Source: an uncultured virus (IMG/VR IMGVR_UViG_2061766007_000563) (lineage: Duplodnaviria > Heunggongvirae > Uroviricota > Caudoviricetes). Taken from it: DNA of 55,963 bases. A program made the position numbers and the translations under genes. Location: the IMG/VR virus record IMGVR_UViG_2061766007_000563, one strand, 5' to 3'. Under the pieces are notes generated by a model, which saw only the letters and a list, made by a program, of their open reading frames with translations, ran no database searches and was not told the origin of the DNA. Positions 1 to 55,963 of the stretch are shown one piece after another (position 1 is the first letter of the stretch; every line of letters begins with the position of its first letter).

Positions 1-1129
1 ACAATACGCCTTCTTCGTTTTCCAAGCTCTTTCTTATATCCTCGCGTAATTTAGATTTTACGTCACCGGATATTATCTTTACAGGCCTGTCCTTATATTC
101 GTTTTCAAGATACTCCTTTACCCGTTTAAGATGCTCCTTGTGCGTTATAAGGATAAGCATATTGTCCGTTTTTTTGGAATGGTCTATCACGTATTTAAGT
201 ACGGAATTTCTGTTAGGATATTCTTCTACCATCTTTATTTCTTCAGGGAAAGTCCTATCCTTGTTTTCCTTAACCATTTCTTCCGGATATTTAAGNNNNN
301 NNNNNNNNNNNNNNNNNNNNNNNNNNNNNNNNNNNNNNNNNNNNNNNNNNNNNNNNNNNNNNNNNNNNNNNNNNNNNNNNNNNNNNNNNNNNNNNNNNNN
401 NNNNNNNNNNNNNNNNNNNNNNNNNNNNNNNNNNNNNNNNNNNNNNNNNNNNNNNNNNNNNNNNNNNNNNNNNNNNNNNNNTGACTGGTGCTTCATCTGC
501 AGTGATTGCCATGTAGATATTAGAACCGGAACCTTGAATGTTGCTTTTACTTCGCTATGTAGCCTTTCACAACAATTTTCAATACCTTCCCAGCCATAGT
601 CAACAAAGTCGTTATACATTTGGTTTACAAGGCCTTTGTTAGGCACGATAAGGCATAATTTTTTAAGATGCTTTACTTCGAGAAGATAGCGGATGATGGA
701 ATAAATCATCAACGATTTACCGGAACCGGTACATGAAAGCAATATGCCTTTCTTGTTTTCGAGCGCGGCATGAACTGCGTCGAGCTGGTAATCTCTAATA
801 TCGAACTTTTCGATACGTTCGTTTATGAAATCGCGCAGCCATTCCTTGTCTATAGTTTCGTGCGCGTCTTCGAGCCCTATTTCCTTATACGATACTTTGT
901 TCTGTTTGCACCAGTTTATAAGGTTAGAATGCAAGCCGATTGGCAGCAACTGTGTGATAGGCGAAAAACTATGATGTTTGCCATCCCAGAGCTTGTGTAT
1001 ATATCTTGGATTATACCTGTAGTTTGGCATGAAGGCGGAGAAAAGTTTATATATGCGATGATTCATTTCTTCATCACATTCGAGCTTAAGGAAGCTTTCA
1101 TTTTCTTTAGTTATTATGATATCTGCCAT
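1..1129 (-). CDS. uvsW: UvsW-like SF2 DNA helicase (runs off window start, N gap inside)
   Basis: Manual translation from ATG at 1129: MADIIITKENESFLKLE..MPNYRYNPRYIHKLWDGKH..RDYQLDAV..LLSCTGSGKS (Walker A)..LIVPNKGLVNQM. Not in the ORF track because it has no stop in the window. Confidence 0.9.
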   Translation of the reverse strand, partial: MADIIITKENESFLKLECDEEMNHRIYKLFSAFMPNYRYNPRYIHKLWDGKHHSFSPITQLLPIGLHSNLINWCKQNKVSYKEIGLEDAHETIDKEWLRDFINERIEKFDIRDYQLDAVHAALENKKGILLSCTGSGKSLMIYSIIRYLLEVKHLKKLCLIVPNKGLVNQMYNDFVDYGWEGIENCCERLHSEVKATFKVPVLISTWQSLQMKHQSXXXXXXXXXXXXXXXXXXXXXXXXXXXXXXXXXXXXXXXXXXXXXXXXXXXXXXXXXXXXXXLKYPEEMVKENKDRTFPEEIKMVEEYPNRNSVLKYVIDHSKKTDNMLILITHKEHLKRVKEYLENEYKDRPVKIISGDVKSKLREDIRKSLENEEGVL

Positions 1130-1251
1130 ATATTAAATATAGTAATTTTTGTAGCGTACGTAAAAATTTTTTTACATTATTTTGAATTTTTCAAACAAAA
1201 AATCAACCATAAAAACGGTTGATTTTTTAACATTTAATATATTTATAAAAG

Positions 1252-1279
1252 AAAACCGACCGTTTTCGCGGTCGGTTTC
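1252..1279. terminator. Intrinsic terminator hairpin
   Basis: AAACCGACCG-TTTTCG-CGGTCGGTTT inverted repeat downstream of the minus-strand genes. Confidence 0.6.
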
Positions 1280-1310
1280 AAATCAGATTTTTATTTTTAC
1301 AGATATGCTT

Positions 1311-1992
1311 TTAAATGAATTTATAAGTTTTCGGGAAAATAAGCCCGTTTATTACCCATGAATTATCGAAATCCGGCTTACCGTCCTTACATTCGCAAAT
1401 CAGGTAGTCGCCAGAGCCGTGTTCGACACCATTTCGGTTAGCCTTTAGAACTTCTCCCCACGGTGTCTTTACTTCGACCTGCTCGTTCGTCTGAACCGCG
1501 AACATTGTCTCCGCGCCGGCAATAGCCCTGATTGTATGNNNNNNNNNNTCCGTTGATTACCCATGAATTATTGAAGTCTGGCTTGCCATCTTTACATTCG
1601 CAAATTAGGTAGTCGCCAGAGCCATGTTCGACGCCATTTCGGTTAGCCTTTAAAACTTCTCCCCAGGGCGTCTTTATTTCGACCTGCTCGTTTGTCTGAA
1701 CCGCGAACATTGTCTCCGCGCCGGCAATAGCCCTGATTGTATGCTTTTGTCCGTCCGAGAGTTTTGTCTTGATAATTTCTTCGGTAATCGGCTTACCGTC
1801 GAACGTATACGCGGTAGTCAGTTTCGATATCTTTACTGTCCATTCTTCGCCGGCTGTGCCTACAAGTACGACAGGTTTATTCTCGTTTGTCTCGTAGTCG
1901 CTGTCTTCTAGGAAATTATGAACCTTTGTTCCGTATTCCGGAATATACATTTGAATATCATATTCTATTTTGGTGCACGGTCTGTAATTCAT
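1311..1992 (-). CDS. Hypothetical protein with PGDYG-like motif (3' part duplicated across a 10-N join)
   Basis: ORFs 1438-1992 and 1311-1505 share VKTPWGEVLKANRNGVEHGSGDYLI. Confidence 0.6.
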
Positions 1993-2381
1993 ATCAATCC
2001 TCCATCATATTCATATAATAAAAATCAACTTCACGTTCAATCTGCTGTATAAGTTCAGGAACGTTGTCGGTTTTTGATATCGGAATACCAGCCGCATGTA
2101 CGTGACCGCCGCCTTTTCCTATTTTCTTACAAATTTCAGTAAGNNNNNNNNNNCTCGACTTGTTGTATAAGTTCCGGGACGTTGTCGTTTTTTGATATCG
2201 GAATACCGGCTGCATGTACGTGACCGCCGCCTTTTCCTATTTTCTTACAAATTTCAGTAAGNNNNNNNNNNTGTTTGTCTCGTAGTCGCTATCTTCCAGG
2301 AAATTATGAACCTTTGTTCCGTATTCCGGAATATACATCTGAATATCATATTCTATTTTGGTGCACGGTCTGTAATTCATA

Positions 2382-3372
2382 TCAATCCTCCATCATATTC
2401 ATATAATAAAAATCAACTTCGCGTTCGACCTGCTGTATAAGTTCCGGGACGTTGTCGTTTTTTGATATCGGAATACCGGCCGCATGTACGTGACCACCGC
2501 CTTTTCCTATTTTCTTACAAATTTCAGTAAGGTCAATGTCGTCGCAGCGGATTGAGAGGTTATTCTTGTTCTTGATAAGGAACCACTTGTAGCCTTCCTT
2601 TTTCAATGCTTCGATACATTCGTAATGGAATCTGGAGGTTTCAAAATATACGCCGTTCCTTGCCAGATCGGAAATGACTAGAGAATCGTACATGTCCTTG
2701 AATTCCTTCTGTGCGTCGATGAAATACTGNNNNNNNNNNAAGAGAATCGTACATGTCCTTGAATTCCTTCTGCGCGTCGATGAAATACTGNNNNNNNNNN
2801 AATCTGGAAGTTTCAAAATATACGCCGTTCCTTGCCAAATCGGAAATAACGAGAGAATCGTACATGTCCTTGAATTCCTTTTGAGCGTCGATAAAATACT
2901 GTTTTTCTTCAGGATATAAAGTAACGTTGCCCNNNNNNNNNNNNNNNNNNNNNNNNNNNNNNNNNNNNNNNNNNNNNNNNNNNNNNNNNNNNNNNNNNNN
3001 NNNNNNNNNNNNNNNNNNNNNNNNNNNNNNNNNNNNNNNNNNNNNNNNNNNNNNNNNNNNNNNNNNNNNNNNNNNNNNNNNNNNNNNNNNNNNNNNNNNN
3101 NNNNNNNNNNNNNNNNNCAGGACGAGTGTGACAGCTTGGTCTCGCAAGAAGCTCAATGTTTCCGACGGATAAAAATCTGTACAGATGATACAGTCGAATT
3201 TACCTTTATACGTTGTTAATATTTCAGCCTTGGCAGTCCATTCAGTATTATAGTTGACTGGAATGACATAGACTGTCTCGTAAAAATTTTTAAGGACTAC
3301 AGATGACGCAATGCCATCCATATCCGAGTGTGTGATATTCAACACTCTGAGTTTAGGATTATTATAATTCAT
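2382..3372 (-). CDS. DHH/DHHA1-family phosphoesterase (fragmented by gaps and duplicated haplotype pieces)
   Basis: N-terminal ITHSDMDG, ICTDF; C-terminal GGGHVHAAG; second copy of the C-terminus at 1994-2143. Confidence 0.85.
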
Positions 3373-3432
3373 ATAATACAAATATAGCAGTTTTTTCAAC
3401 TGCTATATTTAATTAAATTATTTTCTGGATTT

Positions 3433-3960
3433 TTAATTATTTCTTATGATTCCTTTATTGTATAGGAACAACAGAAATGAATAAAGATGCTTGCATACTG
3501 TAGAATGCCTATCAGGATTNNNNNNNNNNCCTTATGATTCCTTTATTGTATAGGAATAACAGAAATGAATAAAGATGCTTGCATACTGTAGAATGCCTGT
3601 CAGGATTTCTTTCCTTGTTAGGTATATGCGCATAATTCGGTATAGGTTCTTGCTGGTTGCTGTTCTTTGTATTCGGGTGACTGGTATTGTATCTGTATGC
3701 GTTGCATGTACAATTTACCTTGCCAATGTTCTTAATCGTAAAAGGTATTTCGGTATCGTCGCGATGAAACGAAACGACCACATCATAATGCCTTCCAGGG
3801 TTCGTCTCAGATTGGACNNNNNNNNNNNNNNNNNATCGGCTTTCGCGTACGGAAATACTTTTCTGAAATTATCGATTAATTCTTGGAGAGTATATTGTTC
3901 GCATACCAATATTCCTTCGGTAATCAAATTCGCATAATTTTTAAATGAACCATATTTCAT
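3433..3960 (-). CDS. SWIM zinc-finger-like protein (broken by gaps)
   Basis: HYDVVVSF..VNCTCNAY..VCKHL (CxC..CxH); late promoter TATAAATA at 3965-3972 (-). Confidence 0.6.
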
Positions 3961-3979
3961 ACATTATTTATATCATGTA

Positions 3980-4300
3980 AACTTATACCACACAGTCAAA
4001 GGTTTCGGAAGAGACATCGAGCCTATACAGGATTAAGAGAAAAATCCAGATCTCGCTCCGGTTTCAACTCTCGGGACTTATCGATATGCTTACGGGCTGG
4101 TCATCCTGTACTCCGACTGTATCATACCGTGCCAATGGCGGCTTCGTGTATTAATTGTTAGATAATACGTCAGTGGCGGTTCAGCAACAGTTACTACCTG
4201 TTCAGTGTTAGAAAGTCACGCCTCGACTTTCGCTGGCTCGCCCTCTACCGACACCTCATTGGATTGAGCTTCGCTCCGAGGAACAAGACTTCTGAATGTC
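3980..4300 (-). ncRNA. Unassigned ~320-nt structured RNA
   Basis: GC-elevated stretch with no ORF in the track, behind a TTTACA-17-TAAATT promoter (4335-4307); several nested helices (see findings). Confidence 0.6.
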
Positions 4301-4367
4301 TGTTCAAATTTAATAATCAGAAATGCTTTTGTAAACTTATTTTTGTTTTATTCTGAAAATCTTTGCT

Positions 4368-4375
4368 TATAAATA
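4368..4375 (+). promoter_or_regulatory. T4-type late promoter TATAAATA (representative)
   Basis: Same octamer just upstream of genes at 4743, 10242, 11149, 26086, 33853, 53203 (+) and 3965, 24157, 39070, 44887 (-). Confidence 0.8.
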
Positions 4376-4394
4376 TATAAACTGACGGTCGAAT

Positions 4395-4739
4395 ATGGAT
4401 AATATATCATCGAGAAGCACATTTTTATATCAGGAACTGGTCGACAACATAGCGCAATATGATCTTGGCTCGTTTACTGATGACCATTTCAATTTCGGAA
4501 AGGTAAACTATATGTTCGTCAATAAGTATTGCGAATGCAGGCCTGACTATATCTCGCAGAAGATATACGGCACACAGAATTACTGGTGGTTCCTGATGTG
4601 GTTCAACGGGTATTCCGATATATGGAACGACATTACGGAAGGCCAGGTAATTAAGTACCCGTCGCTTCAGAAAGTAAGGGATTTCTTACGAATGAAGCTC
4701 AATAAGAAGAACAAAATCGAAGCGCAAATCAAGAAATAA
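4395..4739 (+). CDS. Baseplate wedge protein, T4 gp53-like (LysM-like)
   Basis: RPDYISQKIYGTQNYWWFLMWFN signature; late promoter upstream. Confidence 0.75.
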   Translation: MDNISSRSTFLYQELVDNIAQYDLGSFTDDHFNFGKVNYMFVNKYCECRPDYISQKIYGTQNYWWFLMWFNGYSDIWNDITEGQVIKYPSLQKVRDFLRMKLNKKNKIEAQIKK

Positions 4740-4756
4740 CGTTATAAATAAGATAT

Positions 4757-5530
4757 ATGGATTTTTCAGAATATAGGCATACAATAGAACATTACTTGAC
4801 AAGAAAGAACCCGAAATTCGACGTGTCCACTTTGGACCTGAACAAGGTATTCGAAGCCTATATATCTGATGTTTCTCCTAGGACGTATATTAGCACAATG
4901 GGTATATCTATGAACGAGTCTATGGATAGCAAGTTCAATAAGTATCTTTCGCGAGTAATAAGCCTTGTAAAGAAATCTGGCTATACTATCGAAAAGATGC
5001 CAAGAGAACTTAACGAAGACATAAACGATTGTTTTGCCGAAGGATATACTACAGCGGTATGTGCCAATTACATCCTTGAAAAGATTGAGAAGAATACGGT
5101 AAAGTTAAAGGAACCGAATACCATAAGAAATATCGAGCTGAAGAATAAGCTTCTTAGGCTGATGCACGACGTAGAAAATGCCGGCCTGGTCGGTATTGAT
5201 ACTCATTATAATGATATCTATGCCGTAATCAAGATTAAGCTCTTCGACATGAGGAATGAAATCAGCACTGATATAAAGAGCTATATAAATGAGCTACATA
5301 GGTATTTCAAGCCGTATGTAAACCAGAACGTCGATAACAGTACGAGAATTCAGATACTTGGCTATTCGATAAATCAGAGAAGCGTATACTGCACAATCAA
5401 AATTAAAGTCGATATTATTGAAAATGAAGATGGTAAATTGTTCTTCAGTTCTAACGAGACACGCAACAATATCGAATTTTATATAAAAATTTTCAGAATG
5501 TTTGCAGAACAATATAGTAACATTGTTTAA
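4757..5530 (+). CDS. Hypothetical late protein
   Basis: 257-aa ORF behind TATAAATA. Confidence 0.7.
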   Translation: MDFSEYRHTIEHYLTRKNPKFDVSTLDLNKVFEAYISDVSPRTYISTMGISMNESMDSKFNKYLSRVISLVKKSGYTIEKMPRELNEDINDCFAEGYTTAVCANYILEKIEKNTVKLKEPNTIRNIELKNKLLRLMHDVENAGLVGIDTHYNDIYAVIKIKLFDMRNEISTDIKSYINELHRYFKPYVNQNVDNSTRIQILGYSINQRSVYCTIKIKVDIIENEDGKLFFSSNETRNNIEFYIKIFRMFAEQYSNIV

Positions 5531-5549
5531 TTTACTATATTTAAATAAT

Positions 5550-6350
5550 ATGGATTTACATATTATTTGTTTAACTAAATCATATAATAAACTAGATTTC
5601 GAATATTGGTATAGGTATTATAGGTCATATAATGCCATTATTCATATTATCAATAACGATTCGTGTGTCGATATCAAGTCAGTAATTACCGGCGAAAAAG
5701 ATACATACGAGGAAATAAATGGCTGGCCAGACCAATGGAATTTATTTGATAAAATTCTAAACGATAATGTCTATAATTTTAAAAACGGCGATTACGTAAT
5801 ATTCGCAGACGATGATGAATATTTCTGGTTTAGGCACGGTTGGTATACCGATATCGGCAACGAGTTCAATATAACACCATTGAACGTTATCTGTGTGCCA
5901 CAAATTTATATGAGCAGCATGCGCCTTGAAGAACAGCGTTCGGCTCCTTATGTATTGGCTAACTATTATAGAAGAAACGATTTTTCCAGCCAAGGAAAGT
6001 CGATAATTTATTATGACCGCAATTTAAAGTATAGCTTCGACAGGCCGAATAAAGAGAAGGGACATATACCGACAGTCAAGTATTCGGATAGCAAAGACTG
6101 GCTTAGGATGGCCAAAGTTGTAGGTTCTGACGTGACCAAGGATTCTACTTACGGTATTACCGCTTATGATGCCGACATAAGGCTTTACCATTACCATCTG
6201 AAGTCGATAGATGACTGGCAGAAGAAATGGAAACGTGGAAGTGCGGCATGTACAGTGCATCCTTATATGGAAGATATCAAGAAGAATCCTGGATATGATG
6301 GCTATTCTACGCTTGATTTAACAATTAAAAATTATATCGAAAAATTATGA
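5550..6350 (+). CDS. GT-A fold glycosyltransferase (GT2/GT92-like)
   Basis: IINNDS, VIFADDDEY (DxD), KSII, LYHYHLKS motifs; start taken at MDLHII. Confidence 0.75.
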   Translation: MDLHIICLTKSYNKLDFEYWYRYYRSYNAIIHIINNDSCVDIKSVITGEKDTYEEINGWPDQWNLFDKILNDNVYNFKNGDYVIFADDDEYFWFRHGWYTDIGNEFNITPLNVICVPQIYMSSMRLEEQRSAPYVLANYYRRNDFSSQGKSIIYYDRNLKYSFDRPNKEKGHIPTVKYSDSKDWLRMAKVVGSDVTKDSTYGITAYDADIRLYHYHLKSIDDWQKKWKRGSAACTVHPYMEDIKKNPGYDGYSTLDLTIKNYIEKL

Positions 6351-6772
6351 ATTATTTAAAAGTATATTATGCGATTATAGCCAATGCCACTGGTAGAACT
6401 GCAGGCATATTATATGAAAAGCACCATATCATACCGCAGAGCCAGGGTGGACCGGATATCGAATCGAACTGGATTTACCTTACGCCGAAAGAACACGTAA
6501 TCGCGCATCATTGTCTTGCCAAGGCCTATCCGGAAAACGAGAAACTTAATTCTGGTTTTAATGTAAGTGACTTGAAGAGCTTCGACTGCTATAAGTATAT
6601 GATGAGGATTAAGGATTTAGCTAATTCTTTAGAAGCCTCAAAGAAAAAACTGGAAATTATAGAAAAAATAGAAATTCTGTGCGACGCGGTAAAACGTCTG
6701 AAAATTCAGGATTTACCGGTAACGAAGACAGGCGACGGAAAACGAATTAGAAGGAACGTAGCTAAAAAGTAG
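6347..6772 (+). CDS. HNH endonuclease domain protein
   Basis: MNYLKVY..YEKHHIIPQSQGG..N..LTPKEHVIAHHCL. Confidence 0.8.
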   Translation: MNYLKVYYAIIANATGRTAGILYEKHHIIPQSQGGPDIESNWIYLTPKEHVIAHHCLAKAYPENEKLNSGFNVSDLKSFDCYKYMMRIKDLANSLEASKKKLEIIEKIEILCDAVKRLKIQDLPVTKTGDGKRIRRNVAKK

Positions 6773-6780
6773 AGGTAAAT

Positions 6781-6978
6781 ATGTGTAAAAAAATCAGAAT
6801 TGTGAACAAAAGCACACGAGAGCTTCCAGAAGAAGCGATAGACGCGATTTCGTTCAAGTCGTTGACCGAAGCGAATGAGGTACTTGAAGAGTATAATTTG
6901 AAGATTTCTGAAATGGAAAGGGAATTCGAGGACGGTAAGCTATCAAGTCAAACGATTGTCCTTGTCGATACTCATTAA
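6781..6978 (+). CDS. Small hypothetical protein
   Basis: 65-aa ORF with GAGGT RBS. Confidence 0.6.
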   Translation: MCKKIRIVNKSTRELPEEAIDAISFKSLTEANEVLEEYNLKISEMEREFEDGKLSSQTIVLVDTH

Positions 6979-7057
6979 TATAGGCATTAATTTTATATAA
7001 GTTGGGCGGATTAAAATCCGTCTTTTCTCATAAATATATAAAATTGAGGAATATAGA

Positions 7058-10000
7058 ATGAGCGATATTATTAAAGGTCAAAAGTTAAGCAACAGTGACT
7101 CTAAAACATTGAATGAACTTAGAAATGGTTCTAACTCCGATAAGGCGTTTATTCCGGGTATTATTAAAGATGAAGCTAACGTAAAAATCCCGATTGATTC
7201 ATTTATTTTAGATTCATGGAAAGAGTGGTCTGAGCGACATGGCTCTAGTTCAGCCGAAGGGTCTGAGAATTCTTATTATATCGGCAGCGGCAACTATGTA
7301 AAAAATGGCGCTGCATTTGGCGATAATAATTTTATTGACGATTCATATAATATAGGTCAAGGTAATAGTGCTAAAGGTGGTGTTTATGTAATTGGTAATA
7401 ACAATAATGCTAATTATGAAGAAAAATATGACGTTAATGGTAATATTATTGACCCAAATACAAATACTACTATTTTAGGCGATAATAACTATACCGAAAA
7501 CTATATCGGTGAATATAGTGCAATAAGTGCATATAAATATTGGGACAATGGCCAAGAAATTGTAGTAACTGGTTTAGATTATACAGGTAAAACACGTTCA
7601 TTAATTATTGGCAATGATAATTCTGCTATTGGTTGGAATTGTTATTCATTTGGTGAAAAAAATTTTAATGGTTCTACCATTTATGCATATAATAAAGAGA
7701 CATCATCCTATAATACATCAGGTCTTGGATATACAAAAGTAATTGAATATTATGACTGGGAAGAACAAGATTATAAATATAGACTTGAATTTATACCATT
7801 TTTTGATGACCATGGTTATACATTAACATACGGCAATGGTAATAGCGCTACTAGATATTTGGATATGGCAATTGGTATTAATTGCTTTGCGTCTGGCGGT
7901 GAAAATATAGTTATTGGTTCTCCAACAGAGGTACATTGGGATCGTGGAAGTAATAATAAAAGAAAATATACGCCAGAATCTAATGGTTGTAAAAATTTAA
8001 ATATTCGTTCTAAAATTGACGGTGTGTCTAATAAAGCATTTGAATCATATCTTGGGACAAATGCGGCATGTCCAATAGAAGATATACAGGATAATATTTT
8101 AAATTATTCAGATGTTTTAATATCTGGAAATCCTATAACTATATCATTTAAACGGAATAATTTGAATAATGCAAAAAATATAATTTTTAGCGGAGAAAAT
8201 AATCCATCAATACTTATTCATAATAATGAATTAAAATATACTGATTCATTAACTTTTAGTAGTACAGACGCTTCTATAACTGCTGATTCAAATGTATTAA
8301 CTAGAACTACCAGATTAAATATTAATAGTCATATATTTAATAAAAATAACTTTGATGATGTTTGCTATGATAATAATGGTTATATTGTTGCCTATGTATT
8401 TGATGATAATAAGATGTCAAAAATATCTAAATTAAATATAAATGCTGGCAAATTTAATAATAATACTGTTGATAATATAGCAAAGGGACAGAATGAATTT
8501 AATATATATGCACAAAATATTTGTGATTATAATATAATTAAAAATTATAGCAATCTGGGTAACTTAAATATATCAGCTAGGGATATTAGTGAAAATGTTA
8601 TATGTAATACATTGTTACCTACTATAGAATGTAAATCCGGTACTACTTATGGCACATTTGATTTTAATATATTATACAATTTATATAAAGGCTCGAATTG
8701 GACATGGAATATTAAAGGAGACATGTCAAATAATATCATATTAGATTCAAATGAAAATGCTGCTGATGATACGCCAATAGTATTAGAAAATCCGTTATAT
8801 GTGTCGAATAATTTTATTTATCATTCATTATTATCTGCAATGAGCGCGGAAAATAGAGATGATATTATTGCAAGAAATATTATATTAAATGCTTCAGCCA
8901 TAGTAGATTATAATAATTCTGAAGAATTTTCTAATTCCGGTTTCTTTGTCGACAATTTCCTGTTTAACGCCATGTTAGAAAGTGAGCCAGTCTATGACGG
9001 TTTAAACGGACATCAAGTTAATAATGCTACATTAGGTAAAAACGTTATTCTTGGATCTACTGCAAAAAATGTTCAGGGTTCATTTATTGTTTCCGATGGT
9101 GAGAATAATAATCCTATTGAATATTGTAATAGAGTAGTTGCATTTGGCGATCAGACTGTTTTATATACAAATGATAGCACTTATTTTGGAACTGAAAATA
9201 GCGCACATTTTAATGATACATGTTTTGTAGCTGGCGAACATAATGCAATGACTATTGCAGATTATACAGATTCATGGTATGAAGAAAAAACATTGGCTAA
9301 TTGTTCAGAATTTGGTAGATGTTTTATTTTGGGTGTTGGAAATGAATTGGTTAAAGACCAAATAAAAGCTGATCCTGAATATACGCCAAGTAGAAACTAT
9401 TTAATTGGTAACGTAAACAAGATATATGTTTCTGGTAAAAATGTAAACAATAATATTTTATTTGGCGATACTAATATTATTGGTTATTATTATAATGTGT
9501 TTAATGGTGAAGTAATAAGCGAAGTAGGATATACGGAAAATAATGATAGAAATACGTTAATCGGCAGTAATAATAAGATTTCCAAGAATGAAAATGATAA
9601 TATAATTATTGGTGGTTATAATTTAATATTAAATGACAATGATGATATAATTTATTCCAATAATATATTATTTGGTTTGAAAAATATTGCATGTGCTGGT
9701 TCTAACCAAATAAATATTGGTTTGTATAATACGACTTATGGCCATTATTCAACAACTATTGGTAATTACTTGATCGCTGCTGAAAATCAGTATATTGTTG
9801 GTCAGTATAATGAAGAAATGACTGGTTATACCAGGACAGTATCGGCATTTGAAGATGGTGAAATTATTCAAAATCCTATCGAAGGTGTAATATTTGCAAT
9901 CGGTAATGGTAGGCTTAATGCATATGAACTTAATGGAAAGTTTTATAGTGGAGCAAATATCGAAACTGATGAAATTCCAGAAGAATTGTTAAACGATGAT

Positions 10001-10180
10001 ACAGTAATTTCGCGTTCCAATGCTATGGTTGTTTCCGCTGACGGTACAGTTTCCGCAAGGACATATAGAGCTGCTCCTAATAGTAAACTTGATAAGCTCT
10101 TTAAATTCCTTAGCAACGATAACGTAACGCCAGCGACAGGTAAGTTAACCTGGGGCGGAGACGATTGGAGTTTCACTTAA
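7058..10180 (+). CDS. Tail fibre/spike-like adhesin with beta-solenoid (YadA head-like) repeats
   Basis: Asn/Ile-rich IGxxN repeats; C-terminal FAIGNG..RSNAMVVSADG module; GAGGA RBS and late-promoter-like CATAAATA. Confidence 0.65.
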   Translation: MSDIIKGQKLSNSDSKTLNELRNGSNSDKAFIPGIIKDEANVKIPIDSFILDSWKEWSERHGSSSAEGSENSYYIGSGNYVKNGAAFGDNNFIDDSYNIGQGNSAKGGVYVIGNNNNANYEEKYDVNGNIIDPNTNTTILGDNNYTENYIGEYSAISAYKYWDNGQEIVVTGLDYTGKTRSLIIGNDNSAIGWNCYSFGEKNFNGSTIYAYNKETSSYNTSGLGYTKVIEYYDWEEQDYKYRLEFIPFFDDHGYTLTYGNGNSATRYLDMAIGINCFASGGENIVIGSPTEVHWDRGSNNKRKYTPESNGCKNLNIRSKIDGVSNKAFESYLGTNAACPIEDIQDNILNYSDVLISGNPITISFKRNNLNNAKNIIFSGENNPSILIHNNELKYTDSLTFSSTDASITADSNVLTRTTRLNINSHIFNKNNFDDVCYDNNGYIVAYVFDDNKMSKISKLNINAGKFNNNTVDNIAKGQNEFNIYAQNICDYNIIKNYSNLGNLNISARDISENVICNTLLPTIECKSGTTYGTFDFNILYNLYKGSNWTWNIKGDMSNNIILDSNENAADDTPIVLENPLYVSNNFIYHSLLSAMSAENRDDIIARNIILNASAIVDYNNSEEFSNSGFFVDNFLFNAMLESEPVYDGLNGHQVNNATLGKNVILGSTAKNVQGSFIVSDGENNNPIEYCNRVVAFGDQTVLYTNDSTYFGTENSAHFNDTCFVAGEHNAMTIADYTDSWYEEKTLANCSEFGRCFILGVGNELVKDQIKADPEYTPSRNYLIGNVNKIYVSGKNVNNNILFGDTNIIGYYYNVFNGEVISEVGYTENNDRNTLIGSNNKISKNENDNIIIGGYNLILNDNDDIIYSNNILFGLKNIACAGSNQINIGLYNTTYGHYSTTIGNYLIAAENQYIVGQYNEEMTGYTRTVSAFEDGEIIQNPIEGVIFAIGNGRLNAYELNGKFYSGANIETDEIPEELLNDDTVISRSNAMVVSADGTVSARTYRAAPNSKLDKLFKFLSNDNVTPATGKLTWGGDDWSFT

Positions 10181-10255
10181 TAGAATAAAATAATTTAATT
10201 TAGAATATTATAAGCCGCCTCGGAATAGGCGGTTTTCTTTTTATAAATATGGAGT

Positions 10256-11077
10256 ATGAAAATAAGCGTAGCGATAACAAACCATAATCAAGATCATTTG
10301 CTTAATAAGACAATTTATATGCTTAATGAGCAAACGGAAATTCCTGAAAAGATTTACGTCTTGACAGACGGAAGGTCATTCAACAATATCTATACAAATG
10401 TCGAAAATGTAGACAATAGGAAAAATCCTGGAAGGTGTCAAAATAGAAATTCCATAATTCCGATATTTTTAAATAATGATACCGATGCATTGATTTTTAT
10501 CGACGGTGATTCTTGGCCAAACGGTAAAAAGTTTATTTTGGAATATAAGAAATTATTTAAGAAGTATGATTTAATTTTCGGAACGAGAAGGCATACGCCA
10601 GTTGACAATTTAACATTGCCAGCATCCGATTTATTAACTGGTAATATGGATGAGCTATGGCAAGGAAAGCCATTAAACTATGACGATTTAAGGATTACGT
10701 CCGGCGCGATAAAAGCATGGAATAAGGCAAAGACATTCGATGAGAAAATAGACTTGATGCTTACTGGAATGATTGGCTGGTCATGTAATTTCGGCATAAC
10801 GAAAGCAGGTTTAAAACGGCATATAGAATTCATGAAATCTAATTATAATATAGAAAACGCACTGTTCGATAGCAAGGCGTTTGCGAAAGGATGGGGCTAT
10901 GAAGATGTCGCGATGGGGCTCGATGCGATGTACGCTGGCTTGACAGTTGGGATTTCTGATGATGTCGAGATAATGCACCAGTCGCATGAAAGAACTGATG
11001 GATTGTTTGACCATATCAAAGGGCGGCATTTGATTATGGACAGGTATAGAAAGCTTATAGGCTATAAAAATAATTAA
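10256..11077 (+). CDS. Glycosyltransferase family 2
   Basis: ISVAITNHN, LIFIDGD, SCNFG, GWGYEDV motifs. Confidence 0.85.
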   Translation: MKISVAITNHNQDHLLNKTIYMLNEQTEIPEKIYVLTDGRSFNNIYTNVENVDNRKNPGRCQNRNSIIPIFLNNDTDALIFIDGDSWPNGKKFILEYKKLFKKYDLIFGTRRHTPVDNLTLPASDLLTGNMDELWQGKPLNYDDLRITSGAIKAWNKAKTFDEKIDLMLTGMIGWSCNFGITKAGLKRHIEFMKSNYNIENALFDSKAFAKGWGYEDVAMGLDAMYAGLTVGISDDVEIMHQSHERTDGLFDHIKGRHLIMDRYRKLIGYKNN

Positions 11078-11186
11078 CTTTATTACAAAAATGTTATGTG
11101 AATGCGGGTTTACAAAACCCGTATTTTTTGTTATATTTTGCCGTGAAATATAAATATATAGAAATTTTTAAGAAGGTAAAATAAAA

Positions 11187-14100
11187 ATGAAAAAAATATT
11201 GGGTATTATTCTTTTCATGATAGCATTTGCNNNNNNNNNNTCAGAAGCAATATGATTACATGTTGCAGTATAAACTATATGGCTATGAATATCTTAAGAT
11301 CGGCCGTAATGACGTAATTTCGGACAAGTCCGGTTGGAGCGGTTCGGCAAAGAGTATTGAAATGGGTGACCAGGTAACACTCGGCGGCCCTATTTTGGCA
11401 GGAACGACTATCAAGGTTGGCAATGGCGCACAGTTAACTACAGGTCCGGTTCGTGCAACGTCATTTACTATGGCAAATGACAATAATTCTACGTTTGCCG
11501 GTAACTGGTGTATCACTAACGGTGTAGACCAGAATACGACTAATATTATTAAGCGCAGTGAAGGTGCTGTGTCATGCGATAAAGTTCCAGAAGCGCCGAC
11601 TGGATTGAAGGTGCCTACTCTTACCTTTCCAGACACTGCGACGGCTGACATTACAGTACCTACTAGACAAAAAGTATACGTGGACATTCCNNNNNNNNNN
11701 GATAGGCGCGGATGCAGACGTGAAACCTTTCGTATTCGACGGGGTTGATGACCAGAAACAATATGATTACATGTTGCAGTATAAATTATACGGCTACGAA
11801 TATCTTAAGATTGGTCGCAATGACGTGATCTCGGATAAGTCAGGTTGGAGCGGCTCGGCAAAGAGCATTGAAATGGGTGATCAGGTAACTCTTGGCGGCC
11901 CGATTTTGGCAGGTACATCTGTCAAGGTTGGTAACGGTGCACAGTTGACTACTGGCCCAGTTCGTGCGACGTCATTTACTATGGCAAATGACAATAATTC
12001 TACGTTTGCCGGTAACTGGTGCATCGCTAACGGTGTAGACCAGAATACGACTAATATTATTAAGCGCAGCGAAGGCGCTGTGTCATGCGATAAAGTTCCA
12101 GAAGCGCCGACTGGCTTGAAGGTGCCTACTCTTACCTTTCCAGACACTGCGACGACTGACATTACAGTACCTACTAGACAAAAAGTATACGTGGACATTC
12201 CAGATGTCCCAGCATACGATATGTACGTTAACTCTATCACGACGGGCACTGAAGATACGCTGTTTATTCGATTGAAAAATAAGGGAACGCTTACTCGTAT
12301 ATTCGTAAAAGGTGCTATTAATTTAGGAAACCATACTGTCATCCAGGCGGTATATGATTCATTGGGAACTGAACGCGTTATTGACCAGAAGCAATTCCGC
12401 GGTAATTTACTTTTCTATACGCAAGAAAATTTCAACCTTGTAAACTCTGACAAGGACCAAGGTAAGTTACAAGGAACTTTTATTTCGGCAAAGAAGATTT
12501 ATTGGAAATGTAATATCGATTTTGCTGGTCAGTTGCTTGCTAACGAGCTTGAAATCGGCGATGAGTTTGACGGTAAGCATTTTAGGTTTGTAAAGTTTAA
12601 TTCCGATACTATTGATGTAAAGCTTGACAAGTATGGCGGTTTGAAGGAAAACGATTCGACGGTCGTTATCCCTATTGAACTTAGCGATACCGCCACAATC
12701 ACGGTTTATTTCTCATATTGTATCGATTTAAAGAACGGCGTTACGCTTGACGACTTCAATATTCCGCCATCTTTCCCGTTNNNNNNNNNNNNNNNNNNNN
12801 NNNNNNNNNNNNNNNNNNNNNNNNNNNNNNNNNNNNNNNNNNNNNNNNNNNNNNNNNNNNNNNNNNNNNNNNNNNNNNNNNNNNNNNNNNNNNNNNNNNN
12901 NGCCGAATGGCGAAACATCTGGTGACTTGAAAATTAAGATTGTCGACGCTGACTTAAAGAATCTTGCATTCGATTCTTCTGCTTACAAGATGAGTTTTGA
13001 AGAAAACAAGACGGGCTTCATAGATACCATTCGTGTACAGAATGGCTCTGATATGCTTCGTTACAGCCTTGATTCCGCATTTGCCGGAAGATATACGCTT
13101 GACCCGATTACTGGCGTATTGACATTGGTAGATCATGAACTTGATTATGAAACCGCGAAGATTGATTATATTGTCGTGACTATTACCGATACTGCTGACG
13201 CCATTGTAACTGATACATTGCCGATTAAAGTCATAGACGTCAATGAAAAACCGGAGATTTTTAATACCACGTTCAAGCTATGGGAAAATACTCCTGCGCC
13301 GAANNNNNNNNNNTATTGTAACCGATACCTTGCCGATTAAAGTTATAGATGTCAATGAGAAGCCAGAGATTTTTAATACCACGTTCAAGCTATGGGAAAA
13401 TACTCCTGCGCCGAAGGTTATCGGAACAATTACATGGAACGAAGTTGACGGCTATCCGTTTAACGAAGATAAAATTAAGGTTATCAAGTCTTCTACCGAC
13501 TTAATCAAGATTGACGAGAATGGCGTTATTTCTACCAGTACTGTATTCGATTATGAAACATCGGAACATGAATATTTGTTTACTGTGGTAGTTTATGACG
13601 TTAATCAGCCTGATCTTAAAGATACTGCATATATAACTGTCGATATCGGCGACATTAATGAAATCCCGACTGTAGGTAAGAAAAAGTTCGAAATCGTGGA
13701 AAATACAGAACCGGACATTATCGGAAACCTTGATGTAAAGGACCCTGAAAATGCCAAGTTGACATATACTGTCGTAGATCCTGTTCCGTTCAAGGTCGAT
13801 ACTGCTGGAAATATCGTATCTACTAGAAAATTCGATTATGAGCACGATACGTATTTCAAGTTCAAGGTTGAAATCGATGACGGCCTTAATATCATTACCG
13901 AGTCGGTAACTGTAAATATTATAGATATCGATGAGCCGGTTCATGCTAAAGACACGGCATTCTCTATAAACGAAAATACGACCGGTATTCTCGGAACTGT
14001 AATTGGGGAGGATGAAGATGGAAAGGCTGTTAAATATTCTGTCGATGATTTTGTGCATTATAATATCGATTCTGTTACTGGAGCTCTGAGCGTTATAGTT

Positions 14101-16619
14101 CCATTAGATTATGAAACGGTAAAACAGGACACGGTATTGGTATTCGTAACAGATGGCGTATTCAGAGATACAGCTAAAGTTGTCGTTAATATCGGTAATG
14201 TAAATGAACCGCCAGTATTGAAACCGAATGATTCTCTTTCTGTTCCGGAAAACTGCAAGAAGTGCATTATCGGAACTATAGTAGCCGTAGACCCAGATAC
14301 AGACAAGGTTACTTATGACGTTATCCAGCCTGGTTTCGCTATCGATACCGCTGGCGTATTGACGACTACTGAACCGTTCGATTATGAAAAGACGCCTGAA
14401 ATAAATGTTACTGTCATAGCGACGGACCCTAGTGGATTGGGCGATACTGCAATCTACACTGTCAAGATAACCGACGTAAACGAACCGGTGCATGTCAACG
14501 ATACGACCTGTTCAGTAAAAGAAAACTATACTGGAAAGGTTTGCCAGATACCGGCGACTGACGAAGATAAGACAAAGCCAATTTATATATTGCCAGATAC
14601 GGCAAACTATAAAATCGACACCAATGGTACGTTAATTATAAAGAAGCCTATTGACTACGAAAAGAAGACGAAAGATACTGTCAAGGTTATCGTAACCGAC
14701 GGCGAGTTTTCAGATACGGCGACGGTGGTTATTCGTGTGCTCGATGAACCGGAAACAGTCAATATTACTAAATGGGATGAAAAGACGCCTCCTGATACGG
14801 TAAAGACCAATGAGCCGGATCATAAGATCGATTGGGAAATTTGTGAAGGCGATACTTGTTCGAAACATAGTGATTTCCCGCATATCAAGAAAGATACCGT
14901 TATCAAGGTATGTAACGAGAAGAAAACCGTATGTGATTCTATAGTTGTCCTATTTAACGATGCGCCACCTGTGGTCATACTATCGGACGCGAAATCGACT
15001 GACGCTTATATAGACTATATTACTATCGTCGAGCCTAAGGACGATAAGATTTATGTCAACAAGAAAGAGAATCCGGTAACTGTAACGGTCAAGGACACGG
15101 TTAGGAAGACTGAAAAGCATTTCGAGGTAACTGTAAAACTCGATACTATCGCGACCAAGGATATAAAGTTTAAGGATTATCATTATCTTATCGATGTAAC
15201 TGTGGCAAGTTCTACGAATATCGGTGGTGGCTTGGTAGAATTAAGGGAAGTAATCAATGTCGACGGCAGAGAAGTAGTTCTTACCGAAATCGTAGACAAG
15301 GACGGTAAACAGAAAGATACGGTTCAGACTATAAGCTATAAGCAGAAGGTCAACGGCAAGGAAGTAACAGTATCTTATAAAGTTGATAACCTTACGGGCA
15401 ATAGGGTTTCTGATTATACCGTAGCTTATAAGGTTGATTCTTGTACAAGCATTTCTTATAGCGTCAATGACAAGAAGAAAATCGTAAAGAACAGTGAAGG
15501 AAATATAGCGTATACTATAACTTACGATTACGTAGACGATTATGGTAATAAGGCTTCTGCAAGCGTAGATATCGTATACGACGATATTCTGCCTAAGGTT
15601 AAAATTCTTTTGCCGACAGGACTTGAACATTTCAATACCAATGTGGCTGAAGTCAAATGGACGGTTAACGGAGATGTTCAAGATACTTTGACATTGCAGA
15701 GACTTGAAAAAGGCATAAACTATATCATTAGAAGATATGTAGATAAGGCAGGTAATGCCTCAGCTGATACCGTCACGGTATTCATGAAGGAAGCTAAAGA
15801 TATAGATATCGACCTTATTAAACCGGTAACTGAAATCGACGATGAAAAAGTGGCCGAATATTATAAGGAACATAAGTANNNNNNNNNNGACTGAAATCGA
15901 CGATGAAAAAGTGGCCGAATATTATAAGGAACATAAGTATGATGAAAAGAAACCGTATGATGTAACTTTTGTAAATCCGAAAGATGATTCNNNNNNNNNN
16001 CGATGAAAAGAAACCGTATGATGTAACTTTTGTAAATCCGAAAGATGATTCGTTGCCTGATGTAATCGGTATCGGCTTCAAGGTCGATTTGGTATTGCCT
16101 TCGGTTTCGCCGACTGGTGGCATGGCGACGCTTGATGATATTGTTCGCAATGGGCAGATACCAGTTGACGACAAGGGAAATATCGTTGGCGCTTCCACTC
16201 TTGGTATTCCTGTAGAGCAGTATGTCGAAGAACATTGCACAGACGAGTTTCAGAAGGATTATAAGAAACACGGCCTAAGTATTCCGCTTTATGACGTAAC
16301 TTATAATTTACACCTTTGGGTATATACTACGTCAGCCAATTACGTGAATGATTTCAATATCGAATTTTCGTTGGATGACGAAACCAAGGTATCGAGTGCA
16401 GGCACTGTCAAGATGGTTATTGATTGGTTGACTGACAAGGAAGGCAATGTAAAGGCAAAGAATAAGCATAATCTTGGAACTGGCGCATATATTACACAGC
16501 TTTATAGTAAATCGGTAGCAAAGCACAGGTGTGATTATAAGGACCAGAAGAAAGGCAGCAAGACTGTCAAGAAAGACGAGACATTGAAAGTTTTTGGCTA
16601 TAAGAGACCTGTAAAATAG
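11187..16619 (+). CDS. Large secreted multi-cadherin-domain protein (single gene split by gaps and duplicated haplotype pieces)
   Basis: Signal peptide MKKILGIILFMIAF; about six cadherin repeats (xDYE..DVNE-P); C-terminus ..KVFGYKRPVK. Confidence 0.85.
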
Positions 16620-16739
16620 ATTGTATTGTCGAATAATATTTGCCGGAAAATGAATTATAAAACAGGTATTTACAAGATACCTGTTTTTTATTATATTTTA
16701 ACCAGACACTAAACAATAAAAATAAGGAAAACATAAAAC

Positions 16740-18317
16740 ATGTCTAATCTCTATATTATCGGCGGCATTCTTGCCGTTATTCTCTTCCTCGGTATCATTT
16801 TCGCGATGTCTTATATTAAGGCTCCGCCTGATACTGCGTTCATTATTTCAGGTATTCGAAAGCTACCTCGATATATTATCGGTAAGGCTGGTATTCGAAT
16901 TCCGTTCCTTGAAAGATATGACGCGTTGTCTTTGAAACTTATTAAGATTGACGTTAAGACAAAGCAATCAATTCCGACGGCAGATTACATTAACGTGAAT
17001 GTTGACGCGAACGTAAACGTCAAGATTTCTAATAATCCGGAACTCATTCAGAAGGCCGCGCAGAACTTCCTTAACAAAGATACCACTTATATCGCGCAGA
17101 TTGTAAACGAAGTTCTTGAAGGTAACATGAGAGAGATTGTCGGTAAGATGAAGCTTACCGATATGATTGGTGACCGAAAGACATTCGCTGACGAAGTTAC
17201 AAAGAACGTTACACCTGACCTCGCGGCTATGGGTCTTGATTTGATTAGCTTTAATGTTCAGAATTTTGAAGACGACAATGATGTGATTGTTAACCTCGGT
17301 ATTGACAACATTGTTGCAATCAAGAAGCAGGCGGCAATTTCCAAGGCTAAGGCTGAAAAGGATATTTCTGTTGCTCAGGCTCTTGCAAAGCAGGAAGCAA
17401 ATGACGCCGAAGTTAAGTCTCAGACTACTATCGCAGAACGTAATAACGAACTTGAAATTAAGAAGGCGAACCTCAAGAAGGAAGCAGATAACCAGAAGGC
17501 TATTGCTGACGCCGCTTATGAAATTCAGAAGCAGACTCAGTTGAAGCAAATTAACATTACTGCTGCTGAAGCTGAAGTCGCAAAGCAGGAAAAGGAAATT
17601 GAAATTAGGGAACGCCGCGTAGCTGTTACACAGAAGGAACTTGAAGCAAAGATTACCAAGCAGGCAGAAGCTGAAAAGTCTGCTGCAATGCTCCAGGCTG
17701 AAGCAGCTCTCTACGCAAAGCAGAAGCAGTCCGATGCTGCCCTTTATGAAAGACAGAAGAAGGCAGAAGCTGAAAAGTATGAACAAGAAAGAAGCGCTGA
17801 TGCTGATCGTTATGGTCAGGAACAGAAGGCAGTTGCCATTAAGACTATGGCTGAAGCTGATTACGAAGCTGCAGTCAATAAGGCAAAGGGTATTGCTGCT
17901 ACCGGTGAAGCCGAAGGTCGTGCAAGCAAGCTTAAAGGTGAAGGTGAAGCTGCAGCTGTTAAGGCTAAGGGTCTTGCAGAAGCTGAAGCTCTCGACAAGA
18001 AGGCAGACGCCATGGCTAAATATGGTGACGCTGCTAAGCAGGACATGCAGCTCGATGCACTTAAGACTTACTTCGCTCAGTTGCCTGAAATCGCTGGTGC
18101 TGTCGCTAAGCCGATGGAAAAGATTGGTAACATCACCATGTATGGCGAAGGTAACGGTGCTAAGCTCACTGGTGATATCACCAAGACTATCTCTCAGATT
18201 ACAAGTGGTTTGACCGATTCTCTCGGTATCGACCCGCGTGTATTGCTCAGCTCTCTCATGGGTAGCAAGCTCGCTGGTGTTGGTGGCAAGACCGAACCGA
18301 AGCAGATCAACGGATAA
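16740..18317 (+). CDS. Flotillin / SPFH (band 7) domain protein
   Basis: N-terminal TM helix, YIKAPPD..IISG, VLEGNMREIVG, long AE-rich coiled coil. Confidence 0.95.
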   Translation: MSNLYIIGGILAVILFLGIIFAMSYIKAPPDTAFIISGIRKLPRYIIGKAGIRIPFLERYDALSLKLIKIDVKTKQSIPTADYINVNVDANVNVKISNNPELIQKAAQNFLNKDTTYIAQIVNEVLEGNMREIVGKMKLTDMIGDRKTFADEVTKNVTPDLAAMGLDLISFNVQNFEDDNDVIVNLGIDNIVAIKKQAAISKAKAEKDISVAQALAKQEANDAEVKSQTTIAERNNELEIKKANLKKEADNQKAIADAAYEIQKQTQLKQINITAAEAEVAKQEKEIEIRERRVAVTQKELEAKITKQAEAEKSAAMLQAEAALYAKQKQSDAALYERQKKAEAEKYEQERSADADRYGQEQKAVAIKTMAEADYEAAVNKAKGIAATGEAEGRASKLKGEGEAAAVKAKGLAEAEALDKKADAMAKYGDAAKQDMQLDALKTYFAQLPEIAGAVAKPMEKIGNITMYGEGNGAKLTGDITKTISQITSGLTDSLGIDPRVLLSSLMGSKLAGVGGKTEPKQING

Positions 18318-18340
18318 TAAATAAAATTCTCGGAATTTTA

Positions 18341-18379
18341 GAGACCGAACCAGCATGTCTGGTCGGTCTTTTTCTTTTT
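18341..18379 (+). terminator. Intrinsic terminator
   Basis: AGACCGAACCAG-CATGT-CTGGTCGGTCT followed by a T tract. Confidence 0.75.
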
Positions 18380-18572
18380 CAAAAGTATTTTCCTGACCGT
18401 TTTGTATACAAAAATTTACTATATTTGATACAGAAAGTTTAAGAAAAAATCTGTAAAAAATAGCATTTTCGCAGCTTTCATAAGTGACATAAATATAAAA
18501 CCGCGTGATAGAACACAAGTTGTTTTTTGGTGAATTTTTGTTAGTTTTAAAGTGGCAAAAAGAGGAAAATAA

Positions 18573-21044
18573 ATGATTAAAAATGTAATTAAGCGTGATA
18601 ATCGTAGACGAAAATTCAATATTGCAAAAGTTTATACCGCAATAGAAAATGCATTCAAATCAGTAAATGAAAATTATACAGAAGAAGGTATAGATCAATT
18701 AGTTGATAAAGTAGTCGAAAATATTTCAGTAAATGATGCTAAGTCAGCGCGAGTCGAAGATATTCAAAATGTTATTGAAAAAACATTGATGAATGATGGA
18801 TTCGGAACAGTTGCCAAGGCATTTATTTTATATAGAGATGAACGAAATCGTGCACGTGAAACAAAATCAGAAATTGTAAAAACTATTAAAGAAATTACAG
18901 AGTCTGATATTAAAAGTTCTAATATTTTAAGAGATAATGCAAATGAGTCTGGCGCTACTCCTGCTGGAACATACGGTAAGATTGCATCTGAAACAAATAA
19001 GATGTATAACCTGTTGAATAACATCAACAGAAAGTATGCGCAAGAACATAAGGACGGACATTTACATATTCATGATCTTAACCAATATAACTTGACATTT
19101 AACTGCTTGTTTGCGCCAGTTGGAAAGTTATTGAAGAATGGTTTTGACTCTGGAACTGGTTTCTTACGATCTCCGAAGTCAATCCAGACTGCAGCAGCAT
19201 TGACAGCAGTTATTCTTCAGCTTCAGTCTAACCAGCAATATGGTGGTATTGCTGATGATAATCTCGATTTTGATTTAGCACCGTTTGTCGACATTTCATT
19301 TAGAAAGAATCTTAAAGAAGAATTAGAAAGATATATAGAATATAATCCAGAGCATGAAGAAATGACCAATCTTGATGAAGTTGCAACAGCTTCTATGAAC
19401 TGGCCCTCTGCACTTCTTTATACTAAGTTCCCTAAGATTTGTGTTATCAAGGCGATTCAGAAGACAGATGATGATACTCATCAAGCTATGGAAGGACTTA
19501 TTGGTAATTTGAATTCTTTGCAGTCTCGTTCTGGAAACCAAGTTCCATTCAGTTCTTTGAACTTCGGTCTTAATACTTCTAATTGCGGTCGTATGATTAG
19601 CAAGAATCTTATTAAGTCTCAGATGGAAGGTCTCGGTGACGGATTGACAGCAATTTTCCCAATCTTGATTTTCAAGTTGATGGAAGGTTACACAAAGAAT
19701 CCAGAAGATCCTAACTATGATTTGTATCTCGAGTCTATTAAGTGTCTTGCTCGTAGATTCTACCCGAACTTTGTAAAGGTTGATAGTTCTTTCAATAAGC
19801 CATACATCAAGTATGAAACTAAAGAAGTTGAAATTTTTAATAATGCTATTGGTGTTAAGGTTCGTGGTAAAGATGAAGCAACAATTATTCCAATGCAAGA
19901 CCAGAAGTTTGATAAGTTTGTTTATCAATATGATGTAGGTCAAGGCGACTATTGGGAAATTGAAGAAATTTCTGGAAATAAGTTGAAGTTGAAGAAACTC
20001 ATTGAAAATACAACCATTTCTACTATGGGTTGTAGAACCAGGGTTATTGGTAATATCAATGGTGCTGAACAGACAACTGGTAGAGGTAATTTTGCATTCC
20101 ATACAATTAATCTTCCTAGACTTGCTATTGAAGCACATATTACAGCAAAAGATGAACAGGAGCGTAAAGGTATTTTCTTCGAAAAGCTTGCTGAAATGCT
20201 TGAAGACGCAAAGGGAAGTCTACTCGACAGATTTGCATTGATTTCTAACAAGACATATGAGAATTTCCCGTTCACTATGCAACAGGGTCTTTATCTTACA
20301 TCTGACGACCAACCGCATAAAGTTACTGATAAGATTGGTGAAGTTCTTAAGCAAGCTTCATTGTCAATCGGTTACGTTGGTCTTGCTGAAACCATGTTAC
20401 TCTTGACAGGTAAGACTTATGGTATTGACCATGAAATTGATGATTATGCTTTCTCTATTGTAAAGACTATTCGTGACTTTGTCGATAAGACACAAAAAGA
20501 AACACATTTGAATTGGTCTTGTTTCGCAACACCAGCTGAAGCAGTTGCAGGTCGTTTTGCTAACATCGATAAAAATCTTTTCCAGAATGAAAAGAAACTT
20601 GCTGATGTAGATTTACAGAGAGTATTTGGTAAGGGTTATTACACAAATAGCCATATGCTTGATTATTCTTTGGAAACTACTCTTGAAAACAAGATTAAGA
20701 TGGAAGCTCCATATCACAAGATTACAAATGCTGGTCATATCTTCTATTACAAGTTGAATGGTGATTTGTCTAAGAATCTTGAAGCAGTTAAGGCAACTAT
20801 AGATGCTATGTACGATGGTGACTTAGGATATTTTACTTGCACATTTGACAGTGATACTTGCACTAAGTGTCATTTTCATGGTATCATTAATAATGAATGC
20901 CCATGCTGCGGTAACAAGAACGAAGACGAGATTATTCGTGTTAGAAGAATTACCGGATATTTGACTGGTTCTCCGAAGAAAACTATTTTCAAATCTTGGA
21001 ATGATGGAAAATTGTCAGAATTAAGAGATCGCCATAATATTTAA
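18573..21044 (+). CDS. nrdD: Anaerobic (class III) ribonucleoside-triphosphate reductase with ATP cone
   Basis: VIKRD ATP cone, HIHDL, MGCRT, CxxC..CxxC, RRITGYL glycyl-radical loop. Confidence 0.97.
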   Translation: MIKNVIKRDNRRRKFNIAKVYTAIENAFKSVNENYTEEGIDQLVDKVVENISVNDAKSARVEDIQNVIEKTLMNDGFGTVAKAFILYRDERNRARETKSEIVKTIKEITESDIKSSNILRDNANESGATPAGTYGKIASETNKMYNLLNNINRKYAQEHKDGHLHIHDLNQYNLTFNCLFAPVGKLLKNGFDSGTGFLRSPKSIQTAAALTAVILQLQSNQQYGGIADDNLDFDLAPFVDISFRKNLKEELERYIEYNPEHEEMTNLDEVATASMNWPSALLYTKFPKICVIKAIQKTDDDTHQAMEGLIGNLNSLQSRSGNQVPFSSLNFGLNTSNCGRMISKNLIKSQMEGLGDGLTAIFPILIFKLMEGYTKNPEDPNYDLYLESIKCLARRFYPNFVKVDSSFNKPYIKYETKEVEIFNNAIGVKVRGKDEATIIPMQDQKFDKFVYQYDVGQGDYWEIEEISGNKLKLKKLIENTTISTMGCRTRVIGNINGAEQTTGRGNFAFHTINLPRLAIEAHITAKDEQERKGIFFEKLAEMLEDAKGSLLDRFALISNKTYENFPFTMQQGLYLTSDDQPHKVTDKIGEVLKQASLSIGYVGLAETMLLLTGKTYGIDHEIDDYAFSIVKTIRDFVDKTQKETHLNWSCFATPAEAVAGRFANIDKNLFQNEKKLADVDLQRVFGKGYYTNSHMLDYSLETTLENKIKMEAPYHKITNAGHIFYYKLNGDLSKNLEAVKATIDAMYDGDLGYFTCTFDSDTCTKCHFHGIINNECPCCGNKNEDEIIRVRRITGYLTGSPKKTIFKSWNDGKLSELRDRHNI

Positions 21045-21051
21045 TATTATA

Positions 21052-21113
21052 AAAGGACAGATAGGAAGCTAATCCCTATTTGGTAAGATGTTGGTTGCGT
21101 CTTGCCTAACTTT
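21052..21113 (+). ncRNA. Putative three-way-junction RNA element, copy 1
   Basis: AAAG-GAC-AGATAGG/CCTATTT-GGTAAGATG/CGTCTTGCC-TAA-CTTT; same architecture at 44901-44957 (-). Confidence 0.5.
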
Positions 21114-21214
21114 AAATTATATAAAAGAAAAATACGGTAAATTATTTTTATATTCATATAAATGTAAATAATTTTTTATATTTGTTAAGTTGTTAAATAA
21201 GGTAATGAAATAAT

Positions 21215-21724
21215 ATGAATTATGCGAAAATTGAACTAATGAGTATAGTAGATGGCACTGGCTGTCGTGTTAGTCTTTTTGTATCTGGTTGTAGAAATCA
21301 TTGTCCAGGTTGTTTTAACGAAGATACATGGGATTTTGATTTTGGTAAAGAATTTACAGAAATTGAAGAAAATGAAATTCTTGAAGCCTGTAAGAAGAAT
21401 TATATCGCTGGTTTAACAATTCTTGGCGGTGAACCCCTTGAACCTGAGAACCAGAAAGGTATTTTAAATTTAGTTCTTAAATTTAAAGAAAGATTTCCAG
21501 AAAAGAATATCTGGATGTATACCGGTTATGTTCTTGACAAGGATTTATTACCTGGTCAAAGGAAACATGTTGACGGTGTTACAGGACTCATTCTGGACTC
21601 CATAGACACACTTGTGGACGGTCCGTTTATTCTTGCCGAACGAAACCTATCCCTGAAGTTTAGAGGCAGTAATAATCAACGTATACTCGATAAAGAGAAG
21701 ATAAAGGAATTAAGAAATGCTTGA
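21215..21724 (+). CDS. nrdG: Anaerobic RNR activase (radical SAM)
   Basis: SLFVSGCRNHCPGCFN (CxxxCxxC), LGGEP, FRGSNNQR. Confidence 0.97.
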   Translation: MNYAKIELMSIVDGTGCRVSLFVSGCRNHCPGCFNEDTWDFDFGKEFTEIEENEILEACKKNYIAGLTILGGEPLEPENQKGILNLVLKFKERFPEKNIWMYTGYVLDKDLLPGQRKHVDGVTGLILDSIDTLVDGPFILAERNLSLKFRGSNNQRILDKEKIKELRNA

Positions 21725-22013
21725 TACGATATTTTTGATTATTGGTTTTATTGGAGCTGGAGCATTTGCTATATGTAGTCTTCCGCAAATAATAAAGTCA
21801 TATGTGACTAAATCGACGGGCGATTTAAGCATGTTCTATATTATATTGTCGATTATCGGGAATTTATGTAGTGCGGCTTATATTTTCTGGACGAATTTAA
21901 AAAGTGGCATATGGCAATATCCGCAATATGTAAATTATACATCAGCAACGATATTGATTTTTATTTTGTTGGGTTTAAAAATTTATTATGATAAAAAGAA
22001 AACCGGAAAATAA
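21717..22013 (+). CDS. PQ-loop / SemiSWEET-like small transporter
   Basis: Three TM segments; ICSLPQIIKSYVTKSTGDLS. Confidence 0.85.
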   Translation: MLDTIFLIIGFIGAGAFAICSLPQIIKSYVTKSTGDLSMFYIILSIIGNLCSAAYIFWTNLKSGIWQYPQYVNYTSATILIFILLGLKIYYDKKKTGK

Positions 22014-22042
22014 TTCCGGTTTTTATTTTATAAAATTTAATA

Positions 22043-22414
22043 TTAGCCTACATTAAGCGCTTGATAAATGTCTTCGCAGAGTTCGCCAAGGTCAATTTCT
22101 TTTGTTTTTGCATAAACAACAACCATGTTGAAACCGTTTTGATTATATGGAAAGTCCTGTGCGGAAATTGCTTTAAGCCCGTATTTAGTTTCGATGTTCT
22201 TGTACATCGCCGGAAGAGCAACAGTATCAAGTTCTTCATCCTTGTTGTCATTTGTGATTGATACCCAAACGGTTGCGCGCTTACCCTCGCTTACAAAAAT
22301 TGCACCTTTTGAACCATTCCAAGAATACTCTTTTTGTGCTTGTAAATTACTTGATTCCTTGATTAATTGATAACCGGAATTTTCTAGGATAGTTTTTGCT
22401 TCGTTTAATTTCAT
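22043..22414 (-). CDS. Hypothetical protein, putative internal head protein
   Basis: N-terminal MKLNEAKTILENSGYQLIKES leader. Confidence 0.6.
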   Translation of the reverse strand: MKLNEAKTILENSGYQLIKESSNLQAQKEYSWNGSKGAIFVSEGKRATVWVSITNDNKDEELDTVALPAMYKNIETKYGLKAISAQDFPYNQNGFNMVVVYAKTKEIDLGELCEDIYQALNVG

Positions 22415-22423
22415 GATGTCTCC

Positions 22424-22831
22424 TTAAAAATTATTTAAAAATGCGTGCATGATGGCTGCTTTTTGGAATACTTGAGCACATTCATCGATATTGCATTTTT
22501 TCTTGTCAAAATCTTTTTCATTAAATGCCTCAGGGTCTTCTGCTTTCCAGCCATTTTCCCATGCTTTTTGTAAATCTTTCTTAGAAGTATCGAATTTCTT
22601 ACAATAATGTTCGATAATAACTTCGCCGATATCGTTGCCGGTATTGTTAAGTTCTTTTTCGCTCAGCATCGTATTGATGTTGGCAATCTTTACGCTATTT
22701 TGATAATAACCTTTTGCCTGAGTAAACGATAGGAACTGGTCAGCCGAGTCAAATCGTAAGTCAGATTCGTTTAACGGCTTGACATTATAATTATGTTCAT
22801 TAAGTATAGAAATCGCTTCTTTAAGATTCAT
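22424..22831 (-). CDS. Hypothetical protein, putative internal head protein
   Basis: N-terminal MNLKEAISILNEHNYNVKPLNES leader. Confidence 0.6.
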   Translation of the reverse strand: MNLKEAISILNEHNYNVKPLNESDLRFDSADQFLSFTQAKGYYQNSVKIANINTMLSEKELNNTGNDIGEVIIEHYCKKFDTSKKDLQKAWENGWKAEDPEAFNEKDFDKKKCNIDECAQVFQKAAIMHAFLNNF

Positions 22832-22842
22832 ATTAATTTTCC

Positions 22843-23490
22843 TTATGCTTCGTTGCAGATGTATTGTTTTGCAGTCGGAATGCCGACACCGGATTTATAA
22901 AGTCTTTCGATAATGGCATCGAGTTCATCGTCTGCAAGTCCGGCAATACAATCAGCGCATTCGTGCTTGAGTATCGCTTCGAATTCAGCATAGGACATTT
23001 CTTCAGGAACATCAACATCAGGTTCCATTATGTCGAGGACCTGTTCAACATCTACTGTCTGTTCTGTCGCTTCTTTGAATGCGTCAATCGGTTTGTCATT
23101 ACCCCATACATATACGCCACGGCTAGGTTTTTCGATAAGACCTGCTTCGATGGACATATTGATAAGCTGACCCGCATATTTCGAAATTTTCTTCTTTAAT
23201 ACGAACATTTGCGGCGGCGTCAATTTCTTATACTTGAGGTATGTCTGTGCAAGAGAAGTCAAAAATCTAGCATCAGGCTGATTGAAACCTTCATAGTTTA
23301 CAAATCTTGTCTGTTTTGCAGATTTTTCAATGTCGCGTTGACGGTCATAAAGCTTCAAAAGAGCTTTGATAGCCTGGTCATCCCTTTCAAGTTGTTTTTT
23401 CATTTTTGCGATAAGCGTCGCCATGTTTGTAGCAGAAGCTTCATCGAGAACTGTTCTTTTAAAAAATTCTTTAAATGATTCTTTAAGCAT
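22843..23490 (-). CDS. Hypothetical protein (paralog of 23490-24137)
   Basis: LYDRQ..EK..T..N..GFNQPDA. Confidence 0.7.
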   Translation of the reverse strand: MLKESFKEFFKRTVLDEASATNMATLIAKMKKQLERDDQAIKALLKLYDRQRDIEKSAKQTRFVNYEGFNQPDARFLTSLAQTYLKYKKLTPPQMFVLKKKISKYAGQLINMSIEAGLIEKPSRGVYVWGNDKPIDAFKEATEQTVDVEQVLDIMEPDVDVPEEMSYAEFEAILKHECADCIAGLADDELDAIIERLYKSGVGIPTAKQYICNEA

Positions 23491-24137
23491 TAAAATTCCT
23501 CATTAATTTTGTCAGCGACATCCTGTGCAGAAATGACGCCAAGATGATAAAGTTCAGAAGCCAATGCCTTAGCGGCATCGAGGTCTTCGTCATCGATTAA
23601 GCCTGCGTCCTTTTCGGCGAGTTCGATACACTTGTTTACGAAATCTTCTTCGCTCTGTTTCGGATCGGGCAATACAGCTACCGGGTCTACGCCGACCTGT
23701 TCTGTAAATTCGTCTTCGTCGAATATATATGCTACTTGACCGCGAATCTTGGTCTCTTGGATATATCCGATTTCCTGAAGAACCCTAAGACACTGCGTAT
23801 TCTTATATGTCAAGAGAGTACGTTTTGCTTGTGCCATTTCCTTGGCTGTAAGCTTTGTACCGTCCATGATTTTTTCTGCATAATAAGAAAGCAGACCAGC
23901 GTCGGTCTGGTTAAATCCTCTAAAGTTCTTGTGAACAGTATAACGGCCCTGTTTTTCATCAGCTTCCTGTCGGCCATACATGCCCATCAAGAAAGCGATG
24001 ACAAATTTGTCGTTATTCAAGTATTCGACAATTTTTCTATTGACGTCAAATCTAGCGGTACGACCGGAATATACAGCTTCTTTTATGAATTCAAGACCGG
24101 CTTTGCTAGTTATAGCTTTCGCTTCTGATAATGTCAT
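23490..24137 (-). CDS. Hypothetical protein (paralog of 22843-23490)
   Basis: MYGRQ..EK..T..N..GFNQTDA; late promoter at 24157-24164. Confidence 0.7.
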   Translation of the reverse strand: MTLSEAKAITSKAGLEFIKEAVYSGRTARFDVNRKIVEYLNNDKFVIAFLMGMYGRQEADEKQGRYTVHKNFRGFNQTDAGLLSYYAEKIMDGTKLTAKEMAQAKRTLLTYKNTQCLRVLQEIGYIQETKIRGQVAYIFDEDEFTEQVGVDPVAVLPDPKQSEEDFVNKCIELAEKDAGLIDDEDLDAAKALASELYHLGVISAQDVADKINEEF

Positions 24138-24211
24138 AAATTTCCTCGTTTTATATTATTTATAACAAAAAACCCGGCTATTTGCCGGGTTTAAAACAAG
24201 ATTATCAGAAT

Positions 24212-24544
24212 TTAATTAATTATATAGCCAGAATTTTGTAATATTTCCAGTGCTTCACGAACAGTCGATTTTTCATAGTTTTTGAAAAACTGTTCAATAT
24301 CCTGTTTGTTTCTTAGAAAACGCCTATTAGGTAATGAACCGTCTTTTATTATGAGTTCGATCGCATGACCCCAGTTCTTGACGAACGCGATATCTGTATT
24401 ATTTTTCGCCAATGTCATGTTCGGCTTAAGGATGAAATTGAACTTGAGCGCACATTTCTTAAACACGTCGAGAAGCGGTTTTTCTTTTTCCGGGAATGTT
24501 AATTTTCCACCTACGAATTTTGGATTGCTAAAGTCAAATTTCAT
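24212..24544 (-). CDS. Hypothetical protein
   Basis: 110-aa ORF in a tight operon. Confidence 0.6.
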   Translation of the reverse strand: MKFDFSNPKFVGGKLTFPEKEKPLLDVFKKCALKFNFILKPNMTLAKNNTDIAFVKNWGHAIELIIKDGSLPNRRFLRNKQDIEQFFKNYEKSTVREALEILQNSGYIIN

Positions 24545-24547
24545 ATA

Positions 24548-25123
24548 TTATTTATACTTGCTAAGATATATGCTAAAGATAGCCGGTGTAAATAAGCCAT
24601 TATACTTTTCAAACTCATTAAACATCAGGAAGCGTCTAAATGTAATGCTGTGAGTATTTATAAATTCGTCAAGTGTCTTGGAATCATTAACGTAATTTTG
24701 TATATACGGAGCATATTCGGTTTCGAGCTTTGCAATCGCGTTATTGAATTCTATGAGATTTTCGGTAATCGACGCGGATTTATCTTCGTTCCAAATCGGT
24801 TTTCCCTGCTCGTCCCTGTCGATATACTTGTAAAGAATATCCATTTTCTTTGAGTTGAGCTCTGCAATCTTCTTACGCGTATCTTCGCTCCTGCATTTAT
24901 TGAGTTCGATATCTATCTTCCGCTTGGCACTACTGATCATTTCATAATTGTCGATGAAGAGCACATGATGGTATACCGTAAATTCAGGACTGTTACAATT
25001 TATCATTTTTGTAAGGAAATCAAACATGGCTTGGATTTCGCTATATGTAAACTGTACATCAGGCCTGTAGTCCATGATACGTCTATAGTTCGGAGAACTG
25101 TTTAAAAAATTATCAACATTCAT
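24548..25123 (-). CDS. Hypothetical protein
   Basis: 191-aa ORF overlapping the upstream stop. Confidence 0.65.
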   Translation of the reverse strand: MNVDNFLNSSPNYRRIMDYRPDVQFTYSEIQAMFDFLTKMINCNSPEFTVYHHVLFIDNYEMISSAKRKIDIELNKCRSEDTRKKIAELNSKKMDILYKYIDRDEQGKPIWNEDKSASITENLIEFNNAIAKLETEYAPYIQNYVNDSKTLDEFINTHSITFRRFLMFNEFEKYNGLFTPAIFSIYLSKYK

Positions 25124-26006
25124 CTTTTACCCATTTTAATTCTAGTCTTCCAGCGCATGGCGTAAATGTCATTTCGCTGAACTTGACTTCGTTATTTATA
25201 CTATATAAATCTACCCTGACGAACTTGAAACCTTTGCATAGGTGTTCTACATACGGAATCATTCGGTTCAATATTTCACGTTCCTTGTTAAACATCACCT
25301 TGAAGTTCAACGGCTTCGTACCGATATACCATTCTGGCGGGTTTCCATCCCTGTCATACCACGAAAGATATTGCATAAGGTTCTTCTTTAACTTTATGGC
25401 ACGGCAGATATTCACGATTTCGCCGTTTTCACACCAGAATTCCCAGTTGAGCAGTTCGCCGAGATCGGGCTGGATGACGATACCCGGCTTGATTGCCTCA
25501 TATTGCCATTCATAACCGCTTATGTACGCATAATTGAGGTTGCACCATTCATGGGTCTTCCTGATTAGGTATTCCGGATTGAACGAGTCCTCTTTCCTGA
25601 ACTTCATATTCCATCCGGAGCCATGGTTGCACCTTAGGATATAATTCTTGTTTTTTGATAGATGCCATTCGTAGTTATGCTCAGTAAGGTAGTTTCTGTC
25701 TACGAAATCCGGCTCGATTATAAGTTCGTCCAGTCCGTCAGCCCTGAGCATTTCTAGCGCAGTAATCTTGTCCGACCAGTCCTGCTTTATCGGTTCCCTG
25801 TCGTAGATTTTATAGTAGCCTATGCGGTCTACGATATTTTGTGGGTTATCGAGATTTATGCCCGGGACGTTCTTTTCCAGCCAATTTCTGGCGAATTGCA
25901 CCTTGTCGGCGCAAAAACGGCAAATATTATATTCTGTCTGATGTTGCCCGGCATAAAACTGGCGTTTATATTCTTCCAGCGGTAATGGTTTTTCAAATTC
26001 TATCAT
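25113..26006 (-). CDS. TupA-like ATP-grasp protein
   Basis: SDKI, CNHGSGWN, EWQY..IKP, FVRVDLY, FSEMTFTPCAG. Confidence 0.85.
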   Translation of the reverse strand: MIEFEKPLPLEEYKRQFYAGQHQTEYNICRFCADKVQFARNWLEKNVPGINLDNPQNIVDRIGYYKIYDREPIKQDWSDKITALEMLRADGLDELIIEPDFVDRNYLTEHNYEWHLSKNKNYILRCNHGSGWNMKFRKEDSFNPEYLIRKTHEWCNLNYAYISGYEWQYEAIKPGIVIQPDLGELLNWEFWCENGEIVNICRAIKLKKNLMQYLSWYDRDGNPPEWYIGTKPLNFKVMFNKEREILNRMIPYVEHLCKGFKFVRVDLYSINNEVKFSEMTFTPCAGRLELKWVKDEC

Positions 26007-26113
26007 ATCTCTTAAAATATAGTAAAATTCGACTGAAATGTAAATAATTTATAAAAATTTCGGATATTCGGGGTTGGTAGCCAGTTATAAATAAATGTAG
26101 AGGAATTTAAAAG

Positions 26114-29068
26114 ATGTTACAGAAGAATCATCATATTATTGCGATAGATCAGGTATCAGCAAAAGCACCTTTTAAAGGGAACGGTAGACCGGATAATCCA
26201 CTAGAACTTGAATTAAAGACAGATAGTACGTTATCTGGTAATGGCACTATTGGAAATGAACTAGGCGTTAAGAACGGTTTATATTTACCTACTGAAATTT
26301 TTAAGTCATATAGCGGCGACCCGGTAATGTATATCAGTGGCTCTGGTAATATTGAAGCCACATCTGCTCGTGATAACGATAATAAGCTGTTTTATCAATT
26401 ACATGTCCAGGCTGCGCCGTCTGCCACTCCAGTTATTATTCAGGGACAAAGAGGCATAAGTGCTATCGAAGACCCGAAAGATTCCGGTAAATGGTTTGTC
26501 GGTCTGGAAAATGAATATTATACAAAGCACTGGGTTACTTCTGCTGACGCCAGTTTAGCCGGCAAGTCTCTTGTTTTGAAGGACAATCAATGGGTTCCGG
26601 CGGACGAAGCCAATGGTGATATCATTACGACGAACACGTTTAATACTTATAGCTCGTTCGTAAACAATAATTTTGTAACAAATAGCTCATTCAGTTCATA
26701 CAGCAGCTATGTAGATAACAGCATTTATAACTTGACGAATATCGCAAGCTCTTATTCGTCATATAGTTCATTTTATTACGATACCTATAATACGGTAAAT
26801 ATCTACTCGGGCTACTGGAATAACGTATATAGCTCGGTAAGTAGCTATTCTAGCTATTGGAATAACGTTTATAGTTCTGTATATGAATATTCTAGCTATT
26901 GGAACAACCATTCCGCATTATCCGCTACAAAGCTTGACAAGGCTGATTCCGGATTATTCATGCAGGTAGCGAAATTACAGGGAACGCCTGACGAGAAACT
27001 TTCTGGCTATGGCGGTTCTGCATTCTATGCTCCTGACATTCCTGAATATTCTGGCAAGGACGGAATCAAGGTCGACGGCTACTGGATCGGTATTTCTGCC
27101 GATTACTTGTCTGCAAGCGAGAATTTCCTTTCTGCAAATGCCTTAGATAATTTAAGCGGTAACTGGGATAGTGTATACGATACCGTAAATGATGCATCTG
27201 CTCGATGGGATGCACATTCTGCACTGTCTGCTGAAGTCGAGAAGAAATTGGATGCGTCTGAATCCGCCAAGTTTATGAAAGTAGCCGGACTGGAATACAA
27301 TGAAGACAAGATTTCCGGATATGCGGGTTCTGCGTTCTATGTTCCGACGGTCCATGACTATAAGGGCGGCAACGGCATTGAAATAACTGACGAATATATT
27401 ATAAACATTAGCGCAGATTATTTGTCTGCCAATGCATTGGATAATTTGAGCGGTAACTGGAATAGCGTTTACGACACAGTTGAAACGTATTCGGCTAGTT
27501 GGAATGAAGCTTCCGCATTTAGCGCAAATTCCGGAAAGTTCGTTACTTCTGGTGGCATGACGTTTGCTGAAAATTTGGCATATGTTTTGGCTAAGCAAGA
27601 TAATAGCGTTGTTTGGTCTGGTTTGGATGTTTCTGAACTCGGAAAGAAATATATTGTAACATCTACTAATGAGACAATATATGTCGGTTCGGCGATAGAC
27701 GGTAATACGATTACATATAATTTGAGCGCTAATATTCCTGAGATTCCTGGAATTAGCGGCGAAAACGGTTTAAGCGGCTATTTTGACGCAGAAGCAAACA
27801 AATATGTAGTTGGTGTTGACGAACGCGGTTTGACATATTATAAAGGCAATGTAGGTATTAATGCAGATGATACATTGACTAACGACATTCTTCCATTTGA
27901 TACAAATGGTGGACAGGCTGAAAATATAACCGTTGAAAATGGCGTATTTACATTGCCATCCAATGTTGCTAAAGTAACATTCTCAATAAATGAAATCGTT
28001 GAGAATAATATTACATATACAGACAATAATGCAAATCATGTTTTTAACTTAAATAGAATTGCTTTATATTGCGATAATAGTGAAGTAATTTCTACGCAAG
28101 AATATTACCACAATGAACTCGGTTTAAGCGAGCTTTCATTGACATATACTATAGATAATAGCACTCAAGGTTCCAATATTTATTCTATCAGATATGAAGG
28201 TATGCCGTTAACCGGTAACGGAACATTGACATGTAAGTTGTCGATTATTGAAGAAGTTCTATCACTTAGTCAAGGCAGTGGATCAACCGGTATTGAATAT
28301 TATGATAAAGCCAATAATTTAGTTCATGTTGACAATACGAATCGTGAAATTTATATGGATGATTTAAGCGGCGTATCACCAATTTATGTCGATAATAAGA
28401 AGAATATTGGCTTAAATTACGATGAACTGCAGTTTAACTTAAGCGGTGGCAAATTACAAATTGATATTCATACCAGTGGCGGTAATATTGACCAGGAAGC
28501 ATTTGAAAAACTTGCTAATATAATTTATGGCCGTATGACTGAAACTATCCCATTTGGTGCTTTGAATAATGAAGCATCTATTGTTGGCGGTATGCAATAT
28601 TCATATTTGTTTAGACCGCCTATGGAATATGATTTGACTTCTGCAACGCAAGCATATATGTTTGGTGGTAATCCAGATGGAAGTATAGCTGTAGCAGTTT
28701 ATGAAGGCGTAGCAACTAATGCTAAACTCTTGTGGCAATCAAATTATACGCAAGTTCATAATGGTGAAGTTGTCATGAATTATAAACCTGGTGCTCCTAC
28801 AGGAACTATAACACCAAATCATTTATACTATGTAAGTATTCGCTTTAGCAAGCAAGAAGGAACAACACAAGGCGGTTCTTGGGAAAATGTGTTAGGATTA
28901 CGAATGGGACAATCATATGGTGCTGATGTAGGTAATCCTAAACCTTGGCTTGGATTAAATAATATTAGTACATTAAATTTCCCAAATCCACAATCATTCA
29001 CTCAAGGCTCTATGAGTATGTTTGGTGGCCATAAACCGTATGTTGGTTTTAGAACAAGAGGCGAATAA
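26114..29068 (+). CDS. Putative tail fibre protein
   Basis: TDSTLSGNGT motif, Ser/Tyr-rich coiled repeats, internal duplication; late promoter and GAGG RBS. Confidence 0.6.
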   Translation: MLQKNHHIIAIDQVSAKAPFKGNGRPDNPLELELKTDSTLSGNGTIGNELGVKNGLYLPTEIFKSYSGDPVMYISGSGNIEATSARDNDNKLFYQLHVQAAPSATPVIIQGQRGISAIEDPKDSGKWFVGLENEYYTKHWVTSADASLAGKSLVLKDNQWVPADEANGDIITTNTFNTYSSFVNNNFVTNSSFSSYSSYVDNSIYNLTNIASSYSSYSSFYYDTYNTVNIYSGYWNNVYSSVSSYSSYWNNVYSSVYEYSSYWNNHSALSATKLDKADSGLFMQVAKLQGTPDEKLSGYGGSAFYAPDIPEYSGKDGIKVDGYWIGISADYLSASENFLSANALDNLSGNWDSVYDTVNDASARWDAHSALSAEVEKKLDASESAKFMKVAGLEYNEDKISGYAGSAFYVPTVHDYKGGNGIEITDEYIINISADYLSANALDNLSGNWNSVYDTVETYSASWNEASAFSANSGKFVTSGGMTFAENLAYVLAKQDNSVVWSGLDVSELGKKYIVTSTNETIYVGSAIDGNTITYNLSANIPEIPGISGENGLSGYFDAEANKYVVGVDERGLTYYKGNVGINADDTLTNDILPFDTNGGQAENITVENGVFTLPSNVAKVTFSINEIVENNITYTDNNANHVFNLNRIALYCDNSEVISTQEYYHNELGLSELSLTYTIDNSTQGSNIYSIRYEGMPLTGNGTLTCKLSIIEEVLSLSQGSGSTGIEYYDKANNLVHVDNTNREIYMDDLSGVSPIYVDNKKNIGLNYDELQFNLSGGKLQIDIHTSGGNIDQEAFEKLANIIYGRMTETIPFGALNNEASIVGGMQYSYLFRPPMEYDLTSATQAYMFGGNPDGSIAVAVYEGVATNAKLLWQSNYTQVHNGEVVMNYKPGAPTGTITPNHLYYVSIRFSKQEGTTQGGSWENVLGLRMGQSYGADVGNPKPWLGLNNISTLNFPNPQSFTQGSMSMFGGHKPYVGFRTRGE

Positions 29069-29079
29069 TAAGGAGTTAT

Positions 29080-29436
29080 ATGTTAATTAGTTATAATAGA
29101 ACGAAAATCGCACAAAATTATCAAGAGTTTTATTTTTCAGCATATAATGAATTATATCAATATGCACAAAATAAACAAGGTCTTGATTGGAATTACATTA
29201 TTGCTCCATATCTTGATAGGGATTTACATGAAAAACTTTTGTCGGTGACTCAGCAAGAAATGGCACCTATTATTGAAACAGTTACCATGATTTTATCTTT
29301 AATTCGTAGTGGATATTTTTATACAGCTACAGTAATACTAAATAAATTGGATGTTTCAAAAAGTTCAAAATTAACTGAAATCAAAACCTGGTTAATGAAA
29401 TCACTAATAGAAGCAGATGATACAGAAGAGGTTTAA
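29080..29436 (+). CDS. Hypothetical protein, possible fibre chaperone
   Basis: Follows a fibre gene; similar to the C-terminal half of 33012-33659. Confidence 0.55.
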   Translation: MLISYNRTKIAQNYQEFYFSAYNELYQYAQNKQGLDWNYIIAPYLDRDLHEKLLSVTQQEMAPIIETVTMILSLIRSGYFYTATVILNKLDVSKSSKLTEIKTWLMKSLIEADDTEEV

Positions 29437-29439
29437 TAA

Positions 29440-31801
29440 ATGGCAGAATTAACACAAAATAATAATAGTATTACTACTGGCGATTTTAGTTTCAGCGGCG
29501 CCGTTGTTACAGCTATCTGTGGTAAGCCTTTAGGTGGCACTGGTGGTACAATAATTGGTCAAACTTATAATGCTGATAATATAGATATTGAATTGCGCAC
29601 AGGTAATATTTTTGGTCTTACACCTGGGTTTAAAAATTCTATACCATCTAAAGTAACTGATTTAACAGATAGTTCTAGTTATGCCACTACAGCGTTATTA
29701 GATAGTGTTAGTAGTGAATTAAAAGATACTTTGTCAGATTATTATACAAAAACGCAGGCAGATACTATATTTGCTTCTGCATCGCAATTAAATAGTTATC
29801 TAACAACCGCACAGTATGAAACAGACAGTGCCACTTTCTTAACTCAGGAAGATATTTCCGATCTTGCAACAAAAAATGAATTAGTAACAGTTAGCGGTGA
29901 AATTGAATCTTGGGTAACTGAACAAGGCTATTTAAAAACAGTACCAGATACATATTATACAAAGACTGAGACTTCTGGTAAAGATGAATTGTCTGCTGCA
30001 TTTGATGCAATATTAGAATATAATGTAACTGCTGCCGCAGGTATTAAAGTTACAACAGCTACTGATGTTGGTGTTAAGACATTTGGTATTTCTATGACAG
30101 CTGAGCCTGTTGTTACTGATACAACACTTAGCGGTTATAATGGAATTGCTGCGGCATTAGATGGTAATATTTCTGGTCAATGGAATGTTGGTTTGACTCA
30201 GGATATGCTAGCTACCATAAACGGTAAAGCAAATAAAACAGATTTAAATGATTATTTGACTACTGCACAGTATCAAATTGACAGCGCAACATTTGTAACA
30301 AGCGCAGATATAACTGGCGATGATAAGTTTGTAATGACCAGTGCAGGTTGGGCTGTATTAGACGAAGGTCAGGTATTGACACCAGGTAGTGGTATTAGTA
30401 TAGTAGATGATACAATTAATGCTAAAATCGGGACAGATTTGACATTTGATGATGTAACATCGGCAATTAAAATTGATACTAANNNNNNNNNNNNNNNNNN
30501 NNNNNNNNNNNNNNNNNNNNNNNNNNNNNNNNNNNNNNNNNNNNNNNNNNNNNNNNNNNNNNNNNNNNNNNNNNNNNNNNNNNNNNNNNNNNNNNNNNNN
30601 NNNNNNNNNNNNNNNNNNNNNNNNNNNNNNNNNNNNNNNNNNNNNNNNNNNNNNNNNNNNNNNNNNNNNNNNNNNNNNNNNNNNNNNNNNNNNNNNNNNN
30701 NNNNNNNNNNNNNNNNNNNNNNNNNNNNNNNNNNNNNNNNNNNNNNNNNNNNNNNNNNNNNNNNNNNNNNNNNNNNNNNNNNNNNNNNNNNNNNNNNNNN
30801 NNNNNNNNNNNNNNNNNNNNNNNNNNNNNNNNNNNNNNNNNNNNNNNNNNNNNNNNNNNNNNNNNNNNNNNNNNNNNNNNNNNNNNNNNNNNNNNNNNNN
30901 NNNNNNNNNNNNNNNTGCTTTGATCCTTTATCGTGATGGTTCATTGAGCGCCGCTGGTAAGATTTCTGCTGCGGGTATTGAATTAGGCGCTGAACCTGAC
31001 CTTAGCGATTATGTACCATATAGTGCATTAAATTTGCCGATAGGTTCTAATAATACGGCTACAAATAATGCTATTGCTATTGGTAGTAATAATACTGCTA
31101 ATGATCTTGGTTTTGCGGTTGGACAGAGTAATACAGCATTAAACCGCTCATTAGCATTTGGTGTAAATAACTATGCTAATGATATATCATTAGCAATTGG
31201 TTACGGTAACTATGCTAGCGGCAATAATAATAACAATCAAAGTGCAGTAAATATAGCCATTGGTTATGGTAATAGCGCTGCTGAACATGCTGCTGCATTT
31301 ATTAATGTTTGTACTGCACAAAATTATGCTTTTGCTGCTGGACATGGTAACTTAGCTATTGATAATTCTGTTGCTTTTGGTAGAGATAATACTGCAAATT
31401 TCTATTCATTTGACTTCGGTCATACTAATAATGTAAAATACTATTCTTATGCCTTTGGTAGAGGATTACATTATGAAGGTCAATGGGCTAATGGCCCACA
31501 ATATGGTGCGTTTGTAATTGGCGGCTGGAACGCAACAACTTCGTATGCTACTACGGCGGATGCTCCATTGTTTATAATTGGTAACGGTTCAAACGGAAAT
31601 CCGAGTGACGGTTTCGTTGTATATCGTAATGGTAATGTTAGTGCTAAACAATTTCAAAATGCTGACGGCACAGAATCAATAAACGGAACTACATATAATT
31701 TCACTGGCGTAGATAACATAGAAATTTTACCATTAGCAGCTACTGCTAACACAGCTAATTTCCCTAACGATAATGTATTAAGGTTTATATTGGAAAGTTA
31801 A
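29440..31801 (+). CDS. Tail fibre-like protein with YadA-head-like repeats (N gap inside)
   Basis: YYTKxE shaft repeats; AIGxxNxA 13-residue repeats; LFIIGNG..DGFVVYRNG module. Confidence 0.65.
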
Positions 31802-31804
31802 TAG

Positions 31805-33010
31805 ATGAGTGCTTTATTTGGAAACAAAAATATTAAAGACATATTCTTTGGTAACAAAGCTGTTACTGCGATTTATCGTGGTTCTACTTTAGTATGGCAG
31901 AAGATAATTAAATTACTTGAATGGGGCTATGGCGGCGGTCTTAATAATTGCTATGAAATTATACCAACTCAAGATATTGTATTAAGTGATTTGTCCGTAT
32001 TTTGCCAATATCCTGGTGATTCACAAACAACATGTAGTCTAAGAATAATAAATGAATGCGGTCTACTTATTGCTAAATCAAGCCAATATGGCGTAGCAGC
32101 AGCATCTGATTTATACAATTTGACTAATGGATATATGAATACCATTTCTTCTTTAGGAACTATTACTTTATTTAAAGATAACAAATACTATATCAATATT
32201 AAGAAAAATAATGGTCAATTAAATTTTGCTAAGTATCAAGGTGAGAGCGGAAACTACAAATCATATTCAAACATTAGCCAGATGCCAGTCGTATCGGGTG
32301 CAGGTGAAAGAAAATGCTATGGCGTGTGCTCATCATTCGATGACATCAAGAATATAGACGTTGGTTATTTTGAATGGATAGGCGGTTCTATGGGAGATGG
32401 TATGCAGCCTATGCAAGGATCAAGCAGTGAACCATATCCGTATCTATTAAAACGAAATATGAGCCGAGTTAGACATATATTCACAGACGCGGAATTTAAT
32501 AATGTGCCTGTTGGTCAATACAATGACGATATTGCACGATATGCTTACATTTATTACTGCATGGGGAATACTATCGGCGATGAATTCATAATGCTAACGA
32601 ACTATTGGACTCAGGGGTTCATGGCCGATCCAAATAGCCAAACACGATATTTCAATAATAATCGACACAAGATATGTACCACTAAATGGCCATTTGATCA
32701 TAACAAGATTACATCCATGACACCAGTCGATGATGAGCCTCAGAGCCCATCACAATGGGATATTTATTATAAATCTGACGCGAATGCATGGACAGGTAGT
32801 GTAGGTAAAAAAAGAGCTGTAGTTACATGGAATGGAACAGAATGGATAGCTGCTGTCGAATGGAGTACTGAATGGACAGTTGACTCACAATATGACGCAA
32901 GCAACTACTGTGAAATAGCTACACAAGACTATACAGCTCGTGAGTTTATGAAAGCTTCGCTTCAGACTGGTTCTAAGTGGTATTTTAAGGCTAACAACAT
33001 AGAGGTTTAA
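31805..33010 (+). CDS. Putative tail-associated protein
   Basis: N-terminal FGNKNIKDIFFGNKAVTAIYRGSTLVW motif typical of phage fibre-attachment segments. Confidence 0.55.
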   Translation: MSALFGNKNIKDIFFGNKAVTAIYRGSTLVWQKIIKLLEWGYGGGLNNCYEIIPTQDIVLSDLSVFCQYPGDSQTTCSLRIINECGLLIAKSSQYGVAAASDLYNLTNGYMNTISSLGTITLFKDNKYYINIKKNNGQLNFAKYQGESGNYKSYSNISQMPVVSGAGERKCYGVCSSFDDIKNIDVGYFEWIGGSMGDGMQPMQGSSSEPYPYLLKRNMSRVRHIFTDAEFNNVPVGQYNDDIARYAYIYYCMGNTIGDEFIMLTNYWTQGFMADPNSQTRYFNNNRHKICTTKWPFDHNKITSMTPVDDEPQSPSQWDIYYKSDANAWTGSVGKKRAVVTWNGTEWIAAVEWSTEWTVDSQYDASNYCEIATQDYTAREFMKASLQTGSKWYFKANNIEV

Positions 33011-33011
33011 C

Positions 33012-33659
33012 ATGTTATATGCAATTGGAAAAGAAGATGATAAGATTTATTTTAGATGTTCAAATAAACAAAATTTAGACATCATGCTTAAAAATGCGGG
33101 TAAAGATATTAAAGATTATTTAATCTTACAGGAGTTTGATATGAGATATATTTCACGAATTACTTATATAGATGGTAATTGTGTATATAATAATAAAGAA
33201 TACTGGATTAAAATAGCCATTGAAAATCCACTAACGTTAGAAAATTATTCTGAACACGAAGTTCTTGATTTTCTTGGAAATCCAGTTACTTATGACCGTT
33301 ATATTGATGAACTAAATAATAACGTAAATCGTCTCGCTGTATTAGATGGTCTGGCCGGTGAAGTTGAATACAATATAACGGTTGGTAATGAGTTCATTTC
33401 ATTATTCCGTGAAGAATGCGTAAAGACTGATTTCAAAGGAATTACGCCACTTGAAATCGGTATGAAATTGACACCTGTTATTTCGCTAGTTCAAACGGGT
33501 TCATTTAGAGAAGCCAAACAAGTTCTCCAGTCAATGGAACCAGACCCGTTCTTGACTGAAGAACGTATGGAAAAATACATTGCCATGATGGATGCGGCTG
33601 ACGCTATTGAATATGCGACAAAAGAGGATTTCTATTATACGGCAAGCAATAATACATAA
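33012..33659 (+). CDS. Hypothetical protein, possible fibre chaperone
   Basis: 215-aa ORF; paralogous segment to 29080-29436. Confidence 0.55.
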   Translation: MLYAIGKEDDKIYFRCSNKQNLDIMLKNAGKDIKDYLILQEFDMRYISRITYIDGNCVYNNKEYWIKIAIENPLTLENYSEHEVLDFLGNPVTYDRYIDELNNNVNRLAVLDGLAGEVEYNITVGNEFISLFREECVKTDFKGITPLEIGMKLTPVISLVQTGSFREAKQVLQSMEPDPFLTEERMEKYIAMMDAADAIEYATKEDFYYTASNNT

Positions 33660-33843
33660 ATAGAAATATGATTGTATTATTGACACCTTCTCAATTCGGT
33701 AGTTGCTGTTTGTTGGGTTTTATTATTATAGTCACTATGCTTTTAGGCTGGGGCGGAATAGAATTCCTTAAATGGCTGCTTAATAAATGGAATATGTAAA
33801 AAGGTAAGCATTTATTGTTTACCTTTAATTGGTTTTGACCATT

Positions 33844-33869
33844 ACCTCTTGTTATAAATAATAAGAGGT
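33844..33869 (+). promoter_or_regulatory. Late promoter embedded in an RBS-sequestering hairpin
   Basis: ACCTCTTGTTA-TAAA-TAATAAGAGGT; TATAAATA at 33853-33860; GAGG RBS in the 3' arm. Confidence 0.65.
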
Positions 33870-33878
33870 TTTTATAAT

Positions 33879-34484
33879 ATGGCAAATCAATATTCATGGC
33901 AAGACGCTTTAGCTAACAATTATAGTGCGGGTAATTATGGCAATATACCTGGTAGAATTATGCCATGGTCGCGTAATACTGTTGCCGATGGCTGGTGGCT
34001 TAATAGAGAAACAATTATACAGTTGTCTGGTAGAGACCAGTATTTATTGGATGCGATAAATAATGCTTGTGATAATGGCATTAAATTTAATACAAATACA
34101 ACTACGGGTCAACAAGGCCAAACTGAAATATTTAAATCAGACTATGTTTTAGTTAACAATGCACCTGGTTATTATACCAATAGTGATGATTATAGCTTAT
34201 ATATAAGTGCACATGATGAAAATAATGAGCCATATATTGGTGAATATTATTTATGGCCTAAAGGCGCAGGTAAATTTAGTAATCTTGGTGTTGGTGAAGA
34301 CGTACAAGTGCCAGTTTTAAAATGGTCTAATTATCATAACGTATTACGCATGGGTTATATGTCTGTGTCTGATGCGTTCGGTAATTATGTAAGTGCAGGT
34401 AATAATCAAAAATTGACGTTGGTTTCAGCTGACGGTTCATTAAGACTCTCCGATATGCAACCTGGTATAATATATTTGGTATAA
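33879..34484 (+). CDS. Hypothetical late (structural?) protein
   Basis: 201-aa ORF behind a late promoter. Confidence 0.65.
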   Translation: MANQYSWQDALANNYSAGNYGNIPGRIMPWSRNTVADGWWLNRETIIQLSGRDQYLLDAINNACDNGIKFNTNTTTGQQGQTEIFKSDYVLVNNAPGYYTNSDDYSLYISAHDENNEPYIGEYYLWPKGAGKFSNLGVGEDVQVPVLKWSNYHNVLRMGYMSVSDAFGNYVSAGNNQKLTLVSADGSLRLSDMQPGIIYLV

Positions 34485-34487
34485 TTT

Positions 34488-37172
34488 ATGTTAGTGAAAA
34501 AAGTAAGCGACAATAGCTCTGCAACGGTAGTTCCATTGACTACCGCCTATGCGATGTTTAAAGACAATGCGGCATTTAACGGTGAAGCAACAATGTCACT
34601 GCAGCCAATCGTATCGAAAAATAATATATTTTACCCTGGAAATAATGCGCTAGTTATAGGTGAACATCAAACATATAATACAGCGACAAAAGATTTTTCT
34701 GGTATAAATCAAGCAATAGGCAGTAATGCATATATTGGTTTTACTGCAGTAGGTGGATCATGGGGCAGAGATCCGGCATTGACTGCATATTTGACTGCAA
34801 ACCACTGGATTGCCGGATTTAATAGGTTTAATTGGCTAGAGTATTCACACAATCCAGATAATGAAAGTGCTAACTATAATGGCACAGAATACGGAAGCGC
34901 AGTATGTTATATGGCACCGGACCGTTTCGAAGAGTCATATGATGTATGTATAACAAATGATACGTATATTTATATGGACTGGCCACTGAATTTGCCGCAA
35001 AAAAATCAGTTGTATGGCTGGCCACTTAGATGGGGCGAACCGGGTGCATTTACTCTCATATTCGATGGCGCTGGATGTTTTCCGGAAGACGATAAATATT
35101 ATGTATCTGGCACTGCAATAAATACACGTATGCAACCAGGTGCTTTAGGCTATAGTGCATATTTTATTAGTCGGGTAACGCCTGATTTTATGACATATGA
35201 CGAGTATCATACGACATTTACGCGTAGTTATCGTAATTGCAGAAGAACAGATACGCCGACACCAGATCCTTGGGGTGGAACTGGACCTGCATTAAAATTT
35301 GATACATATGAACAATTATATACATCTGGCGTAACTGCATTTTGTGAATTTTATGGTTGTTACACGGCCTCCGATATTACCGGCAATAATTTACGATTTT
35401 CTACAGATTCAACAGGTACGGCAGTTACTGGCGTTGTTTCAAACGGCAGTAATACAGTAAATGTTGAAGCGCTTGTAGAATATACGCATCAAGAAAATGA
35501 GGTATATGATTATAATGTAACAGATTATGTATGGAATAATGTCAGCAGTATAGTTATTAATGATGCCGGTGGCGGCGGCGGTTTTGATGCGTCAGTCACC
35601 GTTCATACACCATTCGCCAATAAAAAATTGACGAATATAGATAATACTATAATTACGCCGAGCGATGAAACCTGTAGAAGTTTTACGTTATCATCGAAAT
35701 ATAATATACCGAGCTATTATGGTGGCGCTATGTTATTTTCTGGAAATAATATAGGACAATATTTTAATAATAGCGATAAATTTTATTGCATAGGTTTAAA
35801 AGGCGTTTCTCTTATACCTGGCTACTCGCAAGAAGAATCTGTAATATATAGTAATTATTGCGGTAAATTTTATAAATTTGATGATAAGCATTTTAAAAAA
35901 GTAAATGATGACGTTTTTGAATTTCATGATGATCAGATAGGTAATATATATTCGTGCTACGAGAGAGAGGAAACATCTGGATCCTCTGTAAAAAGACTAT
36001 CTCAAATTGGCCCGATGTTTTTGACATTTGATGGATATACGTATAAGAATGATGAGCACGGACAAAAAGTTAAGACATTTGAAATAAATGAGTCAAGTAG
36101 TTTTGAAATACCGACGGTCTTGAATACAATAAATTACATAAAATCATTTGACCCCGAAAAAGAAATAGATCCTAGATATATTATTGCAAAGCCAACAAGT
36201 GCGATAGTTTATGAAAGTACGTATGGATATGATAAAAATCATGGCAATACAGATATTTATTCATATTTAGTCACGTATCTGCCGACATATACATTTGCAT
36301 CATCTCCGCTTAAATTCAATAAAAATGTTACCGAAATAACAAATTTAGGCGAATCATGTACTGCATTTAGTGCAATATATAGCATGGGCGGCGCGTTGTC
36401 TGAATTAACAGCAGTCAAGAGTGATTGGAGTCATTGTAATAATATTATTAACATGGCATCATTATTTGAAAGTGCGACAAAACTGGAAGAAATTCCAGAT
36501 AGCTGGGAAGGATTGGATAGCTTAACAGCCGCACAAGCAACATTTAGACATTGTACGTCATTGAGCAGTATTCCACATACATTGAACGGATTAAGTAAAC
36601 TTACAGACGCGGCAGGAATGTTTGAACATTGTACATCATTAACGGATATATTCGATTCATGGGAAGGTTTACAAAATGGCGCACGTATACCGTCAATGTT
36701 CCAAGATTGTCATTCATTGACCGGAATTCCAACGACATGGACTGGTATAAGTGATTATTATATGCCGTCGATATTTAAAGGCTGTTCATCTTTACAGACC
36801 ATACCTGATTCATGGGAAGGATTAAATATTGGCGAAATTTCATATATGTTCGCAGATTGTGGTTTAACAGCAGTGCCAGATTCATGGAGTGGACTTAGTA
36901 ATGTAACTAGAACAAATTCGACATTCTCCGGCTGTACGGCGTTATCATCTATACCGGTTGACTTGATTGAAAAATGTCCTGCGTTAACTGATATGGAAAA
37001 TATGTTTAACGGTTGTACTGCGTTGACATCTGATATTACGCACATTATGGATGAAGGTAATGCGAGAATGCAAAATCTTGTATTTGGATCCGCATTTATG
37101 GGTTGCATAAATGTTCAAAACTATAATACATTAACAGCAGATGATAACTATAAGCGATGGTTCGGATTATAG
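34488..37172 (+). CDS. BspA/DUF285-like leucine-rich-repeat protein, putative receptor-binding protein
   Basis: C-terminal ~24-aa repeats MFxxCTSLTxIPDSWEGL. Confidence 0.75.
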   Translation: MLVKKVSDNSSATVVPLTTAYAMFKDNAAFNGEATMSLQPIVSKNNIFYPGNNALVIGEHQTYNTATKDFSGINQAIGSNAYIGFTAVGGSWGRDPALTAYLTANHWIAGFNRFNWLEYSHNPDNESANYNGTEYGSAVCYMAPDRFEESYDVCITNDTYIYMDWPLNLPQKNQLYGWPLRWGEPGAFTLIFDGAGCFPEDDKYYVSGTAINTRMQPGALGYSAYFISRVTPDFMTYDEYHTTFTRSYRNCRRTDTPTPDPWGGTGPALKFDTYEQLYTSGVTAFCEFYGCYTASDITGNNLRFSTDSTGTAVTGVVSNGSNTVNVEALVEYTHQENEVYDYNVTDYVWNNVSSIVINDAGGGGGFDASVTVHTPFANKKLTNIDNTIITPSDETCRSFTLSSKYNIPSYYGGAMLFSGNNIGQYFNNSDKFYCIGLKGVSLIPGYSQEESVIYSNYCGKFYKFDDKHFKKVNDDVFEFHDDQIGNIYSCYEREETSGSSVKRLSQIGPMFLTFDGYTYKNDEHGQKVKTFEINESSSFEIPTVLNTINYIKSFDPEKEIDPRYIIAKPTSAIVYESTYGYDKNHGNTDIYSYLVTYLPTYTFASSPLKFNKNVTEITNLGESCTAFSAIYSMGGALSELTAVKSDWSHCNNIINMASLFESATKLEEIPDSWEGLDSLTAAQATFRHCTSLSSIPHTLNGLSKLTDAAGMFEHCTSLTDIFDSWEGLQNGARIPSMFQDCHSLTGIPTTWTGISDYYMPSIFKGCSSLQTIPDSWEGLNIGEISYMFADCGLTAVPDSWSGLSNVTRTNSTFSGCTALSSIPVDLIEKCPALTDMENMFNGCTALTSDITHIMDEGNARMQNLVFGSAFMGCINVQNYNTLTADDNYKRWFGL

Positions 37173-37185
37173 ATAAATTGATAAA

Positions 37186-37218
37186 ATAAAAACCGGTTGC
37201 GAAACCGGTTTTCTTTTT
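37186..37218. terminator. Bidirectional terminator between convergent blocks
   Basis: AAAACCGGTT-GCGA-AACCGGTTTT with A/T tracts on both sides. Confidence 0.75.
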
Positions 37219-37669
37219 AATTCGACATTAAGCCTCGTTTATAGTCTAGGTAATCTTTAATGGCGAAGCCTAAGTCTATGATACTTTTTCTTGTGTCCTG
37301 AACGAATTCTTTGATAGCTTTTTGAATATTCAATTCTTTTTTCAGCTTGATATATGCCGGAACACAATCGATTTGGCTTTCTATAGCCTTTGATGTGTCC
37401 CAGATTTCATTGATTGTAAGTCCGTATTTGGCTATAAGTTCCTTGTTCATCCTCGGGAACTTGAAGCATTTATATAATATACCATAAAGTTCAGCAAGGT
37501 CTACTTCCAAATCCGCACAAAGTTGAGTCTGTACAGCTAAAAGTTTGGTATATTTCTGTTCGTCGGCCGGTAAGGTATTTCGTCTGTTGATAATCGCTTC
37601 AATCGTATCAGGCATTTTCATTTCGCCGTCTGCGACTTCTTTTAAATGTTCATAATCTTTGAGTTTCAT
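37217..37669 (-). CDS. uvsY: UvsY-like recombination mediator
   Basis: 150-aa helical protein ending SIIDLGFAIKDYLDYKR, resembling the UvsY C-terminal motif; UvsW in the same window. Confidence 0.65.
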   Translation of the reverse strand: MKLKDYEHLKEVADGEMKMPDTIEAIINRRNTLPADEQKYTKLLAVQTQLCADLEVDLAELYGILYKCFKFPRMNKELIAKYGLTINEIWDTSKAIESQIDCVPAYIKLKKELNIQKAIKEFVQDTRKSIIDLGFAIKDYLDYKRGLMSN

Positions 37670-38109
37670 GCAATCCCTTTTTCTTCCTTGTATCTTTTAA
37701 TGCAGTCGATAACGAGAGGCCTTAGGCTCTTGTAATACATATCGGTATCGGTGTCCTCGATTAGCCTGTAATCGTCTACTTCAAGCGGATGACGGCCTTC
37801 AAAGCTAAAATAAGTGGAACAACTCAATGCCGGTAAGAAAACATCGGTTTCGGCAACATAAAGGTGTAAATCCTTGTATTTGGTATACAGGAACAAGCCA
37901 CAATCGAAAAGGTCTTCTGGCTGCAATATAATATTAGCTTCTTCTTTAAGTTCCCTAAGAGCTGTCTGTACATGAGTTTCGTCTCGTTCTACATGACCTT
38001 TCGGAATATCCCAGTTGCCTGGTTTATAAGAATGACACGAAGGATGGCACGCAAGGATTTTGCGAGTCTCTTTGTCAATAATAATAACGCCACAGCTTAT
38101 TGCTTTCAT
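37666..38109 (-). CDS. NUDIX hydrolase
   Basis: WDIPKGHVERDETHVQTALRELKEEAN Nudix box. Confidence 0.93.
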   Translation of the reverse strand: MKAISCGVIIIDKETRKILACHPSCHSYKPGNWDIPKGHVERDETHVQTALRELKEEANIILQPEDLFDCGLFLYTKYKDLHLYVAETDVFLPALSCSTYFSFEGRHPLEVDDYRLIEDTDTDMYYKSLRPLVIDCIKRYKEEKGIA

Positions 38110-38153
38110 AATAATTAAATATAGTAAATTTTTATAAAAAGGGAATACTCTTG

Positions 38154-38441
38154 TTAATTATTTTGATTATTATCTGCTTCGTATTCTTCGCGAGTCTTAT
38201 AATATTTCCAAAATGTAATTTGATGCTTGCCCATGAATGTTGTCTGACAAATAAAGTCGTCTCCTAGTTTCTCAATAATAGACGTTTTATCGACTTTTTC
38301 GTCATACATATCCGTTTTTATATCCCAACGTGGAAAAGTCCTCCAGAACGTGTTTATGGACTCAGAAGGACTGTTCTGGACAGTCTGTTTGACCGGTTTG
38401 GAATCTTCGGTATGTTTCAGTTCTACTTCTACGATTTTCAT
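38154..38441 (-). CDS. Hypothetical protein
   Basis: 95-aa ORF with AGGA RBS. Confidence 0.6.
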   Translation of the reverse strand: MKIVEVELKHTEDSKPVKQTVQNSPSESINTFWRTFPRWDIKTDMYDEKVDKTSIIEKLGDDFICQTTFMGKHQITFWKYYKTREEYEADNNQNN

Positions 38442-38503
38442 ATTGATTCCTGAAAAATAAGGCGGGTTTTTAGACCCGCGCTTATATTGTAAGTTACTAT
38501 ATA

Positions 38504-38938
38504 TTATTCGACAGTGAATTTGACAGGTTTAGCCGCTTCAGCGACAGGGATAGTAATTGTCAAAAGACCGTTTGCAACCTTGGCCTTGAGATTATCGATG
38601 TCCTGTGTCGGCGGGACCTTAATCTCGCAGTGCTTCGTAACCTTGATTTTCTTCAAGAGTTCTTTGCGAGTCGGGTTTTTCTCGTCTGTTTCCTTGCTTT
38701 CCTCGTTCTGTTCGACAAGATCGAATACGAGGTAATTTACACCGTTAACAACTTTCTTGTCAAGCGATACGTCGTCCTTGGTCTTGCCCGGGATGGCGAT
38801 TTCTACCGTGCCAGAACCGTCAGCTTCCTGATAAATGTTTACCGGGACGGAAATCGGTGTTTTTTCAATCGGGGTGAAGCCCTGTTGAAACCAGTACGGG
38901 TTGAGAAGAGAGTCAATGACGTTAAATAAGTCGTTCAT
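38504..38938 (-). CDS. Small heat-shock protein (Hsp20/alpha-crystallin)
   Basis: PVNIY..VEIAIPGKTKDDV..AKVANGLLTITIP. Confidence 0.9.
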   Translation of the reverse strand: MNDLFNVIDSLLNPYWFQQGFTPIEKTPISVPVNIYQEADGSGTVEIAIPGKTKDDVSLDKKVVNGVNYLVFDLVEQNEESKETDEKNPTRKELLKKIKVTKHCEIKVPPTQDIDNLKAKVANGLLTITIPVAEAAKPVKFTVE

Positions 38939-39102
38939 AGTATTTTCCTTTGGAACCTTTCGTGTTCCATGTTATTGTCTCGTTGTTGAACCCGAATCCA
39001 AGTTCTGTAATCCGGGTTTTGACCGCCGAGACGGACGAATCAAACTTATAAAAAACTCTTTATTCGTTTTATTTATATCAACTGATTGTCAGAAAATGAC
39101 GG

Positions 39103-40400
39103 TTATTCGTTGTCGAGAACAGTGATTCCGCCTTCGGCATTCGTGTAGATAATGACCGGCGAACCCTTATGTTCCTTGACGATTACGTTTGCGACACCTT
39201 CGACGCTGAGCAATTCCGTAATTACCGTATTGTACTTTGACGGCATACCGGCTTCCTCTGCAATCTTGAGAAGTGTCTTAATTAAGCTGTGAAGTTTCTT
39301 TTCATCCATTTTGTTTACCTCTATTTATTTGTTTAGGATCTTTTTTATCGAAATAATCGAAAATATCTATATTCGACAGTTTTCGCTTTGTTTTAAAATT
39401 TGTTTTGTGAAGCCACATAAAGCACCGCAATCTATTAAGCTGATGTCTTAATAATGCGATTTCTTCATCTTTAGTCATTTGGTATTTCCTTGTTGGCTAT
39501 TGTCTCGGCAGTAGTCCTTTTTCTTTTAAATCGAGGTCACTTACTTCGTATTTTTGTCCGCTTACGCCACGTACATAACTATAACCAGACGGATAACGAA
39601 TTACAGTATCGTTGTCATTTCCACGACTTGTACAGTATTTAGTTATAATCGATTCTATGTTATGTATAAAGATTATTTCGCCGTCTTTGCTTTTTACACT
39701 ATCAAGCATAATTATTTTGCCTCCACACATGTATACACGGCGGCGGATTTCACATACTGTGGATCGCCTGGCCATGTCGGTGTATTTTTAAGATATTTGT
39801 TAACGTGATCTTGACCTGCTGCCCTACATGCCTCTCTTGTCGGAATGTTTGGAACAATGACAGTATGCGTCGATACGCCACTATGAGTGCTCATTGCGAT
39901 TGTAATTGAAAGAATTAATGTCCACATTTTAAATTTCACCTTTTTCTAACATTTCATTGTGCCATTCGCATAATGCGTCTAGCTCTGGATTATTTGACGA
40001 ATTTGCTAAAGCAATCGCCATATTTTCTAGTTTTGTTTCATAATCGGGGTCGTCACGTGAAATGAGCGTGCGACACTTTTCCTTGTAAAAATCAATTTTT
40101 ATATTGCCCATACTAGCCTTCTCGTTTGACGACATCTTCGAATGATTTTACCGGTTCAATCTTATTTTTATCGTCTCCAAATAACGAATTCGCACATACA
40201 GGACAGAATTTCCATTCAAATCTATGATGATGCGTAGAACCGTGCCCATTACGAGCATGGTTATCGTCAATAACGAACGATACATCTTTTAGATTATGGA
40301 TTGGCGTATATGTAGTATATTGTGAGTCTTGACGAACTACAACATGAAATTCATATCCGTCATGCAATTGTTTGAAAATCTTATCACAAAAATCGCACAT
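39103..40400 (-). other. Run of small hypothetical CDSs (39103-39309, 39497-~39709, 39712-~39927, 39929-~40110, 40113-40400 with CxxC pairs)
   Basis: Abutting co-oriented short ORFs typical of phage early regions. Confidence 0.55.
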
Positions 40401-40401
40401 T

Positions 40402-40827
40402 TTATTCTTCCTCCAATGATTTAAAATAATTGGCATAACGATATACAAGGTCTATCATACTTGCAAAACCGTTTGCTCTGGTCGATGTTAAACTGTTAGT
40501 TAAACCAATGTCTTTAAAAAACTCAGGGTTCATTTTCATAATCTCAGATGGTTTTTTATCAGAATAAACATTCCTGATAACTATTGCCAATCCAAGGCTA
40601 ATACTTGGAATTTGCCTATATGCTAAATCTACGTCAAAATAGAGTCTATTATTCTCAAACTTAGGAATAAAATACATAGATGTAGAACAACCGGGCACCA
40701 AAAACTGATCTTTCTTTAATTCTGGATCTATTGGTAAAGACTGCCTAGATAAATCTAATAAGTATTTCCACTTGTCATCATTGGACTTAAATTGGCTAAA
40801 TATGTTATATAATTCTTCCATATTCAA
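40402..40827 (-). CDS. sufE: SufE-family Fe-S metabolism protein
   Basis: KWKYLLDL..LVPGCST..IGLTNSLTSTRANGF. Confidence 0.85.
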   Translation of the reverse strand: MNMEELYNIFSQFKSNDDKWKYLLDLSRQSLPIDPELKKDQFLVPGCSTSMYFIPKFENNRLYFDVDLAYRQIPSISLGLAIVIRNVYSDKKPSEIMKMNPEFFKDIGLTNSLTSTRANGFASMIDLVYRYANYFKSLEEE

Positions 40828-40833
40828 CGGTTA

Positions 40834-42685
40834 CTACGATTCGCCACGTTTACGACGACTTTCTATATCCATTGGTTCATTTCTTATTGTTTTGATAATG
40901 AGCATGAGTTGATGTAAATCATCGTCGAGTCCGTCACAATCTTTGGTATAATATGTTAAATTTTCATCAAAGGAAAGTCCGCCATAGAGCATTCTTAATC
41001 CTGTATAAATTTTTACTTTTCCGCAAATTCCGTCAAACAATGCAACAGTTGCAATACCGCTAACAAATGCAGGATGCTTAATATATGCGATACAATTATA
41101 CTTGCCGAATAAACCGTCAAGCGGTTCGACAGACTTTACTTCGAATCCATGACTTTTAAATTTTTCAGTAACTTCTTTAGCATATAATGCTTGNNNNNNN
41201 NNNTTTAATATATGCGATACAATTATACTTGCCGAATAAACCGTTAAGCGGTTCAACAGACTTTACTTCAAATCCATGACTTTTAAATTTTTCAGTAACT
41301 TCTTTAGCATATGATGCTTGTTCATCTTCGGGATAATCAGTAAAATGCTTAATTTCGTCCATGTTAGTTCTTTTATACAGTTATAATATTGTATCTTATA
41401 TTACTTTACATTCATGGCCGTATGATCTATAAATTTCAAATAATTTTTCTATCATTTCTTCAGTATGTTCAGTAATGGTTAATTCACCATTATCTCTATC
41501 ATATTCAACTTTATGCGGATTTCCCCATCGACATTTATAATTAGGAATAAAATCTGCATGCATTACAGCCATAGTGTCATCCGTCATACATGGTAATACA
41601 TTGGCATTTCTCCAATATACCACATATTTCTTTCCGGTATCGGATGCGATAAAATTTAAAATCATTATGCCTCGTATTCTACTTTTTCAATATCATCATC
41701 TAATTCATCATCTAATACATCTGGAACACGTTTAATATGATAATAATCATCTAATTCACCATTTTCTAACATTCTATCATGTTCTTCACATAATGAAATA
41801 AGATTAGGATCATTTTCTGCTCGTAGACATCCGATTGCCATTTCTCTTAATTTTTTGGCATAATTTGGCGTATCATACGGAATTAAATCACGTATCATTT
41901 CCATTGTAAAGTCGATTTCTTCTTCTGTAAATTCTGCATCAGACATTAATCTACCTTTATTTTAACAGATTTCTCAACATATTCAACGTTTGCCTTTTTA
42001 TAAGCACGGTACTTTTTCCAGTAATCCTTTGTATCTTCAAACAATATATAGTACCAACCACGTTTGTCCAGTTCAATACGCAATGCATTCATTTCTTTCT
42101 GGACCTTTTCACCAGCCCAACCCCAACCACGTTCACGATATTTGTCTTCAATGGCATAGACTTTATCCCATAGTTCCTTGTCTTTACCAGTCAAGTCTTT
42201 AATATAGAACTCTTCTTCATAGTCGGTATCGTGGAAGGTGTAATTTGCTACAGCACAGATGTGATGATCACTCATTTCTCGACCATTGTGCTTATGAACA
42301 TATTCAAACTCGTACCAATAATTTTTTGGTAACGATGCATCAAAATCCTTCCTAATCGGTTTTTCGTCCATATAATGCTGTGCCGATTTGATAGAAGAAT
42401 AACCCATGCCAGCTTTGTCTAAGCTAACACCTTTATACANNNNNNNNNNTACTTATTTTCTGCCTTTGTCCAATCATTACAACGTGGATATGCATCAATA
42501 GCTATAACTTTATCACCATCAATTTCACCAATAACAGTAGAACAACCATAACCATGAGAAAAATAAGGTCCTAATGACCTAGCATGGTCAAGGTTTCTAG
42601 CTTCTACAATTTTAGGTGTGTCCATTGCAGGAATTCCTTCCATTCCCATATCAAGAAACATCCAACAAGTTAAATATTTTTTCAT
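40834..42685 (-). other. Run of small hypothetical CDSs (40834-41362 split, 41396-41665, 41665-41946, 41946-42407, 42419-42685)
   Basis: Abutting ORFs with haplotype duplications at 10-N joins. Confidence 0.55.
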
Positions 42686-42793
42686 TAATCTACCTTTATT
42701 TCAACAGACTTTTCAATGTATTCTACATTTGCTTTTTTATAAGCACGGTACTTTTTCCAGTAATCCTTTGTATCTTCAAACAANNNNNNNNNN

Positions 42794-43991
42794 GATAGTC
42801 TCAAACTTTTCTACTACCTTAAATTTCATTTCTTTTACAATAACATCTAACATTGCTGCTCTATTCAAAGCAGCGAATTGCTGAACAATAGCCATATCGT
42901 GCAGATAACCTTGCATGTGTTCGCCTGTAAGATAGGAAAGATTTTTCGGAACAGAAAAATGGTCATAGTCTTTCATGAGTTCCTTAATTTCAGCATCCGT
43001 CTTTCCTTGATTCTTATACTTAGCAATTTCAGCACCACGAATAGCTGTCAAATTCGCACAATCCTTGATAGCAAGATTTTGCCAGTATTCACAAGTAGCA
43101 ACACCCAAGTGGCGAGAACCAGAATGAATAACAATATAAAATGCACCTTCATCATCCTTATCGCATTCAATGAAGTGGTTACCCCCACCAAGTGAAGCAA
43201 TACTCAAAAGTTCTTCTCGTTTAACATCGGCAATAAGTTCTTCAAACTGTTCATCAAATTCATTAGCATAACGGTGACGGTTACTTCTATGTTCTTTACC
43301 AGACGGAATCTTTTCCTTAATGACCTTATCCAGTTTACCAAATTCGATAAACTTGTCCTTAAGCTTTGCAACCAGCATTCCACAGCCAATATCGACACCA
43401 ACAAGGTTAGGAACAACCTTATCCTTGATAGTCATAGTAGTGCCAACTGTGCAATCTTTACCTGCATGCACATCAGGCATAATGGCAACATTTACATCNN
43501 NNNNNNNNATGGATAACAATATAAAATGCACCTTCATCATCTTTATCGCATTCAATAAAATGATTGCCTCCGCCAAGTGAAGCAATACTTAGAAGTTCTT
43601 CACGTCTTACATCAGCAATAAGTTCTTCAAATTGTTCATCAAATTCATTAGCATAACGGTGACGATTTGCTCTATGTTCCTTACCAGACGGAATCTTTTC
43701 CTTAATGACCTTATCCAGTTTACCAAATTCGATAAACTTGTCCTTAAGCTTTGCAACCAGCATTCCACAGCCAATATCAACACCGACAAGGTTAGGAACA
43801 ACCTTGTTTTTAATAAGCATTGTAGTACCTACTGTACAGTCTTTCCCACAATGACAATCTGGCATTATTTTAATATTAGAATCTTTTGCCCATATTTGAC
43901 AAGTCATATTTAAGATTTGCCCATATGCAGCGCTATCTATATTATCTGTATATACGGTTGCTTTACCATATTTACCTTGTATTTCCATCAT
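42794..43991 (-). CDS. rtcB: RtcB-family RNA ligase (two overlapping haplotype fragments; C-terminus lost at gap)
   Basis: IMPDxHxG, VGVDIGCGM, SLGGGNHFIE, IHSGSRHLG, FAALNR. Confidence 0.95.
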
Positions 43992-44829
43992 CTTTTTTAA
44001 TCCACCTTGGATCTAAAAATCCTTTAACAAAACCTTCTGGACATTCATAACAAAATTTATTAATTTTACCATTATTATACCAATGTCTTCCTTTATTATT
44101 TTCAGCAATTTTTATTTTTCTTTTTTCTTCTATTTCTTCATTAATTTTAACAATATGACCTTCTTTAAATCCTTCAGGACATGTTTCAGCTAATATACTT
44201 ATTTCACCATTATTATACCAATGTTTACCATAATTCCAGCTATCTTCTTTCCGTTTTACTAAATTTGGACACTTTTTATCTTTATTCCATACTTTATATC
44301 CATTTTTATATCTTTCTTTTAATGTTTCAGAAATTTGTTTTCTTTTTTCAGCAGTAACCGGTTTATCTTTAGCCTGTGGTATAATTTTACCTGATTTATA
44401 TCCTTCTTTAAGTGCATTAGAAATTTTTATTCTAGTTTCTTTCGAAAGTTCTTTACCTTTTTGCGCATCTGATAAAGTATTTGCTAATAGTTTTCTTAAT
44501 TGCTCATATGAACGTGCAGACAATTTAATTGGATGCATATCATCACGTTTACGACATAGCCTTAATAAAGCATATGCTGTAGATTTACATGGATATATTT
44601 TAAATAACAATTTATGACATATAAAATGTTCTTTGGCAGTTAATGGAACTAAATTCTTTTTTACTTTTTCAAATTTTGGAAATAATGATTTTGGTAATAT
44701 ATGATGAAATTCAAAATATTCATCTTTAAAATTACGCCTTCTATAATATATGTTTAATGGCCTATTACCAAGTATTTGTTCATTTTTAGCTTTACGTATA
44801 ATTTCCAAATATATATGTTTATAATTCAT
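43972..44829 (-). CDS. HNH homing endonuclease with NUMOD3-like and WYNNG repeats
   Basis: EFHHILPKS..NLVPLTAKEHFICHKLL; LSKETRIKIS; two WYNNG..CPEGF repeats. Confidence 0.88.
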   Translation of the reverse strand: MNYKHIYLEIIRKAKNEQILGNRPLNIYYRRRNFKDEYFEFHHILPKSLFPKFEKVKKNLVPLTAKEHFICHKLLFKIYPCKSTAYALLRLCRKRDDMHPIKLSARSYEQLRKLLANTLSDAQKGKELSKETRIKISNALKEGYKSGKIIPQAKDKPVTAEKRKQISETLKERYKNGYKVWNKDKKCPNLVKRKEDSWNYGKHWYNNGEISILAETCPEGFKEGHIVKINEEIEEKRKIKIAENNKGRHWYNNGKINKFCYECPEGFVKGFLDPRWIKKDDGNTR

Positions 44830-44900
44830 ATATTCTCCTTATTTTTATCTTTATTTTTAAATGGTCATTCCAGTGACCATCTTTATTATTTATAATATTT

Positions 44901-44957
44901 TTGAGGTTAGAAATGCAGAGATTACATTTCAAATGGCTGGAACCATCTGTCCCTCAA
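44901..44957 (-). ncRNA. Putative three-way-junction RNA element, copy 2
   Basis: TTGAGG-GAC-AGATGG/CCATTT-GAAATGTA/TGCATTTC-TAA-CCTCAA directly after a TTGACA-17-TATATT promoter (44996-44968). Confidence 0.55.
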
Positions 44958-45034
44958 TATATATTATAATATAATAAAAAGGTTGACTTTTGTCAACCCT
45001 TATTTTTATTACTTAATCTCTTTTTGATTTAGAA

Positions 45035-45669
45035 TTAACCGCCAATACTAGTCGGAAATTCAACAAGTGCATGTGACTTTAATTTCTCATGTTCTTTTTC
45101 AAGCGCATTTCCAATTTTTTCGATGTCATTGACAAATAACTGAACAATTTCATCTACAGTACCAAGCGGAACCATGCCATTATCAGATTTTAACTTGAAT
45201 AGCTTATCTTTTAGCTCATCTGAAACAAATTCTGTCCAGGCATTATGAGTATCAGATGAAATAACAGATGCTTTATTCATTACCCACTCCGAGTTCTAGG
45301 TGTAGCCCGTTGCCTAATCTGCAACCGATTTTCAAGGTTCATAATAATAGCATCATTACTGCTAATCGTATCTTCCATACGAGACAACAAGGCATCAACC
45401 TCACTAGCAATATACGCTNNNNNNNNNNTAATTTGGTCCCAATTCCTATCAAAGAACTGGACTGTATTAGTTCCAACTTCCTTGGCGACCACAGCACCGA
45501 ACATTCCATCCTTTCGCATTATGGATAAACCAGAAATGAATTTACCATTTTTGGTGGCACAAGAATGCATAATCTTCAACGGCTTAGTCTCAAAAACAAT
45601 TCTAAGCATACCGAAAATATCAAGTGCTTTTACCGGATGTTCAACAGTTTTAATTTCTGGAAGTTCCAT
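45035..45669 (-). other. Small hypothetical CDSs (45035-45280; 45280-45669 chimeric across a gap)
   Basis: ORF track; part of 45280-45669 is repeated at 50459-50745. Confidence 0.45.
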
Positions 45670-46202
45670 TAGTATTCAAGCTCCTCTTTATATCCGGCTA
45701 AAAGTTTTGCACGAACTTCATCAAGAACCTTACCGAGGCGGTTTTCGCCTTTCCAGTTTGTCTCGTCATTAATCAACGGGTCAAATTCACCGAGACCGAC
45801 ACCCCAAATTTTGTCAACCGGGCTAGCTTCGACGAATTTCTTACCTTCAAGGGCAGGATCCGTAATCTTGTCGAACAAAATCTTATTCTGACTATACTTA
45901 CTCAAACATGCGTTGAGCATGATATTGTAAGAAATCTTATTCCATTCGTCCTGATTGAAACCTTCGACCATACGGCCAAGCTTCTTGGCCTTATAGGAAT
46001 CAGCTTCCTTGAAATTAAGAGCTTCAATTTCATTCAGCGTAGCCATATCGTTGAAACAATATGCCTTGTGCCACATATAGCATTGTTCAGAACTGAAAAA
46101 TTCATGAATCTGTCCGTCAAGACACTTAGTCTTCATCGGTGCCCAAGCGAAATTCGATGGCCAGTCGCCCCAAAATAAAATGTGCTTATCTGTAATTGTC
46201 AT
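45669..46202 (-). CDS. NADAR (YbiA/DUF1768) family protein
   Basis: FW..WPSNF, FFSSEQCYMWHKA, KKLGR, KYSQN, VEASPVDKIWGVG, WKGENRLGKVL. Confidence 0.93.
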   Translation of the reverse strand: MTITDKHILFWGDWPSNFAWAPMKTKCLDGQIHEFFSSEQCYMWHKAYCFNDMATLNEIEALNFKEADSYKAKKLGRMVEGFNQDEWNKISYNIMLNACLSKYSQNKILFDKITDPALEGKKFVEASPVDKIWGVGLGEFDPLINDETNWKGENRLGKVLDEVRAKLLAGYKEELEY

Positions 46203-46203
46203 A

Positions 46204-46929
46204 TTAAATAAACCAAATAATTGAAGATTTACCGGATTCTTTAAGTTCAATTTTGTCGTAAACTTTACGTATTCTGGTAATCTGCCAAAGGAATGCATCA
46301 CATGTTTTGGCGTAATCGTTTTCGTCAATTACATTGGTGAATGGAATAGGTGTTTCCTCAGTCAGCTTTACATCTGTAAATTTAGTTTCATCAAGCTTAT
46401 AGTACCAGGCTGGCATTTTCTTCAGAAACTTATTAAATGTAAATTCAGAATCCTTATTATAAAGTTTACTACGCAAATACAAATGCAATTCGACCAAATC
46501 TTCAATAGAAAGAATGAAACCGGTATTATACTGTTTTTCGTTTGAAGCTTTTTCGATTATCTTGCATCCACGTTTCTTAAGGAACTTAACAGCTTCCTTT
46601 CTTAACATAATGCGGGTAAGCTTTACAATATAATGCTCGTTGGCCTTGTTTCCAATGACAGGAGAATCTTCCTTGAATAAAGCCATATCGTTGAGCTTTT
46701 CAAGTGAATTACAATATACTGTCATCGAAAGCTCGTCGTTATACAACTTATCAATCAATGCAAGATAACGTTTAAGCTTTTTGTTTTCGACAATACTATA
46801 GAAATCACTACAGTAAATGCCAGGACCGTCTTCACGAGCCTTATACATTTTTTGATAAACAGAAAACGCCAAAGATTCGCGTTGACATTCATAGGTGCTT
46901 ACTATTCTTGATAGTTCATATTTTGACAT
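46204..46929 (-). CDS. Hypothetical protein (inverted haplotype copy at 47243-47557)
   Basis: 241-aa ORF; near-identical N-terminus on the + strand after a 10-N join. Confidence 0.65.
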   Translation of the reverse strand: MSKYELSRIVSTYECQRESLAFSVYQKMYKAREDGPGIYCSDFYSIVENKKLKRYLALIDKLYNDELSMTVYCNSLEKLNDMALFKEDSPVIGNKANEHYIVKLTRIMLRKEAVKFLKKRGCKIIEKASNEKQYNTGFILSIEDLVELHLYLRSKLYNKDSEFTFNKFLKKMPAWYYKLDETKFTDVKLTEETPIPFTNVIDENDYAKTCDAFLWQITRIRKVYDKIELKESGKSSIIWFI

Positions 46930-47780
46930 NNNNNNNNNNAGTAAATTGTCATATAAGCTTATCTGCCGTGTAGAAAACGGTGGAAAGTATGTTTTATATC
47001 CATTGTCATATAATACTCCAGATTTACACTATCCTTCGGTAACAGAAGTACCAAATTCCCGTACTTGGGTTCTTAAGACTGCTGATACACAGGAACCAAT
47101 TTGGTACGCTGTTATTAATATGAAACGCAACGAAAAAACTATACGAGAACTTTTAAAAATAAAAAATATTGATACTTTCAATAATCATTTATTTGCATTA
47201 AAAGATATTCTCGAATTAAATTGTCTTAAAGGGTGATGACAAATGTCAAAATATGAACTATCAAGAATAGTAAGCACCTATGAATGTCAACGTGAATCTT
47301 TGGCGTTTTATGTCTATCAAAGAATGTATAATGTTCGTGAAGAAGGTTCTGGCATTTACTGTAGTGATTTCTATAGTATTGTCGAAAACAAAAAGCTTAA
47401 ACGTTATCTCGCATTAATTGATAAGATGTATAACGACGAGATTTCGATGACAGTATATTGTAAGTTACTTGAAAAACGTGAAGAGATGCCTTTATTCAAG
47501 GAAGATACTCCTGTCATTGGAAACAAGGCCAACGAGCATTATATTGTAAAGCTTACCNNNNNNNNNNNNNNNNNNNNNNNNNNNNNNNNNNNNNNNNNNN
47601 NNNNNNNNNNNNNNNNNNNNNNNNNNNNNNNNNNNNNNNNNNNNNNNNNNNNNNNNNNNNNNNNNNNNNNNNNNNNNNNNNNNNNNNNNNNNNNNNNNNN
47701 NNNNNNNNNNNNNNNNNNNNNNNNNNNNNNNNNNNNNNNNNNNNNNNNNNNNNNNNNNNNNNNNNNNNNNNNNNNNNNNN

Positions 47781-48561
47781 ACGCTCACGAATATCGGCGC
47801 TAAGTTCCTTGCGTCCTTCAACAGCGGAAGAATGAGAAGCCCAGAACGAAATGAGGATAAGCAGGGTAACGAACGGACCCATGCAGATACCCATAGCGGC
47901 GAGCAAAACATTAATAGCATTATCGAGCTTGACACGCTTAAAGATTACACATGCGTTAAAGATACCGCACAGAATCCAAAGAATTGTACTGATTTCCATA
48001 TTAGTTTTCCTTTTCTGTATTGTTTAACTGTTCAGTTTCTTGAGTATCAACATATTGACACGTAATTCGATTAATCTTGACCTTAGACATAAAATATTCA
48101 GCCATGTCAAGAGTAAATTCTTCATAAACTTTCGGATTGTTATGACAGATAGATTCAAACAGTTCCTTATAGAGCTTCTGAATATCCTTTTCATAAACAT
48201 ATTCTACATTTGTAAGATACTTGATTGTCAGACCAACAGCGTCCTGTAATCTCATATCCGGAAAAGCATCGTTAATGGACGAATAAATCTTAAACAACTT
48301 CTGATGAATGTTGTCCATTTCCTTATATGCCTTTTTAAGGTAATGCTTGAGAGTGAACTTATAATTTACGGGAATGCTCATATTCTTCGTAAATACATAG
48401 CATTCGTAAGTAAGTTCATAATAATTGATACAGAATTTTGCAACCGACTGTTGGTCTACATAGCAGTTAATTTGCTGATATGGCGAATCGACACGTTCCT
48501 CAAAGGTAACGCGATCCTTACCGAAAACATCAGTACAAATCTTTTTAAAGTATGTTGCATT
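47781..48561 (-). other. Two partial hypothetical CDSs (membrane protein from 47999; 48001-48561 lacking its start)
   Basis: ORF track; both truncated by gaps. Confidence 0.5.
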
Positions 48562-48630
48562 NNNNNNNNNNTTGCAAAAAACAACAAAAAACAGGAAAAA
48601 TTTTTTATATATAATATAAAGGTAACGAAA

Positions 48631-48744
48631 ATGACTATGAACGTATTTGAACATGAATTTTTTGCAGCAGAACGTGCCGCAGCTGAATTTGCAGCTGCAG
48701 CGTTTGAAGTATTTGATTCAAATACAGTGCATAGGATCAGGTAG
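48631..48744 (+). CDS. Putative attenuator leader peptide (Phe/Glu/Ala-rich, 37 aa)
   Basis: MTMNVFEHEFFAAERAAAEFAAAAFEVFDSNTVHRIR; TATAAT at 48610 and AAGGT SD upstream. Confidence 0.75.
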   Translation: MTMNVFEHEFFAAERAAAEFAAAAFEVFDSNTVHRIR

Positions 48745-48769
48745 TTAACCGATTAGAGTTTTAAAAACG

Positions 48770-48802
48770 GTTCCTGTGCACAAGCGCAGGAACTTTTCTT
48801 TT
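48770..48802 (+). terminator. Attenuator terminator, mutually exclusive with the antiterminator pairing 48727-48736:48772-48781
   Basis: GTTCCTGTGC-ACAA-GCGCAGGAAC-TTTTCTTTT. Confidence 0.85.
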
Positions 48803-48806
48803 ATAT

Positions 48807-48879
48807 GCCGCTCTAGCAAAGATGGTCTATGCATGGGACTGAAAATCCTGGGATTCCCGATCGTTACGGGAGGGCGGCA
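48807..48879 (+). tRNA. tRNA-Phe(GAA)
   Basis: Cloverleaf GCCGCTC/GGGCGGC, anticodon loop CTGAAAA, atypical T loop ATCGTTA. Confidence 0.85.
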
Positions 48880-48886
48880 CTAATAT

Positions 48887-48959
48887 GGTTCTATCGGCTA
48901 GTGGTCAAGGCCACTTGGTTCTCAGCCAAGTTACTACAGTTCGAATCTGTATAGGACTA
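48887..48959 (+). tRNA. tRNA-Glu(CTC)
   Basis: CTTGG-TTCTCAG-CCAAG anticodon arm; TTCGAAT T loop. Confidence 0.85.
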
Positions 48960-48969
48960 CTAAAATTAT

Positions 48970-49042
48970 GGCGACGTAGAATAACGGCTTAGTTCACGGG
49001 ACCTTCAATCCTGGCATTCGGGTTCGATTCCCGACGCCGCTA
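48970..49042 (+). tRNA. tRNA-Glu(TTC), atypical C33
   Basis: CGGGA-CCTTCAA-TCCTG anticodon arm; TCGGG-TTCGATT-CCCGA T arm. Confidence 0.75.
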
Positions 49043-49051
49043 CTAAAATAT

Positions 49052-49097
49052 GCCGTTCAATCCAAATCTGGTGATTGGACCCGGTTGAAGCCCGGAG
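49052..49097 (+). tRNA. Partial tRNA, probably Phe(GAA), truncated by gap
   Basis: GCCGTTC, D arm TCCA/TGGA, CCGG-TTGAAGC-CCGG. Confidence 0.55.
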
Positions 49098-49686
49098 NNN
49101 NNNNNNNNNNNNNNNNNNNNNNNNNNNNNNNNNNNNNNNNNNNNNNNNNNNNNNNNNNNNNNNNNNNNNNNNNNNNNNNNNNNNNNNNNNNNNNNNNNNN
49201 NNNNNNNNNNNNNNNNNNNNNNNNNNNNNNNNNNNNNNNNNNNNNNNNNNNNNNNNNNNNNNNNNNNNNNNNNNNNNNNNNNNNNNNNNNNNNNNNNNNN
49301 NNNNNNNNNNNNNNNNNNNNNNNNNNNNNNNNNNNNNNNNNNNNNNNNNNNNNNNNNNNNNNNNNNNNNNNNNNNNNNNNNNNNNNNNNNNNNNNNNNNN
49401 NNNNNNNNNNNNNNNNNNNNNNNNNNNNNNNNNNNNNNNNNNNNNNNNNNNNNNNNNNNNNNNNNNNNNNNNNNNNNNNNNNNNNNNNNNNNNNNNNNNN
49501 NNNNNNNNNNNNNNNNNNNNNNNNNNNNNNNNNNNNNNNNNNNNNNNNNNNNNNNNNNNNNNNNNNNNNNNNNNNNNNNNNNNNNNNNNNNNNNNNNNNN
49601 NNNNNNNNNNNNNNNNNNNNNNNNNNNNNNNNNNNNNNNNNNNNNNNNNNNNNNNNNNNNNNNNNNNNNNNNNNNNNNNNNNNNNN

Positions 49687-49756
49687 GGAAATAGGAACGT
49701 TATATGCATTTCTACGAAACGTAAATACCGTTGCTCTACCACTGAGCTACTTCCCC
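49687..49756 (-). ncRNA. tRNA-like RNA 1 (5' half only), anticodon region replaced by motif insert
   Basis: GGGGAAG-TA-GCTCAGTGGTAGAGC then an insert with GCA-TATAAC-GTTCCTAT. Confidence 0.65.
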
Positions 49757-49761
49757 GAGTG

Positions 49762-49828
49762 GTTAACGCGAAATGTATGAACTCATCTAAAAAATAATGC
49801 TTTTGATAGGAACATTCTTTGCGTTAAC
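49762..49828 (-). ncRNA. Leader hairpin carrying the GCA-N6-GTTCCTAT motif (second copy 50006-50072)
   Basis: GTTAACGC/GCGTTAAC closing stem; starts right after the promoter. Confidence 0.6.
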
Positions 49829-49835
49829 GATGTTA

Positions 49836-49864
49836 AATATAGTAAAAAGTTGTTGGTTTGTCAA
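49836..49864 (-). promoter_or_regulatory. Sigma70-like promoter TTGACA-17-TATATT (second copy 50080-50108)
   Basis: Exact 17-nt spacing; the same -10 context recurs upstream of uvsW, DHH, TupA, NUDIX and other genes. Confidence 0.8.
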
Positions 49865-49886
49865 CCCCTTTTTAAAATATTTTTAG

Positions 49887-50001
49887 CCGGCGAGACTGGA
49901 TTCGAACCAATAACCCAAAGTACCCTTTAGATAGGAAGCATTGGTGCTGAAAGCGAATACTAAATCTTAAACTTTTGCTCTACCGATTGAGCTACTCGCC
50001 G
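49887..50001 (-). ncRNA. tRNA-like RNA 2 with a 49-nt insert replacing the anticodon loop
   Basis: Acceptor CGGCGAG/CTCGCCG, D arm GCTC/GAGC, stem AAAGT/ACTTT, T arm ATTGG-TTCGAAT-CCAGT. Confidence 0.75.
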
Positions 50002-50226
50002 AGATGTTAACGCGAAATGTATAAACTGATCGAAAATAATGTTTTTTTGATAGGAACATTCTTTGCGTTAACAGGGTTAAATATAGCAAATTGCTTTATG
50101 TTTGTCAACCTCTTAAAGCAATTATTTTTTCTTGTCAAAGAAANNNNNNNNNNGATAGGAACATTCTTTGCGTTAACAGGATTAAATATAGTAAATTACT
50201 TTATGTTTGTCAACCTCTTAAAGCAA

Positions 50227-50745
50227 TTATTTTTTCTTGTCAAAGAAAGAATAGATAGTGATTAAACTATGAAAATCTTCTTTAAATTGGTCAAGCTTAA
50301 GTTCTTGACCTTCTTGTTTAAGGGATTCAATAAAAGAATGACAATTATAACAAAATTTATTATCGTCAAATACTTTTATATTAGCAATAATATTATCAAC
50401 TGAAATGTCCTTATTATATTTTATTTTAAGGAACATTTGAATCATTGTTGCAAGTTCTTTAGTCTTTTCCATTGATGTCTTCCACGTCTCGTATCATATC
50501 TCTTTCCGGACTTTCTGAATTTTTATCCAAATAACGACCAGTAAGAATCATAGTATCATGGTCGGTAAATTCAAGATTTGGTTTACCTTCGGCCATATTC
50601 TCATAGTCCTCAGTAACAAGGTCTCTCCAAGAAGTATAACCAATTTGGTCCCAATTCCTATCGAAGAACTGGACTGTATTAGTTCCAACTTCCTTAGCGA
50701 CCACAGCACCGAACATTCCATCCTTTCGCATTATGGATAAACCAG
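50227..50745 (-). other. Small hypothetical CDSs (50227-50472; 50459-50745 partial)
   Basis: ORF track. Confidence 0.5.
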
Positions 50746-50756
50746 ANNNNNNNNNN

Positions 50757-51447
50757 ATAAAAGATCTCCATACGTATCAGAACTCATGGTATAACTTCCG
50801 CAACTGAATGCGTCGTTAATCTCGATAAGTGCTATCTCTCCGGTATCGAGAACACCGACATCCAAGCAATAGGCCTTGGGAGAATCGGTCCAGTCCTTAA
50901 CCATGGCGTCAACAGTGGCTTTGTCAATCATTATATTATTATCGCCAGAATAATATGCATAATCCCTGGCAACGCCGTTAACGACTGGAACACGATACTC
51001 AGATACGAACCTAACCGGCTCAGAGCAGATAATCTGAGTCCCGTCGGCAGCTCCCTCGGTCAAAAGCCACTCGTCCCTGGATTTCAAGACGAAACCGGTA
51101 AACCTCTTCAGCTTATCCTTCGGCTTGATGAAAACAGGATCCAAAAGATAATCGTTGAAAACCTTATCCTTCATATATCCGAGCTTTGTCTCCCAGATAC
51201 GACGATGAAGATACTTGTTCAACTGAACTGGATAATCCTCATGATGATAATCAATTTTCAACTTCTTAATGGCATTGAACATTACAGGAATCTCGCCAGC
51301 GATGAAATCGTCAGAAGTAAGCTTAAACCGGTTCTGAAGAAGATGTTTCTTGTAGAACGTAGTATAATTACCCTCGCCGAAGTAATCGGCGAGTTTACGC
51401 TCATCGCTTCCGAGCTTTCCCTTATCATTTAACTGCAAATAGTTCAT
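50757..51447 (-). CDS. ATP-grasp domain protein (DUF4343/R2K-like), 3' end lost at gap
   Basis: DYP..L.KYLHRRIW, VFIKP..KRFTG, SEYR, YCLDVG..LIEINDAFS. Confidence 0.85.
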
Positions 51448-53120
51448 TCTGCCTTTACATGTTTGAATCCCAAATTCATTGCTTCGGCTACGGTGATTTC
51501 GTCACCGGCCTTATAGGTTTTTCCGGTCTTTTCCTGAGGCTCGCCAGATTTGAACGTGGAAGCTGGAACAGGATTTCCCGGATGGAAAGTATACATTACG
51601 TCACCGATACCGTCTTCAGGTCCGATAATAAGAATAGTGAAGTCAACATCCTGACGCTTGTCGGTCTTCATACAGAGCGAAAGGAAACCGGTATTCTTAG
51701 GGTCACGGAAATGACATACTGCATCCTTATCGAAATCAGAAAGGTTCAGCATACCGTGATGTCCAGGAATATCAGTAGTGATTACCGCACTGCAACCCGG
51801 AGTGAGCACGCCAGTAGAATCTATCCACGGTGACCAATTCGCGCTCATCAGGGCCTTTTCCATGTCTTCGACTGACGTGTAGTCGGTCGTGGAACCGAGG
51901 CCGTTAGAGAGCCTTTGCTTCAGACATGAATTAAAGTAGTCCGGAAGCTTTTCCTTAGTCTTCTGGATAATATCATAGATTTGTTTGTTAAAGTAATTCA
52001 TACGTGAAACTTCTTCCATGCACTTGGATGTTTTTCGATTTGTTGAATAAGAAAACCGATATACTCGGCAACAGCATTCGAACGACTACCTGAATAATTC
52101 ATAATCACTTTATTATCAGGATTCATCAGTTCGGAAAGAATATTCATAGCTTCTTCGTCAGTCAAAGCCGGGAACATATTCTTGTCATTGTCAAATAGCA
52201 ACTTGAATTTTTCCTTACAAGCCTTGGCGGTCTCACGAACATGCTTTCGCTCTTCAAGCTTCTTGGCTACGACTATCGCGATACCAACGCCAGCCGCGAA
52301 ACCAAACAGGATAATGGCAATTTCAAGCAACCATTCAAGAGTAAATGTTAACATCTAGGAATATCCTTTTCACCCTGTAAACGTTGTTTTTCCTTTTCGA
52401 CTTCCTGCTTGAACGCCGGAGAATTAGAAATCATTTCGGCCTGCTTTGCAAGATCGAGCAAGTTTCCGAAAAGCATGTTTACCATCATTTTTTCTTCAAT
52501 AGAATCCGTATTGTCACGGAGGAGTTCAAGTCGCTTGGCTGTAGCTTTAAGTTCATCAATAGCAATCATTTTTAACCCAACAAGTTAAGTTTTTCAAGGA
52601 GACAGAGACGCGCTTCTTCACGAATTTCCTGAAGTTGTATTTCGTCAAGAATCTTCGGATTTTCATTCTTTTCACTGATAGTCATACGTTCCATAGAACA
52701 GATATGCTTTCCGTTTTCAGAAACGTCGATAGCCGTATAGCCGGACTGTTTCGGCATATTCAAACGGATATTACAGTCAATAGATACTTCAATTTCGTAC
52801 TTTACTGCGTCATCCTGATGATAGACATTCTTTACTTCCCTGATTTTTACAAGTCTGTAACCGGTATCACCTTCATAAGAATAACGGTCAGAGCCGTGGA
52901 GCTTTACCCACTTTCCTTCGTACTTATCCTTATACTTCTGGATAACCTTTTCGTAATATTCTTTGTTTTCGAGTTCTTTGAGCTTGGCGTTGCACTGGTC
53001 AAGCAAGGCACGAATCTGCTTAGCGTTCATACCGCTGACGTCGATGACTTTGAGGTCAGTATTAATCTTATGCTTCATAGCGAGGACTTTGGTGTCCGTT
53101 GTTTTAATCTTATTCTTCAT
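51444..53120 (-). other. Four hypothetical CDSs (51444-~52001, 51998-52354, 52348-52569, 52572-53120)
   Basis: Overlapping or abutting co-oriented ORFs behind a TTTACA..TATATT promoter near 53125-53155. Confidence 0.6.
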
Positions 53121-53214
53121 GCGCTAAATATAATAAAAAATACCCGTTTTGTAAACCGTTCTTTTTGCACGTATAATAGTGCGATTTTCATCCCGCCGAT
53201 TTTATAAATAAAAT

Positions 53215-54066
53215 ATGATAGAAAATAAAAACCAATGTCCATTTTGTAAAGAAATTTTTGAAAATGCCCGGAAAAAGGGTACGCATCAACGATTATGTAA
53301 ATTAAATCCAGAACATGATAAAATAATAGATAATTTACGAAAAGGTTTTAGAAAAATAAATGAAAGCCATAGATTAGAACGTAAAACATATAAATGTAAA
53401 TGTTTGAAATGCCAAAAAGAATATTTTGTTGTTTGTACAGAAAATGACTATAATAAAGGAAACTATAAAAAGTATTGTTGTAGAAGCTGTGCAAATTCAA
53501 GAGTAGTTACTGAAGAACAAAAACAACGTGTACATAATAAACTTGTAAAAGAAAAACCAACAGTCTATTGTAAAAATTGTGGTATTAAAATTTCTAATAG
53601 AAGTAAAAGTGGATATTGTAATAAATGTAATAATAAATTTAGAAAAATTAATAATAAAACCAGAGAAAAATTAAGACAGGCCGGTTTACATAGTTGTGAG
53701 GTACAATCAGAAATTAGACGCTCTAAAAATGAAATCGCATTTTATGAATTATGTAAAAATCATTTCTGTAATGTGAAACATAATGAACCGTTATTTAATG
53801 GCTGGGATGCGGATATTATTATTGAAGATTTAAAAATTGCGATTTTGTGGAATGGTATATGGCATTATAAAAAAATTAAAAATAAACATTCATTGGAACA
53901 AGTTCAAAGTAGAGATAAAATAAAAATAGAAGAAATTAAGAAATGCGGATATATACCTTATATAATAAAAGATCTTGGAAAATATAATTTAGAAAAAGTA
54001 AATACAGAATTTAAAAATTTCTTAGATTATATAAAATTAAATAAAAAAGACTATACATCAGTATAG
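53215..54066 (+). CDS. Zinc-finger + PD-(D/E)xK (Vsr/DUF559-like) putative homing endonuclease
   Basis: Multiple CxxC, CCRSCAN; SKNE..WDADII..IAILWNGIWHY..RDKIK; very AT-rich, opposite strand to neighbours, late promoter. Confidence 0.8.
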   Translation: MIENKNQCPFCKEIFENARKKGTHQRLCKLNPEHDKIIDNLRKGFRKINESHRLERKTYKCKCLKCQKEYFVVCTENDYNKGNYKKYCCRSCANSRVVTEEQKQRVHNKLVKEKPTVYCKNCGIKISNRSKSGYCNKCNNKFRKINNKTREKLRQAGLHSCEVQSEIRRSKNEIAFYELCKNHFCNVKHNEPLFNGWDADIIIEDLKIAILWNGIWHYKKIKNKHSLEQVQSRDKIKIEEIKKCGYIPYIIKDLGKYNLEKVNTEFKNFLDYIKLNKKDYTSV

Positions 54067-54081
54067 TCTTTTATAAAAGGC

Positions 54082-54197
54082 GGCTGGAAAGTTGGATTCG
54101 AACCAACGACCCGCTGGTTATAAGCCATTAATAGGAACTACCTATGCCATGGGCGGGTGGTAAAGTAAGCTGCTCTACCACTGAGCTATTTCCAGCC
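54082..54197 (-). ncRNA. tRNA-like RNA 3 with motif insert replacing the anticodon loop
   Basis: GGCTGGAAA/TTTCCAGCC acceptor, GCTCAGTGGTAGAGC D arm, GTTGG-TTCGAAT-CCAAC T arm, insert with GCA-TAGGTA-GTTCCTAT. Confidence 0.75.
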
Positions 54198-54209
54198 ATA
54201 AACTTAAAA

Positions 54210-54508
54210 GTGTCCGGTGAGATTCACACACCTTTATAACGAACTCTGACACGAAGCCCGTGGCGGTCACGTGACAACTACTACGCCAATAGCCGGTCGG
54301 TCTATGCGCGCCGACAACGCCACACGCTCGAGAATGCAAATTTGCGCAACGCACTCTCTTTTATAGCTGAATGACTACATGCGTATGGATTTTTAAATCC
54401 AAAAATAGAGGAACCACAAACAAACCTCCCTGGCAGACCCGTCGTATAACCGCTCTTGTCAGTTCTGCTTTCAGCCACCTGTACACCAACGAGGCAGTGG
54501 CCATACAC
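54210..54508 (-). ncRNA. Unassigned ~300-nt structured RNA with a tRNA/tmRNA-like closing domain
   Basis: GTGTATG/CGGACAC ends, T-arm-like GGTG-TGTGAATCT-CACC, long-range GAACTGACA/TGTCAGAGTTC. Confidence 0.5.
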
Positions 54509-54520
54509 GTTTTTTCAAAA

Positions 54521-54637
54521 GCCGGCGAGAAGTAAAACCAATAAGAACGTTAAATGTTAAATAGGAACTTCTTATGCCGTAAATTCTAAGAGGTGCGACT
54601 CTAATGGCTCCAGTCCGGAATGAAACCCGTTTAGCTA
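54521..54637 (-). ncRNA. Degenerate fourth motif-bearing element (5' end in gap)
   Basis: Begins TAGCT, contains GCA-TAAGAA-GTTCCTAT, ends CTCGCCGGC like RNA 2; no canonical T arm. Confidence 0.45.
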
Positions 54638-54722
54638 NNNNNNNNNNAAAGACTTATAAGGACGGTGACGAGATTACGGTCGCCGAAGCAATGAATTTAG
54701 GTTTTAAACACGTAAAAGCAGA

Positions 54723-55460
54723 ATGAACTACTTACAATTAAATGATAAGGGAAAGCTCGGGCATGATGAGCAGAAGCTCGCCGATTATTTCGGTGAGGGA
54801 AGATATACCACGTTCTATAAGAAGCATTTTCTTCAGAACCGGTTTCATCTCTATGCTGTTGATTTTATTGCCGGTGAAATTCCTGTCATGTTCAATGCTA
54901 TGAAGAAATGCAAGATTCTTTATAAGCATGACGATTATCCGGAGCCGTTACAGAAATATCTGAAACGCCGTATCTGGGAAGGAAGTCTTGGATATATGAA
55001 GGATAAGGCATTTAATGGCGAGCTTTCAAAATCTGTATTTATCAAGCCGAAAGATAAGCTCAAGAAGTTTACCGGTTTCGTATTGAATTCATTGGATGAT
55101 TGGTTTCTTACGGACGGTGCTTCTGACAGTACCAGAATTATTTGCTCGGATCCGGTAAAATGGGTTACTGAGTATCGTATTCCGGTTATTAACGGCGAGG
55201 CCAGGGACTATTGCAATTATTTCGGCGATCCTAATGTCATGGTAAATAAGTCGGTAGTGAACGACATGGTGAAAGCCTGGACGGATTCTCCTAAAGCTTA
55301 CTGCCTTGACGTAGGTGTTCTCGATAACGGTGAGACCGCTCTTATCGAGGTAAATGACGCATTCAGTTGCGGAAGCTATAATATGAGCAGCCAGACCTAT
55401 GGCGAGCTTCTTGTTACACGTTGGAACGAGTTGAAGAACTATGGACTTTTTGAGAGATAA
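54723..55460 (+). CDS. ATP-grasp domain protein (DUF4343/R2K-like), divergent allele of 50757-51447
   Basis: Same motifs and same upstream gene end (..EAMNLGFKHVKAE). Confidence 0.85.
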   Translation: MNYLQLNDKGKLGHDEQKLADYFGEGRYTTFYKKHFLQNRFHLYAVDFIAGEIPVMFNAMKKCKILYKHDDYPEPLQKYLKRRIWEGSLGYMKDKAFNGELSKSVFIKPKDKLKKFTGFVLNSLDDWFLTDGASDSTRIICSDPVKWVTEYRIPVINGEARDYCNYFGDPNVMVNKSVVNDMVKAWTDSPKAYCLDVGVLDNGETALIEVNDAFSCGSYNMSSQTYGELLVTRWNELKNYGLFER

Positions 55461-55963
55461 AATCGATAGTATGGCTGCATTAGCTGCGTTTAATTCTGAA
55501 CTGAAAATGGCTGAAGATTTTTTCGATTTACGTGGAATACCGCATCAGACAGATGGATTTTATAATGACCAGATTTATGGCGGTCCGGTTGTAAGCGGGG
55601 TAATCGAACATCCTATTTTCAGCGAGTTATGCTTTCGTAATGTTAGACTTCCTGGCATGAATATAATGATTCGTTATATTCCGCGTCATGGATATAAGTT
55701 TACGCATATCGGTGGATTGGATATGAGAAACAAACTTATATTATCTAACATATCGAAAGAATGTACTTATGTTTCNNNNNNNNNNCGCATCAGACAGATG
55801 GATTTTATAATGACCAGATTTATGGCGGTCCAGTTGTAAGCGGGGTAATTGAACATCCCATTTTTAGCGGGTTATTCTTTCGTAATACTAGACTTCCCGG
55901 CATGAATATAATGATTCGTTATATTCCGCGTCACGGGTATAAGTTTACGCATATCGGCGGATT
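55441..55963 (+). CDS. Hypothetical protein (partial, duplicated across a 10-N join)
   Basis: ORF track; sequence repeated after 55785. Confidence 0.5.

Follow-up and report, generated by a model that had tools for sequence, protein, structure and literature searches.

The window analysed here, a stretch of 55,963 nucleotides from an uncultured virus of the Caudoviricetes (IMGVR_UViG_2061766007_000563), carries a short leader open reading frame (ORF), an intrinsic terminator and a series of tRNA genes, which are arranged as follows.

48563..48572, no strand: run of 10 N, at the spacing where the modules of the relatives G006 and G004 have the -10 hexamer of an upstream promoter
48573..48630, plus strand: A/T-rich 5' region common to paralogous modules, with a Shine-Dalgarno-like AAAGG at 48618-48622
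48631..48744, plus strand: leader ORF of 37 codons and TAG (from sequence and translation)
48646..48714, plus strand: putative sensing zone, codons 6-28 of the leader, with 6 TTT, 5 GAA and 9 GCN (from sequence and codon counts)
48727..48751, plus strand: 5' strands of the candidate antiterminator, 48727-48736 (codons 33-36) and 48748-48751
48769..48804, plus strand: intrinsic terminator with an 11-bp stem and the loop ACAA, followed by a T tract
48807..48880, plus strand: tRNA-Phe (GAA), from ARAGORN and Rfam
48887..48960, plus strand: tRNA-Glu (CTC), from ARAGORN and Rfam
48970..49043, plus strand: tRNA-Glu (TTC), from ARAGORN and Rfam
49051..49097, plus strand: 5' portion of another tRNA-like gene (anticodon loop GAA), interrupted by an N run (read by eye)

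The translation of the ORF at 48631-48744 is MTMNVFEHEFFAAERAAAEFAAAAFEVFDSNTVHRIR followed by TAG and bears out the composition given in the initial annotation, namely six Phe codons (all TTT), five Glu codons (all GAA) and nine Ala codons, all of them within codons 6-28. Together these three amino acids make up 20 of the 36 leader codons after the start, compared with a background of 16.3% in 7061 codons from 14 long ORFs of the window (binomial P ~8e-8). The ORF is kept at ~96% DNA identity in all four of the related records (4/4) and is also present in G006 with an altered tail, and the substitutions among relatives in the zone of codons 6-28 are either synonymous or exchanges between Val and Ala. 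The start context, an ATG at 48631 with AAAGG 8 nt upstream of it, is conserved in relatives and paralogs. Further upstream, the 5' region contains an 11-nt AT box (48606-48616) with a single exact match in the window, and the region 48573-48630 was detected at two places in each of four relatives. No promoter can be seen in the window, and the left neighbour of its module differs from that in G004.

Downstream of the terminator tRNA-Phe, tRNA-Glu(CTC) and tRNA-Glu(TTC) were called by ARAGORN and all three were confirmed by Rfam, just as they had been listed before. The tRNA-Phe gene begins ~3 nt past the T tract with no promoter in between, and the genes of the visible array are separated by 6-9 nt, which leaves no space for an internal promoter. 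Both tRNA-Glu genes are jointly 98% identical to positions 150347-150523 of G004. Of the second tRNA-Phe gene that had been suggested, the fragment with its GAA anticodon loop is indeed present, and its assignment as tRNA-Phe obtained neither a call by ARAGORN or Rfam nor a match in G002, G004 or G006. The following positions 49098-49686, for which the initial annotation had predicted a tRNA-Ala gene, consist of N throughout; tRNA-Ala genes are located downstream of the same leader in all four related arrays that were read (G002, G004, G006 and the L063 record).

Between the leader and the tRNA genes a strong intrinsic terminator and a pairing excluding it had been described, and re-examination of the sequence showed both. 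In the terminator hairpin (48769-48794) 11 base pairs, of which 6 are G-C, enclose a 4-nt loop, and TTTCTTTTAT follows as the tail; this motif occurs once in the window compared with 0.02 expected occurrences. The 5' arm of the terminator (48772-48781) pairs over 10 bp, including one G.U, with 48727-48736, a strand at a distance of 17 to 8 nt from the end of the stop codon. When lengthened by four further pairs (48748-48751 with 48768-48771), the alternative hairpin reaches -18.3 kcal/mol vs -18.4 kcal/mol for the terminator. The 3' strand of the antiterminator is the 5' arm of the terminator plus 48768, and its 5' strands fall inside the footprint of a ribosome on the stop codon. Taken alone, the window antiterminator is marginal with respect to chance, with 18 of 300 shuffles being equally good. 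As the terminator wins every time in equilibrium folds, a switch between the two structures must be kinetic. In folds of the nascent RNA, with the 3' arm of the terminator not yet made, the 5' arm and the stop-codon zone pair if there is no ribosome or if it has stalled in mid-leader, and this pairing is lost with a ribosome on the stop codon, in the window as well as in most modules. The leader folds as a long hairpin (~48633-48735, z -4.4) and the nascent folds without a ribosome still give the antiterminator; a clear anti-antiterminator (1:2 pause hairpin) was not found.

Six of the 24 listed runs are RNA and include part of the stretch. Contigs were compared from four RNA runs, each of a different study; the leader is covered in all of them, and in 3/4 the terminator is spanned by a contig that continues into the tRNAs. 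Beyond the presence of the modules in the libraries, such contigs give no ends, strand or level and DNA carry-over is possible, so nothing was inferred from them on termination; the positions at which they stop result from strain branching.

The same arrangement is found several times in related phages. The relatives G004 (411 kb) and G006 (424 kb) possess six paralogous modules each, consisting of promoter, leader and terminator, with one module per large tRNA array. In G004 a seventh module lies 5' of a gene for an alanyl-tRNA synthetase (AlaRS; PF01411, E 1e-183), and its leader carries four consecutive Ala codons. This phage AlaRS is truncated, comprising only the catalytic domain (445 aa). 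In all seven G004 modules the shared AT box precedes a short ORF, and the terminator follows the stop codon at a distance of 24-35 nt. Past their first residues the seven peptides have no common sequence and their compositions differ exactly as the arrays do; likewise, the sequence of the Asn/Pro/Thr/Val leader has changed between G004 and G006 and its composition has been retained. Since all modules are paralogs in one phage clade they do not represent independent origins. In the leader of the Tyr/Cys/Met/Ser array in G004 and G005 codon 9 is an in-frame TAA, which counts against a function as attenuator, and so do several tRNA-like genes without assigned identity that the arrays include. Some arrays of the relatives also contain homing-endonuclease ORFs with promoter-like sites, which could bypass a switch located upstream.

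A genome-wide scan of G004 with loose criteria returned 75 candidates of a short ORF plus terminator, mostly noise, and the eight with an AT box were considered. As a probe for viral contigs the AT box was rejected, being too AT-rich to be specific: at least 125 stretches matched, and among the 80 of these that were examined 10 had tRNAs and the relatives accounted for 5 loci in 3 records. In GenBank phages the module matched only as 36-41-nt pieces of tRNA-Phe in four crAss-like records (2 phages with two accessions each), and neither the 1040-aa protein of the window nor the G004 module found a match there. The locus is also unmatched in the nearest record, G001.

That leader codons should track the tRNA identities in related phages had been proposed as a check, and the result was positive for every large array of two diverged relatives. 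In G004, 91 of 167 leader codons are decoded by tRNAs of the leader's own array, compared with a mean of 13.8 and a maximum of 25 for 265 fully mismatched pairings, and only one of 720 permutations, the true pairing, attains the observed match. G006 gave a similar picture with 94 of 160 codons (mismatched pairings: mean 15, maximum 21; 1/720 permutations). The match is specific to the reading frame: in frame it amounts to 91/167-168 for G004 and 94/160 for G006, in the +1 frame to 17/162 and 16/154, in the +2 frame to 24/162 and 26/154 and on the reverse complement to 14/168 and 19/160.

This specificity extends down to the level of the anticodon. Lys codons are AAG in 5/5 cases when the array encodes Lys(CTT) and AAA in 3/3 cases when it encodes Lys(TTT); Ser codons are all AGY with Ser(GCT) and all TCN with Ser(GGA/TGA/CGA); ATA occurs three times with Ile(TAT); and Arg codons are AGR with Arg(TCT) and CGC or CGA with the tRNA having an ACG anticodon. 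The choice between CAG and CAA for Gln likewise follows the anticodon, as can be seen from the different positions of tRNA-Gln(CTG). In G004 this gene lies within the Gln/Lys/Arg array, the leader of which has two CAG codons. In G006 it closes the Tyr/Cys/Met/Ile/Ser array, the leader of which has three CAG codons, and the Arg/Gln/Lys leader uses CAA only. Calls from the intron mode of ARAGORN were not relied on, as the identities of insert-bearing tRNAs were doubtful and a 'tta' suppressor call was weak.

An alignment of eight module tails with MAFFT brings the terminators into line and leaves the antiterminator strands out of register, and for this reason duplex energies were compared instead. 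In both G004 and G006 the best partner of the strand next to the stop codon is the terminator of the same module, so that the proposed look at the stems in related phages also came out in favour of the pairing. For G004 the cognate sum is -94.1 kcal/mol vs a permutation mean of -60.6 kcal/mol (1/5040), and for G006 it is -71.3 vs -46.9 kcal/mol (1/720). The pairing is weak in the alaS module of G004 (-6.6 kcal/mol), and no convincing antiterminator was found near the stop codon in the Arg/Gln/Lys/Met/Ile and Asn/Pro/Thr/Met/Val modules of G006 (-5.1 and -6.5 kcal/mol).

We propose that the locus is probably a ribosome-mediated (leader-peptide) transcription attenuator gating the phage tRNA array, with the window module as one putative member of a module family in a clade of ~400-kb gut phages. 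The initial annotation had arrived at attenuation from the window alone, and the codon match in the relatives together with the cognate terminator pairing now supports this interpretation at the sequence level. The sequences show the anatomy, a frame-specific match of codons and anticodons, antiterminators that fit their own terminators in paralogs, and two hairpins of nearly equal stability.

According to this model, transcription would enter the short leader, in which codons 6-28 are nearly all TTT, GAA or GCN. With fast decoding the ribosome would arrive at codons 33-37 and the TAG and would cover 48727-48751, whereupon the terminator at 48769-48794 would form and the transcript would end ahead of the tRNA genes. 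Scarce, uncharged or damaged tRNA for Phe, Glu or Ala would slow down decoding, and a ribosome lagging in the sensing zone would leave 48727-48736 free to pair with the 5' arm of the terminator once this is made. With the antiterminator formed, RNA polymerase would continue into tRNA-Phe, tRNA-Glu and, in the relatives, tRNA-Ala, and the new tRNAs would speed up leader decoding and close the switch again, resulting in a negative feedback for each codon group. We infer here that the leader is translated, how strongly and in which direction the switch would respond, and what would set it off (anticodon-nuclease defence or starvation in the initial annotation). PMC3082878 reports that the pheA attenuator is de-repressed 6- to 7-fold when one of two tRNA-Phe genes is lost, so leader attenuators can respond to tRNA dosage.

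An alternative would be a constitutive leaky terminator, or a hairpin for RNA processing, that merely follows a small ORF unrelated to it, with the tRNAs arising from unregulated read-through and no sensing involved. This would agree with the thermodynamic dominance of the terminator in every equilibrium fold, with the marginal antiterminator of the window and the two G006 modules without a clear one, and with the RNA-library contigs crossing the terminator into the tRNAs in 3/4 runs (contigs for which DNA carry-over is possible). However, such a terminator leaves unexplained why 12 leaders in two genomes use the codons of their own array in frame, why synonymous choice follows the anticodons and CAG moves along with tRNA-Gln(CTG), and why antiterminators match their cognate terminators, and we therefore regard it as unlikely.

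The abundance of leader triplets complementary to the downstream anticodons could also reflect direct sensing similar to a T-box, in which the balance between terminator and antiterminator would shift without translation as free tRNAs pair through their anticodons with leader codons, and T-box elements are indeed known to control tRNA-related genes. The match, however, is limited to one frame, running from a conserved ATG behind AAAGG to a stop 24-35 nt before the terminator, and neither a specifier loop nor a T-box sequence architecture is present. A cmscan search of 46000-52000 (E up to 1) and of L013 (E up to 0.1) revealed no Trp, His, Leu, Thr or Phe leader and no T-box family; it returned tRNA matches, matches at chance level and one tmRNA-like match in L013 below the gathering score. 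Direct sensing thus appears very improbable. We give least credence of all to the short ORFs being functional micro-proteins with a composition selected for peptide function, even if the ORFs are conserved and a Phe/Glu/Ala peptide could, judging from the translation, form an amphipathic helix. The seven peptides are unlike each other past the first residues with differences in composition that mirror those of the arrays, the orthologous Asn/Pro/Thr/Val leaders retain composition and not sequence, and synonymous choice, which is invisible to peptide function, follows the anticodons.

If ribosome-mediated attenuation applies to all modules, the phage might possess a genome-wide, anticodon-resolved sensor network with each array and the AlaRS gene behind a leader written in its own codons, a view towards which we lean slightly. 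Decoding speed would then be gauged for each codon group and only the missing tRNAs would be replenished, for example following host shut-off or tRNA cleavage by anticodon nucleases of the host. If true, the ribosome itself would keep the tRNA supply in homeostasis. In the part of the literature that our search reached, leader-peptide attenuation of tRNA genes was not found for any organism, and an early proposal for bacterial tRNA-Phe genes may exist.

Many phages carry tRNA genes, and to our knowledge the control of their expression has hardly been described. Leader-peptide attenuators are found in the enterobacterial trp, his, leu and pheA operons, with thr and ilv being multivalent. The phage modules resemble them in having a short leader ORF with regulatory codons, a terminator and an exclusive antiterminator that uses the 5' arm of the terminator, in the proposed use of ribosome position as the signal and, as in thr and ilv, in serving several amino acids with one leader. 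Unlike the enterobacterial attenuators they occur in phages with one module per tRNA array, they lack a clear 1:2 hairpin and any relationship in sequence or Rfam family, and the codon choice of their leaders is tuned to particular anticodons. They also precede tRNA genes and not biosynthetic enzymes; if they work as their anatomy suggests, attenuation would regulate tRNA genes themselves and, since these are the regulated genes, the molecule sensed would be the product of the operon too.

The E. coli pheST operon has an attenuator with a Phe-rich leader 5' of the phenylalanyl-tRNA synthetase genes, and the leader with its run of Ala codons before the phage AlaRS gene of the relatives would follow the same logic for a gene of the translation apparatus. 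It differs in the amino acid and in the truncated, phage-encoded enzyme, and the window module precedes tRNAs and not a synthetase. Translation is not needed in T-box riboswitches, to which uncharged tRNA binds directly; the proposed coupling of tRNA status to terminator read-through before translation-related genes is similar, whereas the phage leader signal is frame-specific and T-box models are unmatched. According to PMC12409363, phage tRNA sets counter host tRNA-targeting defence. The phages described there likewise carry tRNA genes that replace host tRNAs, which would make it plausible for a phage to sense its decoding capacity, and that study deals with the presence of the tRNAs and not with their regulation. 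If the model is true, the modules proposed here would correct the tRNA supply by themselves and provide just the tRNAs needed for slowly read codons. They would also form a natural modular set of codon-specific sensors of decoding speed (Lys AAA/AAG, Ser AGY/TCN, Arg CGN/AGR), which might be reusable as reporters of tRNA availability.

The stretch is part of an uncultured, very large phage, and its tRNA-array module is found at ~96% identity in the related IMG/VR records G004 (411 kb, 98% complete), G005 (291 kb), G003 (90 kb) and G002 (12 kb), with a more diverged copy in G006 (424 kb, terminal repeats). Sequence searches revealed no related phage in GenBank. Of the large proteins in the window, most are without a PHROG match, and one is an NrdD-like anaerobic ribonucleotide reductase. 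Most sequencing runs containing the stretch carry labels of gut metagenomes from ruminants or other animals, and RNA-library contigs include the modules but are uninformative on transcript ends or regulation.

Leader ORF, terminator and tRNA genes in the window
48631-48744: leader ORF of 37 codons, product MTMNVFEHEFFAAERAAAEFAAAAFEVFDSNTVHRIR, stop TAG
48769-48794: intrinsic terminator, 11 pairs (6 G-C), then TTTCTTTTAT
48807-48880: tRNA-Phe(GAA), ARAGORN and Rfam
48887-48960: tRNA-Glu(CTC), ARAGORN and Rfam
48970-49043: tRNA-Glu(TTC), ARAGORN and Rfam
49051-49097: tRNA-like fragment with GAA anticodon loop, truncated by the N run 49098-49686

Codons 6-28 of the leader comprise 6 TTT, 5 GAA and 9 GCN, and Phe, Glu and Ala together account for 20 of the 36 codons that follow the start versus a background of 16.3% in 7061 codons from 14 long window ORFs (binomial P ~8e-8), confirming the Phe/Glu/Ala-rich ORF of the initial annotation. 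The strong terminator placed there directly before the tRNAs is equally borne out (its core motif, with an expectation of 0.02 for the window, occurs a single time), as are the three tRNA genes following it. From the probable second tRNA-Phe the GAA anticodon loop at 49051-49097 stands, but no tool called this fragment and matches to it are absent in three relatives. As the tRNA genes are spaced by 6-9 nt, there is no space for internal promoters. No promoter is visible upstream in the window either, where a 10-N run (48563-48572) occupies the place of the relatives' -10 hexamer. tRNA-Ala genes lie behind the Phe/Glu/Ala leader in all four related records with arrays that were read (G002, G004, G006 and the record of stretch L063), and a tRNA-Ala is predicted for the window gap 49098-49686, which is all N.

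The left neighbour gene of the window module is 96% identical to a G004 protein that is yet not the module's neighbour in G004, and the right flank, beyond the large N run, has the opposite orientation to G004 and is missing alaS. Such differences could stem from genuine rearrangement or from joins made in scaffolding. Many short N runs besides the two mentioned break up the window. Two further tRNA genes, 49887-50001 (-) with 53.3 bits in Rfam and 49692-49756 (-), which is cut by the N run, carry a ~40-nt insert in or beside the anticodon loop, and their identities from the ARAGORN intron mode are doubtful. Promoters with 11 of 12 consensus positions are located at 49864-49836, 50108-50080 and 50213-50185, and the insert-bearing tRNAs each lie behind their own one, without a leader ORF. 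The ORFs 46204-46929 (-) and 47243-47803 (+) are head-to-head paralogs with a common N-terminal sequence, forming an inverted duplication without any family match, and a homing-endonuclease-like gene (PHROG 655) is present at 43975-44829 (-).

The module belongs to a family. G004 shows 53 Rfam tRNA matches, of which 46 (by coordinate count) fall into six arrays, each headed by the same order of promoter, 5' region, short ORF, terminator and tRNA genes. The promoters are near-consensus (TTGACA or TTTACA, 17 nt, TATATT), the A/T-rich 5' region contains an 11-nt AT box and AAAGG, and the terminators are located 24-35 nt past the leader stop codon. A seventh module precedes an alanyl-tRNA synthetase gene.

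Leaders and the genes behind them in G004 (L013 is a stretch from G004)
MTMNVFEHEFFAAERAAAEFAAAAFEAFDSNTVHRIR: Glu, Ala, Glu, Ala, Ala, Phe, Glu, Glu, Ala
MTKFVVDTHDCKTRRDGRGFGKHDKDRHKHRVI: Asp, Asp, Lys(CTT) x2, Gly x3, His
MLRFVKQVKQIRKQQVAVCFAMGSE: Gln(CTG), Lys(TTT), Arg(TCT), Gln(TTG)
MTFTMNTNTVNPNNPEVLQD: Asn, Pro, Thr, Asn, Pro, Thr, Met, Val
MKTLSLTLLLLSSLLLSWLLRRSLVGTK: Trp, Leu x5, Ser(GCT)
Tyr/Cys/Ser/Met/Ile-rich leader: Tyr x2, Cys, Met, Ser(GGA, TGA, CGA)
L013 345-404 (within G004:147344-148824): seventh module, Ala-run leader MTMNILNTRIFAAAAYIMT with four consecutive Ala codons, same terminator type
L013 488-1825 (within G004:147344-148824): 445-aa AlaRS catalytic-domain gene after the Ala-run leader (PF01411, E 1e-183)

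In a scan of the whole G004, 405 hairpins resembled terminators, and 75 places qualified loosely as a short ORF with terminator. The AT box is restricted to 8 of these 75: a Ser-rich short ORF, the leader of alaS and the leaders of the six arrays. Of all 75, only the six array leaders have a tRNA within 200 nt downstream. The Ser-rich ORF (G004:110480-110551) combines a Ser-codon run and a terminator before a 106-aa ORF without known function and is possibly a further leader of this kind. In the Tyr/Cys module an in-frame stop made the scan choose another frame: the Tyr/Cys/Met/Ser leader carries a TAA at codon 9 in G004 and G005 (L016 2300-2395; G005:215150-215360), which are identical there, while its G006 counterpart has an uninterrupted 30-codon frame. 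The TAA may be read through, may shorten the leader or may mark a switch in decay. Homing-endonuclease/HNH-like ORFs with promoter-like sites split some relatives' arrays (L013 ~8322-9087, L014 11509-12279, L001 3509-4492). In the Phe/Glu/Ala array a tRNA-like sequence (L013 3070-3142) received the two-letter anticodon 'ga' from ARAGORN; by eye its anticodon loop is apparently one base over length and includes GAA.

The codon-to-tRNA match proposed for the window also holds in the relatives G004 and G006. Using standard wobble rules and only tRNAs named by ARAGORN, own-array tRNAs read 91 of 167 leader codons in G004, compared to a mean of 13.8 and a maximum of 25 for 265 fully mismatched pairings, and the true assignment alone among 720 permutations reaches 91. 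The same is true for G006 (94/160; mismatched mean 15, maximum 21; 1/720), a count that assumes the last array to be continuous across the record ends. The signal is confined to the leader ORF's own frame, with 91/168 and 94/160 codons matching in frame, 17/162 and 16/154 in the +1 frame, 24/162 and 26/154 in the +2 frame and 14/168 and 19/160 in the reverse complement (G004 and G006, respectively).

Synonymous codon choice tracks the array anticodons as well. Against a background usage of AAG 46%, AGY 41.5%, CAG 41% and ATA 30%, Lys is encoded by AAG (5/5) before Lys(CTT) and by AAA (3/3) before Lys(TTT), Ser by AGY (5/5) before Ser(GCT) and by TCN before Ser(GGA/TGA/CGA) (5/5 in G004, 7/7 in G006), Ile by ATA (3/3) before Ile(TAT) and Arg by AGR before Arg(TCT). 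tRNA-Gln(CTG) belongs to the Gln/Lys/Arg array in G004 but closes the Tyr/Cys/Met/Ile/Ser array in G006, and CAG codons shift alongside it: the Gln/Lys/Arg leader has two of them in G004 and none in G006, where it uses CAA alone, whereas the Tyr/Cys leader of G006 has three. The Asn/Pro/Thr/Val leaders of G004 (MTFTMNTNTVNPNNPEVLQD) and G006 (MQLVVTTNVTPVNNPKVTFD) are unlike in sequence, their composition being kept. An odd, unassigned tRNA in the Asp/Lys/Gly/His array (L013 9175-9254; reduced D arm, long variable region) has the anticodon ACG (Arg) according to Infernal alignment, which suits the CGC, CGC, CGA and CGA of that leader and would raise its match from 17/32 to 21/32. Its tRNA-like neighbour at L013 9465-9558 gave a weak tmRNA-like match only.

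48727-48736 pairs with 48772-48781 as first described, and 4 bp more (48748-48751 with 48768-48771) extend the alternative hairpin to -18.3 kcal/mol when folded without the terminator 3' arm, versus -18.4 for the terminator alone; in the equilibrium fold the terminator form wins (-22.7 kcal/mol). The two hairpins are thus predicted to exclude each other at almost the same energy, so any switch would have to be kinetic and set by the first-formed structure. By itself the window pairing is marginal against chance, being equalled in 18 of 300 shuffles. Among the modules the terminator stems vary and the stop-codon zones vary along with them: pairing the zone from -21 to +16 nt of the stop-codon end with the terminator 5' arm gave a cognate sum of -94.1 kcal/mol for the seven G004 modules, while all 5040 reassignments average -60.6 and the true one alone is so low, and G006 gave -71.3 versus -46.9 kcal/mol (1/720). 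The expected covariation of the stems is therefore found in both genomes. Pairing is weak for G004 alaS (-6.6 kcal/mol), and two G006 modules, at -5.1 and -6.5 kcal/mol, lack a convincing antiterminator.

In most modules the paired strand lies between positions -18 and +7 nt relative to the stop-codon end, which a ribosome halted at the stop would cover. The nascent RNA was folded before 3' arm synthesis, taking the ribosome to cover -15 to +12 nt around the first A-site base. In the window and most modules the 5' arm then pairs with the stop-codon zone if the ribosome is absent or stalled mid-leader, but not if the ribosome is on the stop. Since the antiterminator would form even without a ribosome, an untranslated leader may read through, unlike in the classical trp case. 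The attenuator interpretation of the window module is supported by comparative evidence, and a ribosome-mediated switch appears quite probable; tRNA loss after host defence or shut-off is proposed as its putative trigger.

Leader-peptide attenuation is known from the trp, his, leu and pheA operons, the multivalent thr and ilv operons and pheST, and the module follows this design. It matches none of the Rfam leader and T-box models, and our literature searches turned up no report of tRNA genes under leader-peptide attenuation. The pheA attenuator is reported to be de-repressed 6- to 7-fold on removal of one of two tRNA-Phe genes (PMC3082878), so leaders of this type can be affected by tRNA dosage. 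The known attenuators differ in their target: here the regulated genes would be the tRNAs decoding the leader, so that the loop would sense its own product.

Follow-up and report, generated by a model that had tools for sequence, protein, structure and literature searches.

tRNA-shaped RNAs with a conserved structured insert in a rumen phage and their genomic link to a family of TerD-fold proteins

The window, which is the whole 55,963-nt stretch of DNA analysed here (an uncultured Caudoviricetes virus, IMG/VR record IMGVR_UViG_2061766007_000563), carries three minus-strand genes for tRNA-shaped RNAs, designated A, B and C (Table 1). Their tRNA shape, proposed in a preliminary description made from the letters alone, was borne out by matches of all three to the Rfam tRNA family, although ARAGORN, run on the window, called none of them. 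The unaligned blocks of the matches to A and C are located in the anticodon arm. The low score of the RNA B fragment is due to the N-masking of its remainder; the full RNA in a relative (L002:3313-3424) scores 52.1 bits, has the anticodon UCC and carries its insert between positions 29 and 30. RNA C has the anticodon UAU and an insert between the same two positions of the anticodon stem. RNA A has its anticodon loop split by the insert and looks Pro-like because of its C1-G72 pair and a 3′ exon end NGG with G37. Thus, the earlier idea that an insert replaces the anticodon loop applies to A only, where the loop is split, while in B and C a normal 7-nt loop follows the interruption. The inserts are 40–42 nt long, not about 50 nt as first estimated, and share the motif (G/C)UUCCUAU. 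As described previously, the acceptor stems differ from one another and CCA is not encoded. The latter is not diagnostic, since the ordinary tRNAs of a 411-kb relative (G002) also have no encoded CCA.

Each tRNA-shaped copy in the window has its own consensus promoter and a leader that contains the same structured element, hereafter the handle. The same promoter-plus-handle arrangement occurs 5′ of a gene for a protein of about 600 aa in G002. The two leader hairpins in which the motif had been seen to recur are both plain handles, and a further partial leader was found. The supposed degenerate fourth element does contain a copy of the motif but is a plain stand-alone handle and not a tRNA. 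There are 8 copies of GTTCCTAT in the window, where 1.59 would be expected, and none of 100 shuffles gave as many; six of these copies are minus-strand ones within 49.6–54.6 kb. The variant CTTCCTAT is located at 49931. The RtcB gene reported nearby is present; it reads as two ORFs, with the break falling at a run of 10 masked bases (43499-43508).

Table 1. Positions of the tRNA-shaped RNAs, handle copies and associated features in the window.
Feature	Position	Strand	Evidence
RtcB RNA ligase gene	42779..43991	-	Pfam RtcB, E 3e-31 and 3e-18 on two ORFs
tRNA-shaped RNA B, 5′ part	49687..49756	-	Rfam tRNA 21.8 bits for 49692-49756
Insert of B, permuted handle	49689..49728	-	40 nt; GAAA loop caps closing helix; fold and A3 covariation
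Plain (unpermuted) handle, leader of B	49767..49823	-	Model R1 49.9 bits, E 1.6e-11
Promoter-like site before leader handle of B	49836..49864	-	TTGACA, 17 nt, TATATT; 11/12 consensus, consensus match only
tRNA-shaped RNA A	49887..50001	-	Rfam tRNA (RF00005) 53.3 bits, 45-nt unaligned block
Insert of A, permuted handle	49927..49968	-	42 nt; minimum-free-energy fold gives helix; A3 covariation
Plain handle, leader of A	50011..50067	-	Model R1 48.2 bits, E 5.3e-11
Promoter-like site before leader handle of A	50080..50108	-	11/12 consensus
5′ half of third leader handle	50155..50172	-	Motif match, repeat family D1; masked run 50144-50153 cuts copy
Promoter-like site before partial third leader	50185..50213	-	11/12 consensus
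Terminator-like hairpin immediately 3′ of RNA C	54045..54072	-	12-pair stem, then T run
tRNA-shaped RNA C	54083..54195	-	Rfam tRNA 46.8 bits, 52-nt unaligned block
Insert of C, permuted handle	54127..54167	-	41 nt, boundary ambiguous by one base; A3 covariation
Stand-alone handle	54524..54578	-	Model R1 50.0 bits, E 1.4e-11; fold gives handle structure

The (G/C)UUCCUAU motif forms one side of the handle. A plain handle consists of a closing helix (NGC/GCN′), an internal loop in which A-N-A faces a lone C, a 6-bp helix (GU at the end of the 5′ strand, AC at the start of the 3′ strand), an invariant UCCUAU and then a variable part. The tRNA inserts, which had been regarded as dissimilar apart from the motif, have one common secondary structure, which is a circular permutation of the same handle with a small loop as closure. 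In A, the order is the 3′ strand of the 6-bp helix, C, the 3-bp closing helix with a 3-nt loop, the 3-nt internal loop, the 5′ strand of the helix and UCCUAU. Compensatory changes back both forms. Among 201 distinct motif contexts, 41 had a downstream partner that pairs at 6/6 positions and is succeeded by C-G-C, compared with 3 when the 5′ strand was shuffled. Alignment A2 showed changes on both sides at 5 of 9 pairs; its rows were selected for pairing, so its percentage paired is not independent evidence. Alignment A3 (26 rows) was selected by the tRNA frame and the motif only. Here, pairing in the 6-bp helix of the permuted handle was 89%, five of its six pairs showed double changes, and the closing helix was 98.7% paired; none of 500 shuffles reached the observed percentage paired, number of double-change cells or covariation score. 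The tRNA helices themselves were paired at 99.4% (acceptor) and 99.2% (T arm) across the 26 rows.

The insert lies at 29/30 in 14 of the 24 parsed copies. All 14 have a full 5-bp anticodon stem, a 7-nt loop, U33 and a purine at position 37, scoring 18–19 of 19, and they represent six anticodons and several stem sequences. Most of these anticodons (UCC, ACC, UAU, AUC, AUG) read codons ending in A or U, as would suit an AT-rich phage. The bacterial tRNA-shaped copies (Chryseobacterium, G034, G198) are without a canonical anticodon loop. Copies sharing an anticodon differ in the first acceptor pair and the discriminator base (A, C and C where the anticodon is UCC). In G002, the discriminators of the Gly and Pro tRNAs that lack an insert are canonical (U73 and A73). 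Two anticodons of the insert-bearing copies, AUC and AUG, place A34 in two-codon boxes. Insert-free A34 tRNAs (Pro AGG, Thr AGU) also occur in G002, so A34 may be the usual decoding style of the phage. Among the 48 ARAGORN genes of G002 (400,000 of 411,059 bases scanned), there was no other Ile-type tRNA with GAU or UAU. An insert-free allele was not seen in the relatives examined.

The variable part of the handle in the relatives carries tRNA-like pieces. One handle of G002 surrounds a tRNA-like RNA with a GCAA tetraloop instead of an anticodon loop; others surround a T arm with a closed 7-bp acceptor stem, or a permuted tRNA resembling YrlA. The Rfam comparison proposed in the preliminary description gave matches of such handle RNAs to YrlA at 26.5–37.7 bits, all below the gathering score of 69.

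The protein encoded beside the handle in G002 belongs to a family of about 600 aa, labelled P0001 after its Chryseobacterium ureilyticum member, with a novel N-terminal domain and a TerD fold in the C-terminal half. The family had no match in Pfam, NCBIfam, PHROGs or PADLOC. Of 11 searched genomes or records that bear handles, 9 contain it, and the handle lies immediately 5′ of its gene in phage G002, two Chryseobacterium genomes and a Kapaibacterium MAG. In three of three further Bacteroidota genomes with a full-length P0001 protein, all eight matches of model R1 were just upstream of the gene. The model had zero matches in five of five genomes without the protein and in two of two with only TerD-like partial matches; two of two further handle-bearing viral records encode the protein. 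It was not found in G003 (70% complete), the MAG G007 or the window. In the Bacteroidota loci, the handles directly upstream of the P0001-family gene adjoin RtcB and a WYL regulator; RtcB adjoins the handle/protein locus in G004 and G034. The suggested co-occurrence with rtcB and WYL is thus seen in Bacteroidota. Ro60/TROVE genes were not found in the two phage relatives searched, G002 and G003, and a TROVE search with the P0001-family protein was negative at E values as high as 10.

Based on the above results, we suggest, with about even confidence, that these RNAs belong to a particle that is like Ro60/Y RNA but not homologous to it, in which tRNA scaffolds would be displayed on a protein-docking handle and act unspliced as mimics. 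The handle may serve as a docking site for the P0001-family protein, a putative role suggested by genomic co-occurrence. The RNA joined at the UCCUAU side would then be displayed on the protein, being a tRNA-like minihelix, a YrlA-like permuted tRNA or, in the window, a whole tRNA body. The window RNAs would work as tRNA mimics, not as decoding tRNAs, and the genomic setting (RtcB, Rnl1 and the WYL regulator) points to tRNA damage and repair, or possibly conflict. The earlier proposal of tRNA-scaffolded, Y-RNA-like protein-binding RNAs linked to RtcB is thus favoured by the covarying handle, the single protein family and the bacterial RtcB/WYL operon, but the likely partner is an unannotated TerD-fold protein and not Ro60. 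In support of the particle, handles enclose tRNA mimics unable to decode (the GCAA-tetraloop RNA, the T arm/acceptor RNAs and the YrlA-like RNAs), the bacterial tRNA-shaped copies lack a canonical anticodon loop, RNA-library contigs that span A still contain its insert, and the variation of the acceptor pair and discriminator as well as A34 in two-codon boxes fit decoding tRNAs weakly. The frequent company of the handle and one unstudied protein family points to an undescribed RNA–protein particle tied to tRNA repair in a very large rumen phage.

Several observations count against the particle: the P0001 protein was not found in G003, G007 or the window as stated above, all 14 copies with the 29/30 insert keep perfect anticodon arms and mostly read A- or U-ending codons, no second Ile-type tRNA of this kind was found in the scanned part of G002, and insert-free A34 tRNAs occur there. 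Moreover, RtcB seals exactly the ends left by a splicing endonuclease. It is possible, if rather doubtful, that the insert is a protein-dependent tRNA intron: the handle would direct an endonuclease (the ~600-aa protein or a partner) to make cuts flanking the internal loop that adjoins UCCUAU, and RtcB would join the exons. In the window lineage, this would give working Gly-UCC, Ile-UAU and Pro-NGG tRNAs, and with a plain handle these two cuts would free the enclosed RNA. Besides the intact arms, which span six anticodons and a variety of stems, pair 31:39 is A-U in one copy and G-C in another of the same scaffold type (copies D and C, respectively). In five loop-type copies the 3′ exon resembles that of Pro tRNAs (NGG end and G37), and two of the five have C1-G72 at the start. 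The tRNA-like RNA enclosed by the G002 handle starts 4 nt past UCCUAU and, with its final CCA, stops 6 nt short of the 3′ strand of the helix, offsets that match the inferred splice sites (1–4 nt and 4–7 nt). RtcB is encoded in the window and adjoins the locus in G004 and G034, and the only UAU-anticodon tRNA found in the scanned part of G002 is an insert-bearing copy. However, the unspliced RNA can also form an intact anticodon stem with the handle as a side branch, so perfect arms alone do not require splicing. The handle-to-cut-site offsets vary and there are two insert positions in the tRNA, so that no simple ruler applies. No junction gives the bacterial copies a canonical anticodon loop, and identity elements in the acceptor and at the discriminator are not conserved. 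As in the preliminary description, no bulge-helix-bulge was seen at the insert boundaries, here by eye, and the EndA family had no match in five of five records, whereas the same search found it in four archaeal control genomes. Among contigs of four RNA-library runs, those bridging A (X2 record 7 and X4 record 16) retain the insert and none is spliced; this is a weak test of excision because contigs lose rare forms, mature tRNAs are unassembled and DNA may be present.

It is improbable that the handle is only a cis-acting signal for leader processing or stability, or an autoregulatory site bound by the protein for control of its own operon, with the tRNA copies as incidental spread. Plain handles do lie between a consensus promoter and a downstream gene or RNA in the window, at the G002 protein gene and at every bacterial locus examined. 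However, this leaves unexplained the handles that enclose tRNA-like RNAs and the precise, conserved anticodon-arm placement across an alignment of 26 tRNA-shaped RNAs whose cloverleaf helices are intact. Very unlikely, finally, are decaying tRNA pseudogenes hit by a small mobile DNA insertion, or a handle that is a small self-cleaving ribozyme. The fixed orientation of the insert and its recurrence in several tRNA genes would fit, and small ribozymes leave ends that are joined by RtcB. Simple pseudogenes, which the preliminary description had named as one outcome that would overturn its reading, are at odds with the covarying tRNA helices, whose pairing through many compensatory changes argues against decay; the lack of an insert-free allele among the relatives examined is a further point against them. 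As for the ribozyme, Rfam ribozyme families gave no match at E up to 1 in 48500-55963, and a single ribozyme would give just one cut.

Among known systems, the protein-spliced tRNA introns of archaea and eukaryotes (EndA/Sen, RtcB) likewise have a short insert in the anticodon arm, whose exons would restore a canonical arm, and archaea are known to have introns at the non-canonical position 29/30. The RtcB gene near the tRNA-shaped genes of the window is a further likeness. Unlike such introns, the insert has a conserved sequence-and-structure module that is also found outside tRNAs, and the handle-bearing organisms are bacteria and phages. Group I introns in bacterial and phage tRNA genes are also inserted in the anticodon region, but the handle inserts (38–47 nt) are far smaller, too short for such introns as noted before, and Rfam intron families had no match. 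Ro60 carries a vWA domain where the P0001 family has a TerD domain. The Ro60 (Rsr)/Y RNA system, especially bacterial and phage YrlA (RF02553), likewise combines, in the account of Chen et al. 2014 (PMC4201824), a protein-docking helix module with a tRNA-like domain (T and D arms), several related small RNAs beside the protein gene and operon linkage with RtcB. The 7-bp acceptor stem and NCCA in the closing loop reported there for M. smegmatis YrlA are shared by some handle-enclosed RNAs (PMC4201824). The handle seems not to be the Ro-binding module: its docking element (UCCUAU, ANA/C loop) differs in sequence and shape. The motif named in that account is GNCGAAN0-1G (PMC4201824). Some handle RNAs of the relatives share with YrlA the order of T arm, closed acceptor stem and D arm, and the layout in the window is a circular permutation of YrlA, with a complete tRNA open at its acceptor end and the handle module closed by a loop.

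The observed feature is genuine. It is structured, occurs widely and is linked to a single protein family that lacks annotation. In Rfam searches, the two complete tRNA-shaped RNAs, copies A and C, exceeded the gathering score of the tRNA family (29) with acceptor, D and T arms, and the match of both included an unaligned block of 45-52 nt; the visible part of the incomplete copy B was matched weakly. The three copies matched tRNA only, both in the whole window at the gathering threshold and in 48500-55963 at E up to 1, where YrlA (RF02553) was not matched. The tRNA likeness reported in the preliminary description was borne out by Rfam, and the YrlA family that it had brought up was not found. 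ARAGORN rejected all three copies, calling in the window only three ordinary tRNAs at 48807-49043. At the gene level, an uninterrupted 5-bp anticodon stem with a 7-nt loop is absent from A, B and C, which carry an insert of 40-42 nt. Full-length copy B is legible in a relative (L002:3313-3424), and a fourth tRNA-shaped type, copy D, is present in another one (L001:1580-1690).

tRNA-shaped RNAs and sites of the plain-handle covariance model R1 in the window
Feature	Position	Strand	Model	Score (bits)
Copy A	49887-50001	-	Rfam tRNA (RF00005)	53.3
Copy B, visible part	49692-49756	-	Rfam tRNA, weak	21.8
Copy C	54083-54195	-	Rfam tRNA (RF00005)	46.8
Leader of A	50011-50067		R1	48.2
Leader of B	49767-49823		R1	49.9
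Fourth element	54524-54578		R1	50.0
Weak alternative pairing inside copy C			R1	19.4

The window comes from a very large, AT-rich phage and encodes, among others, a UvsW-type helicase, the anaerobic ribonucleotide reductase NrdD with its activase, RtcB and NADAR. IMG/VR contigs of 291 and 411 kb contain exact copies of a 21-base stretch of the leader. The 411-kb record (G002, 98% complete) was taken as the reference relative and is the source of all genome-wide counts. Masked N runs (29, of 10-589 bases) are spread across the window and break several frames, including that of RtcB; one of them conceals the 3′ part of copy B and everything beyond it down to 49098. Apart from the tRNA-shaped RNAs, the window contains a full-length match to cow-rumen-2 RNA (RF02947) at 4069-4174 on the minus strand (94.7 bits, gathering score 66) and a 178-nt direct repeat (55541-55718 and 55786-55963, 93% identical, 245 nt spacing) that reaches the window end. 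Two ATP-grasp genes, of the R2K clade and TupA-like, were found at 50734-51447 and 25116-26006, both on the minus strand, the former within 1 kb of the tRNA-shaped RNA array.

The motif shared by these RNAs, GTTCCTAT, occurs 8 times in the window against 1.59 expected, a count that none of 100 shuffles reached; its matches at 3462 and 22729 are not handles, the name used here for the RNA module built around the motif. A longer form occurs 13 times in G002, always on the strand of the tRNA genes, while the reversed control occurs twice. At the motif sites of G002, the six bases 5′ of UCCUAU pair with six bases located 9-60 nt downstream; this downstream strand is followed by C and then by GC, which pairs with the GC ahead of the conserved A. 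A perfect partner together with C-G-C was found in 41 of 201 distinct motif contexts, and in 3 when the 5′ strand was shuffled. Many different helix sequences have matching partners, and the first base of the closing helix covaries with the last. In a 23-row alignment of plain handles, double changes are seen at 5 of the 9 pairs, but its rows were chosen for pairing, so that only the comparison of 41 with 3 is unbiased. These results confirm a covarying handle composed of a closing helix, an ANA/C internal loop, a 6-bp helix and UCCUAU. Model R1 found four sites in the window in all, namely the fourth element, the leaders of A and B and a weak alternative pairing inside copy C.

Two other elements should be mentioned here. 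A small hairpin repeat with UUCCUAU is present in two copies (3440-3470 and 3530-3560, minus strand) in a partly masked neighborhood; it has no GCA-N6 context and no R1 hit and is therefore not a handle. Between the stand-alone handle and copy C lies a 328-nt stretch without a long ORF (54196-54523, minus strand), which by eye looks richer in G+C than its surroundings and is partly conserved in G002. Rfam does not match it, and it folds no better than shuffled sequences (z -0.69 for the fold energy).

The inserts of the tRNA-shaped RNAs are the same handle, circularly permuted. Each insert begins with a few U-rich bases, the 3′ strand of the 6-bp helix, C and the 3-bp closing helix capped by a loop of 3-7 nt, after which come the A-rich internal loop, the 5′ helix strand, UCCUAU and 1-4 further bases. 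Based on an alignment of 26 tRNA-shaped RNAs, selected by tRNA frame and motif only, pairing amounts to 89% in the 6-bp helix, where 5 of 6 pairs show double changes, to 98.7% in the closing helix and to 97-100% in the tRNA helices. None of 500 shuffles matched the observed percentage paired, number of double-change cells or covariation score, and sliding the partners abolished the signal. Single-sequence folds of copy A and of the fourth element recover these helices. In both topologies, the attached RNA is on the UCCUAU side of the handle.

To locate the insert, a parser was written that keeps the acceptor, D and T arms constant, seeks removals between position 27 and the variable loop and accepts those leaving a stem of 5 bp and a loop of 7 nt in which position 33 is U and position 37 a purine. 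Copies B and C have one solution each (that of C ambiguous by one base), with inserts of 40 and 41 nt, respectively, between positions 29 and 30, followed by a normal loop with the anticodon UCC in B and UAU in C. Copy A has an intact anticodon stem and a 42-nt insert within the loop. It looks Pro-like: the 3′ side ends with NGG and G37, and the acceptor begins with C1-G72; the first anticodon position is A in the window and U in the relative in L001. The anticodon loop had been described as replaced by the insert, which holds for A and not, according to the parser, for B and C. The inserts had also been considered too short for group I introns. This is correct: across copies they measure 38-47 nt, while a group I core (P3-P9) takes at least some 200 nt, and they match none of the intron families in Rfam.

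To count copies, a T-loop pattern was combined with the motif; the first version of the pattern was dominated by ordinary tRNAs bearing the motif by chance in the acceptor stem and was replaced by a stricter one. This gave 28 loci in viral contigs, 110 in metagenome contigs and 31 in genome contigs, or 128 distinct hits across the three collections. Among the 128, 19 are ordinary tRNAs with a chance motif upstream of position 27, and 49 lack an acceptor/D frame by the parser, some of them being plain handles. A full tRNA frame was found in 24 distinct sequences of 105-122 nt. The insert lies at 29/30 in 14 of these (arm score 18-19 of 19), with the anticodons UCC, ACC, UAU, AUC, AUG and CUC; in the other 10 it lies within the loop, at a junction that the sequence does not fix exactly. 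Separately, a tRNA-like gene is located within the ordinary tRNA array at L002:4202-4274, with equivalents in L001, L003 and L004; ARAGORN gives its anticodon as two bases, and its Rfam score is only 29.1 bits.

The protein family tied to the handles, P0001, was named after its 587-aa member from Chryseobacterium ureilyticum. The locus of this bacterium (strain DSM 18017) comprises a divergent WYL regulator, RtcB (475 aa), a tRNA-shaped RNA, three plain handles, P0001 and a small membrane protein; C. indologenes likewise carries the operon from the WYL regulator through the three handles to the protein gene. Phage G002, C. indologenes and a Kapaibacterium MAG each encode a P0001 homologue directly after a handle, and the promoter and leader handle in front of the G002 gene are the same as those of the window's RNAs. 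P0001 was found in G002 and 8 other handle-bearing genomes or records; two of these are additional viral records, in one of which the gene adjoins handles. Searches of G003 (70% complete) and of a Thiodiazotropha MAG did not find it, and it is absent from the 56-kb window. Full-length P0001 is present in 4 of 301 sampled genomes of the phylum. In the three new ones among these four, all 8 R1 hits lay within a few hundred bases upstream of the gene, and there were no R1 hits in five genomes without P0001 or in two with TerD-like partial hits only.

The family comprises 1,373 clusters at 50% identity (E up to 0.001) and matches nothing in Pfam, NCBIfam, PHROGs or PADLOC. Confidence in the AlphaFold model is high (mean pLDDT 94). 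Using Foldseek and VIA-align, only part of it was placed: residues 381-540 adopt the TerD fold (Z 10.4 and 9.2), and the N-terminal 345 residues gave nothing above Z 5.6. Matches to clostridial toxins (TM 0.05-0.15) are noise, and the ESM Atlas contained nothing above 0.84. Full-length look-alikes occur in Campylobacter and Lactobacillus phages, and a search for related loci from a single P0001-family protein returned only 6 close viral loci. In G002 (62015-75940), the P0001 gene is situated among genes for a patatin-like protein, an NAD-dependent DNA ligase and an NMN adenylyltransferase-Nudix fusion, with a calcineurin-like phosphoesterase and a T4-type RNA ligase 1 (Rnl1) also nearby.

RtcB is encoded in all five records searched and adjoins the handle/protein locus in G004 and G034. 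RtcB is common in genomes generally, so only its adjacency to the locus carries weight. The TROVE domain (PF05731) had no hits in G002 and G003, and the controls Deinococcus radiodurans and Bacteroides thetaiotaomicron were found. In C. indologenes (G005:C104:40701-41087), a TROVE-like match of 38 bits was observed on the contig that carries the handle/protein locus, about 6 kb downstream of it; for this reason, a classical Ro-type gene may share the C. indologenes island.

In relatives, the variable part of plain handles is sometimes short and unstructured. In other cases it consists of a T arm with a closed acceptor stem of 7 bp, whose closing loop often contains NCCA, or of a D arm with an anticodon-like arm, or of a complete permuted tRNA resembling YrlA (T arm, closed acceptor, D arm). 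The last form matches the whole Rfam YrlA model, but its 37.6 bits fall short of the gathering score of 69. The idea that the YrlA-like RNAs are permuted tRNA genes giving a canonical tRNA after cutting and circularization was rejected, since by eye the sides in locus L186 are too long for a 17-nt anticodon arm. At 154858-154969 of G002 (L360:14858-14969), a plain handle encloses a complete tRNA-like RNA with encoded CCA and a GCAA tetraloop as anticodon loop, called by ARAGORN as a tRNA of unknown type. None of these enclosed RNAs can decode; they fit tRNA mimicry as described for YrlA by Chen et al. (2014, PMC4201824).

Regarding the role of these RNAs, we give about even chances to a Ro60/Y-RNA-like but non-homologous particle displaying tRNA scaffolds. 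That the insert is instead an intron directed by the handle and sealed by RtcB appears less likely to us. The phage copies do keep perfect anticodon arms, yet an insert at 29/30 leaves the 3′ stem strand continuous, so the whole anticodon stem can pair in the unspliced RNA, from which the handle branches off sideways, and in the bacterial copies no junction yields a canonical loop. The ends of the enclosed tRNA-like RNA of G002 and the inferred splice sites lie at equal offsets from the handle, but offsets and insertion position vary among copies. The anticodons of phage copies mostly read A/U-ending codons, and the UAU copy is the sole Ile-type tRNA with a GAU/UAU anticodon among the 48 genes that ARAGORN called in the 400,000 scanned bases of G002. 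Against this, copies with the same anticodon differ in the first acceptor pair and discriminator: by tRNA identity rules as commonly understood, the insert-free Gly (U73) and Pro (A73) tRNAs of G002 are canonical, whereas in UCC copies the discriminator is A or C and the first pair varies. A34, which is unusual for bacteria and phages, is frequent in insert-bearing copies (ACC, AUC, AUG, AGG), among them some for two-codon boxes (AUC, AUG); insert-free A34 tRNAs are also encoded in G002 (Pro AGG and Thr AGU, at 136279-136352 and 136530-136600). RtcB is at hand, but RNA-library contigs bridge the insert of copy A with the insert kept (X2 record 7, X4 record 16). The contigs of four runs (X1, X2, X4, X6) contain no insert-skipping joint, a weak test because contigs miss rare or small forms, DNA carry-over is possible and mature tRNAs are not assembled. 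The RNA runs are Logan contigs with small shares (0.05-0.13), and uncovered parts carry no meaning. A 4339-nt "skip" in X2 corresponds to two adjacent tRNAs of a relative and not to splicing.

The complete scenario, protein-based tRNA splicing in bacteria and large phages unrelated to EndA, we regard as slightly less likely again. The intronic handle would recruit P0001 or a nuclease bound to it; the enzyme would cut both strands of the loop beside UCCUAU, and RtcB would seal the exons. In this way the phage would withhold a set of tRNAs that read codons ending in A or U (Gly, Ile-AUA, Pro, Asp, His) until it has made its own machinery, and cuts on plain handles would release or circularize the tRNA-like RNAs. 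Beside the particle and the handle-directed intron, the remaining probability falls to a purely cis-acting signal or to decay.

If the particle exists, it would be a second, independent solution to the Ro60/Y RNA design, combining a protein with tRNA-mimicking small RNAs beside RNA ligases, spread through large gut and rumen phages and Bacteroidota. Cultivable Chryseobacterium strains would then be available for asking what part such particles play in tRNA damage and phage-host conflict. If splicing takes place, it would be the first protein-dependent tRNA splicing in bacteria and phages. ARAGORN misses the insert-bearing genes, and tRNA counts for large phages would omit them. A full-text literature search found no description of these RNAs, though the supplementary tables of Chen et al. 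(2014) could list related phage RNAs.

A tRNA intron of the bulge-helix-bulge type has two 3-nt bulges separated by a 4-bp helix. By inspection, such pairing is not possible at the boundaries of A, B, C or D, in agreement with the initial impression that no clear bulge-helix-bulge was present. The EndA/Sen splicing endonuclease family (PF01974) had no hits in the five records searched and was found in four archaeal control genomes. The closer comparison is with YrlA and Y RNAs. Related handle RNAs score 26.5-37.7 bits against RF02553 (gathering score 69), and the likeness lies in the architecture, in which a tRNA-like domain is joined to a helix module, a putative protein-binding one in the handle RNAs.
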